The notes beneath the pieces were generated by a model, which ran no database searches, was not told where the DNA came from, and was given only the letters and a program-made list of their open reading frames with translations. Made by a program: the position numbers and the translations under genes. Shown in pieces: positions 1 to 64,000 of a DNA stretch of 64,000 bases. The DNA is taken from positions 310,001 to 374,000 of IMG/VR virus record IMGVR_UViG_3300029893_000001; one strand, 5' to 3'. Each line of letters opens with the position of its first letter. Positions within the stretch are counted from its first letter, which is position 1.

Positions 1-316
1 GCCAAGCACACGGGATTCCATACTTGAGAGAACGGTAAAGGATCACAGGAATGTCGAATCGACGGCCTGACCAAGTCACAAGCATAGTGTCGTCGTCGAT
101 CTCAGCTCCAAACTTCTTCAGAGCCTCCGCTTCTGAGTGCTCGTTTAGCCCAAGAACACAAAGTTTTTGCAGGTCGAACGAGTTGCCGAGAACTGCGTAT
201 GAGATACACGCTACTCGGTGAAACACGGGAAGCGGAAATTCGAACCCCTTTTCATCTAGGCAAACCTTTTGGTCGGGGACTGTTTCTACGTCTACGATCA
301 CGCACTTCGTGGGCAT
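1..316 (-). CDS. PolB-type stand-alone 3'-5' exonuclease (partial, runs off window start)
   Basis: Not in the ORF track; hand translation from ATG at 316: MPTKCVIVDVETVPD...FPLPVFHRVACIS...LVTWSGRRFDIPVILYRSLKYGIP, with ExoI (DxE) and ExoII (GxxFD) motifs of the DNA_pol_B_exo2 type. Confidence 0.8.
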   Translation of the reverse strand, partial: MPTKCVIVDVETVPDQKVCLDEKGFEFPLPVFHRVACISYAVLGNSFDLQKLCVLGLNEHSEAEALKKFGAEIDDDTMLVTWSGRRFDIPVILYRSLKYGIPCAW

Positions 317-939
317 TACCACCTCCAACGGAAATTCCGGATCCATTCAGCCCTTCCCTCGGCAGGTTGGGATAGGAATTCTTCTTCTGTCCTTCTCATG
401 TCGCTATAGAAGTCTTGCACCTGCTCATAGGACGCATCCGTAGGATCGTAAGTATGGGGCTGCCACGGGTACTTGCCGTTGACTTTTAGATTGTCCTCCG
501 CTTCGATGACATGGCTAATGACGGTGCAGAATGTCTCGTATGTGGGGCATGACCTGTCGTAGTTGCACTCTTTAAGGTGCTGTTTCACATACAATTTCAC
601 AGGAAGCGGGCTGTGTCCGAGCTTCATGTTGAGCAGCGCTCCTGCGAAAACAATGTTGCTTCCCCCGCTTCCCCCGCCATCATTTACTACAGCCACAAGA
701 TGCTCTCGGGTAACCTCCCAGGGAGAGTACTTGAAATGCATAGTGGAGAGGTATGTATGGACCCCGGAGTAGAAACAGACCATCTCTTCGTCTAGGTTGT
801 TTCTATGCATCGATGCAATGACATGACGCCTTCTCGTTTTGACGCAGGCGGGTAGGTCTTCCCAAAGGTACTCCTTCAGGACAGGATTGTTCTGATCGCC
901 GCCAAAATGGCGGACGCGGTAAATCATAGGCCACGCCAT
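316..939 (-). CDS. hypothetical protein
   Basis: 207-aa ORF, stop overlaps the next start. Confidence 0.6.
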   Translation of the reverse strand: MAWPMIYRVRHFGGDQNNPVLKEYLWEDLPACVKTRRRHVIASMHRNNLDEEMVCFYSGVHTYLSTMHFKYSPWEVTREHLVAVVNDGGGSGGSNIVFAGALLNMKLGHSPLPVKLYVKQHLKECNYDRSCPTYETFCTVISHVIEAEDNLKVNGKYPWQPHTYDPTDASYEQVQDFYSDMRRTEEEFLSQPAEGRAEWIRNFRWRW

Positions 940-941
940 GA

Positions 942-1313
942 TCAGGCTCTGTTTCGAAACAAGAACCAGTAACTCGGGTTCTTGGTACTGTTGAACCGAT
1001 ACAGGTAGACCTTTTGGTCCTTGAACAGAATCTTCGGATCTTTGTGGGCTGGCACATCTGCAAGAAACGAGACGTATGAGTCCTGGGCAAAGACTTTCTG
1101 GATATCTCGCTTTAGTTGGAGGATGTACCCTAAGACGGAATTTCCCTCTCCCTCAACTGATGCTAGGGACACATAACTGTCCTCAAATCGTTTGAGGCGC
1201 TTAGGTCTGTTCACAACGACACCGGTTCGGACAACCCAAACAGTATCGGAGTGCGCAACGATCTTCCCCTCGGGGAAGGTATTCCACGGAATTACAGGTT
1301 CCTTGGAGGACAT
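942..1313 (-). CDS. hypothetical protein
   Basis: 123-aa ORF translationally coupled to the clamp gene. Confidence 0.6.
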   Translation of the reverse strand: MSSKEPVIPWNTFPEGKIVAHSDTVWVVRTGVVVNRPKRLKRFEDSYVSLASVEGEGNSVLGYILQLKRDIQKVFAQDSYVSFLADVPAHKDPKILFKDQKVYLYRFNSTKNPSYWFLFRNRA

Positions 1314-2389
1314 CAGGCCGCCACAGTGGGAATGAGAGCCTTGAACTTACCAGAAACACCAGAAATCAGCAAGAATGAGTCCCAAAATCCAATTTCTACA
1401 TCGCCTGCCTTCGCTAGATTGAGCATTTCTAGGGCGTACCTGGACGATATTTTGGTCAAGAATTTGTCAGTATCCGCCGATACGAGCCCGAGGGAGGTTT
1501 GGGCCGATCCGTGATCGGCTGCACATCTAAAGTGTGCTCGGTTGCCCTTGATGAGAAGATCGATATACGTGTCGTATGCAACCGCCCCCATATGAATAGA
1601 GCTAACTTCTCGGATTGCCTTGGATAGGTCCTCGGCGGTTGTTTTGATGAGGCAGGCTCTCTTGTCGTAATCAATACCCTTTGAGATCCATTCATCGATA
1701 TCGTCTGGTGTAGATTGAATCGCTGGGTGATAGATGTCCAACACATCCGTCTTGAGCCTAAATGTACCCTTGAACACCCCCAATCGGGTTTCCAAGTCTT
1801 GGACGCGACTTAGCACAGTGTGTAAGAATGCGGGCTGAAGCAGGACGTCGAACTCGGTCTGCGGCACCGCAAGGTCCTCTTTGAAGAGGGTTGCACGGTA
1901 ACCATCCGTTGTGGAGATGACAAGTTGCTCCCCTGCTTGAATCCTGATGCCTGCTTGGGCTCCAGGTAGGGCAGACCCGAACGCAACACGCGAAACAGCC
2001 GCCTTGAAGACTTCAGTCGGAACGCACACCTTAGCCTTGAAGGGCTTCTCTGGTCGGGAACCTTCAATTTCTTCCCCATCCGAGCTTCCTGCCACCGTCC
2101 CTTTGAATCGACCAGACTTAAATGAGACGTGTTTCCCGTCGGCCACTAGTGTAACCTGGTCAGAGAACGAAAGCTGCGCAAAATGGGCGCAAGCCAGCAC
2201 GATCTGACCCGCTTCTTCTACATTCGCGTCTAAAGCCTGTTTGCAGTAGATTCCATTGCGGCCTGCCTCCAGGATGAGACGGCCGCTTGTCGGGTCAGAC
2301 GTAGCTAGGACTTCTGCTTCGGCGTTAAAGAGAACCGCTACGGTCTTCATCGCATCGCGAAATGCGGATCCTTCTAAGGTGACTTTCAT
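1313..2389 (-). CDS. dnaN: DNA polymerase III beta-type sliding clamp (divergent)
   Basis: 358 aa (beta-clamp size), STTDGYRA resembling the ATDGHRL motif, replication-gene context. Confidence 0.75.
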   Translation of the reverse strand: MKVTLEGSAFRDAMKTVAVLFNAEAEVLATSDPTSGRLILEAGRNGIYCKQALDANVEEAGQIVLACAHFAQLSFSDQVTLVADGKHVSFKSGRFKGTVAGSSDGEEIEGSRPEKPFKAKVCVPTEVFKAAVSRVAFGSALPGAQAGIRIQAGEQLVISTTDGYRATLFKEDLAVPQTEFDVLLQPAFLHTVLSRVQDLETRLGVFKGTFRLKTDVLDIYHPAIQSTPDDIDEWISKGIDYDKRACLIKTTAEDLSKAIREVSSIHMGAVAYDTYIDLLIKGNRAHFRCAADHGSAQTSLGLVSADTDKFLTKISSRYALEMLNLAKAGDVEIGFWDSFLLISGVSGKFKALIPTVAA

Positions 2390-2853
2390 TTCAGACTCAA
2401 GAGGTATGAGGTGAACGTATTGTTCGTGAGTGCAAAGTCTCCTCGGCGTTCCTTGATTAGCTGAATAGCTTCAGCAGCAGGAAGGCCAAACCTTTTCATC
2501 AAGATCAGGGCGGTCAGGAGCCCACTACGATTGCGTCCCGCCATACAAGTGACGAGAATCCTTTTTCCTGCCTTGTGCTCTGCCGTCAACTCGTCGGCTG
2601 CCGCATGCAGAGCACGTACAACGCTGGGTATCAACGCTGTATTGCTGTCGTCGTAGGGGATACGAATTACCCGCTTCGAGCGGTCCTCATCTGGAAGGGT
2701 CACATGCGGCTGCCATTCCCCGGCACAGAGGACAAGGATATCAAACTCCTCGAAGGCGGCACTTGAATCCAGGAGCGCTCCGCCCATCGCCAAGTTTGGC
2801 TGGATGATGTTGTAGCTGTACTTGACGGGTAAGGCGAACGTCGGAGGCTTCAT
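2386..2853 (-). CDS. dual-specificity protein phosphatase
   Basis: CX5R signature VTCMAGRNRSG, upstream IPYDD acid loop. Confidence 0.9.
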   Translation of the reverse strand: MKPPTFALPVKYSYNIIQPNLAMGGALLDSSAAFEEFDILVLCAGEWQPHVTLPDEDRSKRVIRIPYDDSNTALIPSVVRALHAAADELTAEHKAGKRILVTCMAGRNRSGLLTALILMKRFGLPAAEAIQLIKERRGDFALTNNTFTSYLLSLK

Positions 2854-3239
2854 CAGTAGCCCTCGTAAGGAACGTCTTCACGGTGGGAGGGTCCCATCCC
2901 TCGGATGTACCTAGAAACGGGACAGTGGTTTTCGCAATACGGCTCATCGTGAGGGCAAGGGTCGCCCACCCAGCGCTGACGAGCAGCGCATCGATTGTCG
3001 CATGTGAACTTTACAAGCTCTTCGACAGTCGTCTCGTTTGTGCCTCGCTCACCAAAAAGCTCGTAAACACAACACGAGCGTGGAGGCTGACGAATAATTG
3101 TCCTGAAGATGCAAAGATCGCGATACCAACAAGACGAACAAACCTCACTGACAGGTGTCGGCGAGGCTCGCACTACATCGTGTTTTCGCTCTTCGTACTT
3201 TTTTCGAAGAAGCTGAGACTTCGAAATGAAATTGGGCAT
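2853..3239 (-). CDS. Cys-rich hypothetical protein
   Basis: Multiple CxxC/CxxxC motifs; coupled stop/start. Confidence 0.55.
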   Translation of the reverse strand: MPNFISKSQLLRKKYEERKHDVVRASPTPVSEVCSSCWYRDLCIFRTIIRQPPRSCCVYELFGERGTNETTVEELVKFTCDNRCAARQRWVGDPCPHDEPYCENHCPVSRYIRGMGPSHREDVPYEGY

Positions 3240-3493
3240 TACGACCTAGGGGGCGGTACAGAGTCAGGCTGCGGAGCGCTCCCATTCTCTTTCGAACGCT
3301 GACGAGTAATTCGTTCTACTTTGCATGAAGGACATGCAGTACTAGAAAGTGGGTAGTGTAATGAGCAATTTGCGCATGCACTCGTTAGTGCTGGCTGAGT
3401 CAACGTGCTTCTCTTGCACCTAGGGCATTGAGCTGGAATTCGCCCTCCCCCGGCAAATAACCCACTGAACCCGCAGGAACACTGGACTTTCAT
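3239..3493 (-). CDS. double zinc-ribbon protein
   Basis: Likely start MKVQCSCG at 3493 overlapping the upstream TGA; four Cys pairs. Confidence 0.6.
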   Translation of the reverse strand: MKVQCSCGFSGLFAGGGRIPAQCPRCKRSTLTQPALTSACANCSLHYPLSSTACPSCKVERITRQRSKENGSAPQPDSVPPPRS

Positions 3494-3741
3494 CAGTTTA
3501 CTCCGCCTCGAACGTGGGGCCCATTCGCCGGGAGATCTCCAGTGAACTGAGGATCTGAAGTCATGCGGCAAGCTACGCAGTTCTTGACTCCTAGCGGCAC
3601 CTTACCCTTGCATTTTTCGCAAGCCCCAAATTCTTCGTACCTCAATAGCTTTGAGCATCGGGGGCACTTTTCCGGTTTTTCGTCCGAGAAAAGCTGAATT
3701 CTAGCGTGGCAAGAGTTACAGTGGGCGTAGGTGGGCCGCAT
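3493..3741 (-). CDS. double zinc-ribbon protein
   Basis: Four CxxC pairs in 82 aa. Confidence 0.6.
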   Translation of the reverse strand: MRPTYAHCNSCHARIQLFSDEKPEKCPRCSKLLRYEEFGACEKCKGKVPLGVKNCVACRMTSDPQFTGDLPANGPHVRGGVN

Positions 3742-3745
3742 TTGG

Positions 3746-3964
3746 TTACTTGTGGCGGAATGTGATTATTCCGTGTGTTAGGTCATAAGGGGACAACGCA
3801 ACATCAACGTCATCTCCAAGAATAACACGGATTCTGTTTTTCCGCATCTTTCCGCATAGCTTGGCAGTCACTTCGACGCCATTTGGCATGGTAACGCGGA
3901 ACTGGCCACCAGGATGAACATCGGTCACCTTGCCAGTGAGCTGTACATGCGAATCTTTAGGCAT
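3746..3964 (-). CDS. infA: translation initiation factor IF-1
   Basis: 72 aa, GKMRKNRIRVILGDDVDVALSPYDLTHGIITFR, typical IF-1. Confidence 0.97.
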   Translation of the reverse strand: MPKDSHVQLTGKVTDVHPGGQFRVTMPNGVEVTAKLCGKMRKNRIRVILGDDVDVALSPYDLTHGIITFRHK

Positions 3965-3968
3965 ACCT

Positions 3969-5300
3969 CTATCTAATTCCCTTCATAGAATCGACCTTGG
4001 TTTTGGTCGACAGGTCAACGTCTGGGTCACCTCCATGGTGATCCGAAATTGTCATTCTGGAGAAGTCCTCCAGGAGCTGGAACTTGAAAGGAGCCCATCC
4101 TCGGACAGCAGGCTGGTCAATCGTGATAATGTGAGTGCCCTGCTCTTCCTCTCCATATTTCCAAGTCCAGACGGTGTTGGCATGTTCGGCTAGACCTCGG
4201 GCGTATCTCAAAGAGCCGTCTTCGTTCATCTGTGTGGGTGCGATAATTAAAGCCCCGAGGTCCTTCGTCAGAAGCTTCAGATCACGCGCGAGATCATTTA
4301 GCTTCTGCCAGTCCTGCATCTTGTCCCCCTGGGGATGATCCAGAAGGTTGATGTAGTCGATGACGATAACCTTGTACTTGAACGGCTTTAGCTTAATCCG
4401 GAGTTGAGAGATGCTCACATGGCTGGCAGGCCACACAGTGAATCGGCAGTTGTTTTTTAGACCGTGTGCCTTGAACCTACGCCAAGCCTTCTGCATAGCA
4501 GTAAGCTCAAGGGAACCCATGGTTTTTGTTCGGATCTTAGTGTGCTCCACACCAGAAAGATGGGAGATCAAACGTTCAGCCGTTTCTTGCTTGTTCATCT
4601 CCAGAGGGATGTATACGACGTCCACGTCATTGAGCCTGTACATGTTGCTGGTCATGTTCAGGGTCAAAATGGACTTCCCTCCTTTCTTGTGGCTCGCAGG
4701 GATGAACAAGTCGGTTGTGCCGAATCCCCCGGTAACCTTGTCGAAGTTACCAAAGGTACTTGGAAGTAGTTTGACGGGCTCGTTAGAGAAGACCTCTTCC
4801 ATTAGTTCGTCGGCCTCGTCAGGCTCTGTTCCTTTTCCGACGTGATATAGCTTCTCTTCTCCGGCCTCTGAGCGCATGTCAGAAAGACATGTCTCCATGT
4901 CGCCCATCAACTTGTCTACGTCGACTTTTCTCTCCTGCTTGAGCATTCCTAGGCTGTCCTGCCCGAAGCGATAAAACCTACGAATTACTCGGTAGTGCTC
5001 CAGCGTTTCAAACAGCCTCTTTGCGTCGTCGACCCTTTGGACAGGACTGACAGTAGGGCTCTTTAGGAGGTCTGCCGTATCTTGTTCAAGCTCGGGGTGC
5101 TCCAGGAAGGTTTCCATGGAGGGAAGGTCTAGTGCCGACTTTACGAGCATCGATTCGATAACGCGGTACGCGCCGTGCATCGGACGATACCCAAAATGGT
5201 CCGGTGACAGACTCCCTAGCAGCTCAACTTTGACTTTGTTGGGGCTCTGCAAACAAGAAAGGATAGCTTTCGTCTCTGCTTTGGGTCTTACGATCTTCAT
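3969..5300 (-). CDS. dnaB: DnaB-like replicative helicase
   Basis: FDKVTGGF, Walker A-like ASHKKGGKS, LEM, VIDYINLL, PTQMN. Confidence 0.88.
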   Translation of the reverse strand: MKIVRPKAETKAILSCLQSPNKVKVELLGSLSPDHFGYRPMHGAYRVIESMLVKSALDLPSMETFLEHPELEQDTADLLKSPTVSPVQRVDDAKRLFETLEHYRVIRRFYRFGQDSLGMLKQERKVDVDKLMGDMETCLSDMRSEAGEEKLYHVGKGTEPDEADELMEEVFSNEPVKLLPSTFGNFDKVTGGFGTTDLFIPASHKKGGKSILTLNMTSNMYRLNDVDVVYIPLEMNKQETAERLISHLSGVEHTKIRTKTMGSLELTAMQKAWRRFKAHGLKNNCRFTVWPASHVSISQLRIKLKPFKYKVIVIDYINLLDHPQGDKMQDWQKLNDLARDLKLLTKDLGALIIAPTQMNEDGSLRYARGLAEHANTVWTWKYGEEEQGTHIITIDQPAVRGWAPFKFQLLEDFSRMTISDHHGGDPDVDLSTKTKVDSMKGIR

Positions 5301-5309
5301 AGGCTCCGC

Positions 5310-5876
5310 TCAGGCAAAGGTCTTCTCACTTACTACGTTGGAATCTAGGTAGAAGACTGCGTTGAATTTGAGCTTGAGCCTACGGATCAAAACAGTAGGG
5401 TCTCCCGTTGCACACAGAAGCCTAAAGCAAGTCTTGTGACGATGGCACCAGTCCCTAACACTCTGGATCCTCTCGGGAGGGGCTTCGTCATAAATATTGG
5501 TCAGCATGAACACCGTCTCGTCATTGACCTCTTCCTCCCGAATTCTGGAGGATTCGGTAATTTGAACCCGGATCTCCTGCTCCAGTGCTCGTTTCATCAG
5601 GTCATAGCCCTGACTAATGGACATGTCGTCATCGACATCGGACGAGACTAAAATGAGATAGGGCTTTGAAAACATCTCCCCTGAACGCAGGCGAGCAAAC
5701 CACTCAGCCTGAATCTTTGGGGATATGTTGTCGTCGTCAAAAACGACTAGCTTGAATCTGGGCTCATCTATCAGGATTGGCCCCCAAGCCGTCGAGGGGA
5801 TTTCGGCCGCGTAGTACAGAGCGTCCTTAGTGGTCTTGATGAAGTGAAAGTCTTGCGTACGCTTTCCAGTTCTCAT
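5310..5876 (-). CDS. hypothetical protein, possibly degenerate helicase-loader-like fold
   Basis: Directly upstream of dnaB; no intact Walker A, so the function is context-based only. Confidence 0.4.
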   Translation of the reverse strand: MRTGKRTQDFHFIKTTKDALYYAAEIPSTAWGPILIDEPRFKLVVFDDDNISPKIQAEWFARLRSGEMFSKPYLILVSSDVDDDMSISQGYDLMKRALEQEIRVQITESSRIREEEVNDETVFMLTNIYDEAPPERIQSVRDWCHRHKTCFRLLCATGDPTVLIRRLKLKFNAVFYLDSNVVSEKTFA

Positions 5877-6676
5877 GCAGACTCCGTCTTTACACGGACC
5901 TCGCGTACGCCCCCTTTGTTGGTGAAACTTACGAAGACCTGCATTCCCACTTTAGGATCTTCTGGGCCTACGAACGAGGCCTTGGCAAACGGCAGAATTT
6001 CTGTTCCGATCTGGATGCGTCCTCGTCCGTCGTCGAATGAAAAGACGGTTCCAGGCTTGCCCCCACGGGAATTCCAAAAGTTGGCGCGCACCCGGGACAC
6101 TGCCTCACGTCCATAGAGGTTCTCTGCTCGCATCTTGAGGAACGTCAGCCCTTGCTCTATAGCATCATCGATTGCTTTATGGGTGTGGGGCAGGTCTCTA
6201 TCGAACCACCGAGACGGCCACGATCTCTTGCCAGAGTGGCGGTACGACTGCTTTCTTGAGGCGGAGACGTATGTCTTCATATCGATGCACGAGAAGCTGA
6301 ACGGGCTCTCACCTACGAAGTACATCATGTACACGTACATGAAGGTGAAATCGAAACCTGAAGGCATGCACACTGCCACGCGTTGGTCGCCAGGGATGGA
6401 CTTGACCCAGTCTACAAAGTCCTGCATCGCTCTCGCTGGGTCTACCGTGTTTGTGGTGCAGTAGTTCCAGGCCTCAGGTTCTTTTGCCCAAAACTCGGTC
6501 ATCGTTCTTTCATCTTGCACTGCTCCAGGTAAGGGAGTGAGGTTGCGCTCGAAGCTTCCCAGTACCGAACCCTCCTCAGAGAACGCAACGCAAGCGAACG
6601 AAAGCATCGAATTCTTGATGGGAATCGGACCATCAGTTTCGATGTCGATGCTGAAAAAGACTTCTGTCATACTCAC
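5873..6676 (-). CDS. DEDDh 3'-5' exo(ribo)nuclease with C-terminal cold-shock-like domain
   Basis: SIDIETDGP, GFDF, HKAIDDAIEQ; C-terminus GTVFSFDDGRGRI...PKVGMQVFV resembles a CSD/OB fold. Confidence 0.85.
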   Translation of the reverse strand: MSMTEVFFSIDIETDGPIPIKNSMLSFACVAFSEEGSVLGSFERNLTPLPGAVQDERTMTEFWAKEPEAWNYCTTNTVDPARAMQDFVDWVKSIPGDQRVAVCMPSGFDFTFMYVYMMYFVGESPFSFSCIDMKTYVSASRKQSYRHSGKRSWPSRWFDRDLPHTHKAIDDAIEQGLTFLKMRAENLYGREAVSRVRANFWNSRGGKPGTVFSFDDGRGRIQIGTEILPFAKASFVGPEDPKVGMQVFVSFTNKGGVREVRVKTESA

Positions 6677-7146
6677 ATCCTAGGGCAAGACCACCGCTTG
6701 CAATCTTTCATGCCGGGAGGGCAGGAGCAATCGTCACTAGCCTTATCAAGGTCCTGTGCGTTCGTTAAGGGCGCGTGGTCCCGTGGATCGTTGAGGATCT
6801 CTACTCTCCAAGCTCCGGCAGAGACAGCGGCCGTTACAAATTCGAGTACGCGTTCTAGGCTGTCCGTTTTAGCGTATGAAGTCTGGACTCCGGGATTCGA
6901 GTCCGACTGCTGACGTACCGTGATTTTATACCTACGTCGTGTTGGAGGTTCATAGAAATAGTGGGTACCCATGTCTCCGCGCTCCATCACGATTTCCCCC
7001 GAGTCAGCCATTGTGTATAGGATCTTCGCGACTTTCGTAAAGGGAAAATCAGTCGTGACTTGCTCTACTTGGTAGAGGGCTACGCCTTCCTCAGAGCGGA
7101 TCACTTCTAGGATTTTTTCACGGATCTTTTCTTCATCCCGCGTCAT
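6673..7146 (-). CDS. hypothetical protein, possible N-terminal winged helix
   Basis: 157-aa coupled ORF. Confidence 0.5.
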   Translation of the reverse strand: MTRDEEKIREKILEVIRSEEGVALYQVEQVTTDFPFTKVAKILYTMADSGEIVMERGDMGTHYFYEPPTRRRYKITVRQQSDSNPGVQTSYAKTDSLERVLEFVTAAVSAGAWRVEILNDPRDHAPLTNAQDLDKASDDCSCPPGMKDCKRWSCPRM

Positions 7147-8828
7147 TCGTCGTCCTTAAATGAATCAAGCCATTCTTTCATGGTCTTAGGTCGCCGTTCC
7201 TTGGGAAGGCTCTCTGTACTTTGGGCAAAATCGAAGCCCCACTTCTTGTACAGCTTGTCCCTGAATCCCACCGCCGAGCCAGCCATGCTGTGGCTTGAGT
7301 GCCAGGTATATATGTGAACTCTTGGTTGCGGCTTCTCCCACTGTATGTTGTGGGTCTTCAGAAACTCGATGTTGGCACCAGACAAGTAACGGCGTACACG
7401 ACCTACTCGCTGCTCTTCTCTTTCCTTACCGAAGTTAGGAAAAGGCTGATGGATTGAATCGAGCGGAGGGATGTTGACGTTCTCATTGATCACTTGGGTT
7501 CCGATGATCACGCTTATGCGGCCACTTAGCAGCTCTTCTGCGTACCAGTTTTGCTCTTTCAGCTCCTGACCGCCGATCATCAACTCGCACCCGAATCCTT
7601 GCAGCTTTAGCTTCTGCTGAAGTCTAAACGCGTGATTCCTGCGCTCCGTGACTACAAGGATCTTACGTCCCTCTTCGCACTCCTTCAGGACTTCTTCGTA
7701 CAACGCCTCCTGATAATGGGCATTCCTGGCAAGGAAATTGACTAGTACAGGGAGCATGTACCTGCCCTTGAAAACCCGGTCAGGCACGTGGATGTTTGTC
7801 GGATGATAGATGACGATTGGTGTCATCTGCTCCTTTCGACCCCGTGCAGTTACTGGCCCAAGCGTGTCAAATATCGCGACGTGGGTCTGGTCTTTCCTAG
7901 ACGGAGTCGCCGTCTGGCCGCCTCGGTAATATGAGTTGAAGGCCCTTGTCGCTTGGTGGAATGTGGGCGCAGATTCATGGTGGGCTTCTTCACACCACAC
8001 CACACCAAAGTAGTTGGATAGCTTCTTACGGAGCTTTTTGCCCCTCTTCGAAGCCAAAGCCTGGAAGGTAGCAAACGTGATAGGGTAGTACTTACCTGGC
8101 CGGCTGACGAACTTACGGACAGGATTCCCCTCCTTATCTGTGCCCCACTTCCAGTCCTTGTTGAGAATTCCCACCAAATGCTCGCCGTGCTGCTCTTCCA
8201 GCTCGGCTATGTTTGTGTGTTCATAGAGTCCTTCAAATCCGACCATCAAATGTCGGACTTCCTGCGCCAAAAGAAGAACGCGAAAGCCCATCTTCGCAAC
8301 CAGCCAAGCCCATACTACAGTCTTTCCCCAGCCGGTGGGGGCCTGGATGATTCCGTATCCCTTCTTGAGCCAAACATTAGCGACTTCTTGCTGTTCTGGG
8401 TAGAGCTTACGATGACACTTTAGCTTGAATCCTAATTTGGGGGCGACGCGCTGATCGTCGATCCCAAGGTGGCCGAACACACGGTTAATCTTGCCCATGT
8501 TTCCACGAGCAAACGTTGTCCAGCCATCTTCTCGCCTTGCGTAAGTACGGAGAACGATTTCCTTCGTTACAGGAAGCTTTTTGTGAGTGAAGTGCTTGCA
8601 AACGTCATCGAGTGTATACCCCTTTGACTCACAAGTGACTCGACCTGGGCGCCACTTCTTTCCCCAGAGATCACAATTCGCGCATTGGGTAGGGAGATCA
8701 ACCATCGGTTGGTACTCCACCTCTTCAAAGCGATATGTGAACTCTTCTTCAGCTTCCGGCTCTACGTATTCTGACGGAACCCAGAGTACGTTGTTCAGGA
8801 CGCAAAGAGCATCGTCCTCGTTCGACAT
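7143..8828 (-). CDS. superfamily 2 helicase (UvsW/XPB-like)
   Basis: APTGWGKT, CEEAHH (DEAH variant), TATP, QRVGRVRR. Confidence 0.9.
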   Translation of the reverse strand: MSNEDDALCVLNNVLWVPSEYVEPEAEEEFTYRFEEVEYQPMVDLPTQCANCDLWGKKWRPGRVTCESKGYTLDDVCKHFTHKKLPVTKEIVLRTYARREDGWTTFARGNMGKINRVFGHLGIDDQRVAPKLGFKLKCHRKLYPEQQEVANVWLKKGYGIIQAPTGWGKTVVWAWLVAKMGFRVLLLAQEVRHLMVGFEGLYEHTNIAELEEQHGEHLVGILNKDWKWGTDKEGNPVRKFVSRPGKYYPITFATFQALASKRGKKLRKKLSNYFGVVWCEEAHHESAPTFHQATRAFNSYYRGGQTATPSRKDQTHVAIFDTLGPVTARGRKEQMTPIVIYHPTNIHVPDRVFKGRYMLPVLVNFLARNAHYQEALYEEVLKECEEGRKILVVTERRNHAFRLQQKLKLQGFGCELMIGGQELKEQNWYAEELLSGRISVIIGTQVINENVNIPPLDSIHQPFPNFGKEREEQRVGRVRRYLSGANIEFLKTHNIQWEKPQPRVHIYTWHSSHSMAGSAVGFRDKLYKKWGFDFAQSTESLPKERRPKTMKEWLDSFKDDE

Positions 8829-9292
8829 TACTTACCTGTACTGCCGAATCCACCGGATCCGCGCTCCGTCTCGGACAAGGACTCGCTGACCTGGAACTCA
8901 ACATCAGGTAACCTACAGATGACAAGCTGGGCAATCTTTTCCCCTGCCTTCACCTGGTAAGCAGGACCAGTGTTGTAGAGAATTACCTGCACTTCCCCTC
9001 GATAGTCAGCATCGATGGTACCAGGAGCGTTGAGAACTGTGATACCATGCTTGAGTGCTAGACCGCTTCGAGGGCGAACTTGACCCTCATAACCTGGAGG
9101 GATCTCCATCGCGACGCCAGTTCGAATCAGCGTCCGGCCCCCAGGTAGGATCTTGGCATCCTCGATAGCATACAGGTCAAATCCTGCAGAGTCCTTGGTG
9201 GCCCTTTCAGGAAGTACTGCATTCTCGTGAAGCTTTTGTAGCCCCACGACAACCTTCTGCTTAGGTGCCATCTTTGCTGTCTTTTTAGCCAT
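8828..9292 (-). CDS. dut: trimeric dUTPase
   Basis: AGFDL, RPRSGLA, GTIDADYRGE, RGSGGFGSTG. Confidence 0.98.
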   Translation of the reverse strand: MAKKTAKMAPKQKVVVGLQKLHENAVLPERATKDSAGFDLYAIEDAKILPGGRTLIRTGVAMEIPPGYEGQVRPRSGLALKHGITVLNAPGTIDADYRGEVQVILYNTGPAYQVKAGEKIAQLVICRLPDVEFQVSESLSETERGSGGFGSTGK

Positions 9293-9636
9293 TATTCATT
9301 CTCCTGACGGACGCCACGAAATGCCTCAGAGTCCAGGGTGAGTTCGCCAGGAGAACCCTGAAGCTGTCGACGCCGTTCGTCATTTATTACGTTTAGAAGT
9401 ATGCGGAACCCGTGCTTTGCAGCCACGGCGTTCACAATCACCTCAACGGCCGAGATCGTGGTTCGCTTCGAACCAATGATCTTAGCAATCTCGGTTGAAG
9501 GTCCTGTAATCTCGATTGCACCAGTGACGCCTACGTGCGCTCCATCTATCTGGAGTGTGTCGGAGTCGTCGACTAGTTCTTCACACATGTGTTCGACAAG
9601 TGCGAACACCTTCCCAAAGCCTTCGTCGTTTGCCAT
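9292..9636 (-). CDS. KhpA/YlqC-like KH-domain protein
   Basis: LVEHMCEELVDDSD...EIAKIIGSKRTTISAV follows the KhpA layout, but the GxxG loop is altered. Confidence 0.7.
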   Translation of the reverse strand: MANDEGFGKVFALVEHMCEELVDDSDTLQIDGAHVGVTGAIEITGPSTEIAKIIGSKRTTISAVEVIVNAVAAKHGFRILLNVINDERRRQLQGSPGELTLDSEAFRGVRQENE

Positions 9637-9656
9637 GAGCCCCCTTTACAGGTTGC

Positions 9657-10526
9657 TCAGGCGCACATCAGCTTGATCATAGGCTGCAGAGACGAACACT
9701 CGAATTCGTTGATGAACTTCCGCAGCGCCCTCTCGTCTCCGGCTCTCTCGCGACGCTGAATCCTTACATCAGGTCGAAGCTGGACAACGCTGTACATCTT
9801 CCTGATGTGCTCCTCGTACTCGCGGAGCTTGTCTGCTGTCTTCTGAGGAACGGCGTCTAGCATCGCAAACAACTCGTCAGGGTCGGACGCTTGCTCCAAA
9901 ACCTCGCTGACGTGCTTTTTGAGCAAGCGAGGAACTCCAGGAAGTCCGTCGCTCTTATCGCCAAAGAGAGCTTTAGCTAACGTGATCGATTTTGGGGCCG
10001 CAACACCGTAGTGTTTGGCGCAGGATTTTTGGATATCCTGCTCAGAAAGCATTTCCTGGAATGAAACGATTTGGACGTTAGGGCCCCTAATCGTCCATAA
10101 ATCCTTGTCTGACGACAATACTAGGTGTAGCGCGTTCGGCTTCCTCTTCACGAACGCAGCAATAGCGTCATCTGCTTCTGCCTCAACGGGTCGTAGTTCT
10201 GTACAGCGGATGAGACTAAGCAGGCGTTTCACGTCCGGCGCAGGGTTGAATTCATGGTCTCGTTTTCTACCGGCTTTGTAGTCGGGAAACACCTCGTATC
10301 GCTGACGTTCCCCTCCTTCATAGCAGAAGACTAAGTGGCCCTGGAAGTCGCGCTTCCATTTGTAGATCGTACGGAAGAACCTAAAAACGTGTCCTGTAGG
10401 ATATCCGTCAGACCTACATAAATCAACCCCACCCTTTCCAGGCTTTGCCATCCACGACTTCCACAGAGTGTTTTGGAAGTCGACGACTACGTACCTCTCT
10501 TGGTGTTCAAGAATCCTTCTCAACAT
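9657..10526 (-). CDS. 5'-3' exonuclease / flap endonuclease (PolI N-terminal, T4 RNase H-like)
   Basis: YKAGR, EADDAIA, SSDKDL, GDKSDGLPGV. Confidence 0.93.
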   Translation of the reverse strand: MLRRILEHQERYVVVDFQNTLWKSWMAKPGKGGVDLCRSDGYPTGHVFRFFRTIYKWKRDFQGHLVFCYEGGERQRYEVFPDYKAGRKRDHEFNPAPDVKRLLSLIRCTELRPVEAEADDAIAAFVKRKPNALHLVLSSDKDLWTIRGPNVQIVSFQEMLSEQDIQKSCAKHYGVAAPKSITLAKALFGDKSDGLPGVPRLLKKHVSEVLEQASDPDELFAMLDAVPQKTADKLREYEEHIRKMYSVVQLRPDVRIQRRERAGDERALRKFINEFECSSLQPMIKLMCA

Positions 10527-10863
10527 CGTTAGCTAACTTTCGAATCACTCCGATGCTCTCGTTAACCTTTTCCCACGCAGTCTGAAGCCGTTCTTTGGTG
10601 TCCGGGTCAAGTTGTGTGCTGCATGTAGACAGAGTGTCAGAGAGAACGTCTCGGGCCATGTACAGAGTATTCTCTACATGAGAGCCATTCGGCCCTCTGG
10701 CATCATTGTACACAGCGGCCACTCGTAGCAAATCGTGGAGTGCATTCATTTCTGCCTTGTCGTACGAAGCAGCCTTTGGGCTAGAACTCCCCTCTTCAAT
10801 CCTGGTCCGAAGATGGGAAATTCTGCGCGAGAGCGCCTTCATTTTGGACTTGATATCGTGCAT
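10507..10863 (-). CDS. hypothetical protein, first gene of the replication operon
   Basis: Likely start MHDIKS at 10863, downstream of the promoter motif at 10901-10918. Confidence 0.55.
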   Translation of the reverse strand: MHDIKSKMKALSRRISHLRTRIEEGSSSPKAASYDKAEMNALHDLLRVAAVYNDARGPNGSHVENTLYMARDVLSDTLSTCSTQLDPDTKERLQTAWEKVNESIGVIRKLANDVEKDS

Positions 10864-11084
10864 TTTTGAGCCCTTTCTGCCTCCGTAGGAGGTCTTTTTC
10901 CTACTATTCATAGGGTTCGTTAACGACAAAAATCGGCCTTTTGGGGCCGCAAAGAGTGCGAAAACCTTGCGTTTCGGTGCCCCTAACGACAGCGTGAATG
11001 CTCACCCACAAGGTCATTTATAGGCGTGATCTAAGGGGTTATCTAGCCTCATTCCGACTATCCTTTTTACCGGGAAGTGCTGAG

Positions 11085-12263
11085 ATGCGACAAGATCTGA
11101 AGCTGCGACTTCAGCAAGTAGCCACAAAATTAGCGCTCGTACACCGCCTTCGAAAGGTCGCTCTGGCTACGGAAGAGGCGCTGATCGATCGCATGTCAGA
11201 GCGGTCCAAGAAGATTCTCTTGGACGTGCGCAGCAAATTCTTCCGTGCAGCCAAATACATTGAGCCCGCATTAGATGAGGCGGGTAGGACGGCCCTAAAC
11301 AAGGCGGTTAAAGAAGTAGGCAGGGTGGTCACAAATGCCGGCATAGTTGACGTGTCTGTGATCGAGGAAACCCATAATAGCCTAGACGATATGTGGAAAG
11401 AACTCTCGCGTGCCACGAGTGGCAACATTTCCGTGATGTACTTCTTCAATTCGTTTGACAGGTTTATCAAAGTCGCAATGCTAGGAGGCCTGCTTCAGAA
11501 TCACCGATTTGTGGAGCGCGCTAAGTCCGACCCTAGAGTACGGGAAAAGATTTACTCCGTAATGGAGAGGCTTGCGGAGCTTATCCCACAAGTACAATCA
11601 ATTCTGCAGAAGGCGATGGATTCTGTCAAGGTTGAGGCGCCTCCATCACAGCCCTCAAAGGAGATGAAGGATACCTCAGCGGAAGAAGCTGTCACGAATC
11701 AGCTAAGTGAAGCTGAATCACAGATGAGAGGCGTCGTTGACCAGCTTACGAAGGTCATCGTAGACAAGGCAGAAGAGTTGTTTGGCGTGGGCTCCGAGAT
11801 GGCCGAGGCGCTTGATGAGAATATCTTTGCAATCTACAACAAGCGACGAGTAAACCCTCAACTAAACCGGAATAGGAATTTCTATCAAGATGCATTGCAT
11901 CTGGAACACAGTCCGACTCACATTGATCTCGGAGAATTCCTAGACACCAAGGAAAAGAAGGCGATCTACCTTTCTTATCGGTCGTTCGTCATGGCAGCAC
12001 GGGCACTAGGTGTTGTGCAACACGCTAAAGCGAAACCCGAGCTAGTGCTGAAAAACCCGAAGCTTCGCGAGCTAGTCATCAAGGCGCAGCAAATCCTGAT
12101 GAAGCGCAAGGACACGATCGTACGATACTTGAAAGCGCTAAAGAAATCGAAAGAGGAAAAGAAGGACAAGGAGATCGGAATCCCTAAGGGGACATTCTCC
12201 GACTTCTTCGAGTCTCAGCAAGACGGCGGTACGTCCAGAGAACTTCCACGTGGCCTCTTTTGA
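11085..12263 (+). CDS. hypothetical helical protein, possibly virion-associated
   Basis: Long plus-strand ORF; likely start MRQDLKLRLQQVATKLA at 11085. Confidence 0.65.
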   Translation: MRQDLKLRLQQVATKLALVHRLRKVALATEEALIDRMSERSKKILLDVRSKFFRAAKYIEPALDEAGRTALNKAVKEVGRVVTNAGIVDVSVIEETHNSLDDMWKELSRATSGNISVMYFFNSFDRFIKVAMLGGLLQNHRFVERAKSDPRVREKIYSVMERLAELIPQVQSILQKAMDSVKVEAPPSQPSKEMKDTSAEEAVTNQLSEAESQMRGVVDQLTKVIVDKAEELFGVGSEMAEALDENIFAIYNKRRVNPQLNRNRNFYQDALHLEHSPTHIDLGEFLDTKEKKAIYLSYRSFVMAARALGVVQHAKAKPELVLKNPKLRELVIKAQQILMKRKDTIVRYLKALKKSKEEKKDKEIGIPKGTFSDFFESQQDGGTSRELPRGLF

Positions 12264-12457
12264 TGCGCTCCGCTTCTACGACGTTCCGAACGTGATAGCT
12301 CTGTAAACGGGGAGAAAGCGTACGTCGGGAACTACTCCCGACATCTCTTACGCTTAGACGGCCCTGTCCACAGGCTTATGTACTACAACAGCAGCAGCGG
12401 TTCAGAGCAGTCTGATTGTCTTGCCCCGCTTTTTGGGGCTTCTACTACGAGGATTGC

Positions 12458-13810
12458 ATGAGCAAGCCGCATCGAGGGACAACGAAGCATGTTTCTTGGA
12501 TGATCAAGAAAGTCATCGAAGTTGCAGAGAAGCTTGGTGTCCCGGTGAAGGACCTTCATCGAGACGTCTTCCTTAAGAATGCCGGGGATGACGTAACACG
12601 TACAGACATCGACGCGTGTATGGCCTGGTCTCATTTGAAGACTCTAGCCGACACGAAGAGCAAAGCGATCCATGGGCCTGTGGGAGCAGATGATCTCCCT
12701 CTCGACCCCGCTGTGCCGGATGGCTACTTTGTTAAGCAGATCTCGACTCAGCTAGACAAGGCCGGAGACATCGAACGTCAGTGGATCAAGACTCCCCTGA
12801 GTCAGGCTCCCGGCATGCTGACAGACCAAGTCCCCGAGGGACATATCATCTCGGGAGTATCGACTCTGGTTTCCGGAGATGGCAATACTCTTGCTCAGTG
12901 GGTAAAAACCAGGAAAGAATCAGAGAGTAGGGAAGAACTACTTCTTCGATTGATGCGCGAGCTTCCGACGCAGATTCCTGCGAGAGAAAGCAGCATTCCG
13001 AAGCCAACGGGCTCTCTTTCCGACGATTTGCTTGCGGTGTATCCTATGGGCGATCCCCATATCGGGATGCTGAGCTGGGCACCGGAGACGGGGGAGGACT
13101 TCGATCTAGGCAAAGCGCAGAAGGTGATGACTTCTGCGATGCAAGAATTGGTAACCAGGGGACCCCGAACCAAGCAAGCCTTGATCGTCAACCTCGGTGA
13201 TTTCTTCCACGCCGATAACGAGCAGAACAGAACATCCAGATCGGGCCATGCTCTCGACGTTGACGGCCGGTGGCCCAAGGTCCTCCAGGTTGGGATCGAA
13301 ATCATGGTATTCATGATCGATCAGGCCCTCAAGCATCATGAATCAGTTCGAGTCGTCAATGAAATTGGCAATCACGACGATCATTCTGCAATGTTCCTGA
13401 GTGTGGTTCTCAGTGCTTATTATCGAAACGAACCTCGCGTCGAAATCGATATGAGCCCCAGCCGCTTCCACTGGCATAGGTTTGGTAAGAACCTTATCGG
13501 AATCACACACGGCCACAATACAAAGCATGGTGACCTTGAGTCCATCATGGCTGCAGAGAGGGCCTCTGACTGGGGTGAAACGATTCATCGATTCTGGTAC
13601 TGCGGACACATCCACCATAGCGTCAAGAAGGAGATGCGGGGATGTGTCATCGAGTCATTCAGAACATTGGCACCAAGAGACGCCTGGGCAGCTAATGCTG
13701 GGTACCGCTCTGGCCGCGACATGAACCGCATCACTCTTCACCGTGAGTACGGCGAAGTCGGCAGAGAGATCGTGAACGCAGCCTACCTTCAGGCTCGTTA
13801 TCGAGATTGA
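12458..13810 (+). CDS. calcineurin-like metallophosphoesterase with N-terminal repeat
   Basis: GDPHIG, LGDFFH, GNHD, THGH, GHIHH; GAGG upstream of ATG 12458. Confidence 0.9.
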   Translation: MSKPHRGTTKHVSWMIKKVIEVAEKLGVPVKDLHRDVFLKNAGDDVTRTDIDACMAWSHLKTLADTKSKAIHGPVGADDLPLDPAVPDGYFVKQISTQLDKAGDIERQWIKTPLSQAPGMLTDQVPEGHIISGVSTLVSGDGNTLAQWVKTRKESESREELLLRLMRELPTQIPARESSIPKPTGSLSDDLLAVYPMGDPHIGMLSWAPETGEDFDLGKAQKVMTSAMQELVTRGPRTKQALIVNLGDFFHADNEQNRTSRSGHALDVDGRWPKVLQVGIEIMVFMIDQALKHHESVRVVNEIGNHDDHSAMFLSVVLSAYYRNEPRVEIDMSPSRFHWHRFGKNLIGITHGHNTKHGDLESIMAAERASDWGETIHRFWYCGHIHHSVKKEMRGCVIESFRTLAPRDAWAANAGYRSGRDMNRITLHREYGEVGREIVNAAYLQARYRD

Positions 13811-13812
13811 GG

Positions 13813-14439
13813 CTACCTGAGGAAGTCTTTTGCCTTCTTCAGGGCACGATTCTCTTCAAGAGTGAGAAGCTTGAACTCGGTAATCCAAACAGCCGGGTTT
13901 GCTTCCCATTTGTCCGATAATGCGCGGTACCTTGTGTTCCAGTATCGCGCAAATTGGTTCCGGATGTCGGCTTTGCCCCGCTTTCCCTTTAACGCAGAAG
14001 CAAAACCGTCGCGGTACACATCTAGCGGCCTCAGTTCCTGGATGTGCGGCTCGAAGCGATATCCGGTAATCTGAAGGCACAGTCGCGAGCATTCCTCTGG
14101 CATGCCTACGACTGGCAACCAGTCGGAATTAGGCGTCTCGCGGTTTGGGTCGATGTCTAGCCTGTACTCGGCTTGGCCGTCGTCACGGAGCCGGTACGAC
14201 TCCCGAACCCAGAGATAGTCGCCGATCTCTCCATAAGGAGCCGGGAGGCGCTTCCAGTCTTCGTCGGCTACGCTCCAGTAGCAAGGCCAGCCGTCGACCT
14301 CTTCTTGCCACTTGTTTGCTTCCTTCCGCGACAGTGCGCGAATGGTATGAGTCTTGTGGCCATTCAGCACGGCCACAATCATCTCGTCACTCAGCGCAAG
14401 CGGGGTCCCGTAAGAAAGGCCCTTATACCTCTTTCGCAT
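13813..14439 (-). CDS. ASCH/PUA-like phage protein
   Basis: GHKTHTIR, PYGEIGDYLWVRE, WEANPAVWITEF pattern. Confidence 0.75.
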   Translation of the reverse strand: MRKRYKGLSYGTPLALSDEMIVAVLNGHKTHTIRALSRKEANKWQEEVDGWPCYWSVADEDWKRLPAPYGEIGDYLWVRESYRLRDDGQAEYRLDIDPNRETPNSDWLPVVGMPEECSRLCLQITGYRFEPHIQELRPLDVYRDGFASALKGKRGKADIRNQFARYWNTRYRALSDKWEANPAVWITEFKLLTLEENRALKKAKDFLR

Positions 14440-14795
14440 ACCTGTAATATATCAGGTATTTGCGAAAGGTCTGAATTATTCCTCGGACTCGTACTTATGG
14501 CTTATCCTCCGCCCGTTCCCTTGCATTCCTAGCACGCGATTTTGTGGTATCCCATCTTGGGTGGACGAATGGGGTGAAGCCCTTTTCTTGTTGGCCACGT
14601 CCGTGTGTTTCTACAAAGCATCCTGTAACGAGAGAAGTTCTGTGGAGCACCATAAAATCCTTTCCGAACCGTAGTTCGAAAAATGCCCATTCCAAAGGTC
14701 GGACTTATTCGGCTCATAACGCGCACGAGCGGAATCCGCATCGTGGATGACCTTTCCGCCCAAAGTGTAAACCGTTATGCCAATGGCAGTGTAGG

Positions 14796-15593
14796 TCATG
14801 TTCGATCTTCTGAATTTGCTGCTACATCACGACGAGCTGTAAGGATCTCACATCCGGTTTTCGTGACTAACACAGTGTGCTCAAATTGAGCAGACAGACT
14901 TCCGTCTACGATCACAACCGTCCACTCGTCTTCAAGCATCTTTGTATGCTTTGAGCCTGCATTAATCATTGGCTCAATGGTAAAGATCATTCCGGCTTTC
15001 ATCTTTTCGCCGGCGCCCCGGGTTCCATAATGACGGACCTGAGGAGGCATGTGGAACTTGGTTCCAACACCGTGACCGACGTAGTCTTCTACTACGCTGA
15101 ATCCACGAGCATGTGCCAATTCTTGGATAGCAGCACCGATGTTTCCCAGGCGGGCACCGTCCTTTACTTCAGCAATTCCTGCCGCCAAGCACTCCCTAGC
15201 TGTCTCGACGAGGCGCTTTGTATCTTCTGACGGCGTTCCGACGTAGAACGTCAAGCTGGTGTCTCCATGAAAACCGTCTAGGATTGGTGTAACGTCTACA
15301 TTGACGATGTCACCGTCGTTCAAAACTCTAGGTCCTGGGATTCCGTGACAGACCACTTCGTTGACGCTCGTGCAAACACTCTTGGGAAACGGAACAGGTG
15401 ATGCTCCTCGATACCCTAACGGAGCGGGGTAAGCACGGCGCTCTAGCGTCCAATTATGGACCATTGTATTAATGTCGTCAGTGGTTATGCCAGGTTTGAC
15501 TTGGGGGCCCACCATAAGTAGGCAATCTGCCGCCAGTTGACAGGCAGCTCTCATCTTTTCCAGATGGACTCCAGATAGCTTCTCAAGTTTCAT
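14796..15593 (-). CDS. map: methionine aminopeptidase type I
   Basis: CTSVNEVVCHGIP, DGFHGDT, GHGVG..FH, FTIEPMIN, SAQFEHT. Confidence 0.98.
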   Translation of the reverse strand: MKLEKLSGVHLEKMRAACQLAADCLLMVGPQVKPGITTDDINTMVHNWTLERRAYPAPLGYRGASPVPFPKSVCTSVNEVVCHGIPGPRVLNDGDIVNVDVTPILDGFHGDTSLTFYVGTPSEDTKRLVETARECLAAGIAEVKDGARLGNIGAAIQELAHARGFSVVEDYVGHGVGTKFHMPPQVRHYGTRGAGEKMKAGMIFTIEPMINAGSKHTKMLEDEWTVVIVDGSLSAQFEHTVLVTKTGCEILTARRDVAANSEDRT

Positions 15594-15895
15594 GAATCCT
15601 CGGCTTTCGAGCTAAAAGTCTCCAGCGAATTGCTCGGGTAGCACTATCTCCTAGTTTGTCTCCCAATTCCCTGACAAAGCCATTTCTTCTATGCAGGAGA
15701 ATTGCCGAAACAGGAGTGTGCGTTACTAGTGTGGTTCGCCTCAGCTGAACACATTTATCACCTATAATGTGCTCAGCAGCCCAGTTGCGATCGGTTTTTG
15801 GGTGAAAAGCGAACTTCAATCGGCCAGGAACGTGGACCCAGTATGTTTCGTTAGTTACTCGTCCGTCGACCGCTGTCAGCAGTATGTAATGATTC

Positions 15896-16336
15896 CTAGA
15901 CTTCAGCTTCGGCATATACCGGAAATCCTTCCCACTCCCAGGGACCATCGTATTGTCCCTCTTCTTCTATGATAACGGCAATCGACGTAGCGGTAGCTCT
16001 TACATCTCGAATCCCAGCCCGACCAGCTAAACTCTCTCGCAGGGACTCAACTGCAGCAGTCTTAGCAAGTAGCTCATCGTCCGTAAGAGGAAGCTGCACA
16101 ATATGTTCACCGAACTGCTCGCTAACCTCGGATTCGTTCATTCTCGCAATGGAATCGAATGCCTCAATCGCCTCCCACAAGTTGTCAGCTTGGGCAACGA
16201 CACCACAGCCGGCGAGATCTCCTAAGAGAATCACCTGATCGAGTTCTTTGACGAAGAAAGCGATTCCGATGAGATTTTCGGGATTTTCAAGTAGACGATG
16301 ATACTCGTTGAGATCAGAGATCTTGCGCGTCCGCAT
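15896..16336 (-). CDS. hypothetical protein with HicB-like segment
   Basis: DLAGCGVVAQADNLWEAIEAF resembles the HicB N-terminal motif. Confidence 0.45.
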   Translation of the reverse strand: MRTRKISDLNEYHRLLENPENLIGIAFFVKELDQVILLGDLAGCGVVAQADNLWEAIEAFDSIARMNESEVSEQFGEHIVQLPLTDDELLAKTAAVESLRESLAGRAGIRDVRATATSIAVIIEEEGQYDGPWEWEGFPVYAEAEV

Positions 16337-17120
16337 AAGCCCTCGTAAACGGTTTCATGACCTTGACTGAACGGGTGATACTGTCTTGTGAGATGTCACA
16401 GCCCCAGAAGTAGCGGGAGTTTTGAAGTGCCACTTTTCCTGTAACTCCGCTACCCATAAATGGGTCGATCACTAGGTCGCCTTCTTCTGAGGAATTGGTC
16501 AGCAGAATTTTGATCAGCTCTTCTGGCTTCTCTGTGGGATAGGCGTCGGGGTGCTTTATCCGCTTCACAGGAATGACATCAGGGATAGAGCGATTTGCTA
16601 ACTGACGCGTTCCGTGAAATACCTTCCCTGGCTCTGGCTTCCAGGGTGTTCGGCCTTTCTCGAAGAAGAGAATGAATTCGTACTTAGCCCGGTAATGATA
16701 CCCCATTCCCATTACCATCTTGTCCCATACAATCCTCTTCCAGCAGTAGAAGCCTGCCTGGACGCCAACGTGCTTCAACAAGTCGGAGGTAGGATCATCA
16801 CAAAAGATATAGCAGTGTGTACGGGGTCGTAGAACACGATACAGCTCACGGCAAAGGTCGTAGAGCTTCTCGTTAGGGATTACCCCAAACCACTCGTTAT
16901 TTGACGCCTTGCTCTTGGCGAGCCGAGTTGTCGTTCCTGTGGAGCGATGCTTCTCCAGCGACTCATAAGGCGGATCAGTAATCACGAGATCGACTGACTC
17001 ATCTGGGATCTTTTTGATCCAGTCGAAAGCATCGCCTTTCGCCAGCCAGACACCCTCTGAGGTTAAGGCCGTTTTAACGAGAGAATCCATGCTTGGCATT
17101 TTACAAGCATGGATTCTCAC
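16314..17120 (-). CDS. N6-adenine/N4-cytosine DNA methyltransferase (beta class), orphan
   Basis: ITDPPY before YPTEKP and DPFMGSG; no adjacent endonuclease recognised. Confidence 0.93.
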   Translation of the reverse strand: MRIHACKMPSMDSLVKTALTSEGVWLAKGDAFDWIKKIPDESVDLVITDPPYESLEKHRSTGTTTRLAKSKASNNEWFGVIPNEKLYDLCRELYRVLRPRTHCYIFCDDPTSDLLKHVGVQAGFYCWKRIVWDKMVMGMGYHYRAKYEFILFFEKGRTPWKPEPGKVFHGTRQLANRSIPDVIPVKRIKHPDAYPTEKPEELIKILLTNSSEEGDLVIDPFMGSGVTGKVALQNSRYFWGCDISQDSITRSVKVMKPFTRAYADAQDL

Positions 17121-17583
17121 CAGAAGGAACGGTATCAGAGAAGAGGCAAATGGCCTGTTATCGGATCGATTTCGTCAACCCAAGTGGGACCCACCGCCAC
17201 CACATCCATCGATTCGCCGTCTTTCAGTTCTTTTCCATGTTTCGGTGGGCCAATGCTCGTCCTATGTCATTTCGCCTAGTCTGCAGGCGAATCATCATGT
17301 CATAGTTCTCTGCGGACATCGACTCCAAGACGGCGTCATTCTCATCCAATGTGAGATTTGCTTCCCACTGTTCGTACTCATTGAGTAGTTCAACACACTG
17401 GTCAAGCAGCCATGTATCATACGTCTGAAGTGCTGACGTGGGGGCTAGGACAATGTCCCCATTGGGTTTCGAAACGTGGACCCCGTCCTTACCATTGACC
17501 TTCTTATGCGTTCCACGAACAGTGCAGCGTTCGCCTTCATAGAACACCATGTCACCGTCTTCAAAAATCGTCTTCATGACAGC

Positions 17584-18912
17584 TCAAACCTTGTCTGTTG
17601 TGTATCCGCGCGTGGTCTTCGACAAATCGAAATTTTCGTCGATGAATGCGATTACTCGCTCTGGGTCGACGTTCGAATTGAACAGAATGTTAGGCCCGTG
17701 ATTGTCAAGCATCACAGCGTAGATCATCCCGTCGTCAGAAACAGGCACGAGCCCGGCTGCCGTGTTGTAGCCGCACTCATTCGATCCACATTCAAAGTTC
17801 CTCTGAACTCTGGTGCTTAGAAAGCTGCCCCGCTTGAGTGGACAATGGAAATGAACAACGCAGTCCAGGTCTGGATTCTTGTTGAACATGATCCACTGAG
17901 ACCGACTACCCGCGCTGGGACGTGCACCGTACGCAATAGTTTCACGCTCGTTTAGGGTAATCATGCGTACCAGTTTGATACCATCGTTGTAATTAGAGCG
18001 CCTAATGCTGCACAGAACTGATCCATCTGGCTTCCTAACAGCAAAATGACCAACACATTTGCCGTTGAATGGCTGATACGCTCCCTTCTCGACACAGAAG
18101 GAAACTACCTTGCGCAAGGCCTCAGGGACCTCTTCAGAGCCGAACTCTACAAGTTCACCTTCCTCTATCTTGCATCGGGCGAAGGTTCCCTTTGACCTCA
18201 AGCCTGCCATCTCTACTAGGTCTGAGAGCACCCTCTCCCTATCAGTGGTGACGGAGTAACGAGCTTGCTCTGGCGTGATAATCATATTCACGCGAGTGTG
18301 AACATCGTTAGCAATCACTAGATTGCAATGGGCTTCTTTGCACAGCCTTAGTCCGGCGTCGAATTGATCATCTTCTGTAGCCCCGGCGGTGGTTTTGAAT
18401 CCTACTAGGAAGATGTCTTTGCGGGTCTCGCGAATCTTGCTGATGATCTTGGCAGCGGGGTATAGAGACATTAAGTAAGACGCACTCTTGCCGTCAGTTT
18501 GACGGGTTTGAAGTCTCGGCTGGTCCTTACCTGAGTCTGTGTTGGTATACACTATACCATCAAAGTCCATACGCGAACCGGAACTAGAGGTATCCTTGAT
18601 GAATCCTTCGAAATCGCACATCGCTACAGAGAAGAAAACCATCTTCGACTCAGGATCGGCTACAATCTTTTCGACGAGCTTCTCGACATCGGAGTTGGTT
18701 TCAATCTTAGAGTCAGGCGATCCCATCTTAGTAAGATGGAGACAAACCTCCATACCTTCGAAGAGAGGGTTTGGCCAATAGGTGATCATTCTGGCAATTG
18801 CTCTAGCTGTCTTGCCGCCGGCTGGAGCCGAAAGAGCAAGATGGGGGCGCACGTGGAATAGAGTACCGCCACCAAGTACGTGAATCTTCTTCATTCGCTT
18901 AGCTCCAGACAA
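17584..18912 (-). CDS. CoaB/DFP-like domain fused to class II aldolase-like domain
   Basis: GGGT...SAPAGGKT, VAMCDF, FLVGFK, NLVIAND; C-terminal VVHFHCP, ECGS, LDNHGP. Confidence 0.75.
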   Translation of the reverse strand: MSGAKRMKKIHVLGGGTLFHVRPHLALSAPAGGKTARAIARMITYWPNPLFEGMEVCLHLTKMGSPDSKIETNSDVEKLVEKIVADPESKMVFFSVAMCDFEGFIKDTSSSGSRMDFDGIVYTNTDSGKDQPRLQTRQTDGKSASYLMSLYPAAKIISKIRETRKDIFLVGFKTTAGATEDDQFDAGLRLCKEAHCNLVIANDVHTRVNMIITPEQARYSVTTDRERVLSDLVEMAGLRSKGTFARCKIEEGELVEFGSEEVPEALRKVVSFCVEKGAYQPFNGKCVGHFAVRKPDGSVLCSIRRSNYNDGIKLVRMITLNERETIAYGARPSAGSRSQWIMFNKNPDLDCVVHFHCPLKRGSFLSTRVQRNFECGSNECGYNTAAGLVPVSDDGMIYAVMLDNHGPNILFNSNVDPERVIAFIDENFDLSKTTRGYTTDKV

Positions 18913-19798
18913 AATCAGTCGAAGACCGGGGGTTCCATCTTTTCACCGGAGTACACAACTGCCGGCTAATTTCCTGTAGATACGTCCTGCCGTATTTTCC
19001 GTCTTCTAAGGACTTTTCCAGATGGCGCGTGGAGTCATCTCGAAAGATTTCTCTCGACGCCATCCCGGCTCCGTAAGCGAGGGCAGCCACAGTGTCGGTG
19101 TCTCCGCAAAATCCAACACTCCTGACTAGGAGTGCCATCGGATCGTTAGAGGATCTTATCGCAGTTGCAGCGGCTTTGACGCAGGGAATTCCGTCAGAAG
19201 GACAGAATCCATTCCAATCGTTTCCCCACTCATACCCAGGCACGTAAGCGTCGAGGTATTCATGGAGATCTTTCTTTGGTCCTAAGCCATACCAGAAGTA
19301 GTGGTACATCAGGGCTGCGGCTGCAGCACTGTCCCTCCCCTCCTTGGTATTGTGTGTAACTGACGCCTGCAGATGCGAAAACCAAATCACCTTTTCTGGT
19401 GTGTCATAGACTCCTGCAGGCAACGCTCGCATCGCAGCCCCAGAACGACGGCTATCTGATTTGATTCTTGCGAGGAAATCCTGCGTGTCGGCGACTGTCT
19501 TCAAGAACTCGAAGAAGTGCTTAGCGTATGTTTCTCGCGGGTCTCTCTTGAAAATCCGAAGGAAGTTTTCCGCAATCTTCTCTTGTGAGAGACCGTATGG
19601 GCTGTGTCGATGCTGCAGTACAAGCTCCGCGATCGCGATCGACATCTGTGTGTCGTCCGTGTACTCACCAGGACCGTGGGGCCCCAATGCATGAGCGAAG
19701 AATGTTTCGCCCGTGTTGTTCTCTTCCACAAACATACGGGGCCGGAATTCAAATCCGGCCCCGTATGCGTCCCCTACTGCAATATCAACGAGAAGCAT
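18899..19798 (-). CDS. ADP-ribosylglycohydrolase
   Basis: AVGDAYG, YTDDTQMS, GAAMR, VTH, GDTDTVAA. Confidence 0.93.
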   Translation of the reverse strand: MLLVDIAVGDAYGAGFEFRPRMFVEENNTGETFFAHALGPHGPGEYTDDTQMSIAIAELVLQHRHSPYGLSQEKIAENFLRIFKRDPRETYAKHFFEFLKTVADTQDFLARIKSDSRRSGAAMRALPAGVYDTPEKVIWFSHLQASVTHNTKEGRDSAAAAALMYHYFWYGLGPKKDLHEYLDAYVPGYEWGNDWNGFCPSDGIPCVKAAATAIRSSNDPMALLVRSVGFCGDTDTVAALAYGAGMASREIFRDDSTRHLEKSLEDGKYGRTYLQEISRQLCTPVKRWNPRSSTDFVWS

Positions 19799-20189
19799 CG
19801 TCGTTCTCCATGAACGGTAGCTGTGTCACTTTGCTGTCCGTAGCCCCAAGCGCACGAGCCACATCATCCGGAGAGACTCGCTTCGTTGTCGGCGGCGTTA
19901 GGCGTATACCGGGCGGCGTGACTTGGGTAGAGCGCTCGTCAAGGACTTCCCGAACAATCGCACGAATGCGGTCCCGCTCTTCCTCGGCCATCCCCTTCCT
20001 CATGAACAGGTATCCAACCAACAGAGCTACTGATGAAACGAGCAGATAGTGAAGAAACGGAGTGACAACCTCCATGTCCTCAGAAGCCATAACTGCTGCA
20101 GTCATGAAAACCACCCCTGGCGCAAGGGCTAAAATGGCCCCGAAACTACGGATCCAAAGCCATCTTGAACGAACAGAGATGGGCCGCTT
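19785..20189 (-). CDS. membrane protein (two TM segments)
   Basis: Likely start MKRPIS after GAGGTG; two hydrophobic helices. Confidence 0.55.
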   Translation of the reverse strand, partial: KRPISVRSRWLWIRSFGAILALAPGVVFMTAAVMASEDMEVVTPFLHYLLVSSVALLVGYLFMRKGMAEEERDRIRAIVREVLDERSTQVTPPGIRLTPPTTKRVSPDDVARALGATDSKVTQLPFMENDDASR

Positions 20190-20411
20190 CATACTCACCT
20201 CGCTGGAGGAATGCTGCTTTGTCGTTGAGTAATTTTCTTCAACAGAGACAGCAGGAACGCAATGTCCCGAGACGGAATCCTTCGCACCGTTGATTTGGTT
20301 TGCTCCCATTCTCTAATCTCGTCTGGACTAGAGGACGGGCCGGGTCCCGTCCAATAGTATGAGATTTGTTGAACGGCCCGGCCCTCTTCAGGATTTAGTA
20401 TGGACATTCGG

Positions 20412-21734
20412 TTATCGCAGGGGTCTGTTTGCGGTTTTGGGTGAAGCTTTTGTAGAACTGTGAGTTGCCGAATCTACTTTGTAGGGACGCGGACGCCGTG
20501 GTGTAATTCTAGTGGCGTCAGACTTGGGCTTCACGGTCTTTGGTTTCCAGCCGTACGACTTCGCAATCTTGAAAACGTCGGCTAGCAAAACCTTGTCGTG
20601 AAGTAGAGTCGTATCATTCGACATAAATCCAACGGATCCACGACGATTGAAGCCTGGGATCTTGGCAGGAGGCCACTTGTTCACCTTCAGTGTCGAGTCC
20701 TCAACAAGTCTGCAGAGGATTGAGTCTGCCTGTGCTCGCTCGACCGGCGGCACTTGTATGTATTGAGCCAAGCGGCCGTTCCGAAGTAGAGCTGGTTCGA
20801 TTTCGGTCTTCGGAGCGTTGGTGGTCGCGATCACTCGGATGTCAATGACATCTCCGAGAAGACCGCTAGTAAGGTTCAGCACTGATGAGATCGCTGGCAT
20901 ATTGTCTGCCGCTCTCGTAGTCAGTATGGAGTCTGCGTCCTCGCAGATGAGGACTGTCGGCCCTACATAAAGTGATTCATCTTCTGAGTGCATGCCTCCT
21001 TCTTCTTGAAGGCTGAGAAGCGCACTCACTAGTGATGGATCACCTAGATTTGGAACCATGGCGGGCGGGACGAAAATGAACTTGGCAGAGGGAATCTCGT
21101 GGACCAAAGAACGAATGAGGAATGTCTTGCCGCAGCCAGGCGGTCCCTCCAAGATGGTCAAACGACCATCAGGAAATGGGGTTTGAAGGTCAGAAACCGT
21201 CTTTGTAATTGCATCACGAATTGACGGGTCGTAGTTCTCAGTCTCTAGCGGTACTGCCGCGAATCCAAGGGGATTCGGCCGAATCCCTTGCTCCGTCTGA
21301 ACTAGAATGTAAACTCTGCCTCGATTTGTCTTAGCCTGACGAAGGATGTTTTCGTGAAGGAATTTGCGGAAGGTCTCAGCGAAATCATAGTCCGTTGTGA
21401 CTACGTTCACGCCAAGCTGAACGCTTTCATCCGCACTTGTGATGAAGGCCGCTCCAGTTTCCCATACGTATACTTCTTCGAAGTCATCATCCCAGACATA
21501 GAATGATTCTTCGACGCGAGCGGCTCCTTGGCTTTGGAGTAGTTCAGAAAGCTGCTGATACACTTTCTCGTGGGCTACGGGGCCTGCTGCTCCGACGCGG
21601 AGCGGAGCAGGCTCACCCTTTTCAATAGCCCGAAGAGCAAGAGCCTGTTGAGCCCACTGAAAAACCCATTCGTGGGTATCGCTTCGAACTGCAGCAGGGG
21701 TCTGGGCTCGATTCCACCAAGCTTCCTTCGACAT
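20412..21734 (-). CDS. AAA+ ATPase
   Basis: GPPGCGKT, ICEDAD, ATTN, ALLRNGRL. Confidence 0.9.
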   Translation of the reverse strand: MSKEAWWNRAQTPAAVRSDTHEWVFQWAQQALALRAIEKGEPAPLRVGAAGPVAHEKVYQQLSELLQSQGAARVEESFYVWDDDFEEVYVWETGAAFITSADESVQLGVNVVTTDYDFAETFRKFLHENILRQAKTNRGRVYILVQTEQGIRPNPLGFAAVPLETENYDPSIRDAITKTVSDLQTPFPDGRLTILEGPPGCGKTFLIRSLVHEIPSAKFIFVPPAMVPNLGDPSLVSALLSLQEEGGMHSEDESLYVGPTVLICEDADSILTTRAADNMPAISSVLNLTSGLLGDVIDIRVIATTNAPKTEIEPALLRNGRLAQYIQVPPVERAQADSILCRLVEDSTLKVNKWPPAKIPGFNRRGSVGFMSNDTTLLHDKVLLADVFKIAKSYGWKPKTVKPKSDATRITPRRPRPYKVDSATHSSTKASPKTANRPLR

Positions 21735-22350
21735 TCGTTTTCCTTTAGACTAACTCAAGTGTTGTTGAGACTAGAGCCGCTACTGACTCAGTATGTACTG
21801 AGCCCAGTGATGGGTTGTCCTCAGCACAGACGCCATATCAACTGGCTTCTGCTCGTTGAAGGCGTCTAGAGCTGGGTCTGCCACTTGTTGGATCTCCCTC
21901 AGGGCAGTACGGGCCTCATCACGTTCCTTCACGAGCTTCTTTACAAGACTCATGAGGTTCTCAACAACTTCAGGCGCCTGCGCGAATGCCTTGGCCTCTA
22001 AGTCAGAGTCGAACCGGCCGATTGGAGTACTGAGGTCCTCACAGACGAAGACGCAAGGATTTCCGTCTCTGTCCGCCCCAACAACCCGCTTTCCAGGATG
22101 CACCTTCGACCAAGTTTCGTCAAGCTGTTTCAAGAGGTGCTCGATTTGTCTGCTATCGGTAGCCATCAACCATTCCTCGGTTGCTGCCTTACTAAGGCAA
22201 AACGCACCTCGGATCACGAAAATCGTGGCCTGCTTAGCAGGACTTTCTCCAATTCCACTATCGTTAGGGTTCGGAGACCGAGGTGCGTCTAACTCTCATC
22301 AGATAACGTAGCGGTTTTCGAGACTCTATTGTTGCTAGTTATCTAGAAAC

Positions 22351-22446
22351 ATGCGTCAGCATATTACCCAACGAATTCTAGGAGTTGCAACTCATCTTGC
22401 GGACCTCGCCGCAGATCGCCGCCAGCTCTCGGATATCATTCGATAA
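22351..22446 (+). CDS. 31-aa peptide MRQHITQRILGVATHLADLAADRRQLSDIIR
   Basis: Below the ORF-track cutoff; N-terminus resembles that of the 11085 protein. Confidence 0.4.
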   Translation: MRQHITQRILGVATHLADLAADRRQLSDIIR

Positions 22447-22507
22447 ATTCATCGTATAGCAGTATCATGTATCAGTCGTTAGAAGCCATCGCGCATCAGG
22501 AAAGAAT

Positions 22508-24214
22508 ATGCATATCATCATCACGAATAACACCCGCTCAGTAGTTAGCATCAACAGCACTCTGGGTGTTGTACAAGCTCTGAGCGTAAAGACTGCAGAC
22601 CTTTCGCTCAATGAGCTTGAAAAGATTGCGCCGCGGCTACATGAATTACAGCAAGCGGGCTTGATCAGCTTCAGCGTAACTCCGACAACGAGTTCTAATG
22701 ATGACTTTGCAGAAGGGGCTACGATTGCGTACTTGCAGAGCAACTTCTTTCCTACGTTTCCTGCAGTTACGCGATATGTATATGTAGCAGCCACAGGTGA
22801 TGACGACACCGGTGACGGCACGAGGGATAATCCCTGGGCGACTGTCGCTCGCGCGTTTCGTGACGCGCCGAAGATCATTCGTCAAGAATCAACTTCGGAC
22901 AGTATCAACTATGTAATCCGCATCGTGGCGCCGTATGACGGCCCACTCGGGAAGATGTCCTACATTGTGCAGGAATACACGCAGATCCCGGGTAACGGTC
23001 TATTGCCGCCGAATTTCTCTATCGTTGTGCAGTCCTGGACCAACTCTGCCGATCTCGGCGGAGTGGATGATCCGCGCTATACGCTCGTGGCAGGGCCCTT
23101 GACGCCAAGTGCGGCAGTAGTGTTCGCGGGTAACAGGGCGAAGTACACGATGCCTGGTGGGACGATCACTGTGAATGACCAGTGGTCTGGCAATTTCGTG
23201 CGAATCTATCAAGGTGGCGTTGAGGTTGCGCGCGGGATCATCCTTCGCACCGTTTTGTCCACGCAAGAATTGTTGGTCCATCCGACGCAGGATTACGTCC
23301 CGGCTGTAACAGACGAAATTCGTATCGTTCAACCGAGCGTGAATCTTGGTGGCATTCCCGGTGGTGCTACGCAGACCTCTTCACAAGTCCGTGCGCTAAC
23401 GGAGGGCACCTTTACCACCGTGCGTTTCGAGAACATCCGCATAATGGATAGCCTGACGGTTAGCGGTAATAGTTTCTGCATCTTCTCCGGTTGCCAACTC
23501 AATGCAAATGGAGGTGGTGGCGCGTGCAATACGTCCGATAACGGACACGCGTTCCTGTCGCCAAGTACGCTTTCCGGGGTATCGATCGACACGACGCTCC
23601 AACCAGGATCGGTACTAGTGCGAACTGGAGGTGGTTTCTGCTGTGCAGGCAGGATCTCGCTTTCGAATGGTTGTGTTCTACTCGGCGATTATTGGCCTGG
23701 AAACTTTCCTGCTACTGGACTATTTACCATCAACTCAACAGCGACCCTTCGTGGGAAGATTACTCTCACTGGCCGCATGGAAGGACGTGTGAACCTAAGC
23801 GGACCGAGCGTAGCGAAACCGACGCTACTCATCCATCGAAGTGCCGGTGCGATTCTTGATGCAGGTGTCGGCGCGCAGATAGTAACGCAAGGCGTAATCG
23901 CTGTCGATGCTGGAGCAGCTCTCGGTAACGTATTTACGATCAAAGACGCGCGAATGATGGCATTCAGTACAGCGACGCAGCTCGTGCCAGCTGATTCAGG
24001 CGTTCCTACGATGGCGTCTGGGATCCCTGTGGAAGTTCAGCGGGATGGATCTGCCCAGGTCAATACGACTTCAACGCTGGCAGGTGCTGGTGGTGTGGAT
24101 GTGAAGGCAGGAGATAATGCTGGTCTTACATGGGCAGCGCTAGCTGCTATCGTCGGACCTCCGGCCAAGCGGAGCACGGATAGCGGAAAGCAGGCTACTG
24201 TGTGGGCCCCTTGA
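22508..24214 (+). CDS. putative virion/tail-fibre-like beta-rich protein
   Basis: YVAATGDDDTGDGTRDNPWATVARA (DUF1565/beta-helix-type opening), G/T/V/A-rich, plus strand. Confidence 0.65.
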   Translation: MHIIITNNTRSVVSINSTLGVVQALSVKTADLSLNELEKIAPRLHELQQAGLISFSVTPTTSSNDDFAEGATIAYLQSNFFPTFPAVTRYVYVAATGDDDTGDGTRDNPWATVARAFRDAPKIIRQESTSDSINYVIRIVAPYDGPLGKMSYIVQEYTQIPGNGLLPPNFSIVVQSWTNSADLGGVDDPRYTLVAGPLTPSAAVVFAGNRAKYTMPGGTITVNDQWSGNFVRIYQGGVEVARGIILRTVLSTQELLVHPTQDYVPAVTDEIRIVQPSVNLGGIPGGATQTSSQVRALTEGTFTTVRFENIRIMDSLTVSGNSFCIFSGCQLNANGGGGACNTSDNGHAFLSPSTLSGVSIDTTLQPGSVLVRTGGGFCCAGRISLSNGCVLLGDYWPGNFPATGLFTINSTATLRGKITLTGRMEGRVNLSGPSVAKPTLLIHRSAGAILDAGVGAQIVTQGVIAVDAGAALGNVFTIKDARMMAFSTATQLVPADSGVPTMASGIPVEVQRDGSAQVNTTSTLAGAGGVDVKAGDNAGLTWAALAAIVGPPAKRSTDSGKQATVWAP

Positions 24215-24707
24215 TCTCGTTAGCAGTAATGATGTATCAATACTGGGCAGAGGTTACGAGAGAAGGTCAGGACATGAGGGGCCAGTTCACAGACTCGAAC
24301 AGGTCCAGAAGGACATACAATTCGCGTTGGAGACTTTTCGTATTCTAGACGCTCTATACCACACTGAAAAGCTTCGCTACGGACCCAGGTCACCGCAAGC
24401 GGGCCAAATGCAAACGGCCCTGGGACTGTCATCCCCTCAAGAGAGACCTTCCCCGGACCGTCCTACGCGATCGCTGTCTTGGAAATGATTTAGCGGTAAG
24501 CTCCGATGGCGTCGGGACGCTTGACCACGCTAGTGATTGATACCTGGTCTTCAGGGCCTGCTCGCCTACTCACCCACCAGTAGGCCACTTTCGCGATAAT
24601 CTTACTTCGGAAAAACCGGTGCCACAGAATCTCCCAACGAGGGGTACCTAGATTTCCGTCCGAAGACATGCCTTCATGAACTACTATCCAGTTATAGGAT
24701 GTAATGC

Positions 24708-25076
24708 TCATCCAAATACCGGACCCTTGTAGTCATCGTCTCTAGACGTACCTACTGTGAATTCCTCGCCTGGGCGTACGCGACCTCGACCTACATTCAC
24801 TATGTAATGGCACATAGAGACCCAGGCAATCTCTTCTTCGACCCTGAGACGCTCAGAGTTCTTGAGCTTCTTCTCAAGCTCCCTGTAGCGCTTCAGAATA
24901 GCCTTTCTGGCATCATCAATAGCGGCTTCGCGGCTATCCCCTTCTCCCTCAATTCCTGTCTCAATCCAAGTGGCTACCCAGTTAGACCCACCACCTGCCA
25001 ACTCAAGGGGAAGAGGCGAGTCAAGATGTAGCTCTGTATCTTCTAGGGTCTCCAAGTATTCACTCTGAGTCGTCAT
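24708..25076 (-). CDS. HicB-like protein
   Basis: WVATWIETGIEGEGDSREAAIDDARKAI matches the HicB GxTxEEAxxN pattern. Confidence 0.5.
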   Translation of the reverse strand: MTTQSEYLETLEDTELHLDSPLPLELAGGGSNWVATWIETGIEGEGDSREAAIDDARKAILKRYRELEKKLKNSERLRVEEEIAWVSMCHYIVNVGRGRVRPGEEFTVGTSRDDDYKGPVFG

Positions 25077-25320
25077 CGTGTCCTCTGCTCTTTCGTATTA
25101 GCTTGCAGATCTCGGCTTCTTGTTCCGGAGTAAGGTCTAAAGGGTCCCCATCGTATTCTGGCATTTCTGGGGGAATCCAGTCCTCGGCTTCAGCCTGCAG
25201 CTTTGCTAGTTCTGGGGTGAGGACGTCATGGAAGAAGAGCTTTTCTTCCTCCTCCACATTTTTCTTGGTCCTCTTCACTTTTGCCATTTTACAGACTATC
25301 TACGGGTCAGGGACGTAGAT

Positions 25321-25506
25321 ATGCAAGACCACCGTCTATTACAACTCGCTCGACGCCTTGAGAGGCTTGCCGCTCTTTCTATTCTCGCCCGGAAAAAGAA
25401 GAAGCGCAAGAAGAAAAAGAAGCGCAAGGACTATGCTGGCGCTCCTGCTGACGCTCTTGACGTGACATTTGGCGGGGACGGCGGTGGTGATGGAGGCGGC
25501 GGTTAG
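25321..25506 (+). CDS. small polybasic protein
   Basis: MQDHRLLQLARRLERLAALSILARKKKKRKKKKKRKD...GGDGGGDGGGG. Confidence 0.55.
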   Translation: MQDHRLLQLARRLERLAALSILARKKKKRKKKKKRKDYAGAPADALDVTFGGDGGGDGGGG

Positions 25507-25665
25507 GGCCGCAGAGAAGCCTCTTCGAGTTTCTCTAATTCACTGCGTAGCCTCTGAAGGTAGCAGTCAACGCAGAACTCTTGTGGCGTTTCGACGAACG
25601 GCGGCTGCAACTGCCTGGATCGTACCAGAGGTACTGGGTTGTGGCAATCGTAGCAAGCTACGACC

Positions 25666-26313
25666 TTAGCCGCGGAGATTCGGTAGCCCATTGATCTGGT
25701 GTAAGCTGATTACATCTGAAGACAAGAATTGAATCTCCTTATCCCAGATCCAACGTACTTCCTTAATCTCGTCGTAGTTCATAAGGATGTCGGAAGCATA
25801 AGAGTGGACCACCGTGAGAATGCCATCTCCGATGAATCCAGGTATGTTCCATCCACGATCGGCTGCAGCCTCGATAGGATCCCACCCATAAGAGTCACAT
25901 GTGCTGGAGGACAGGTGGGACAAAACGTCTACAGACATGTACTTGCGGTCTTCGGGGTCCTCAGGGAATAGTCGACTATTGCGTTCTCTGGTAGACTCTC
26001 CGCATTCAGGACAAAAGCGTGCCTCGGACTTGACTGCTTTTTGGCAACATGGCGGAAGTATAGCTGCTTCGGAGTCAAGAGAAAATCCCTTGTGGTACTT
26101 CACAACCGCCAAATAGGCGGCTCTTAATGAAGCAAACGAGACTTCCCACGCCTCCCAAGGCGTTGGCGCATCCGGAAATTCTACGCGCATCCCATTGTCG
26201 TTGCGCAAACTCATAACGACAGGGCTTGTCGAATTGCTCTCGACATACCCATCGTAGAACATGAAGATGTTGTACTTTGCGGGATTCAACGGTAGGTCAT
26301 GAACTGATTCCAT
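25666..26313 (-). CDS. hypothetical zinc-ribbon-containing protein
   Basis: CCQK...FCPECG. Confidence 0.55.
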   Translation of the reverse strand: MESVHDLPLNPAKYNIFMFYDGYVESNSTSPVVMSLRNDNGMRVEFPDAPTPWEAWEVSFASLRAAYLAVVKYHKGFSLDSEAAILPPCCQKAVKSEARFCPECGESTRERNSRLFPEDPEDRKYMSVDVLSHLSSSTCDSYGWDPIEAAADRGWNIPGFIGDGILTVVHSYASDILMNYDEIKEVRWIWDKEIQFLSSDVISLHQINGLPNLRG

Positions 26314-26836
26314 GACGCAAACTCCTTTCGTTCCACGCTCGAACTAGAATCGGCGTGGGATCGAGCAATTCTTCCGGCTGCGGATTTCCCTTTTTCCACC
26401 AAACAGTACTGCGAGTACCTGGAATGTACAGTTCCAGGTGAAGCATGAATCGTGAGTGTCCCGGTATATCCGAACGCTCTTGGCCTGGCTTCAAAACAGG
26501 AACTACGTTTGCGATTTCCTGACCTACGCAAACCAAGTCTCCTGCGGATACCTTCGGAGTCACTTCTCCATAGGCGATGACACCGCTTGGCCCCTCGACA
26601 AGAATGACGTCAGTAGGAAGCCACCAAGGAGACTCAGGAGGTCCTGTGAATTGCTCAATGCACACTACCCTACCGGTTTCCATCGCTAGGACCGGTGCGT
26701 TCTCGCGCGTATAGATGTCCACTCCAGTGTGAACGTCGTGTTTCCTGACGGCCCCGAACTTCCCTTCTTTTGAAAGGAGTCTAGGGAACTCAGTCCACTC
26801 GTAAGGGAGAGGAAAACAAATCTCGGTCATTCGCAT
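26297..26836 (-). CDS. M23 family metallopeptidase
   Basis: FGAVRKHDVHTGVD (HxxxD) and MLHLE. Confidence 0.85.
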   Translation of the reverse strand: MRMTEICFPLPYEWTEFPRLLSKEGKFGAVRKHDVHTGVDIYTRENAPVLAMETGRVVCIEQFTGPPESPWWLPTDVILVEGPSGVIAYGEVTPKVSAGDLVCVGQEIANVVPVLKPGQERSDIPGHSRFMLHLELYIPGTRSTVWWKKGNPQPEELLDPTPILVRAWNERSLRHGISS

Positions 26837-28019
26837 ATGATTCTCGGAATGCATCGAACGCGGCTACAGCCGGGCCCAGGAATTCTTCCTTAAGGCACAA
26901 CTCATCACAGAGCATGATGTTCCGATACCCAATATCGTACAACCATGCCAGCTCAGAGAAATCGGAGCACGCAGGCACTGGAGACCTGACTATCGACAGC
27001 AGCAGCCTCGACGCCACACAGGCTTCTGGGTCGTGCGCCAGAATCATCTTCTGTGCTGTCAGGATTTCATGGGGTCTATCCAATTCAACGTACAAATCTC
27101 CGCGAGCGGTGACTAGAGTCAAGTTGTCTCTCTTCTTGAATTCTCTGGATACGTATTCGAGTCCCTTCTTAGACTCGATCTTCAGCATCACCTCAGCATC
27201 GCGTCCGACCAGCTCAAGAAATTCGTCTACGTCGCGCTGCGATTCGACATAAGACAGGAACCACTTCGTGAATCCAGCCTTCTTCACGCGAGCGATCTTC
27301 TCAAGCTCCGAAGGAACAAATTGGTCTCCGCCAACTACGAGGCTTGGGTGGCGGATGTGAATCGATTCGCCCTCTCTCACCATGTACTTGGGACCGCCCC
27401 TAAAGACCAGCCGGTATCCGTCATCAACGACACGCTCTAGCAGGGCAGTGTCGGCTCCCGCCTTAAACAAGACAGGAGTAGGGGTGGTCACCGAAATGGG
27501 GTGGTTGAGACGAATCTCCAAGTGGGATGTCTCTGGAAGAACCTCTACAATTCGTAGCTGTCGGCCCTTGATGTCGTAGAAGAGCGGAACGGTTCCTTCG
27601 TGGCGTTCGGCCTCTACAATTTTCAGCTCCTTATCCAACTCTGGCAGTGCCATCATGGCACTATTGAGCCGAATGCCAGAAAGCCTGGGGTCGTTTAGGA
27701 AGGGGCGGAAGTGGGGGAAGCTGGGCCAGAGAGTGACCAGAAGCTTGAGATCAGTGTCCATCGATTTGGCTTCTGCCCGAATTGCAAGGGAAGCTTCCTT
27801 GGAGATTCGGTGCAGACGCACCCGAAGAAACCATAGAGTCGCAACGTAAGCGATTCCTGCCAAGACCAGAGCTAGACTCCCCGCTCCCACGGCTCGCATC
27901 CATGCCTCTGGACCGGCAAAGATGATAATGAGACACGCGGTAAGAAGAATCAGGGGTACAATGATCTGACCAGCCCTGACATACCAAGGCATGTGGAAGG
28001 TCACTTGAGAAGTTTTCAT
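26790..28019 (-). CDS. pyruvate-kinase-like barrel protein with N-terminal TM segments
   Basis: LVTLWP, IRLNSA, YDIKGRQLR, LSYVES, MLKIESKKGL, ARGDL, SELAWL, IMLCDE; lacks the PK C-terminal domain. Confidence 0.75.
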   Translation of the reverse strand: MKTSQVTFHMPWYVRAGQIIVPLILLTACLIIIFAGPEAWMRAVGAGSLALVLAGIAYVATLWFLRVRLHRISKEASLAIRAEAKSMDTDLKLLVTLWPSFPHFRPFLNDPRLSGIRLNSAMMALPELDKELKIVEAERHEGTVPLFYDIKGRQLRIVEVLPETSHLEIRLNHPISVTTPTPVLFKAGADTALLERVVDDGYRLVFRGGPKYMVREGESIHIRHPSLVVGGDQFVPSELEKIARVKKAGFTKWFLSYVESQRDVDEFLELVGRDAEVMLKIESKKGLEYVSREFKKRDNLTLVTARGDLYVELDRPHEILTAQKMILAHDPEACVASRLLLSIVRSPVPACSDFSELAWLYDIGYRNIMLCDELCLKEEFLGPAVAAFDAFRESYANDRDLFSSPLRVD

Positions 28020-28990
28020 GCTAGAGGCTTCGTCTTCGTTCCGGTGCCAGGTCGATGCAAGGTGCTGGCGCCTTTGGCGAGAGCCTTGGTGGGCGGTGCT
28101 GCAGCATGGACTGTCTCAAGAGACTTCATCACCGTAGCTACCTGCGCAGGCGTCTGCCGGTCATTCAACTCCTTCTTGAAGTAGTCGATCTTGCCGGTCT
28201 CTCTCGCGAAAATGCCAAAGATCACGTCTACGACGCGACCAGCTTCAGGGAGGAAGACGACACGATCTTCGCCTACCAAGCTTGCCCAAACTCGATGTTG
28301 ATGGCTGTTGGTCGGGTCCGACTCTCCACCTCCCTGGTAAGGCTTGCGGATATAGTACACAGAGTATTTCTCAGCCAACTCCGTGAAGACATCCTTTGTC
28401 GTGGCCATCTTCGGTGCAGCGGTGTGGGCATACCGCTCCGAGACGTCAGGAGAAATGGTGTCGTACGGCAACTCGTCTCCAATCATGATGAAGATTGGCT
28501 TACGAACCGCCATAGGCATCTCGACGTTTCGAGCGAAGTAAAGGGCCGCCAGTTCGTAGCTCTCCCTCCCTCCGCCTCCGCCGCCTCCTTCAATTACGAG
28601 GCTAGTTAGCCTAGCCTTCATGTCCTCACCGTTGGCGAATTCTCCGGCCTGCATCGGATACTTGTCTGAAAACGCATCTCCGACAGCAGCGAAGCAGACT
28701 TCAGCCCCATCTCCGAAGTACTCCTTCCTCATCTCATGATCGAGGTAAGGGAGCTTCGAGAAAATAGTCGCAGGCCATTCACCCATGGACCCAGTGACAT
28801 CACAGACGATCACAATGGGCGCTGGGCTACTCGTCTTGATCGACCTTGGAAGCATGTCGATCGACGTCTTCCCTGCAGACGTGGCGGTCGCATAGCTTCG
28901 TCCGGCATAGGCGTCGTACGCCGCACGAGCGGACGCAAAGCTGTCGCCGCTAGACCATGTTGCCGGAGTGTAGTCATCACCTTCAGCCAT
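28016..28990 (-). CDS. VWA-domain protein
   Basis: MIDAS DVTGSMG, AVGDA, GGGG..ESY, IGDE; start MAEGDD after AGGAG. Confidence 0.85.
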   Translation of the reverse strand: MAEGDDYTPATWSSGDSFASARAAYDAYAGRSYATATSAGKTSIDMLPRSIKTSSPAPIVIVCDVTGSMGEWPATIFSKLPYLDHEMRKEYFGDGAEVCFAAVGDAFSDKYPMQAGEFANGEDMKARLTSLVIEGGGGGGGRESYELAALYFARNVEMPMAVRKPIFIMIGDELPYDTISPDVSERYAHTAAPKMATTKDVFTELAEKYSVYYIRKPYQGGGESDPTNSHQHRVWASLVGEDRVVFLPEAGRVVDVIFGIFARETGKIDYFKKELNDRQTPAQVATVMKSLETVHAAAPPTKALAKGASTLHRPGTGTKTKPLA

Positions 28991-29221
28991 TTTGCTTCTC
29001 CTTGGTGGTCTTCTTGGTCCACTCAAAAATGAGATTGACTCCCCTACTGAGGTATACCGCCTCTCCCTCGTCAAACCCCGGAGGGATCACTACGTAGGCT
29101 CGTAGTTCTGATTCCTTTGGAATCGAGACTCCACGTTCCGAGAGAAGTTGAGCAATCTGCTCGGTTGATAGCGACACCTTACCCTTTTCGGTTTCGGTAG
29201 TCTCGATTTGGACGCTCAGTT

Positions 29222-30250
29222 TCATGCCGTGAAACCCGGAATTGGCTTGAGGTTTGATTGATGACGGCCGAACGAATCGACCCTCATTTGATGAAACGTC
29301 TCGATCAGATTCTCTTTCGACCAGTTTGGTCGAGAGAGGGGGTCTCTTACAATCAAACGCTTCACGAACTTGCACATGGGATCTGGAGTCGACGCTGGAA
29401 CCTTGAGAGCTGACACCCCGTCGTAACTACCGGTGAGACAATACAACATGGTCTTACCCAGGCTGTACAAGTCTGTCTCCGGAATTGGAGGCTTCCCGTC
29501 CACCATCTCCGGGGCCGAAAATAATTCGGTGTATCCCTTGGCTGCCGTCTTCCCGGTAGGACGAATGGCTGCCAGTCCGAAATCGACCAACACGGCGAGA
29601 TGCTTGTGTGGCTGCACGATGACGTTCTTCGGCTTCAAATCTCCGTGCACGACGCCGTGTTGGTGAAGGTATAACAGTCCGTTCAAGAGACGCTGGGTGA
29701 TCCATGCCACATTCTCTGGGTCCAAGCGTCCAGCCTTGTCAACGACCTCCTCCAGCGTTGGACCCTCAACATAGGACATGACGAGGATGATGCTCCCATC
29801 ATCATGGCGAATGACATCCCTCATGGCAGGCAGTGCGTAGTGCCTCATGTCCCAAAGCGCACGAGCCTCGTCCATGAGGATAGCCTCTGATTCTGGGCCT
29901 GTCATGAAGCCCTGCTTAAGGCAGGCCGGATGCTTGAGGATGAGGTGCTCAGCTTTGTATGTAGCGCCAAAGCCGCCCTCTGCGATCTTCTCGACAACAC
30001 GATAGTTGCCAATAATCGTGCCTTTCTTCGCGAGCTTCTCGAAGCGGGCGCGCTTTTGGGCGCTTACAAGGATACTGTGAGCCTCATTGATTTCCTTGGC
30101 CATGGTGTCGTCACCCCCTGACCGATCAGGATGGTACTTCACCAGCAAGGCCTTCTTGGCAGCGTCAAGAACTTCTCGCGACGCATTCACGGAGACCTGA
30201 AGGATGTCGGCCAACTCACGGAGAGTCTCCGCCTTTTCAACCAAACCCAT
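29222..30250 (-). CDS. J-domain fused Hanks-type Ser/Thr protein kinase
   Basis: KYHPDR (J domain), EGGFGATY, HGDLKPKN, DFG, APE, DLYSLG. Confidence 0.92.
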   Translation of the reverse strand: MGLVEKAETLRELADILQVSVNASREVLDAAKKALLVKYHPDRSGGDDTMAKEINEAHSILVSAQKRARFEKLAKKGTIIGNYRVVEKIAEGGFGATYKAEHLILKHPACLKQGFMTGPESEAILMDEARALWDMRHYALPAMRDVIRHDDGSIILVMSYVEGPTLEEVVDKAGRLDPENVAWITQRLLNGLLYLHQHGVVHGDLKPKNVIVQPHKHLAVLVDFGLAAIRPTGKTAAKGYTELFSAPEMVDGKPPIPETDLYSLGKTMLYCLTGSYDGVSALKVPASTPDPMCKFVKRLIVRDPLSRPNWSKENLIETFHQMRVDSFGRHQSNLKPIPGFTA

Positions 30251-30389
30251 GGGTCACCTAGTTCTTCTGCGGGCTGGATGCGGGCTTTTCGGCGGGAAGC
30301 CCATACAGCTCTGCGATTCGATTGTGCGCCATCTAGTACCCTCCAACGAGAATCGCCAGATGGTCACTCTTACCATCTGGCGATTCTCT

Positions 30390-30932
30390 TCATGACGATT
30401 CCCTCTCTACGAGAAGGGGGCCAATGAGCCCGGTTTGTGTGTCCCAATACCTTTTTCGCTCCAAGAATCTCGAAATTGCGGGAGCAAAAGAGGAGTCCAC
30501 GGGCAAGTATTCCTGTCTCATCTGAGACACCAGCCTTTGTAGGTGCGCCACCTGCTGAGCAGCGTAGGCTTTCCTAGCCCGCAGTGTCTCTGTCGTAAGC
30601 GAGTCCAAGAACACGCGCAAGTCTCTCCTTAGGGACTTAGGTGTCTTCAGAGGCGGAGCAGAAACTACAACAGGAGCAGGCGCCGTGGGGGTTTTCTCGG
30701 AAATGAGAATCTTCGTAATACGCTCTGCGCTTTTTCGCTTCTTTTCAGATAGATCCGGCGGTCTGTGGAGAGACTCGGCTTCAATGCCAACAATCTCCTG
30801 GAATTCAGCGAGGTCTGTGGCCAGTGTCCGAAGACGAGTTCCGTTCCTGGCATTCCATTTTGACCGCTTCCTGTGGTTTTGAGTTTTCTTGGACCCGAAT
30901 TTTCTCCTAAGACCTCGGTAGGTCCGACCCAT
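30390..30932 (-). CDS. basic hypothetical protein with its own promoter motif
   Basis: Promoter motif 30951-30968 and GAGGAGG upstream. Confidence 0.65.
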   Translation of the reverse strand: MGRTYRGLRRKFGSKKTQNHRKRSKWNARNGTRLRTLATDLAEFQEIVGIEAESLHRPPDLSEKKRKSAERITKILISEKTPTAPAPVVVSAPPLKTPKSLRRDLRVFLDSLTTETLRARKAYAAQQVAHLQRLVSQMRQEYLPVDSSFAPAISRFLERKRYWDTQTGLIGPLLVERESS

Positions 30933-31603
30933 GCTTGACCTCCTCGCTACTTACTATCGGCAGGGTTCAAGGTTCATGAGTCTGCTCCTTCAACCCACCA
31001 TGTGTAGTTGCAAGCCAAGCAGACGTACTTGTAGTCTTCATATCCACCACATGACGATTCCCACATTCGACAAATGGCTTCCCTCTGCTCGCACTTTCGG
31101 CAGCAGTATTTCTCCTCTTCCGGAGGAGAAAAGGTTCCGCTTAATTCTGACATGGGTTTGTTGTGCATCAGGCACCTACCACAACAATAGGCTTATACTC
31201 AAACACCGTTAGGAAATGGTAGGCTTTCGAGTCACCAACCTGGCCTTCGTAGATCTTTTCCTCTGGCTTTAGGTCTCGACCGAAAAAGGTGCCACGAACC
31301 CTACTAATATCCGCAGCATTGGGCTTCTTGACTTTGTTCCCGTCGCGACGGTAAGCGATCACGTGATAGCTGACTTTCTTCACGTCCGAGTCTTGGATGT
31401 GAAGAGGAGACACACAGGCCAACACGTGTAGGTTTTGCCCCCGCATGTGAAATTGGTTTGTGAGTCTTCCCTCGTACTCAGTCTCCTCGCCCTGGATCCA
31501 CACACGCGAATCCAGTTCATCGGGTAGAACTCCGGCCAGTGCTTCTCCGACCCATTCGCCATCCTGTTCAGTCGCAGCGATTGATACAGTCATTTTATTC
31601 CAC

Positions 31604-32260
31604 CTACTTTCTAGGTCCCGTGCGTTCGTCATGAATTACGACAGAGCGCTCTGGCACCAAAGTTAAGATCTCGTCTGAGACGTTACGTCGGGCCTGCTGC
31701 TCGTACTTGTCTCGAAAATGTTGAGACAGGTAAATCTGATCTCGTGCAAGAAGACCAAGAAGAATACGACGCCTCCCTTCACGGAAGGTATTTTCGTCTA
31801 GAAAAGCGTACTCTCTTCGAATCTTCTGTGTGTAATCTAGGTATTCCGCCTCAGAACGTCCTAGGATCGCTAGATCGATGTCGAGGAAGTAGGAGAACAG
31901 ATGAGTATGTTCCCACGTATAATCAGGAATTTGATGATCGGATGTCGACATGATCATGTCGTACACAAGGTGAATGGGGACACTCTCTACGCCACCAGGA
32001 TAAAGAAGATCCGCGCTATTACACTCGTTGACACCCGGAGGGGCTTGTGGGTCATAGACCGCGTCGTGGAACCAAATCGCAGCCTCCAACACGGAGGCCT
32101 CATCGTCAGAGACGAAAGGACGCACATCATGCAGCTCTCGAAGACAGTGCATGATATGGTCAAGATTGTGGTAATGACGATGGGGCTCGGTGTAGAGCGT
32201 TACCAGGTGGGCTCGTTGCGCAAGCGTAAGCATCCTATGCTGTTTACACAGCGTGCTCAC
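31604..32260 (-). CDS. HD-domain metal-dependent phosphohydrolase
   Basis: RHYHNLDHI, WFHDAVYDP, NECNSA, DIDLAILG, IRREY. Confidence 0.88.
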   Translation of the reverse strand: MSTLCKQHRMLTLAQRAHLVTLYTEPHRHYHNLDHIMHCLRELHDVRPFVSDDEASVLEAAIWFHDAVYDPQAPPGVNECNSADLLYPGGVESVPIHLVYDMIMSTSDHQIPDYTWEHTHLFSYFLDIDLAILGRSEAEYLDYTQKIRREYAFLDENTFREGRRRILLGLLARDQIYLSQHFRDKYEQQARRNVSDEILTLVPERSVVIHDERTGPRK

Positions 32261-33981
32261 GCTTCATGCAATGCGGACATTTTAGACGGACCGTCTTAGG
32301 ACGTTCGGTGAATGTTCCATCAACACCCCAGCCCCCATTTTGCAGAGCATCTAGGATATCTTGTCCTGTTTCTTGCGGGGATTCCATCGAGAAGGGCTGG
32401 ACACTGTGACAGCGCGGCTCGTCGCAACGAGCATGCATCGTGATAGACATTATTCACCTCCGTCAGTTCATTATTCACCATCCAGAATAGCGCAGAGATC
32501 ACCCCCAATCACTGGAGGCGTCCGACCTCTTTGCCGTCAACTGGAATTAAGATACCTTTTGGGAGGACAGGAACATCCGAGAAGGCGTTGTCTACCTCCC
32601 CTCCTTGTCCAAATCGCTCATCAATTACTGATTCAAGCTGCTTCGGGCTGAAGCGAATGCATAAAGGATTAGGGCATTCAGCGGTAGAGAACCCTACGTA
32701 TGCATCGTTCGCACCACAGGTGGGACACTTCATCTTGCTCACCCAGAACAAAGAAATTCAAAGGTTTCGTTCTCTTCGTCGAAGAGAATAGCGGTAGTAT
32801 AGAGCAATTCATAGGATGAGCCATGTAACTCAACCTGGACCTGGTAGGTGGTCTCGTTGGACGACGTTAACGTAGCCGTGAACGGCTTGCCAGATACTGT
32901 AGCGAAGGCCCTATCACCTTTGGGCACCTCGAATCTAGTAAGGGTGATGGACTCACCTTCAACAGAGTGGCATAGCTCAACATAGAGAGGATTCGTTGTA
33001 GTCTTGATGGTTATCATCTCGACAATTTCAGGATTCTCTATGACGATTATACGGGCCTTCAATTCTTCGACATAGCGAAGGCCGGGTACTGTCTTCCCTA
33101 GACATGCGTCTTTGTGCCTCTGCGAGAAATAGAGACAAGCGGCGTTGACGCACTCAATCGTGAAGCCTGAATTGTAGACTTCTTCCGCACTGCAAAAGGG
33201 ACACTGTGCCACACTACTCTCCACTACCTAAGCGGTAGAATTGACCACGTTTGATCATTCGCGCCAAACGTTGGCGGTATGACTCTTCAGATTCGCTGTC
33301 TCTACGAGGAATGACTTCGCTTGCCAGATCAACTGCCAGGCACCAAATTGAATTGGTGCAATGCGTAATTGGAGTACCTACAGTCCTAGCGTCGCGTCCT
33401 TCTCCCACCGTGCACGGTCGGCTCGATCTCGCTCTTAGCCGGCGGCCGAGGGCGGGCTGGGAGCCAAGAACGCCGTCAGGCGATCCGTGCCCGCGGTCAC
33501 GGCCTCGTGGGCTCCGGCGCGGGCTCGTCGAGTGCCAACTTTGCCACCTCAAACAGCCGCGCCCATAAGGTCGCTTCGTCGCCCTTTTCCGGGCGGGGCT
33601 TCCTGACTTCCGTGCAGAATACGCAACAACACTCTAATTCTGCAGTTGTCCAGACTAAGTCGTCGTACTTAGGCATATCCGTCCTCGATATCCCATTTAC
33701 ATCGGGTGCAGTACGAGTTACATCGGGTGCAGTACGAGTCTTCGGTGTGAAAAAGACCTATTCCACATTTGGTACAGTTGCGAGTAGCTTTTGCTCTGGT
33801 TGAGCATGCGATACACTGCCAATCAAAAGGCTTTGGCTCTCCCGCGTCGATTGCTGCAGCTCGAACTCGTGAACACGTACATCCGTTCGGGTCTGAAAAA
33901 CATATCCGTTCCCGCCGCTTAAAAATGAGATTCGTGCGCCGCGGGATTGCACGAAACTAAAGCGTGGCTTAATGTCCATGC

Positions 33982-34173
33982 GTGCGCGGGGCGACCGCCA
34001 GCTCGCCCGACTGGGACCGCCTCTTCGAGATCGCGGCCGCCCAGGATGGGCTCTTCACGACGCGGCAGGCGGCCGAGGCCGGCTATTCGCCGCAGCTGCT
34101 CGCGCACCATCTGGGCGCCGGACGCGTGATCGAGGAACCCTCCCGCGCGCCAGCGGTGAGCATTGGGGAGTGA
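33982..34173 (+). pseudogene. truncated AbiEi-type (type IV TA) antitoxin N-terminal domain
   Basis: LFEIAAAQDGLFTTRQAAEAGYSPQLLAHHLGAGR then loses similarity; locally GC-rich, opposite strand. Confidence 0.7.
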
Positions 34174-34195
34174 CCCCGACGAAAAATGAAGTAGA

Positions 34196-34274
34196 TGGAC
34201 TAGGCGGGAGTTGAACGCCGCACGACGCCCAGGGTTGCCCGGAAGCATTGCCCCGAACGCCATCCCTCTAGCCC
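34196..34274 (-). ncRNA. tRNA-like mini-RNA resembling the tmRNA tRNA-like domain
   Basis: Acceptor GGGCTAG/CTAGTCC with G3-U70 and A73, T-loop TTCAACT, 13-bp internal helix, no D arm. Confidence 0.55.
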
Positions 34275-34483
34275 TGAACCCTTATCTGTTCTTGCGCTGG
34301 GACTTTCGGGCCATCTTCCGGCGCTTCCGGTTCTGAGCCTTCCGCTTCTGCATTTGCCTCATACGGGACGCTGTGGTTACCCCAGTTTCGTACGCCTGAA
34401 CGTCAGTTGTGGTATCCTGCGCCTCTTCCGCTAGGCTGTCCTGAAGATTTGCGTTCGTGATGTTGTCGGGAACATGCATTTCA

Positions 34484-35029
34484 CTAACCTATTCGTCTAA
34501 GAGAGGGTTCGCCTAAGAGGTGAATGGCTCTTTCCACGTTTTTTCTCGTAATTCCCACCCGGGAATCGGTCTGCACGAGGAACTGCTCTCGTGGGATACG
34601 AGTGCAGCGAACGAGCCGATCCCAATCATGCTCCTGGTCATCCAGGACCACAAACTTCTCTACCTGGTCGACAAAAGCCCACATGAAGAGGAAGTCGTAA
34701 ATCTCGTCCGCACGAGTTGTTTCCTCGTACACGCTCCCATCTTCATTCGTCGTCCACTGCAGGAGAGGCGTTGCTGCCAACACGGGGCGCAGCCCGGCCC
34801 GAGCCAGTACGACGCTCATTCTGGGGTCGGACCGGGTACTACTCGACAGTATGATATCCGCTCCCGTCTGGTCTACGATTTCGTTGACCAGCAGGACTTT
34901 GGACGGGTCGATCCACCGGACGAGATCATCAATCGTGGACTTGAGGTCCGGGACCAAATTGTTTCTTCGCCCCCAATCGACATCGTTGAGGACGCCGTCT
35001 ACATCAAGGAAGAGAAACTTGAGACTCAT
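34484..35029 (-). CDS. HAD-family phosphatase (Swiss-Army-Knife RNA-repair type)
   Basis: FLDVDGVLN, ILSSST, RADEI, VVLDD. Confidence 0.85.
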   Translation of the reverse strand: MSLKFLFLDVDGVLNDVDWGRRNNLVPDLKSTIDDLVRWIDPSKVLLVNEIVDQTGADIILSSSTRSDPRMSVVLARAGLRPVLAATPLLQWTTNEDGSVYEETTRADEIYDFLFMWAFVDQVEKFVVLDDQEHDWDRLVRCTRIPREQFLVQTDSRVGITRKNVERAIHLLGEPSLRRIG

Positions 35030-36530
35030 GCACGTTTCCAGTCGTCCGTGCGGACCAACTCAACGATACGATATTCCGCGTCCGTTCCTGCGCGCTTCCA
35101 GCCATCCTGGGTCTTGACATACCACACGGTGCCTCTGCCTCGGTACGTTCTGACGCTAGCATGGTTTCCGATGGAAACCTCGATGCTCAGTTCCTGTTCA
35201 CCGGTGCCCAGAAACCGTCGGCTCAGAAGCTGCCAATGCGCGGCCTCTGCCAACACCGCTCCACCTGCGCGGAGGATAAACCGCACCGCGAACACAGCGA
35301 GGAGAGCCACGCCGCAGACAAGCAAAATGGCGGCGATCGTGTCAGCCACAGGAATCTGTCTCTATGTAATAGAAATTAGGGTCTGTGACGCGATGCATCT
35401 CCGGCAGAAAATCCACCAAAATTCGAGTCTGGCCGATTTGAGCCCAGTCAAAGGGTCGGTCCCGTTCGTCCACGTCCTCCACCATTTCCATGACAATGGG
35501 GTCGTAGATCAACTCCTCCCACGCTTCGAACGACATCACGACACGCTTGACGCCATCGATGCTCCCGATGAACTCGAAAGTGTCAGTGAATTCCACGGCG
35601 CGACCGGTCGCCTTGATCTGCCGTAGCTCTTCACTCCGTGCTGGCCACAAGTCCAGATCCAGCGGGCCCACCAGACTCTGGAGTTTTTGTAAGAGACTCA
35701 GATTCATCGTACGTACTTTTGGTTCAGGGCGGTAAGAAAAGAGTCTTCGAGATAAGCGTCGCGATCGGCGCAGAACTCCTCGTACTCTGGAGTTCCTTTT
35801 GCCGGCCACGGAATTTGGTCTTCGGGTATCGGTTCTTGTGGAGTGAACGCCGGCTCCCCGGTTTTGGCGAGAACCACGTCAGTACGAAGGCAGTCACTGC
35901 ACGTCAGGAACATGCCGAACGGCAGCTTCTTCTTGCAAAAGCGGAAGCACCAGGGGCACCGAGTGAAGTACCCGTTCTCCGCCGCGCGTGTTTTCCACTG
36001 ATCCATCACGGAAAGCTCTCAATCAATTCTGCTTTTCCTGCTTTGATAGGATTTCGCCTACGTGCAGCTCGGGCGCTTATCTTGCGGGACCCTGTTCGGG
36101 TACTCGTTGCGAGTACTGTTCGGCGTGCCCAGACCCAGTCTTTACCAAACTTGAACCCGATCTCAGCCCCCGTGTGCATCCGGAAGGTGGATCGCTTTGA
36201 CGCCGCTTTCCCCCGGACCAGTCCGAGAGTTGACGGGTTCTTTCCGCCCACGATGACTCCGACTGAGCCGTCGTGATGATGGTACGCACGAACTACTTTC
36301 ATGATACACCCCAGACACACGCAGCCGCTGTTGGTGCGCTCATCTCGTCTTTACTGTGCAAGTGCTTACTTGAGGCTACGGTCGTCTTTTGCCGAGAAGT
36401 AAGCAGAACCGAGCATGTACAACACCACAAACCCGATTATAGCAAGTGGTGTGGTAACGGCGACGTAGATTAGGGCCAGCGCGTGAATCCAGTCCATGGG
36501 TCCTCCCCACTTAAATAGGGGAGTTAGGAC

Positions 36531-37256
36531 TCAGTCCTCATCTTCGTAGCTTTCTTCCTCGGGAAACTTTCCGTAGACTTTCTTGTAAACAGCGCGGGCA
36601 CGCGATTCGTTCTTGGCAGGACGGAATTCCTCATACGTATTTACAGTAGAACTGTATACGCCCTCGCCCGCGAAGGCGTCACCCTCATCGTACGTAGCGA
36701 TCGTAAATGTGAGGGTAGGGTACATGAGGAGGAGCTTTTCGAAGATCGGCGCCGGGAAACTCCAAGCTGTCTGAAATTCGAACAGGAATTGGCCACCAGG
36801 GACATCATGCAAATGTACCTTGACCTCGTACGAACTCCACTTCGTTCCCCAGTGTGCCTTGTTCCACTCATACCAGTCTGTGAAACCTGTCGCGTCGTAT
36901 GCCTGGGCGCTTTTCTCTCCGGCTAGAACGGCCTGTGGCTTCTCTTTCTTGAGCCACTCAAGGAACTCTTCGCGACTGTTTATGAAGGCAGGGGCGGCAC
37001 GAGGATACTCTGCCCTGAATTGCTCCCACGAGATAGGCGATGGCTTTCTGGCCAAAAATCCAGCGTAGAGCCCCCGAAGAGCATACAAGCCCATCTGGGC
37101 GTGCGTACTCGATTCAGTTCCTTCAATCTCCGGTGGTGTTGGGATGATCTTGTTGAAGTCAAAGGGCTCATCCCCTTCGAAAAGGTCAGCCCTGAACTTG
37201 GCTACGTCTTCACTCGGTCCCGAGACGGCACATTGCGTCGTAACGTGATTCGGCAT
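36531..37256 (-). CDS. DUF1281/YubB-like protein
   Basis: MPNH, FDFNKIIP, DWYEWNKAHWGTKW, FQTAWSFP. Confidence 0.8.
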   Translation of the reverse strand: MPNHVTTQCAVSGPSEDVAKFRADLFEGDEPFDFNKIIPTPPEIEGTESSTHAQMGLYALRGLYAGFLARKPSPISWEQFRAEYPRAAPAFINSREEFLEWLKKEKPQAVLAGEKSAQAYDATGFTDWYEWNKAHWGTKWSSYEVKVHLHDVPGGQFLFEFQTAWSFPAPIFEKLLLMYPTLTFTIATYDEGDAFAGEGVYSSTVNTYEEFRPAKNESRARAVYKKVYGKFPEEESYEDED

Positions 37257-37266
37257 TTCAGTTCTC

Positions 37267-37851
37267 CTAAACGCGGCTGCGCAGGTACGCCCAGCGCTCT
37301 TCGAACATGGATTGGAAGGCTGTTTCTAGTGGTCGGGGCTCTGTCATCACGACCTCGTAAATCTTACGGGCGGCGAGGAAGTCGTAGATTCGGCCCGACT
37401 CTACAATTTGGATCGCAAAGTCCAACACCCGGAAAGCGTGGTAGACTCTCTCAGGATCATTGATTCGAATGCCCTTGGAGTAATCCGCTTGTGCCTTTTC
37501 TAGCGCAGAAAAGACCACCCGCTCTCGATGGGCATCATCTTTGACCTTGAAGGTCTCGAATTCCACCAGACGCTTGAGTATGTGGGACGAAGGAGCAAAT
37601 ACGCACTCCAGCGAGAAGATGTTCCCGTTCCGGAGGCTGTCTTGGAACGAGGAGATTCCTCGAACGATGACATCAATTCCAGTGCCACGAGCTAAGTCGT
37701 CTCGGGTGCAGTCAGCCAAGACCACCACGTAATCACGGTCCGATTCCGGCGTAGCCGTTCCGTACACCTGGCTCCCAACGCGAAACGCCGCGAGGACTTC
37801 CTTATCCTCACGGCGTGCAACATGAAGCACCTGTTGGTATTCAGGTTCCAT
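37267..37851 (-). CDS. Pol-beta-family nucleotidyltransferase
   Basis: GSQVYGTATPESDRD; C-terminal YHAFRV. Confidence 0.85.
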   Translation of the reverse strand: MEPEYQQVLHVARREDKEVLAAFRVGSQVYGTATPESDRDYVVVLADCTRDDLARGTGIDVIVRGISSFQDSLRNGNIFSLECVFAPSSHILKRLVEFETFKVKDDAHRERVVFSALEKAQADYSKGIRINDPERVYHAFRVLDFAIQIVESGRIYDFLAARKIYEVVMTEPRPLETAFQSMFEERWAYLRSRV

Positions 37852-38237
37852 TGTTCCACTCAGCCCTGCCGCCAGTGTCCTGCCAGCGCAATTGGGTCTC
37901 GAAATGGTCGTCTCCATCCCACCGAGGAGCAAATGCTGCAAACACACCTACCCGACGACCTGTTGTCTTCTGCACGTAAGGAAACAGCTCACCTCGACGG
38001 TAAGCCCAAACCCCTCCGTGAATACGCCTGAGGTGTTCGATGATTCGCCCGCCTAACCACCTACGTCTCGTCAGCACGGCGTCACCAAAAGACGAAGAAT
38101 TCGAGCCAGAAGAATGATAGCCCTACCGAGAAATTTCCTTTGTCAACCCGCACCCAATGCGACCTACGCTGAGTCCACCAACGCGGGCACCACTGAACTA
38201 CGAATTCACACCCAAGAAGAGCAAGTCGCATATCAAT

Positions 38238-38627
38238 TCAACGGAGGTCTCTGTATAGTTCGAGAATCGCGTTGTCGTTCATAGTGATATACTGGTCGAA
38301 GGGAAACCAGTGGATGCCACGTACGTACTCTGGCATGAATCCAACTTGCTGGTTGTAACAGTCGACCACGACAATGGGATGTTCGTTGTCCTGAAGCTCT
38401 GAGGAAATTCCGAAGCCGGTTTCCTCTTCTTCGGAGCCGCGAGTCATGGCATTGAACACCATTCGAGCAAGGTAGGCAGGGTCATCCCACCTAGCCTTTC
38501 GCTGAAGCACGTTCTGCACGATGACTGGAAGCTCGGACCCTAACCAGTGGGTGTAGAGGAATACACCGTTCTTGGACTCGGGTATGGAACCTCGCTTCGG
38601 GAAAAACACATTTGCACGGTCGCCCAT
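38238..38627 (-). CDS. conserved phage hypothetical protein
   Basis: MGDRAN..LYTHWLG..RWDDPAYLAR; AGGAGG SD; promoter motif at 38681. Confidence 0.7.
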   Translation of the reverse strand: MGDRANVFFPKRGSIPESKNGVFLYTHWLGSELPVIVQNVLQRKARWDDPAYLARMVFNAMTRGSEEEETGFGISSELQDNEHPIVVVDCYNQQVGFMPEYVRGIHWFPFDQYITMNDNAILELYRDLR

Positions 38628-39066
38628 GATGAACCTCCTTACAGAGATTTAGTCGCAGCCCGGCTGGAGACTACTCTTCTGTACTATCGTTAGGGTTCGA
38701 CCGGCCACGGGCCTCCAGATCGTCAGCGAGAGCTGCGTAGAGGTTCTCCTCGTCGTCGGTGACCGCCCGGTTTCCAGGCCACGCATTCAGGCTCTCGGAC
38801 GAGCGAGCCTGCTCTGCAGGACAGGGGTACATCCCTCGTTGTGGGGGCTCACCCGTGAACGAGATCCTCTTATCGATTCGATCTTGCTGCAACTCCGGAT
38901 GCATATCGCAATACTTGCATTTGCCTGGTGCGTGAAGGATTCGATTGTCACAGTGCGGAAATTGGGCCATCATCCTCACCTCCGTGAGACTAAGATTGGG
39001 CTGGTCTGAACTGAGTCTGCCCGTTCGAACGCCGTTTCTGTAGACCTCTCGGTTACTCATAATCTC

Positions 39067-39492
39067 TCACACTCCCATGAAGTAGCGGGCCGGCTCGCGG
39101 CCGACGATCGGCGTTACCTTGTTCCAGAATTCAAGCGACGCGTCGTTCCATGCAGTTCCGCGCAGGACGGCAGACGGGTAATACGATCGGGCTGCCTCTA
39201 CCAGGCTTCTACCTATGCTCCGTCGTCGGCTCTTTCGGTCCACATACACGCCGATGCGTGTGACGCCCCCACGAATTTGAGGCCTGCGCGCAAGAAGAAT
39301 GCCATGGACGCCGCCTCGTGGTCCCTCGACGTAAAACATCCGAATGCTCTTCTTGTCTCCGGTCTGTTTTACATGGGCTTCATGACCTGAGAAGTCACCA
39401 TTTTTCAGTCGCAGACGTTGGATCGCCTTTGCTAGGCGTTCATCCTGAAGGGCGTCAGCGAGCCATAAAGACTTCACAGAAACGGCGCTCAT
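39067..39492 (-). CDS. GNAT-family acetyltransferase
   Basis: VYVDRKSRRRSIGRSLV (motif A variant), NDASLEFWNK. Confidence 0.7.
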   Translation of the reverse strand: MSAVSVKSLWLADALQDERLAKAIQRLRLKNGDFSGHEAHVKQTGDKKSIRMFYVEGPRGGVHGILLARRPQIRGGVTRIGVYVDRKSRRRSIGRSLVEAARSYYPSAVLRGTAWNDASLEFWNKVTPIVGREPARYFMGV

Positions 39493-40958
39493 CGCTGAAT
39501 CCTCTCTGCGAACAGAAACTTGAACCCCTCCATGGGGACGAGGTTGAACTCAGATCCACAATGGTCGCACTTCACGTTGACCGCCATGCCGCCGCGGGGC
39601 CCCACCATCAACTCTCCGGTCTCACAATCGGGACAGTGGCCCCTGCTCTTCTCAATGAAGTGCTTTTACCACTGTGTGAGCGTGCCTGATGTAGAACGCT
39701 TTTCTCTGGGGCTGTCGAGCCGACTAATAATGTAGAACGCTTCTTTTCCGGGGCTTTCGAGCCGAACAGAGAACGAAACCACGAAACTACGTGCATACTG
39801 CTTCTCCAGACAAGTTCAGTACCAGTACGAGAATTGAATGGCACGCTTAAAGACGTGCAGGGTGATCCGGTGCAGGGTGATCCGGAAGCACCGGTCACCC
39901 TGCCAATCCTCTGCGGGAGCTACTTGAAAGTAGAAAAGCCGATTACTCGACCAAGTACGGAACCCATTCTCTTGCCATGATTTCATGGCTGCCACTATCG
40001 GCAGGGTTCGTCACTCTAAAAGTCGACCTGGCTCTGCTTGAAGCTCCAAGTGAGCCAAGCGTGCATTTCATCATGGTCCCAGATCGTCTCGTCTCGGATG
40101 AAAGCCTGCCATTCTTCAGCCGTAGCCGGGCGTATAGCCCCCTTCAACTTCTCGTCGTAGTCGTCCCCCTCAAGGTTTCGAATCCATCCTCCACTGACAC
40201 TGCCACTCCAGACGTAAGTGCCGTCGAGGGGATGCTCTCCTACCATCTCTTCGGCTACATCTCTGGCAATCATGCCTTCGAGGTAATAGCTAATCGCTGT
40301 TCCCTGATAGTAGAGAATGTGCGGTACTCCGAACTGGACGATCACGAGCGCTTTGCTCGGAACAAACGGCTCCTTGTTCGTGTCTTCGTTCGTGGAAGGT
40401 GCGTTATCGAGGGAGGCGAGAAGAGTTGTCCTCTTCTCCTCACGGATTTCTTCTGCGGCCCGGTCCAAATCGAATTCAAATACACCACTCATGTTGTGCT
40501 CGACACTCCTTTCCGAACGAACAACCTCCCACGTACCCCCGTTCAAGGAGTCCTAGGGAAAGGAACTTGAAAACGGCCTCGGCCTGCGGTCTAGTACCCG
40601 CCGTGGAGGGAGCCGTCCATGATCAAGGCATTGAGTCTAAACGTCGTGCGAATCGAGCTGCAAGACCGAGAGGCAGACTCCGCAATCGTCTTTACAAAGG
40701 AAGGACCTGAGGCCACGTGGCGGATGATCGGGTATCAACAGTGGTCCGACCTATCTCGGAGACAACGCACCCTCATCATGACAGACATGATGACGAGCAG
40801 TGTCTTGGCCGTGATCGGCAAGTTCGTCGACACACGCCAAGAACGCCTCACTGTGGCTGAGACGTCACTCTCTGGCGTCGCGGAGCCAGTGACAAGTCCG
40901 CAGACGGTAGCAAGAAAATGAGGTACCACTGCGGCGGACGTCTACACTAGGAGATAAC

Positions 40959-41351
40959 TCACAGCACCTTCGAGTTGCCGACCGTCGAGTGGAAGCAGTC
41001 GGCGCCGTCAGGTGGACGGGTGAGTCGGTAGCTCGGAGGCAGCCCTAGCTCCAGTCGAATCTCCGTGAGGCGGTCCGAATAGCAGTTGAACCACCAGTAC
41101 ACATCATTGTGGTGGAGAAAAGTTTCGTAGGAAAACTCCACCATCGTACCCTGATATTTGCCCCATGCCTCTGTTTTAGGCTTTTCTCCGCGAACGACGG
41201 TGATGTGGGGCGGGTACTTTTGGGGTCGGCAGACATAATAGGGAGGCACCAAAGACCGCAGAAAACGGTGCAGCTCTGGGTCGACAAGAACCACCAAGCG
41301 GTAGTAGTCGTCTTTCACACAATAGTCGAGGGCCCCCAAACTAAGATGCAT
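40959..41351 (-). CDS. 2H phosphoesterase-like protein
   Basis: Two HxT motifs, PHITVV and FHSTVG, in 130 aa. Confidence 0.7.
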   Translation of the reverse strand: MHLSLGALDYCVKDDYYRLVVLVDPELHRFLRSLVPPYYVCRPQKYPPHITVVRGEKPKTEAWGKYQGTMVEFSYETFLHHNDVYWWFNCYSDRLTEIRLELGLPPSYRLTRPPDGADCFHSTVGNSKVL

Positions 41352-44300
41352 TTACTGATCATGCTCGCCAACCAGGGCGAGCAATTCCCTTGCAAGCGTA
41401 CGAGTCGCTTCACGAGAAAGCTCCGAGATTCTTCGCACCACTCCAGGCTTTCCACTAGGCTGTGTGAACATTACCTTGCCCGTGTCTTTTACGACATGGA
41501 CACCGAACACTCGTTGGCGGTCGTCCTCAATCCACAGGACGTCCCCTTCTCTACGTACCTTACACATTCAAGGCCAGCCTATGTTCTACGAATTCCCAAG
41601 GAACCAGCTCGCCTGACCAGTTTAACTTTACGACGGTCTCGGGCCAACGTCTTGTTATAGCGTCGCGAGTTGGTGCCCAGCCGCGCATAAGGCAAGCCCG
41701 TACCTCTTGAAGAGATGCATCTGCGAAGATCTGCTTTTCGTAGCTCGTGCTACGAGCGGGTAAAATAAGACGGGCCACCTGACCACCCAGGTCAACGTAG
41801 CAGGCATTTTCTTCGTCGTACCCCCAGCCGTCACCGCTGCAAGGAACAACGACAGCATTCAATCTCAGAAGCTTTTCACGACGAACGGCTTGATGATGCG
41901 CCTTTCGTGCAAGTTTATTGAGGAGTTTGCGCCTTCGTTTTGCTGCACGTTTGGTGACCTTCATGACTCAGTCTCTTCCGTGACAATCTTCTCGTGAAGA
42001 TGATCGAGAGAGTCTCTGTGGAAGGCCGAGTAGGAGTCAGGAGCATCGTGCTCACTATCCCAAATCTGCACCCAATCTCGGCGCCAACCAAATTCACTTC
42101 CTTCCCCACTAAGAAGACGATAAGCCACTTGAAACGCTTCTAGGCGGGTAGCGTGAGAAGAGTGGAAGTCCTCCATTCCTCCGCATGGATAATAGTTGTC
42201 TCCAGAGAAGACAAAGTATCTCTTTTCAGCCATTCAGCAGCGCCTTCTTGGCGTTCCTACGGTCCGGGATACGACTGCTTTCGATGTAGGCCACAGTCAG
42301 CATACCACGAAGGAAATTGACAACGTCATTTCTGTCGGGGGAAGCAAATGTGACGCAGCCATCACTCACATCGAGACCAGGCTTGGCCACTCCAAGTTCG
42401 CCGCTCCTATCCCACCAACCTTCGGCCTCTTCGGACCATTTCACCCTGACAGGACGTGTGCCCCACAGTCCTCCGAGGTTATACCGAGTGGCATACATGA
42501 TTTTGTGCTCTGGGGTACGAACTTCTTCTTCCTCTCGGGATAGTCTCATGATGCTCTCCTACCAAACCTTGAACATTAAGCCGGGTCTGTTGTTACAATT
42601 CCGGCACACATACAGTGGATCACTGGCCGGCGCTCGACAAACCATTTGTGACTTCCACGGCCGACATCGTCTCTGGCATGATCCGCATATGGTCCAGCGA
42701 CGCATCGGAGTAAGCAGCAGTATCAGTATTAGGCGACGTCTAACGCATTGAAAGAGCCGTTGAACTCGCAGTTGCCTCCGCTGCGGCTTATCCAGCAATA
42801 GAACACTGCTTCTGTATGGACTCATTTCAGATGACTCTTATTGACGCATAGTTCGTTAGCAGCACGCAGATGAGCAATAGTATGCCCCGCGTCCTCTGTT
42901 CCATCTGCTTCTACGAGGACTGGTTCCAATGCGTCTATCAGACGTTTTCTGGATGGAAGGCGGTCGGAAACCGCCGATGTGCCCAACAAAACTGCGATAG
43001 CCGTGTCTATTTCATCGGTGCGTATCGATCCGGCCCACACATCCAACATGGAATCTACTTCAAGGAACTTTCCATTATGGAGCAGCCGATCAATATGCTC
43101 CAGGTAGTCCAATATCGATCTACCTTTCAGGCTTTCACCCACCGACGGAACAAAACGGACCGTGGCGTTCTCCTTGCTTTGCTCCGCAGCAATGACACGG
43201 CGTAGGCTGCCACCTAAAGTGGTGGTCTTGTACTTCTGCGATGTCCGCATCGAAACATTCCTCTTGGCACAATTCTTGATGAGGACACCCGGATGTCCAT
43301 GCCTTGCAAATGACGCCGGTTACGTCGTTCTCGTCTGAATCCTGGGTCATTTTCTTCTTTTGGGTGGCTTTGACCGACGATGCCATTCTCGAACGCCTAG
43401 TGTATCTTCGAAAATGAGGCGCATCTTTTGGCCCTCAACAACGGGACCACGAATGTTCAGCTCGGTCCACGTGTGGATGTAATCAGGCTCATCCTCTCCA
43501 TCGGGATGGAACTGGGCACAGCCGATGAGGTGGTACCGGCCCTCCCAATCTCTCCAATATGAATCTGTCCAATAAGTCAACCACCCCATACGCTCTGTGA
43601 GTGGACAGAAGGCACGAACGCGCGTTTTGGTTGCCATGGGTCAATTACTATCGCGAGGGTTCGCTGCCATGCGGTGACGCTGTGGCAGGGCTATGCTCGC
43701 CGCGAGCCGACGACCCAGCAAAAGCCGATGCTGAGGTCGCTAGTTGCCATTGCAACTCGAATCGCGAAACGCTCGAATTCCTCGTCTTCTGCTGTGGTCA
43801 TACGGCCACCAGCGAGATAGACTTGATTTCAGGGGAAAACATTTTGCCGTCTTTCCTCACCAAAATGCACTTGTAGCTCCCTGATTCATCGCCGGCTCTC
43901 AACAAGGCCTCGTCGAGAGCCCTGATGGTCGCCTTCAGCGTCTTGCGATGTGTCTCCGGCTCAAACCAAAATCCGGGATCCCAACTGGCGCCCGGATACC
44001 AAGAGGAAAACAGGATGTATTCTGCCCGTCCCCAGTTTGCATGTATGGGGCATTGTTCTGAGGCCATGACCCGTTGTTGATCGCTGATGAGCCCACAGGA
44101 GTGGAGCAGTGCTATTGCCTGTTCTTTGGTCATTCGCCGAGTCCTAGTTTAATGCCCAGGTGCTGCTCAACCGCCCCAAAGTAGTTAATTGGAGCGATAG
44201 TGAAATCCTCGACAGTAAGGCGACGACCGAGTCTGCTTTCCAGACACAGGAAATGAAGGTACCCTTCGCGCTCAGGACCTCGGGTGACGGATTCCCAGAG

Positions 44301-47226
44301 CGAGTCGAAGACCATGTACATTTCCTCGCACTCTAACCCGCAGTGAAGACAAAGCCTCAAGTACCAACGAGGCCTTCCCTGCTCGTCCTCACCCACGCCG
44401 AGCATCCAAGGCTTCACTACACGAATCTTTTGCACGTTCAGTTCACCTGCTCTGGAATGCACCAGTCAGCGTGGTAGTCACACCCGGAGCAAGTCACCTT
44501 GTGCCAGTCGCCTTCGACGGAAGTTACGCCACCTTGATACGCGTCGAGCTTCTTGATGAGAGCGCCGCCACAGTCGGGGCATTCTCCGCGGATAACCTTG
44601 CGACGCTCTTCATATAGACTAGCGAGGATTTCTTCTCGCGTCATGCCGTCATTGTTGCTCATAAGAAAACGAATTCTCCACTCACAAGTGTGCCGGTGTG
44701 AGTCTCTCCGTTCAGGACCCGAACCAAGCGCCCTTGGGCATCAACGTGGTACCGCGGGATATCAGGCGAGAGGTCCAACGTGACACCGGATTTTGCTAGC
44801 GCAGGCGCCGCACGCTTCAGCGCTTCATGGCTATCGCGAAAGCTCTTCTCTGTTTGGGAAGAGGTTACCTCTTCAACCAATTGGATCGAAATCAAACGGG
44901 GTTCGAAATACAAGCCCAAGTTTCCCCAATCAAAATCGTCCCACCAAGGAAAATCGTCGTCTCCCTTGGTATAGATGGCTGCCTTGTTGGGATCGCGAGT
45001 TGGAGATCCGCTAGGCGTGACCATGTCTCCGAGCTTGTACGTTCTGGAGCCAAGGCCTACCGTGCTGCCTTTTACTCGGGTGCGACACACCACAACGTAG
45101 CGTTGGCCACGTTTTAGTTTCTTGATGTGCATTAGGTTGTTACCTGGACAACGAGCCATATGATTCCAGCCGATACTCCAATCATGGCAGCTGAAATGGT
45201 GAGATAGACAGCCAGGTGCCACACGTTGCGGCTTCCTGTTTTGTCCAGCAACCAATCGTAGAGGCTCATCGTCGCTTCTCCTGGATGTTGAGCTTGAACT
45301 TGATTGTCACGGGAATGTAGTCCCGAAATACCTTTTCAAGTTGATCGACAATCCTGGCCTCGTCCCTGAGGTCCGAAAAGTAACTCGTGTGAACGATGAC
45401 TGAGATTTCATCGTGCATGTCATTACAAATGGACACTCCCCTGACACCAGGAACTGACAATGCCAAACTCTCAATGTCACGCACAGAGTTACTGAACGGA
45501 ATCTTGTTCTGAAGTTGCGACACCAAACGCGGCAAGCTGACCGCGAAGCGGGCGGCGCAATCAGGTGCCTCGACAGGCTCAATCGTCCCGCCGATACGCT
45601 CGACAACATTGAGACGGGCTGCAGTCTCGCTGTTGAGGAGAAGGTCAAGGTCCGACTTCTGCTTATTGAAGTACCCTAACGCGTCTTCTTCAATTTCTCG
45701 AAGACTTGGGCCTCTCCAGCTCCTAGTGTCTCTCAGACGCTCGTTTCTTACGTACACGAGCCATTCAGAGTCGTCTCGACACTCGTAGCAGGTTATAGTC
45801 CAGTTTCCTAGCTTACCTTTGAAATGGGAAGAAGCTCCGGAGGCCGAGGTAGAGTGCCTCTGACACTCTACCCCAAGGAATGTAATACTGGACTCTGTCT
45901 TCCTCACGCTGGAACGTACCCCTGCGACCGAATACGGTCTGCTGTACGTAGGTCCGTTCACACAGCCCTCGATAGTACCATTCCGCTTGAGTCTAAGCCT
46001 TAGCTCAATGCTATTGGTAATAGGCTCTCGCGTAATAGTGGCAAAGTCATGACCATCTAAGAATCTACCAAACAGGGTAATCCTACCATCCCACGGGCTG
46101 GCAGCTATTCCTACGATACAAAATTGTGCCCACTTGCCGTTCCAGCCGGGACGTTCTGCAAAGTCGCGGACCTCTGCCCGAATCGAACCCGAGGCGCACA
46201 CATTGCGCATCTTGGGGCTCACACCCACAAGACTCCACTACTTTCTTGCAGGTAGCGCATTCCGCGTAATTGTACTCTGGATGGCGCTTGAGCTGCTCAG
46301 CGTAGCGACAGTTGGGGTTCGAGCAGTCGGCACTCTCCATCAATCCTGTGTACCCGCACGGACTTCCACAGGCGACGCACGTGTTCTTGTATTCCATCGC
46401 TACCTCTCTAATCCATTTGAGAAACCTTCTCAATGATCTCTACGGTTCCAAGGCCCACGAAGTCGGTGCCTGCTTCATGGTCACTCCATACCCATGTCGT
46501 TCCCAAGCCAACGAATGAAGCCAAGCAGGTCCTCGAACCCGTAGCCGGCCTTTAGCGCTTCCTCACCAAGAAAGTGGCGATTGATGTACCGAGCCATCAG
46601 GGCGCTGAAGCGATCGCTGAAAATCTGTCCGGGCTTGATCTGGTGTAGCCGAATGCTCTTCAGTTCTTCTTTAACGCGAGCGCGCAAAAGCTCGTCGTGA
46701 ATCCCGGAACCCACAATCCCGGAACCCACGCACCCCTCGTAGTAGGCGTGCAAGCCAGACATTGCATCAAACAGTTCTTCTTCGGTCAAGTTGCTTATCC
46801 TATTGGAGTGGCGTTCCCCAATCCCAACATTATCGCTAGGGTTCACCAGCTACGGGTACCTCTTAAAACACCCATACCCCTATTTGGGGGCTAAAATGGG
46901 AAAGGGAAATTACGGCTTGGGCCGACGCCGGTGTGCGATCTGCTCGAACTCGGCGAGCCCGACGTTTTGCACCAGATGAACCAGCTCCTGGAGAGGAACG
47001 ATGCGAGCCCGCCGAGCCCGGTCATGAGTCTCCCATAGCTCCACGTAAGGAACAACGGTCCCGTCCACCGTGTAGGTCACGACACGCATGTAGTGCGCAC
47101 CGTCGCGTGACTTCGACAGTACCTTATGCACCCGACCGGTGAACCCAGCACGTCGCATCCTTCGGCGTTCGAGGATGATGGAGTGAGGCGTAGCCATGAC
47201 CCGACTGTTACAGAACCCTGAGGGAT

Positions 47227-47490
47227 TTACTCCGTCGCCACTGAACTCCTATACAAGTCGATCTTGTCCTGCAGAAACAACCAGAATTCCGGCGTGGTCC
47301 CGAGTGCCTTCGACAGCCGTAGCGCGGTCAGCGGTGTGATCGACTGATGGCCGTTGACAATTCGATTCACGGTCTCTGTCGTCATACCGATATGTTTCGC
47401 CAGCTTCCTCTGCGAAATGCCTGCAGGCTCCAAGAATTCCTTTCGCAGGACTTCACCAGGTAAAGTAGGCATTCTGTTTTTAGGAGTCAT
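47227..47490 (-). CDS. higA: HigA-family XRE antitoxin (orphan)
   Basis: PGEVLRKEFLEPAGISQRKLA...ITPLTALRLSKALGTTPEFWLFLQ. Confidence 0.9.
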   Translation of the reverse strand: MTPKNRMPTLPGEVLRKEFLEPAGISQRKLAKHIGMTTETVNRIVNGHQSITPLTALRLSKALGTTPEFWLFLQDKIDLYRSSVATE

Positions 47491-48462
47491 GTTGCTTTTC
47501 TCACAAGGGATGGCGCAGTTGGGATTACTACAGCTCTGTTGTATCAGTTGATTGTCTTTCTGCCCGGAGCAGTTGTAGTTCGGCTAAGTCGAGTCCTGTC
47601 ATTTTTGCGATGACTTCGTCACTCGGATCCACAGAGTCGGCGAGAATTCCAACCGCACGTCGCAGTCTCTCGTTATTCGAGAGCAGCATCCTAATGAGCG
47701 CGGTGAGCGTTCTGATATCCTTATGAACGTCTGGGTTGGTCTTTTCCCACCGCAATTCGATCGTCTGAATTGTGTTTCGTACGATATCGCTCATTAGCTC
47801 CTACCCAAAGTGTCTTGTGCATCCTCCACGTCTTCCTCGCTCCAACCCCACACAGGGCCGAGAGCGTCGAGAAGACGATCCACCAAGGCATCGTATGTTT
47901 TGGGAGTTCCTCGGGCCTTGCTTGCCCTCCACACGTAGGAGAGCACTATCACCATGGTGTCCCCGTGAACACGTTGCGGGTCGAGGTGGCGCAAAACGTC
48001 TTCGACGAAAGCTACGTCTCCCCGAGCGAACGCACTGTCGAGGGCTTTCGTCAAATTGATCCCTGCGCGCATGGGAGCCTTAATGCTCTCTTCGGCACAG
48101 TCTGCGACAATTTGTGATGCTTCTTTGGTGTCCATGGGTTATTCCGCGAAGAAGGCGAGGGGTGCGTTCGGGTGCTTGTTGCGTTGCTTCGTACCCATAC
48201 CCTTATCCCGACAGAAAATGGAAAGGGTATTTCCGGGATCTACTAAATCATTCTGAGTGGTCTTTGAATTCATAGGCGTCTTCATAAGGGTTTTCACAGA
48301 AGTGAAAATAGATGCCCAAGCACTCGTGACAGAGATCTTCCTTGCGGCAGGTTTCACAGACATTGATTTGATCCGCTGGAACAGCGTCCCCGCAGTTGCC
48401 GCAAACAACTTTTGTGTCTGTTTCAGACATACTAGTACCTCGTTTTAACCCATACCCATATT

Positions 48463-49296
48463 TCAGGTTGATTCTGGTTTTCGCCGTTGTGCAGTCCTGA
48501 CACGGTGGCAGCAGGCACAGACCAGTTCACACTTTTGGAGTTCAGCCTTGAGAGCCTTGAGCCGACCTTGGCTAGCTAGGTCAGAAATCGAATACTGCTT
48601 CTCATACTCGGGTAGGTGATCGAAGTCCATGGCCTCCGGCGGGAACTCCCACCCACAATCGGTGCATGGATTCGCCTTGAGCTTATCCAGAAGCCTCCTG
48701 CACTTTCGAACTTTACGTTGGCGTCGAACCTTCGAGCACTCCTTGCAGGTACGGATTTGATCGAGTCGAATCGTAAGTGTGAATTCCCTTGTGGGCTTTA
48801 CTTCACCACAGTATTGACACTCACGAAGTTCTTCAGGGTCAAATCCTTTCTCCCATTCTTCAAGCTGAGATTTCCTCTGACAGAGCTTACAGTGAACAAC
48901 TGCGTCCTCAAGTAGTTTCCGAAAGCTACGAACCGAACGTTCTAATTTTGCTGTGAGTGGCACGTCCTCTAGCTTGGCTACTAGCTTCTCTTTCGCACCA
49001 CAAGAGCCGCATCTCATTTTCTTGAGCGCTGCTTTCAGAAGTTGCTTATTGCGTTCTGCGTACTTGGCGTAATAAGCGGCCCGTTCTTCTGGTGCCTTCG
49101 GTACGTACGTTGACTTCTCTTCACGTGCCGCCAACAGTCGCCGACGTTCATTGACACGCTCACGATTTTCTTTGGCCCACTTCCGCGCTTTCGCCTTGCA
49201 GCATTCCTTGCAATAGCTTTGAGGCCTCTCGTTATACACGTAGAAATCGTTGAGAGGTAAGACAGCCTCACACGCGCGGCATTGCTTTGTAGACAC
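48463..49296 (-). CDS. HNH endonuclease with multiple zinc ribbons
   Basis: PCTDCG..AMDFDH..KCELVCACCHRVRT plus N-terminal CxxC pairs. Confidence 0.85.
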   Translation of the reverse strand: MSTKQCRACEAVLPLNDFYVYNERPQSYCKECCKAKARKWAKENRERVNERRRLLAAREEKSTYVPKAPEERAAYYAKYAERNKQLLKAALKKMRCGSCGAKEKLVAKLEDVPLTAKLERSVRSFRKLLEDAVVHCKLCQRKSQLEEWEKGFDPEELRECQYCGEVKPTREFTLTIRLDQIRTCKECSKVRRQRKVRKCRRLLDKLKANPCTDCGWEFPPEAMDFDHLPEYEKQYSISDLASQGRLKALKAELQKCELVCACCHRVRTAQRRKPEST

Positions 49297-49728
49297 TAGT
49301 TTCTTCCGAGAAAGACCCTAGTACCTATTTACAGACCCTAGCCGTCTTTTTTTTTTCTAAACTGGGAAAGGGTTTTCCGGGACCTGGGATTTCAACTTCG
49401 CTTGTCCCAGACGAAGCGATGCTCAGTCGTCTTCCACAAGCTTCCACAAGGACTCGATCGGTTTACGTTCTCCCAACGTGCAGCGATATCTCTCACCTCC
49501 CGTGCACGTGAATTCTACGTACGGTGTGTACGAGCCCCACTGCCCCACGGTCCAGCCAACCGAGTGAATCGTTTCGACCGTCACCTCTAGCTCGCCCACC
49601 TTGTACGTCTCGCCTACCTCAAGCATGCGTCAGTCTCCTACTCTCCCCGCCCCGAGCGTCGCACGAACCCACTCCCGAACTCAAGCAGTTTCTAGGAACT
49701 CAGTCCCCTACTACCCAGTTTACCGGGT

Positions 49729-49905
49729 GCCCCAAAATCCATTTTGGATTTTGGGGCGTGAAAAACCCCCGGAGGGTTTTTCACTGGTTTTTGCAAAGCA
49801 AAAACCAACGCATTTTGCCGGGTAGGCAAAATGCGAGGCCCATTTTGCTCCGGGCAAAATGGGCGGGAGGCCGTTCGCTGGATTTTCCCCGGAGGAAAAT
49901 CCAGC
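49729..49905. repeat. array of six near-contiguous perfect inverted repeats
   Basis: Stems of 10-12 bp with 3-5 nt loops at 49729-49757, 49758-49784, 49785-49807, 49809-49835, 49838-49864 and 49877-49905. Confidence 0.92.
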
Positions 49906-49946
49906 CCTTAACGGCCGACTGGCCCGGGGCTTTTGCCCCGGGCCGG

Positions 49947-50204
49947 TCAGTGGCAGGACACCCAGAATCCGGGCCGGACCATGACGGCCCGATTGACCCG
50001 GCGGGTGACGTGCGCCCCGTACCGATTGCACGCGGCCTGCGTTTCGGCGAGGAGCGCATCCCCGCTCGACGCTTCCGAGCGGGGCGTCGAGGAATACTCG
50101 ACGCGGGCCGGCGTCGTCGCGCCGCAGCCCGAGGCGAGCAGCACGATGCAGACGAGCAGGAGCGAGAAGAGGCCAGCGCCGAGAGCCTTGATTTCGTCCA
50201 TCAT
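49947..50204 (-). CDS. small putative lipoprotein
   Basis: Hydrophobic signal ending LLASGC; promoter motif at 50228 and GGAGG. Confidence 0.65.
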   Translation of the reverse strand: MMDEIKALGAGLFSLLLVCIVLLASGCGATTPARVEYSSTPRSEASSGDALLAETQAACNRYGAHVTRRVNRAVMVRPGFWVSCH

Positions 50205-50309
50205 TATTCGGTCCTCCCTTGTGCCGACTAGTATCGGGTGGGTTCGCTCCTCTTAAATGGAGAAGCCCCCGGGCATCCGCCCGGGGGCTATTCCCTTGTT
50301 GCCCGGAAA

Positions 50310-50786
50310 TCAGCCGGGCAACAAATCGTTCAGCTCGTCGAGGAAATCGTCGACCTCCCCGTCCGAAGCCTCCGCGGGATCCGGGGTCGGCTCGGGAGCC
50401 GGAGCGGGGGCCGGCGCCGCCTTCGGAGTCGCCTTCGGTGCGGCCGGAGGCGCCACCGGAGCCGCTCCGCCGAGGCTCGACAGATCCAGATCGTCGATCC
50501 CCAGGGACAGCGCCGGAGCGCTGGCCGGCGGAGGGGTGGGCGCAGCCTTCGGAGCCTCGGGAGCCTTCGCGGCGCCCTTGCCCTTGCCCTTCGGACAGCC
50601 CCGGGCGTTGTGCCCCTGCTCGCCGCAGGTGCCGCAGGTGTAGGTCGGGGCCGGAGCCGCCATCACCGCCGCCGTGGCCAGCGTCGAGATGGGAACGACC
50701 GCGAAGCCCATCGCGCTCAGCGCCCGCACCACCTTGCCGAACTGCTCGTCGGTCATCTTGTCGGTCATCTTCTTGCTCATGATCAT
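50310..50786 (-). CDS. CCHC zinc-knuckle protein with Pro/Ala linker and acidic tail
   Basis: CGTCGEQGHNARGC; tail DGEVDDFLDELNDLLPG; promoter motif at 50823. Confidence 0.75.
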   Translation of the reverse strand: MIMSKKMTDKMTDEQFGKVVRALSAMGFAVVPISTLATAAVMAAPAPTYTCGTCGEQGHNARGCPKGKGKGAAKAPEAPKAAPTPPPASAPALSLGIDDLDLSSLGGAAPVAPPAAPKATPKAAPAPAPAPEPTPDPAEASDGEVDDFLDELNDLLPG

Positions 50787-50850
50787 GATTCCTTTCCGGC
50801 GAGGCGTCCCTCGCCTCATTTCCTAGTATCGAATGGGTTCGTTTGGCCGA

Positions 50851-50943
50851 CTAGCGCCGCTGACGCTCCGCGTGACGCCGCGCCAACTCGGCGCGGGCCT
50901 CCTCGATCGCTAGAATCTCGTCCACGTCCAAACCGTCGTACAT
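50851..50943 (-). CDS. 30-aa peptide MYDGLDVDEILAIEEARAELARRHAERQRR
   Basis: Promoter motif at 50968 and GGAGG upstream; below the ORF-track cutoff. Confidence 0.6.
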   Translation of the reverse strand: MYDGLDVDEILAIEEARAELARRHAERQRR

Positions 50944-51050
50944 GGGGCAAAAACCTCCGTTCGCCGTCTAATATCGGCCGGGTTCGCCCAATTGACATTT
51001 CGAGAGTAGCTTAAACGGGCTTTGGCCCGGGTTTCCCCGGGCCGCCCGCC

Positions 51051-51467
51051 TCACGCCGCCTTCGTACGGGCGGCCAGCTTGGCGGCGACCGCCTTGCTGT
51101 ACGCCGCCGCCTTCTCGTAGACCGCCGCCGCCAGGTGCAGATCGAGCCGGCCGATGCTCGACCCGAGGCACACGTGGCCCTCGGAGGGCACCCCGAGCAC
51201 CAGCTTGTTCCCCTGGCCGCAGATCCACCGCTGGAGACGCTGCCGGTTGCCGCTCGACGCCTTGGCCACGAAGACGTCGTGGACCGCGATGCGCGCCGGG
51301 CCCGGCGTCCCGTCCTCGCCGTGCATCGAGCGGAGCACGATGCCGAAGGACTTCACGCCCTCCCCGGCGGAGCCGACCTGCGCGCCGGTCGCGGCGTCCA
51401 GGTGGAAGACCAGGGCGGGGGCCAGCGGGAGATCGCGGGTGACGTCGTACGTGTTCTTCTTCGCCAT
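51051..51467 (-). CDS. hypothetical cassette protein
   Basis: Promoter motif at 51513, hairpin-TTTAA at 51011-51043. Confidence 0.7.
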   Translation of the reverse strand: MAKKNTYDVTRDLPLAPALVFHLDAATGAQVGSAGEGVKSFGIVLRSMHGEDGTPGPARIAVHDVFVAKASSGNRQRLQRWICGQGNKLVLGVPSEGHVCLGSSIGRLDLHLAAAVYEKAAAYSKAVAAKLAARTKAA

Positions 51468-51538
51468 GATTCACCATTCTTTCTGGGGCGCCGTGCCCCG
51501 TCGTTGTACCGACTAGTATTGTCAGGGTTCGGAAAACT

Positions 51539-51672
51539 TGGCGGAGTCACATCGATGCATGGGTGGAGCCCGTGTCTCTGTGCAAGTGACTCGCTCCCGA
51601 CGAGTATGTCCCTACGTGCAGCTTGCCGGTAACGTAGAGGGAGACCGCCGGGCGGCTATCATTCCTCCGCCA
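51539..51672 (-). ncRNA. candidate structured ncRNA (~135 nt)
   Basis: Directly downstream of the promoter motif at 51677; ends pair (TGGCGGAG/CTCCGCCA); nested stems; no credible ORF. Confidence 0.45.
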
Positions 51673-51743
51673 TTCACTACTATCAGCCGGGTTCAAATCC
51701 CTCTTAAACGCGAGAAGGCCCGGGGCTTTTGCCCCGGGCCCCA

Positions 51744-51941
51744 TCACCCGACCTTCCGAATCGGGGCGACGATGACTCGACTACGCAGCTCGCGCCGCTC
51801 TCGGAGCTTGCGGATCTGCAAATCGAGAAGCGCAATCGTGGCATCGAGCATTTCCCTTTCCTCGGGATCTTGCTCCCTCACACGCTTGCGCAGCGCCTCC
51901 GCTTTCTCACAGAGGAGTGCACGAATGACATGATCGTTCAT
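51744..51941 (-). CDS. hypothetical cassette protein
   Basis: Promoter motif at 51959, GGAGG, hairpin-TTTAA at 51704. Confidence 0.7.
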   Translation of the reverse strand: MNDHVIRALLCEKAEALRKRVREQDPEEREMLDATIALLDLQIRKLRERRELRSRVIVAPIRKVG

Positions 51942-52247
51942 TATTCACCTCCCACCAACTACTATCGAGCGGGTTCAATTGCTATTCGGGAGTAGGGTCA
52001 CGCGGAAATAGGAAAATGCCGACCAATTAATTTTGACCCATAAGTGGTAAAGTATGTAACCGCTCGTTCACACATTCTCACGCTTAAGTACGTATACGCT
52101 CGCAGCCATTGCGAGCTTGCTTGTACCCACTGCGAAATAGCCTAATAAGGCATGTACGCTCGCAGCCATTGCGAGCGGGGCGGGGCGTTAAAAGGCTACG
52201 GGCCCCAGAGGGGCCCTATCTCCTCGCAGCCGTTGCGAGAAATGGTC

Positions 52248-52478
52248 CTAGTAGTCCATCCGTCCGCTCGGAATGGGACCCGAGCCGAGCAGGTAGGCCA
52301 GCGCCTCGACCCACGCCGCTCGTCCAGCGGCCAAGTGAGACCTCAGGACGAAAATGCTTCCCAACGCTCCGACTTGCAGATCGAGAGCAAGTCGAGCCTG
52401 GTGCTCGTGGTAGCGTGCCGAGCCGACCGCTAGAGCAGCACGAGCACACTGATCACCGAAATCTTTCTCCGTGGCCAT
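52248..52478 (-). CDS. hypothetical cassette protein
   Basis: Promoter motif at 52496, GAGGAGG. Confidence 0.65.
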   Translation of the reverse strand: MATEKDFGDQCARAALAVGSARYHEHQARLALDLQVGALGSIFVLRSHLAAGRAAWVEALAYLLGSGPIPSGRMDY

Positions 52479-52569
52479 CGTTGCCTCCTCGCCGATTATT
52501 ATCAGCTGGGTTCAATTCGTGCGCGGTTAAATGCGTAACGGCTGCGAGGAATCTCGCAGCCGCTGCAAA

Positions 52570-52729
52570 CTCCCAAAGGGAAACTGGAATCCGTACTCAA
52601 TCACTTGTCCGACTTCGTTGTCGGGGTGTCTTTCGGGACCACACGATTCCCGCTTCTACGCCGAAGCTCCACGAAAGATCGTATGTTTCCAGCGTCCCTT
52701 TGGGAGCCCGATTTTTCGGTGAATCGGGC
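52570..52729 (-). ncRNA. candidate structured ncRNA (~160 nt)
   Basis: 12-bp plus 6-bp closing stem (52570-52589 / 52687-52706) with internal hairpins, preceded by hairpin 52706-52729. Confidence 0.5.
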
Positions 52730-52756
52730 GAACCGTTCTCGCAGCCGTTGCGAGAA

Positions 52757-53095
52757 TCAGGCGGCCGTGCCGAGCACCTTGCCCATCGACAGGAACCGGC
52801 CCTTCTCCCCGCGGAGCCTCAGGCGCAGATCCCCGCTCTCGTGGGCGTCCCGGATCTTGTCGCCGAGGCTCACCCGCACCCCCGCCTGCTTGCCCTGCTT
52901 CCTCAGGAACTCGCGGGCCTCCTCCGCCTCCTGCTGCTGCGCCTGCTGCCGCTCCTTGAACTGGCGGCGGGACTTGGCCTCGCGCTCCTTCGCCTTGCGC
53001 TCCTCGGAATCCTGCCAGAAGCGGCGCTTCACCTCCGCCGGGTCGAGGCGGCGGGTTCCGGGGACGAGCGTGGTGCGGGTCGCGTTCGTGGTCAT
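52757..53095 (-). CDS. hypothetical cassette protein (charged coiled coil)
   Basis: Promoter motif at 53131, AGGAGG. Confidence 0.7.
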   Translation of the reverse strand: MTTNATRTTLVPGTRRLDPAEVKRRFWQDSEERKAKEREAKSRRQFKERQQAQQQEAEEAREFLRKQGKQAGVRVSLGDKIRDAHESGDLRLRLRGEKGRFLSMGKVLGTAA

Positions 53096-53220
53096 GATTA
53101 TTCCTCCTGGGCCGGAGCCCGTTGCCCCGACTAGTATCGGCCGGGTTCGGCCGACTAGGGAATTAAACGCGCAACGGCTGCGAGATTTCTCGCAGCCGTT
53201 GCTTGTGTAGAGTCAGTGGG

Positions 53221-53403
53221 TCAGGGGATGCTGACCTTCGCCTCGACCGTCGCGGAGTCGAGATCGATGGCCTCGCGGCACGAATCCACGTCCACGATGT
53301 CATCGTTACCCACGAGCACATCCCACACGAGAGATTCCGCCTGCTGGGGACTCTCGGCCGTGACTTTCACCGTCACGGTCACAGTGAACTCCTGATCTTC
53401 CAT
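53221..53403 (-). CDS. small acidic cassette protein
   Basis: Promoter motif at 53423; cassette flanked by 19-bp direct repeats. Confidence 0.7.
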   Translation of the reverse strand: MEDQEFTVTVTVKVTAESPQQAESLVWDVLVGNDDIVDVDSCREAIDLDSATVEAKVSIP

Positions 53404-53451
53404 TTTGCATTTCCCTCGCTAACTATTATCCGCAGGGTTGCTTGTGTAGAG

Positions 53452-53730
53452 TCAGCCCAGGTCGAAGGGGTACTCCGAAGTGACGTCGCCCCACAGACGA
53501 TCGTCGTCGCCGTAGTAGTGGTGCGTGGCCGTCTCCGGGATCACCGGATTCTCCCGGTCGTCGTTCCTGTAGACACAGAAGCGCTCCCCCGGGCAGCAGT
53601 CGCCCAGGAAAAGCATTCCCGCTCCCATCAGGACGATCGTCTCGGCCGGCGTTCCCTGCGGGGCCACGAAATGCACCACGGTGACGTCGCGGTCGCTTTC
53701 GTAGCGCACGGAGTAGTCGTTGACGTTCAT
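53452..53730 (-). CDS. hypothetical cassette protein
   Basis: Promoter motif at 53751, GAGGAGG. Confidence 0.7.
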   Translation of the reverse strand: MNVNDYSVRYESDRDVTVVHFVAPQGTPAETIVLMGAGMLFLGDCCPGERFCVYRNDDRENPVIPETATHHYYGDDDRLWGDVTSEYPFDLG

Positions 53731-53850
53731 TCGGCTTTCCTCCTCAGCGACTATTATCGTCGGGGTTCACGTCCGACACGAAAAGCGCGTTAAATGAAAC
53801 AACGGCTGCGAGAAATCTCGCAGCCGTTGCGTGCCTTGGGAACTTTGGAA

Positions 53851-54195
53851 CTACAGGACCACCCATCCCCAGAAGACGGCCCAGGCGATGAAGCGGATCG
53901 GCCAGCGGGTCCAGGAGTCATTCTGCCAGAGGCAGAGCAAAATCCAAGTGACCCCGAACGCCGGCCAGAGCGTATTGAACCACGGGATCACCTGGACGAT
54001 TCCGCACCAGATCCAGTACGTCAGCAGGAAGCACGTGGAAATGTTGCAGAAGAACTCCACCCAATCCGAGATTTCCATCTCGTTGTGCGGGGTGTAGATC
54101 GTCCGGCCCGTCTCGTGGTCCCTGTAGACCTTGTACGTGGCGCGGAGCGGGCGGATGCTCGGCTGGAGCCGGCGGATATTCTTCGGGTTGGGCAT
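53851..54195 (-). CDS. Trp-rich membrane protein
   Basis: Promoter motif at 54214; three hydrophobic segments. Confidence 0.7.
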   Translation of the reverse strand: MPNPKNIRRLQPSIRPLRATYKVYRDHETGRTIYTPHNEMEISDWVEFFCNISTCFLLTYWIWCGIVQVIPWFNTLWPAFGVTWILLCLWQNDSWTRWPIRFIAWAVFWGWVVL

Positions 54196-54290
54196 GGGTC
54201 GTCTCCTCGCTGACTATTATCAACAGGGTTCTCGCAGCCGTTGCGAGAAATTAAAGTAAGATGGCCCCGGGTTTCCCCGAGGCCCTCTTT

Positions 54291-54677
54291 TCATCCGAGC
54301 GGCTGACTGAGAGCCACCGCACGGCGTCGAGCGTGGATCGGATTGCTCTTCCAGAAGCGAGCCCAGAAATCGCGCTCCGCTTGCTTCGCCTCGTGCTCAT
54401 TCCTGTACTGCAATTGAACGAGCAGATCGGCGTATTCCCCATCCCACTTGGGGTCGTACTCCAGCGACTCACGAACGAGCTGGAATCCCTCCGTTTCGAC
54501 GACCGCCTCGGCCCGGAGCGCCCGGAGTCGGTACGGGACGAATCGGAGGAGCGCCTCCCGATAGTCAGCGTCGTTTGTGATGAATCGGCTCGCCTGTCGG
54601 AGCCAGTCGGCAGCCGACTGTTGCTCTTTCATGACTCGCCGATACAGCACCTCGGAGAACGGGATGATTTCTGCCAT
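54291..54677 (-). CDS. hypothetical cassette protein
   Basis: Promoter motif at 54696, GGGAGG. Confidence 0.7.
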   Translation of the reverse strand: MAEIIPFSEVLYRRVMKEQQSAADWLRQASRFITNDADYREALLRFVPYRLRALRAEAVVETEGFQLVRESLEYDPKWDGEYADLLVQLQYRNEHEAKQAERDFWARFWKSNPIHARRRAVALSQPLG

Positions 54678-54759
54678 TCAACCTCCCTTCGCCGATTATT
54701 ATCAGCAGGGTTCTGTGCGGCCGTGAATGTCCTTAAAGCACGAAAAGGCCCTTGCTAGG

Positions 54760-54915
54760 GCCCTTTCGCGGGTCATTTCGGCAAAAGCTGACCAGGCTCG
54801 GAATACCAAGGCACGTGGTCGTGTACCTTGGTTAGCCTTGCCCCTTTTCGAGTCCATTATTGGTGGCTCGCCTTACGGGTGGGAGGGTGCAGCCCGGATG
54901 GAAACGGAACGAGAA
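54760..54915 (-). ncRNA. candidate ncRNA cassette (~160 nt)
   Basis: Between the promoter motif at 54922 and hairpin-TTTAA at 54733; no SD-led ORF; 10-bp stem ACCAAGGTAC/GTGCCTTGGT and others. Confidence 0.45.
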
Positions 54916-54958
54916 CACCATTTAGTATCGCCAGGGTTCTCGCAGCGGCTGCGAATCC

Positions 54959-55159
54959 CTAAATCCCGATCCAGTAGTTGTCCAGGTCGCTCAGCTTCAC
55001 GCTGGTGATCTCGGGATTGTGGTCCGGCAGACGTTGCTTGGCGAGTCGACGGACGTGAACATCGAACTCCTTTTTGTCCCTCGTTCGCGTCAGGACCGTG
55101 AATCTGTCCACCGCCGACTTCCCGTCGACTTCGTAGCACAGTTCGATGAGATACTTCAT
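54959..55159 (-). CDS. hypothetical cassette protein
   Basis: Promoter motif at 55178, GAGGAGG. Confidence 0.7.
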   Translation of the reverse strand: MKYLIELCYEVDGKSAVDRFTVLTRTRDKKEFDVHVRRLAKQRLPDHNPEITSVKLSDLDNYWIGI

Positions 55160-55247
55160 TTTCCGCCTCCTCGCCGAATATTATTGGCAGGGTTCTCGCA
55201 GTGACGGCGAGAATTTAAATTGAGAAAGGCCCCTCGCGGGGCCCGTC

Positions 55248-55466
55248 TCAGTCGTCGCGGAGGCACGGGGTCGGTCCCCCGCAGAATCCGCAGCGCCCCG
55301 GATTGTGGTACGCTGAGAGCACGTGATTGTTGGCCACGTGCTCCGGCTCGAAATAGTCTTCGGTTTCCCGAACTTCCATTCCTTCCGGGGCTTGCTCGTC
55401 GTCGAGGAGACGCACGGCTCGTGCCGTGGTCTTGCCGGGGTTGGCAATGTAGTAGCGGATGGTCAT
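55248..55466 (-). CDS. hypothetical protein, probably leaderless
   Basis: ATG lies 7 nt after GATAAT of the promoter motif at 55472; no SD. Confidence 0.6.
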   Translation of the reverse strand: MTIRYYIANPGKTTARAVRLLDDEQAPEGMEVRETEDYFEPEHVANNHVLSAYHNPGRCGFCGGPTPCLRDD

Positions 55467-55491
55467 GCCGAATATTATCGGCAGGGTTGAA

Positions 55492-55564
55492 TCGGACCGG
55501 TGGGATTCGAACCCACAACGTCCCGGTTATGAGCCGGGGGCTCTAACCATTGAGCTACGGTCCG
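55492..55564 (-). tRNA. tRNA with CAT anticodon (Ile2 or elongator Met; not initiator)
   Basis: CGGACCG TAGCTCAATGGTTAGAGC C CCCGG CTCATAA CCGGG ACGTT GTGGG TTCGAAT CCCAC CGGTCCG A; paired 1-72; no encoded CCA. Confidence 0.93.
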
Positions 55565-55921
55565 ATGGTTTTCACTAGGTTACGTTTCGCGTTACTTTGT
55601 GCGAACGATTCAGGCCCAGATCCCAGGCGCCGAATCCGGTTGCTCCGGGATCGGGATGTATTGGTTTCCCACGAATCCCGCCGCCGCGTCCAAGGCGACC
55701 ACACGGGGGAATGTCACCGCAGGGTGCGGCTCATCCTCCCAATAGGCTTCCCACGCAGCCAGAGCGAGATACTGCAAGAGCAGTTTTTCCATTATTCACC
55801 TCCTCGCCGTATCCATACGGGCTTGCACCACTTTTCTCAATGACACGAGGCCTTGGGTCGCTGTCTTCCCACAAACGTATGGGTGCAACCCATACGTTTT
55901 CGCCTTTGGTGTACACGAGAA

Positions 55922-56380
55922 TCAACCTTGGACAAATTGATCGGGTGTTCCGCAGTTCCACACCCTCAAGGGTGTGCCCCAACGGGTCGGCTCCTCGGTC
56001 CAGTCGAAGTGGATCCGGCGGGAGTTCCCCTTCCGAATCCAGAACTTCCCCCTCGCATCCTGAGGCCGACTCCACACGTCGGCCGAGACGTTCATCGAGT
56101 CCAGGAGATCGTTGACGATTCCGTGGAAATCCACCCAATCCTGCCACTCCAGAAAGCGAGCCTTCGGCTTCTTGCGGGGCGGGAAAGTGACGACGCACTC
56201 TCCGGGGTGATTCCCGCAGTATTCCTTCGCGGTCACGAGGCGGACGCGCTTCAGAAGGATCGTCTGGCCATCGACGCACGATTCCACGTTGAAGCGACCG
56301 TCGGCCCGCACCTTCTTTTGAAGGGCTACGTGGATTCGCTCGACGTCGCTGCCGTCGAGCACCTTGATTGAGTACGGCAT
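55922..56380 (-). CDS. hypothetical cassette protein
   Basis: Promoter motif at 56413, GGAGG. Confidence 0.72.
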   Translation of the reverse strand: MPYSIKVLDGSDVERIHVALQKKVRADGRFNVESCVDGQTILLKRVRLVTAKEYCGNHPGECVVTFPPRKKPKARFLEWQDWVDFHGIVNDLLDSMNVSADVWSRPQDARGKFWIRKGNSRRIHFDWTEEPTRWGTPLRVWNCGTPDQFVQG

Positions 56381-56491
56381 GATTATTCCTCCGTGGGTTG
56401 GTCCAGCGAGCTTTAGTATCGGGAGGGTTCTCGCCGTGGCTGCGAGAATTAAACTGGAAACGGGCCCCGGGAAAACCCCGGAGCCCGTTTT

Positions 56492-56854
56492 CTAGAACTC
56501 GCCCTCGTCGTCGTCCACCGCGTCGAGTGCGTCTGGACGTCCGAGGCCGCCGTCGGGCCCATGAGGGTGGTACCTCTTTTCCTTGTGGATGTCCAGAAAG
56601 AAGAGCGCCTCTTGCAGCGAACGCACCCTCTTTGGATTCTTCGTCCGCACCATTTTTGGGTTCGTCAGGGAATCCTTCGAGACCCACTCCTCGACGAGAA
56701 AGAAAACCTCCGGGCACCCATCGAGAGGAGCCGAGGGCCCGGTAATATTCTCGATGACGGTCGAGATTCGGCCTCGCTCGTCCGAGAAAATCACCGTGGT
56801 CGGCTCGAAATCGGTGAGCTTTTCGATGATTTCACTGTAGGTGAACTTTCGCAT
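56492..56854 (-). CDS. hypothetical protein
   Basis: AAGGGA SD, followed by hairpin-TTTAA at 56449. Confidence 0.65.
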   Translation of the reverse strand: MRKFTYSEIIEKLTDFEPTTVIFSDERGRISTVIENITGPSAPLDGCPEVFFLVEEWVSKDSLTNPKMVRTKNPKRVRSLQEALFFLDIHKEKRYHPHGPDGGLGRPDALDAVDDDEGEF

Positions 56855-57030
56855 TTGTTCCCTTCTACCGACGGTATCGGTACTCCTCGTCCACCTCTTG
56901 CTGCGTGGGCTCCCTTCCGAGCCTCTTGCGCAGATCGTCGCGGGCCGCGTTCCACTTGCGCTCGTCCTCCGCCCTTTCGAGAGCGCAGGCCGAGCATCCC
57001 ATCATCATGCACATGGTCGCCTCCCTCTGA

Positions 57031-57245
57031 GAGCGAGGCTCGGAGCCGGAATCCGAGATTAGTCTGTTTTCGCCTCTTGGCCTAGCTCCGCCTCCGTGCC
57101 TAAACCTACACGGCCAGCCTCTACACTAGGTTGCAGACGAATCCAGGGTCTAGCCGCTTTTGCCTTGGATGACTAGTCCTCGGCGCTTGCACCCACGGGG
57201 GCGTCACCCCTTGGGGTATCTGGATTCCGGCTCCGAGCCTCGCTC
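57031..57245 (-). ncRNA. candidate structured ncRNA (~215 nt) with 24-bp closing stem
   Basis: Perfect inverted repeat 57031-57054 / 57222-57245 just downstream of the promoter motif at 57260; internal hairpins; no ORF. Confidence 0.7.
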
Positions 57246-57351
57246 CTCGCCGTCGTGGTCTACTATCAGGAGGGTTCAACTCCTCTAATTAAACAGAGAA
57301 AGGGGCCTGTGGCCCTTCTCCCTGTTTTGGAATCTCGCAGTGGCGGCGAGT

Positions 57352-57990
57352 CTAGTAGGCCCGGCTCACCACCGGAAGCCCACGCAGTTCCTCGACTATT
57401 CCCTTGAAGGCGACCTCGACCTCGCCGGTGTCGGGCAGCTCGACCGTGCGATCGATTCCGTAGAGATCCTCCAGGAACTCCCGGAATCCAGGCGTGTCGC
57501 CGCGGAACGGCTTGTTGAGAAGCCACTCCGCGAACTCTTCTCGGCGATTCCAATCCAGATCCTTGGCGACCTGCGTACCGATTGCCACCCCGAGGATACA
57601 ATATCCTCGGACATCCCAACGATCGATGAACGACCTCGCGCTGCTGTCGCTCGAAAAGACTCGACACGAGTAGTGCACGTGCCAGTAGCCCCACTTCGCC
57701 GCCGGCTCGCTCTCCCTCACGTCGTCCATGGAGGCGTAGGAACCCATTTCCGGGCCCCACCCATCCGACGACGGCATCGCCCTGACGAACGTATGGGCAC
57801 TGTCGTAGCGATTTCGGATGAAGCTGCCGTCCGGCATCTTGAAGGCGTTGATCTGGTGGCAGTGCGGGTGCTTGAGATCCTCCTCCAGCGACTGCTTTGC
57901 GCTCTCGACGCTGCGCTCGCAAAAGAACCTCCACGAGAGCACCGCGCTGATGAGCCGCTGCCAGACCTTGTGAGAAATCTTGTTGTTCAT
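57352..57990 (-). CDS. hypothetical cassette protein
   Basis: GAGGAGG SD; partial promoter motif at 58013. Confidence 0.7.
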   Translation of the reverse strand: MNNKISHKVWQRLISAVLSWRFFCERSVESAKQSLEEDLKHPHCHQINAFKMPDGSFIRNRYDSAHTFVRAMPSSDGWGPEMGSYASMDDVRESEPAAKWGYWHVHYSCRVFSSDSSARSFIDRWDVRGYCILGVAIGTQVAKDLDWNRREEFAEWLLNKPFRGDTPGFREFLEDLYGIDRTVELPDTGEVEVAFKGIVEELRGLPVVSRAY

Positions 57991-58279
57991 TGTTCTGCCC
58001 TCCTCGCTCTAACTATTATCGTCGTCGACTACGATCCGATGCTCCCCATTCGCGGCGCATGCTGAATCACGTAGGAGACGCCGGTCAAAACCCAGCCAGC
58101 GGGAGTGTGGCCGTAGATGTTCACGCAGAACGTGAACACCAACACGGCGACGATGACGTACCACCTCTTGAGGGTTTCCACGATTGATTGACCTCCTCTC
58201 GCCGAACTATTATCGACGGGGTTCGCCGTCATATCGAGAACGACGAAATGCCCTCCGGGACTTACCGGAGGGCATTTCG

Positions 58280-58555
58280 TCAGGATTCCACGATCTTGCC
58301 GGCGTCGAGATCCACGAAACCGATGTGGACGTACTTCCAGCCCGTGCTTCCAATGAGCGTGGGCGAATCCGGGAGACGCTCCGGAGCCTCGGCGAACGTG
58401 CAGCCCTCTCCGACGAGCAGGAACGCCAAGTGGCCGAATCCAGAGGAATCCACCGCCGCGTTTTGGTAGGCTGCCCAGCGAGTTCGCTCGCGCTGTCGAG
58501 CGCGCATTTGGCTCAGGACTTCCTCGTCGATTTGGAGATCATTGGTCGTCATCAT
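58280..58555 (-). CDS. hypothetical protein
   Basis: Coupled downstream of the 58561-58932 gene. Confidence 0.65.
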   Translation of the reverse strand: MMTTNDLQIDEEVLSQMRARQRERTRWAAYQNAAVDSSGFGHLAFLLVGEGCTFAEAPERLPDSPTLIGSTGWKYVHIGFVDLDAGKIVES

Positions 58556-58560
58556 GTCCC

Positions 58561-58932
58561 TCAGTACAGGTTCACGTAGACGCTATCGCCCACGATTTCC
58601 ATCGCGTCCCGGACCTTTTGGGCCGCGTTCATTTCCTCGACTTCGCAGCGATCCCACGTCGCTCTCTGGTCGAGCACGTCGCGGAGAGCAGCCGGCGTGA
58701 CGAGCACCACTTCGGTGTCGCCCCAGGTGAACGCGTTGGTGATGAGTTCCGAGACGATCTCGTATTCCTCTTCGGAGAGGAACTCCGAGAGCGTGATGAA
58801 CTGGCACTCGAAAAGCGTCGGTCGCTTCATGGCCTCCTTTCGGTCGCAGTCTTCGCAGTTGCCTGGACCGCGAAACTCGAAGACAGTCGGACTGATTTCC
58901 TGGCCACACGTCTTGCAATGATATTCGGCCAT
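58561..58932 (-). CDS. hypothetical zinc-finger-containing protein
   Basis: Start MAEYHCKTCG after GAGGAG; promoter motif at 58950. Confidence 0.68.
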   Translation of the reverse strand: MAEYHCKTCGQEISPTVFEFRGPGNCEDCDRKEAMKRPTLFECQFITLSEFLSEEEYEIVSELITNAFTWGDTEVVLVTPAALRDVLDQRATWDRCEVEEMNAAQKVRDAMEIVGDSVYVNLY

Positions 58933-59020
58933 GTTTTTCTCCTCGCCTATTATTATCGACGGGGTTCGTGGTAACGACAAACGCAGAATAGGCCCCGAGT
59001 TTCCCCGGAGCCTATCTCTC

Positions 59021-59395
59021 TCACTTGTTCCTGAAGTACGTCTCGTACCCGATGTCCTTGGTGGACATCAGATTGTGCTTGAGATTCATGGACTCGCCGC
59101 TGAGCATGCGGCGCATTTCCTTCTCGCTGACGAAATCCACCCACTTCTCGTCGTGTTCGGGCCGAATCATGTGGTAGTTCTCGGGGTGAGAGCCCGTCGA
59201 ATCGTAGTCGGTCCACTTCATGATCTGTTGCGTGGTCCATCCGACCGCCGGCATTCCGGTCATGTCGTAGCACCCGCGATTGACCAATTCGGTGGCCACC
59301 ACTTCGTGCCCTTCGATGACCAGCTTGACGATCGGCCAGTCCTCGGGATCGAGAACGTTGTCGCTGAGTCGGGCGTAGAGAATCGGCTTTCGCAT
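59021..59395 (-). CDS. hypothetical protein
   Basis: GAGGAGG immediately after hairpin-TTTAA at 59408. Confidence 0.7.
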   Translation of the reverse strand: MRKPILYARLSDNVLDPEDWPIVKLVIEGHEVVATELVNRGCYDMTGMPAVGWTTQQIMKWTDYDSTGSHPENYHMIRPEHDEKWVDFVSEKEMRRMLSGESMNLKHNLMSTKDIGYETYFRNK

Positions 59396-59440
59396 CTTAC
59401 CTCCTCGTTAAACGCGAAAAGGCCCCTTTCGGGGCCTCTG

Positions 59441-59833
59441 CTATTCCTCGGGAGCAAGTAGCAGCATGGTTTCGGCGGCGTGAGTCAGCGCACCCCACTG
59501 GAGTGCTTCCTCCTCGCACACCGCCTTGTACGCGCGTTGAAGTACACGCAGAAGCACACGCTGCTCGAATTGAATCCGAGCCTCGCCGATCATTTCGTCG
59601 AGGGGCGGGCCCTCGTCGTTGTAGTAGGCGATGCACGCCGGCTTCATCTGCGGGAACGTCTCGCAGTACAGCCAGTCGAGCACGCTCTTGTATTCGTCTT
59701 CCCTCGGAGGGGCGATCTTTCGCAGCGCCTTGGCGTGTTTGCTCGTGCGGAGCCACGCCTCGACCTCCGGGAAGAGGCTCGACGTGAGAGGCCCTCGAAC
59801 GACGCAAACGCACACCATCTGGAGAGCACTCAT
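59441..59833 (-). CDS. hypothetical protein
   Basis: GAGGAGG SD just downstream of tRNA-Glu. Confidence 0.68.
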   Translation of the reverse strand: MSALQMVCVCVVRGPLTSSLFPEVEAWLRTSKHAKALRKIAPPREDEYKSVLDWLYCETFPQMKPACIAYYNDEGPPLDEMIGEARIQFEQRVLLRVLQRAYKAVCEEEALQWGALTHAAETMLLLAPEE

Positions 59834-59859
59834 TATTCACCTCCTCGCCATTATTGAAT

Positions 59860-59932
59860 TGACCCCAACGGGATTTGAACCCGTGTTCTCGCCGTGAAAG
59901 GGCGGCGTCCTAGGCCACTAGACGATGGGGCC
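59860..59932 (-). tRNA. tRNA-Glu(TTC)
   Basis: GGCCCCA TCGTCTAGTGGCCTAGGAC G CCGCC CTTTCAC GGCGA GAAC ACGGG TTCAAAT CCCGT TGGGGTC A; promoter motif at 59946; no encoded CCA. Confidence 0.95.
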
Positions 59933-60210
59933 GTGTCCTCGCCGATTACTATCGGCGGGGTTCACTTCTTTCCGTGGGTGGACTCCCACCATTTCAGATA
60001 CTCGTAATCCTTTCGGTCGAGCATCCGATAATAGGACTCGGGGTCCGCGTCGAGTTGGTATTCATTCTCAGCGGCGTTTTGGTCGACGCCAGGAAATGTC
60101 TCCTCGTACCTGACTCGTCGATTTTTCTTACGCTGTTTCTGCTGTCGTCGCCGTCGCATGGGATATTATTCCTCGGGTTAACGCCGAATAGGCCCCGAAA
60201 GGCCATCGGC

Positions 60211-60408
60211 AGAAGCGAATCGCAGTGGGGAGGCCTACAGAGGCGGATAAAGGCAAACCAATACCCGGAACCCTCGGTTCCGACGGGATTCGAACCCGCA
60301 TCACCGCCGCACCTGGTGCCACAGGACGCCCACTAGACAGCTCCGCGTTGGCACTCACGGAACGTTCATCGTAGGTCCCTGTAAGCCGCCCCACTGCGAT
60401 TCGCTTCT
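60211..60408 (-). ncRNA. candidate ncRNA (198 nt) with permuted tRNA-like (YrlA-type) module and kissing loops
   Basis: 20-bp perfect inverted repeat 60211-60230 / 60389-60408 extended by 11 bp; T arm GCGGG-TTCGAAT-CCCGT, loop-closed acceptor CGGAACC-GAG-GGTTCCG, D-like arm; followed by hairpin-TTAA at 60178. Confidence 0.72.
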
Positions 60409-60419
60409 TGGTTATTGTT

Positions 60420-61170
60420 TCCGCAGATTCAGTTTCCTCCGCCCTGCGCTGCGGCTCAATCTGAGTGACCATGAGAAGGGAGTGCAGTATTCGTTAGCCT
60501 CGTTGGAGATAGTGTGCCCTTTGACTGCCGAGGGTGCAATAGCAATCTGCACCTAAACATAGGCCCGGCAATCTACAGACGATAGTCCAGCGAAGCACCG
60601 AACAATGCGTGTAACCTACGCGATGGTCAAACAATCGAGATGAGTACGAAAGGGAGTTAATTGGCGAGTCAAGGCGTCCTCCTAACGAGACTCTTTTGGG
60701 CCAGCTTTCGCTTTTAAGTGGCGTGGAGGTACGACACAATCTGCAACGTCCAGTAGCAGAAGCCCTGCCCTTGTACTCAGAACATTATCCAGCATATGCT
60801 GGAAGCGAATGGCTATGTTCCTTCGCCACCCGTTCCCCTTGAGCCGCCTTTAGCGGACGCTCATTGGTCCTATCGGAAGCCTAGGCACATCTTGCCCAAG
60901 ATTCCAATAGTATCAATTCAATCTCCGAGCGGTCCAGCCAGGGGGACCGATCCCTGCCACGAACTTAGCGGCGGCGCGTCATTCGTGGCTATATAGTCTC
61001 GAAGTGGTTACGACTCTTGCCCGACAAGTGTCGCAGCAATCAACTGGTCCAGGGGAAGGATTCAGTTGAGTAGGTATGCTTAGTTGCTTCTTGGCGGGTT
61101 TCCTACTAAACCCAGCCAGTCATAAGCTGTAGAACAGGAGAATCATTTCCAGTCCTCCGGCTGTGGGATT
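60420..61170 (-). ncRNA. candidate large structured ncRNA (~750 nt)
   Basis: No credible ORF in an otherwise gene-dense region; dense hairpins and long-range stems; strand inferred from neighbours. Confidence 0.5.
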
Positions 61171-61205
61171 CATTAAACGCGAAGAGGGGCCCGAAGGCCC
61201 CTCTT

Positions 61206-61760
61206 CTATGCGTCCACCATCGCCCGACGGCTCCAGTAGAGGATTGCCTTGGCGAAATCCTCCGCCGAATAGGTGGCCGGCGTTCCTCCGGGGAGACCCA
61301 GGAAGTTGCGGGCCATCGCCATCGGAGTCTGGGGCTCCGGCTCCTCGGTGGGGCGGGCGTTGATCGAGACGATCTCCCACTCGCATTCCGTCGAGGCGTC
61401 GTTGCCGAGAACGTCGTGCCTGTAGAGCACGATCTCGACGACCTTCGCGGGAGCCTTCTCGCCCTTCGCACGCACCTCGATGTAGGGCTCCTCGCCCTCT
61501 CGCCGCGCCGAGAACGTCGCCCGGAGCGTCGTCTTCGGAGTGACCTCGATGACGCCACACTTGAAGTAGTGCGCCTGACTCTCGGTCATCGGGATGAGCA
61601 GAACGCCGTCGCGGTAGCCCGGCTTCGCCTCGGAGAACTGCTGCTCGACGAAAGCGATGAGCACATCCCACTTCGCATCGTGGGTGGCGATGAAGTGTGA
61701 GAAGGGGCTCTCCGGCGTCTGGCGACGCACGAAGTCATTGATTCCGATGAGGTTACCCAT
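61206..61760 (-). CDS. DUF3228-like protein
   Basis: INDFVRRQ, PGYRDGV, FSARREGEEP, IVLY, WEIVSIN, PMAMARNFLGLPGG; promoter motif at 61792. Confidence 0.72.
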   Translation of the reverse strand: MGNLIGINDFVRRQTPESPFSHFIATHDAKWDVLIAFVEQQFSEAKPGYRDGVLLIPMTESQAHYFKCGVIEVTPKTTLRATFSARREGEEPYIEVRAKGEKAPAKVVEIVLYRHDVLGNDASTECEWEIVSINARPTEEPEPQTPMAMARNFLGLPGGTPATYSAEDFAKAILYWSRRAMVDA

Positions 61761-61807
61761 GATTGATTCGGCCTCCCTTTGCCTCGCCAAACTACTATCG
61801 ATTGGGT

Positions 61808-62020
61808 TCAGTCCCTCTCGATCGCGGAGAAGTCTCCCAGGTTCCACGTGGTGTGAGTGGGCTGCATGATGCCGAGAACCTGAGTTCCGTAGTTCTTCTC
61901 GTAATCCCAGGTGTTGAAGTCGCCCCGCGACTGAGCGTAGGCAGCGATGACAGCCTCTCGTGGAGAGCACGAAAACGTCTGCTCGTGGCAGGTGGCGAGG
62001 TTGAGGACAGTGGTGAACAT
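61808..62020 (-). CDS. hypothetical protein
   Basis: Start MFTTVL after GAGGAGG following hairpin-TTTAA at 62040. Confidence 0.65.
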   Translation of the reverse strand: MFTTVLNLATCHEQTFSCSPREAVIAAYAQSRGDFNTWDYEKNYGTQVLGIMQPTHTTWNLGDFSAIERD

Positions 62021-62072
62021 GATTGATTTCCTCCTCTCATTAAACGCGAGAAGGGGCCCGAAGGCCCCGTTC

Positions 62073-62490
62073 TTAGTGACTCCAGGAGCGACGCACACCC
62101 TTCGAGAGGCGGCGAATCATTCGCTCCTCCTGAGCGATGACCTTCCTGGCGACCGGATTGAAATCGCGCAGGTCATCGCGCGTTGGGTAGATCCGGTCGA
62201 TGTCCAGTCCGAATCCCCTACCGCTGTGATGGCTGAAGAGACTTACATGACCAGGAAAAGCCATCGTCTCGATGTAGTGTCCAATCACGACTGTCGAGAT
62301 CGTGACGTGCCGGGTCTTGCACCACGTGCGGTACTCCGGACGAAAGAGATCCCAGGACTTCGGGATGCGCCGTCCGTACCACCGGATGATCGGCTGCTTG
62401 AAGACGACCTTCGTGACCCTCTGGACCTGACCGTCCTTGTGGGTGATGATCTCGGTGGAGCGCCGGAGAGCGCCGGAGAATGTTGCTCAT
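62073..62490 (-). pseudogene. cassette gene frameshifted by a 10-bp tandem duplication
   Basis: GCGCCGGAGA x2 at 62460-62479; removing one unit gives a single 135-aa ORF joining ATG 62490 to the 62073-62288 frame. Confidence 0.75.
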
Positions 62491-62608
62491 GATTGATTGC
62501 CTCCTCTGATTGATTGCCTCCTCGCTCAACTATTATCGGCGGGGTTCAGCGTTCTCTTAAACGCGAGAAGGGGCCCGAAGGCCCCTCGTACGCAGCTCAC
62601 TTAGTGAG

Positions 62609-63232
62609 CTAGTTGGTCTCCGAAGGAGGCGGCAGGACAGCCGATGGCCTTCGGGGAGACGCCCACTTTTCCGCGGCCTGTTCGATGTTGCCATCCGTCA
62701 GGGTGCCGACTTCCATCCTGATGAAGTGCATCGCCTCATTTCGGTAACGATCTGCTTCGAGCGAATCGCAGAAGACCTCGACGAGATTCTTCGCGTCGGC
62801 CAGACCGAGGCCGTGCATCTCGCGGGCCTTCTTGATGGCGGGGATCTTCCTGCCAGTGTTGTTCGGACCTCCGACCACCGCCATGAACTTCGCGGCGGGA
62901 TCGAGATCCTTGACGGGGAAGGGGCACTGCTTTCCGATGTTGCCTCGGATGCGATCGTTGTCGTACTTGAGGCGACCGTTCTCCTGTCGGAGCGTCGCGA
63001 TCTCTTCGCGCTGAAGAGCCACGGTCTTGTTCATGTGAGACCACTCACAGACCATCGCCGACGCATCGGCGTGGATCGACTCCAAGAGCGACGAGGCGCC
63101 GAGCACCATCGCATAGATGGGCACCAACACCAGGTTGAAGGGCTCGTCCTCGACCTGTTCCTTGAGACGGTCCGCGGCGTCTCGGACCATCGTCGTCAGG
63201 ATCTCCAGGTTCTTCACGAACGTGTCGTACAT
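62609..63232 (-). CDS. protein with ribosomal L7/L12 C-terminal-like domain
   Basis: RKIPAIKKAREMHGLGLADAKNLVE; GGAGG; promoter motif at 63263. Confidence 0.72.
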   Translation of the reverse strand: MYDTFVKNLEILTTMVRDAADRLKEQVEDEPFNLVLVPIYAMVLGASSLLESIHADASAMVCEWSHMNKTVALQREEIATLRQENGRLKYDNDRIRGNIGKQCPFPVKDLDPAAKFMAVVGGPNNTGRKIPAIKKAREMHGLGLADAKNLVEVFCDSLEADRYRNEAMHFIRMEVGTLTDGNIEQAAEKWASPRRPSAVLPPPSETN

Positions 63233-63625
63233 TACCAATTCCTCCGGGCCAGAAGTTGGCACTTAGTATCGCCAGGGTCCAACCCCTTAAGCAAGAAAAG
63301 GGCGGCCCCGAAGGACCGCCAATTCATCGGTACATGTTGGCTTCCTGATGGGAAGCCCAATCGTCGTTGACGATCTCGGCGAGTTTGCGAGCAACCTGCT
63401 CACCGTACTTCGAGATCCACTCTTGGAGTTGTTCCCCCGAGAGCGGCTTGATCTCGTATCCGACCATCGGGTCGGAAGCCGGAAGAGCAGGGAAAACCTG
63501 CGGCGGGTCCGAGAAGGCAAACTTGGTGGGTTGCATCGTCTCGACGACGGTGGCGATCACGAGATATTCCACTCCATCCAGAGTGAACTCGTGCTCCCTT
63601 TCGGGATAGGTGAAGCTCTTGTGAT

Positions 63626-63976
63626 TCACTCGCCCTCCTTCTGGTTGAGCCGACTGAGACACGTCTCGCAGATGATGACTTCGCCACGCGTCATCATGCG
63701 ACCACCGCAGTCTCCCCGCGGATTGTTGTTCCAATTCACGCAGTCATCCAGAGCGTACAGGCCGGTGACTTCGACAACCTCCGGAGAGGCGTCGCGGTGG
63801 TCGTAGATGCCCAGCTCCCACCGACCGTCGGCCATCTTCTGACCGGTGGTGTTGGACCAGTTTTCTCCGACGCACCACGGCTCCGGGAGAAGTTCCTCGA
63901 CCTTCGTCGGATCGTTCGGACAGATGATGAGGCGCTCGTCGAGATTGATCTCCGTTCGATTCGCCACGTCCAGCAT
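63626..63976 (-). CDS. hypothetical protein
   Basis: 116-aa ORF with C-terminal Cys cluster. Confidence 0.55.
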   Translation of the reverse strand: MLDVANRTEINLDERLIICPNDPTKVEELLPEPWCVGENWSNTTGQKMADGRWELGIYDHRDASPEVVEVTGLYALDDCVNWNNNPRGDCGGRMMTRGEVIICETCLSRLNQKEGE

Positions 63977-64000
63977 GGACTTGAGCCACTCCCGAGTCTG

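Follow-up and report, generated by a model that had tools for sequence, protein, structure and literature searches.

An uncultivated 392-kb subsurface phage was found to carry, exactly between a phage promoter motif and the opening gene of a small minus-strand operon, a 215-nt segment (57031-57245; hereafter element A) closed by a perfect inverted repeat. The arm GAGCGAGGCTCGGAGCCGGAATCC (57031-57054) and its exact complement (57222-57245) were complementary at 24 of 24 positions with 167 nt between them, confirming the perfect 24-bp stem around about 167 nt that a sequence-only reading of this DNA had described. The perfect helix, its presence on the transcribed strand, its position from promoter to ribosome-binding site and the routine occurrence of tRNAs at the heads of operons in this phage together fitted best with a cis-acting double-stranded RNA element. 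Our preferred explanation, which is tentative and to which we give somewhat less than an even chance, is that element A is a part of the mRNA leader that acts in cis through a co-transcribed long-range helix (28 bp), which would be cut by host RNase III or would stabilise the mRNA.

The window, by which we mean the whole stretch of 64,000 nt that was analysed, comprised bases 310001-374000 of a 392,328-bp virus record from IMG/VR, for which CheckV estimated a completeness of 100%; coordinates are those of the window unless they are marked as genome positions. The window sequence was contained in subsurface and rock metagenomes, and none of the RNA runs listed contained the stretch of element A.

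The inverted repeat and the operon leader

Within the window, the 24-mer arm occurred at two sites only, with 0 matches expected in 100 shuffles; element A was single-copy in the 392-kb genome, and blastn-short recovered no paralogs of it there. In the minus-strand RNA, the 5' arm of the helix (GAGCGAGGCUCGGAGCCGGAAUCC; 57222..57245) started with GAGCGAGG, eight bases that form a word common in the leaders of this phage, and contained the palindrome GGCUC-G-GAGCC, while the 3' arm (GGAUUCCGGCUCCGAGCCUCGCUC; 57031..57054) was its exact complement. Beyond a single bulged C (57055), AGAU (57218-57221) paired with AUCU (57056-57059), which brought the helix to 28 bp.

Folding of the whole of element A yielded -120.1 kcal/mol on the minus strand (z -6.25 vs shuffles) and -113.8 kcal/mol on the plus strand (z -4.77 vs shuffles). 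The 167-nt interior (57055..57221) formed local hairpins, and its fold was no better than that of shuffles: z was -0.50 on both strands, and 59 and 60 of 200 dinucleotide shuffles folded at least as well. Fold energies of the interior were -58.0 kcal/mol (minus) vs -55.2 kcal/mol (plus), with wobble pairs in the inner helices slightly favouring the minus strand. The non-random fold of element A therefore stems essentially wholly from the closing helix. The hairpins that had been listed from the letters alone (GGGG/CCCC, CTAGTC/GGCTAG, TCTGCA/TGTAGA and CCGTG/CACGG) were present, as was the complementarity between an AACCTA loop and TAGGTT that had been proposed to pair, but neither went beyond chance; these hairpins and the six-base loop-loop complementarity are the chance yield of a GC-rich sequence. 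Rfam searches, run over the whole window at gathering thresholds and over the element A locus at E<=10, returned noise only, and element A thus matched no known family even at the permissive cut-off.

Genes near element A were tightly packed and, by codon and GC3 scoring, all lay on the minus strand. The order on that strand ran from a gene of 212 aa (57352-57990) through element A to an ORF of 49 aa (56865-57014) and another of 120 aa (56492-56854). The 212-aa gene was an orphan that matched itself alone among 5.8 billion proteins, and it was closed by a terminator-like hairpin (AACAGGGAGAAGGGCC-ACA-GGCCCCUUUCUCUGUU, then UAAUUA; minus strand, 57292..57326), which indicated that the promoter of element A begins a new transcript. 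The 49-aa ORF (MCMMMGCSAC...) had a high GC3 (0.84) and no family match, and the 120-aa ORF was an orphan whose sole full-length match was itself. No Pfam or PHROG family was assigned to the proteins neighbouring element A, and a search of 5.8 billion proteins returned no full-length relatives of them except themselves. A tRNA-Met (55491-55565) and a tRNA-Glu (59860-59932) were encoded on the same strand as element A. A partial third copy of the arm, GAGGCUCGGA (minus; 56916-56934 vs 57026-57044), was located inside the 49-aa ORF and could pair with the 3' arm (10 + 4 bp), at borderline significance.

The promoter motif that had been noted at 57260, upstream of element A, proved genuine. The sequence GAACCC-TCCT-GATAGTAG (minus strand, 57260..57277) was a perfect match to the consensus of a genome-wide motif, GAACCC-N4-GATA-N-TA[GA], and ended 14 nt before the 5' arm. 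Within this copy, GAACCCTCCTGATAGTAG, a -10-like hexamer GATAGT occupied 57262-57267, and from its position we infer a transcription start at about 57255, in the 14-nt stretch ACCACGACGGCGAG (57246..57259) that joins the motif to the 5' arm. The motif was first detected as a direct-repeat family and was then scanned for genome-wide; at <=2 mismatches it occurred 84 times, with 78 copies on the minus strand, where 71 remained at <=1 mismatch. Their density was highest in the higher-GC zone at 360-392 kb and 0-80 kb of the genome. Minus-strand examples in the window, besides that of element A (57260-57277), were located at 50228-50245, 50823-50840, 50968-50985, 51513-51530, 51677-51694, 51959-51976, 53131-53148, 53751-53768, 54214-54231, 58207-58224, 59946-59963, 61792-61809 and 62530-62547. 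Downstream of most copies, at 8-64 nt, came a Shine-Dalgarno sequence with its start codon, and the motif was often followed by (U)CGGCGAGGAGG and the start codon; other copies directly preceded RNA genes, including a tRNA-Glu (at 13 nt), a tRNA-Gln, a tRNA with a CUA anticodon and a YrlA gene. Given these placements before start codons and RNA genes, the motif is very probably the promoter of this phage. Its spacing differed from that of sigma-70 promoters, which suggests that it may be read by a phage-specific polymerase or sigma factor.

Two further kinds of feature were observed beside copies of this motif. At 54735-54939 (minus), a motif copy (54922-54939) was followed by about 185 nt without an ORF and by a terminator-like hairpin (GGGCCCUAGCAAGGGCC) with a U-rich tail, and the next copy came at 54696-54713; this segment (fold z -2.8) is a candidate small RNA. 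A palindrome, CGCAACGGCTGCGAGA-TTTC-TCGCAGCCGTTG, recurred with variants at 52223-52240, 52737-52752, 53170-53201, 53800-53831 and 54230-54245, roughly every 500 nt in the gaps that separate consecutive small genes, and usually just upstream of a promoter motif. These palindromes are probably shared terminators.

Downstream of element A, the sequence led directly into the operon. The Shine-Dalgarno sequence of the 49-aa ORF, read from the sequence as GAGGGAGG (minus strand, 57020..57027), lay 4 nt past the 3' arm, and the ATG start codon (57012-57014) followed the end of that arm by 16 nt, with the Shine-Dalgarno sequence between them. No terminator was found after element A and before the 49-aa ORF. 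As there was no terminator and both the Shine-Dalgarno sequence and the ATG fell within 16 nt, element A was assigned to a 245-nt leader of the small operon. The proposed 215-nt RNA would lack a defined 3' end, and a stand-alone ncRNA was not supported, given the missing terminator, the place of element A in the leader of the 49-aa ORF and an interior without detectable structure.

The leader with element A was 245 nt long, compared with the 8-64 nt usual in this phage, and without the 215 nt it would be a normal leader of 30 nt. Eleven long leaders were folded, and that of element A alone was strongly non-random (z -6.75). At another operon head, the tRNA-Glu began 13 nt after its promoter motif and an ORF followed 26 nt further downstream; this arrangement, with an ORF behind a tRNA, indicated that the phage routinely cuts RNA elements off the fronts of its mRNAs.

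A proposed leader helix and RNase III

By our reading of element A as a cis-acting leader helix, transcription would proceed from the promoter at 57260-57277 along the minus strand, the 5' arm would be transcribed about 10 nt after the start, and its exact complement would follow about 190 nt later. The arms would then zip into a perfect long-range helix, 24 bp in length or 28 bp if the pairs beyond the bulged C are counted, at roughly -57 kcal/mol, which would loop out 160 nt of unstructured RNA and stop 4 nt before the Shine-Dalgarno sequence of the 49-aa ORF. Cleavage by host RNase III would detach the promoter-proximal end together with the looped-out segment and leave an mRNA whose 5' end is positioned just before the ribosome-binding site, and a helix left uncut would act as a 5' stabiliser. 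Cut or uncut, the helix would set the stability or translation of the small operon, comprising the 49-aa and 120-aa ORFs and the genes that follow.

Involvement of RNase III is plausible. The helix, whether counted as 24 or 28 bp, was long enough to be a substrate of this enzyme and lay on the transcribed minus strand behind the promoter motif. A helix of more than two turns is a classic RNase III substrate, and RNase III cuts the early transcripts of phage T7 at stems. No RNase III was encoded in the phage record, and therefore the host enzyme must be assumed. The stems at the T7 sites R0.3-R1.3 and in the lambda N leader are similar to element A in that they place double-stranded RNA in a leader or intergenic region of an early-type phage transcript, directly upstream of a ribosome-binding site. 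However, the T7 and lambda stems form locally, as hairpins of about 50-60 nt in which internal loops are usual, whereas element A would form a long-range perfect helix around a 167-nt loop, and its cleavage is putative. Intervening sequences of bacterial 23S rRNA offer a second likeness. These inserts are 100-200 nt in length, and their ends pair into a long stem; RNase III removes them, and the flanking RNA is not re-ligated. Those sequences lie within rRNA helices, whereas element A lies in an mRNA leader.

Two properties of the repeat count against the leader-helix reading. A helix that is Watson-Crick at 24 of 24 positions, without a single G-U pair, is the expected outcome of duplication at the DNA level more than of long selection as RNA, and a loop of 167 nt is unneeded for a processing site.

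Insertion, inversion and retron readings

The perfect arms, the ordinary interior, the normal 30-nt leader that remains without the segment and the leader-like word GAGCGAGG suggest that element A is young, having originated as a recent foldback insertion or as an inverted duplication of leader sequence. Taken further, element A could be selfish or neutral DNA, either a MITE- or Correia-like foldback or an inverted duplication formed by template switching, that is merely tolerated in the leader; we regard this as rather unlikely, but as deserving real weight. Besides the perfect arms, an interior with random-like fold energy on both strands agrees with such an origin, as does the total size of 215 bp with 24-bp arms, typical of MITEs (100-400 bp, with terminal repeats). 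Removal of the 215 bp restores a leader of usual length, the surroundings consist of orphan genes in a hypervariable, higher-GC region, and the opening of the 5' arm with a common leader word would agree with inverted copying of nearby sequence.

The distribution of the sequence argued in the other direction. Further copies with target-site duplications, which the sequence-only reading had named as the mark of a MITE, did not appear: element A was single-copy in the genome, and its plus-strand flanks, ...CTCTGA and CTCGCC..., held no direct repeat. Exact scans of viral, metagenome and genome collections did not find the 24-mer arm, and contigs from four runs in three studies carried the identical sequence. 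Moreover, a neutral insertion overlaps with the leader-helix reading, as an inserted segment would be transcribed along with the rest of the leader and its arms would pair all the same.

A looser search, which required the outer 13 nt of both arms, returned nothing from metagenomes and a single match elsewhere, at the contig end of a Solirubrobacteraceae MAG. That locus had unrelated 81-nt arms, single-copy in the MAG, and an unrelated interior, and the 20-mer it shared with element A was as frequent as its reversed control in 151 genomes of that order. The match was thus rejected as a second copy of element A and attributed to coincidence.

The repeat-enclosed Correia elements of Neisseria have 26-bp inverted repeats, are co-transcribed and are bound or cut by RNase III (PMC2649163). 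Like element A, Correia and other MITEs are 100-250 bp long, with terminal repeats of about 25 bp, and are positioned between promoter and gene (PMC2649163, PMC2229807). The Correia RNA hairpin, which is co-transcribed and bound or cut by RNase III, alters expression (PMC2649163, PMC2229807). In contrast to element A, which was single-copy, without target duplication and found nowhere else, Correia elements are multi-copy, share a conserved core and duplicate a TA target.

The perfect identity of the arms would also fit a constraint on the DNA itself, such as a pair of operator-like binding sites or an inverton that switches the operon, which we consider very unlikely. Each arm contained the palindrome GGCTC-G-GAGCC, which occurred nowhere else in the genome, and the arms bracketed the stretch from promoter to ribosome-binding site. 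Known invertible promoters are of the same size as element A. The palindrome as a repeated operator was ruled out by its restriction to element A. Against inversion, no serine or tyrosine recombinase (PF00239, PF00589) was found in the phage record. The promoter lies outside the repeat, so that inversion would leave it unmoved, and the arms of element A and of two other stem-capped elements of this phage (B and E125, described below) were unrelated, which indicated that no recombination site is shared among the three. Contigs of four runs from three studies showed one orientation and no joints, although this is weak evidence against inversion because contigs hide minor forms. Extrusion of a cruciform is unlikely with a spacer of 167 bp.

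A retron had also been raised as a possibility, with the long helix as an a1/a2-like arm. The likeness is limited to the general shape, in which inverted repeats enclose a structured ncRNA of some 200 nt downstream of a promoter; the 24-bp repeat has the form of a1/a2 repeats, a feature that is not specific to retrons. A retron needs a reverse transcriptase, and the earlier observation that none is encoded in the window was borne out on a larger scale, as a search for RVT_1 (PF00078) found none in the whole 392-kb record and detected it in control genomes. The two ORFs downstream (49 and 120 aa) code for orphans. A phage-encoded retron was thereby refuted, and the chance that element A is a retron msr/msd RNA is close to nil.

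Ro60/Rsr, YrlA-like RNAs and other stem-capped elements

The phage encodes a Ro60/Rsr protein of 558 aa (genome 95509-97185, minus), which gave a full-length match to Rsr of D. radiodurans (PDB 2nvo; E 3e-21) and contained the Pfam domains vWA_Ro60 and TROVE. The genome held 44 tRNAs and a tmRNA, and 37 of these tRNAs were located in the zone at 89-147 kb that encloses rsr. Around rsr, at least five YrlA-like RNAs were found on the minus strand (genome 97217-97349, 109479-109612, 117312-117457, 120341-120475 and 126725-126876). Their Rfam scores, 61.7 bits at best, narrowly missed the threshold of 69, and the five paralogs shared GNCGAAUGC, GACUACAU and CCUGUC and displayed 19 covarying pairs. 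RtcB, which would have been a link to RNA repair, was not found in the phage.

A scan for long inverted repeats yielded a second and a third stem-capped element. Element B (60211-60408, minus; arms 60211-60230 and 60389-60408), 3 kb from element A, had 20 perfect base pairs followed by 11 pairs, some of them G-U, giving a stem of 31 bp in all that closed 158 nt. Its canonical T-arm, GCGGGUUCGAAUCCCGU, was identical over 20 nt to a YrlA paralog and to tRNA-His, and was directly followed by a closed 6-bp acceptor-like stem, GGAACC-GAG-GGUUCC, in the arrangement known from YrlA; a D-like arm was also present. Its interior was strongly structured, in a strand-specific manner (z -3.83 on the minus strand vs -1.52 on the plus strand). 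From these features, element B looks like a divergent tRNA mimic of the YrlA type without the usual Ro-binding bulge. No promoter motif was found for it. The stretch of about 800 nt upstream of element B (60409-61205) had no convincing ORF and a GC content below that of its flanks; counting element B, about 1 kb that follows the terminator of the gene with its end at 61206 is apparently non-coding. The third element, E125 (genome 125478-125628, minus), was an 18-bp perfect inverted repeat (stem of about 23 bp) closing 115 nt between tRNA-Asp and tRNA-Asn. Its build was the same as that of element A, its interior did not fold beyond shuffles, and it had no Rfam match.

The presence of this system bears on another explanation, according to which element A would be released from the leader as a trans-acting ncRNA, either an atypical Y-like RNA working with Rsr or a double-stranded RNA decoy, in one class with elements B and E125. 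We consider this improbable. It is favoured by the encoded Rsr, by the at least five YrlA paralogs with their covarying pairs, and by element B, which combines the same architecture with a T-arm, a closed acceptor-like stem and a structured interior. Element A is also as near to its promoter as the tRNA genes are to theirs, and in both element A and element B the stem contains, towards its 5' end, the sequence AGCGA, which is close to the Ro-binding motif GNCGAA (PMC4201824).

Membership of element A in the Y RNA family was, however, not borne out by any of the searches. A covariance model built from the five YrlA paralogs of the phage (R1) did not match element A, its sole overlap being noise (4.1 bits, E 5.3), and it matched element B only locally (15.1 bits). 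Neither Rfam YrlA (RF02553) nor YrlB gave a hit to element A at E<=10, and no tRNA or T-arm was matched in 56850-57400 at E<=10. The signature words GACUACAU and CCUGUC were lacking. The Y RNA stem-bulge-stem GNCGAA(N)G (as defined in PMC4201824) was absent, with no CGAA internal loop; the 5' strand GAGCGAGG lies in the perfect helix, and the sole bulge is the C at 57055. Elements A and B shared a 29-nt local match at the same offset (p 0.046 vs random genome segments), which was not taken as significant, nor was their global alignment, and homology between them was rejected. A degenerate pattern derived from this match found nothing in viral contigs. Taken together, these results place element A outside the Y RNA family, and it was rejected as a Y RNA. 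The trans-acting explanation is further weakened by the unstructured interior of element A and by its distance of about 270 kb from rsr. For Y RNAs, Ro60/Rsr is usually encoded nearby, and here the canonical YrlA genes are situated among the tRNAs that surround rsr. A looser functional link of element A to the Ro60 system may exist.

In YrlA and Y RNAs, as in element A, the 5' and 3' ends are paired into a stem (PMC4201824, PMC12135203; RF02553). They differ in having a CGAA stem-bulge-stem and a tRNA-like domain, both absent in element A, whose stem is three times longer and perfect. A broader proposal would join elements A, B and E125 as stem-capped RNAs of a class, so far undescribed, that belongs to huge phages. 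In such RNAs, a perfect helix of 20-30 bp would enclose 115-170 nt of cargo (tRNA-like in element B); they would be cut from polycistronic transcripts and act in trans as non-canonical partners or competitors of Ro60/Rsr-YrlA or as double-stranded RNA decoys against host nucleases. We hold this to be decidedly improbable; if it were true that the three form one Ro60-linked class, the repertoire of Y-like RNAs would be wider and a testable system for the role of viral Ro60 would be available.

Element A is unique so far. No relative carrying its locus was found by protein searches, which included 5.8 billion proteins, in GenBank phage DNA or in two relatives (G001 and G002), and the locus had no DNA match in GenBank phages. 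The Rsr of G001 was 44% identical, and this relative was too distant for synteny at element A. In a distant relative, rsr was located inside a tRNA array flanked by Y-like RNAs. The promoter motif picked out an IMG/VR relative, IMGVR_UViG_3300031772_000043. G002, found via the motif, was 65-72% identical over genome 288-342 kb; the match stopped short of the element A locus, and the head of G002 was not syntenic.

Taken alone, element A is a modest finding that would add one more case of a phage leader with a foldback insertion or a long segment of double-stranded RNA, and its use lies mainly in providing a handle on the processing of early transcripts in an uncultivated 392-kb subsurface phage. 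Its surroundings add value through the promoter motif (about 70 copies), the Ro60/Rsr protein with at least five covarying YrlA paralogs, and the tRNA-like element B within its 31-bp stem.

Two observations concern other parts of the genome. ARAGORN predicted a tRNA with a CUA anticodon (an amber suppressor, labelled Pyl) at genome 105653-105726, directly behind a promoter motif, a hint that TAG may have a sense meaning during part of the phage cycle. The fold that departed most from shuffles across the genome (z about -7.8) was that of 49730-49950 (minus), where seven perfect hairpins (10-11 bp), all with an A/U tract, stood in tandem in an intergenic gap exactly at a jump in GC content from about 52% to 60-66%. 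This array may serve as a multiple terminator or as an insulator between genome modules.
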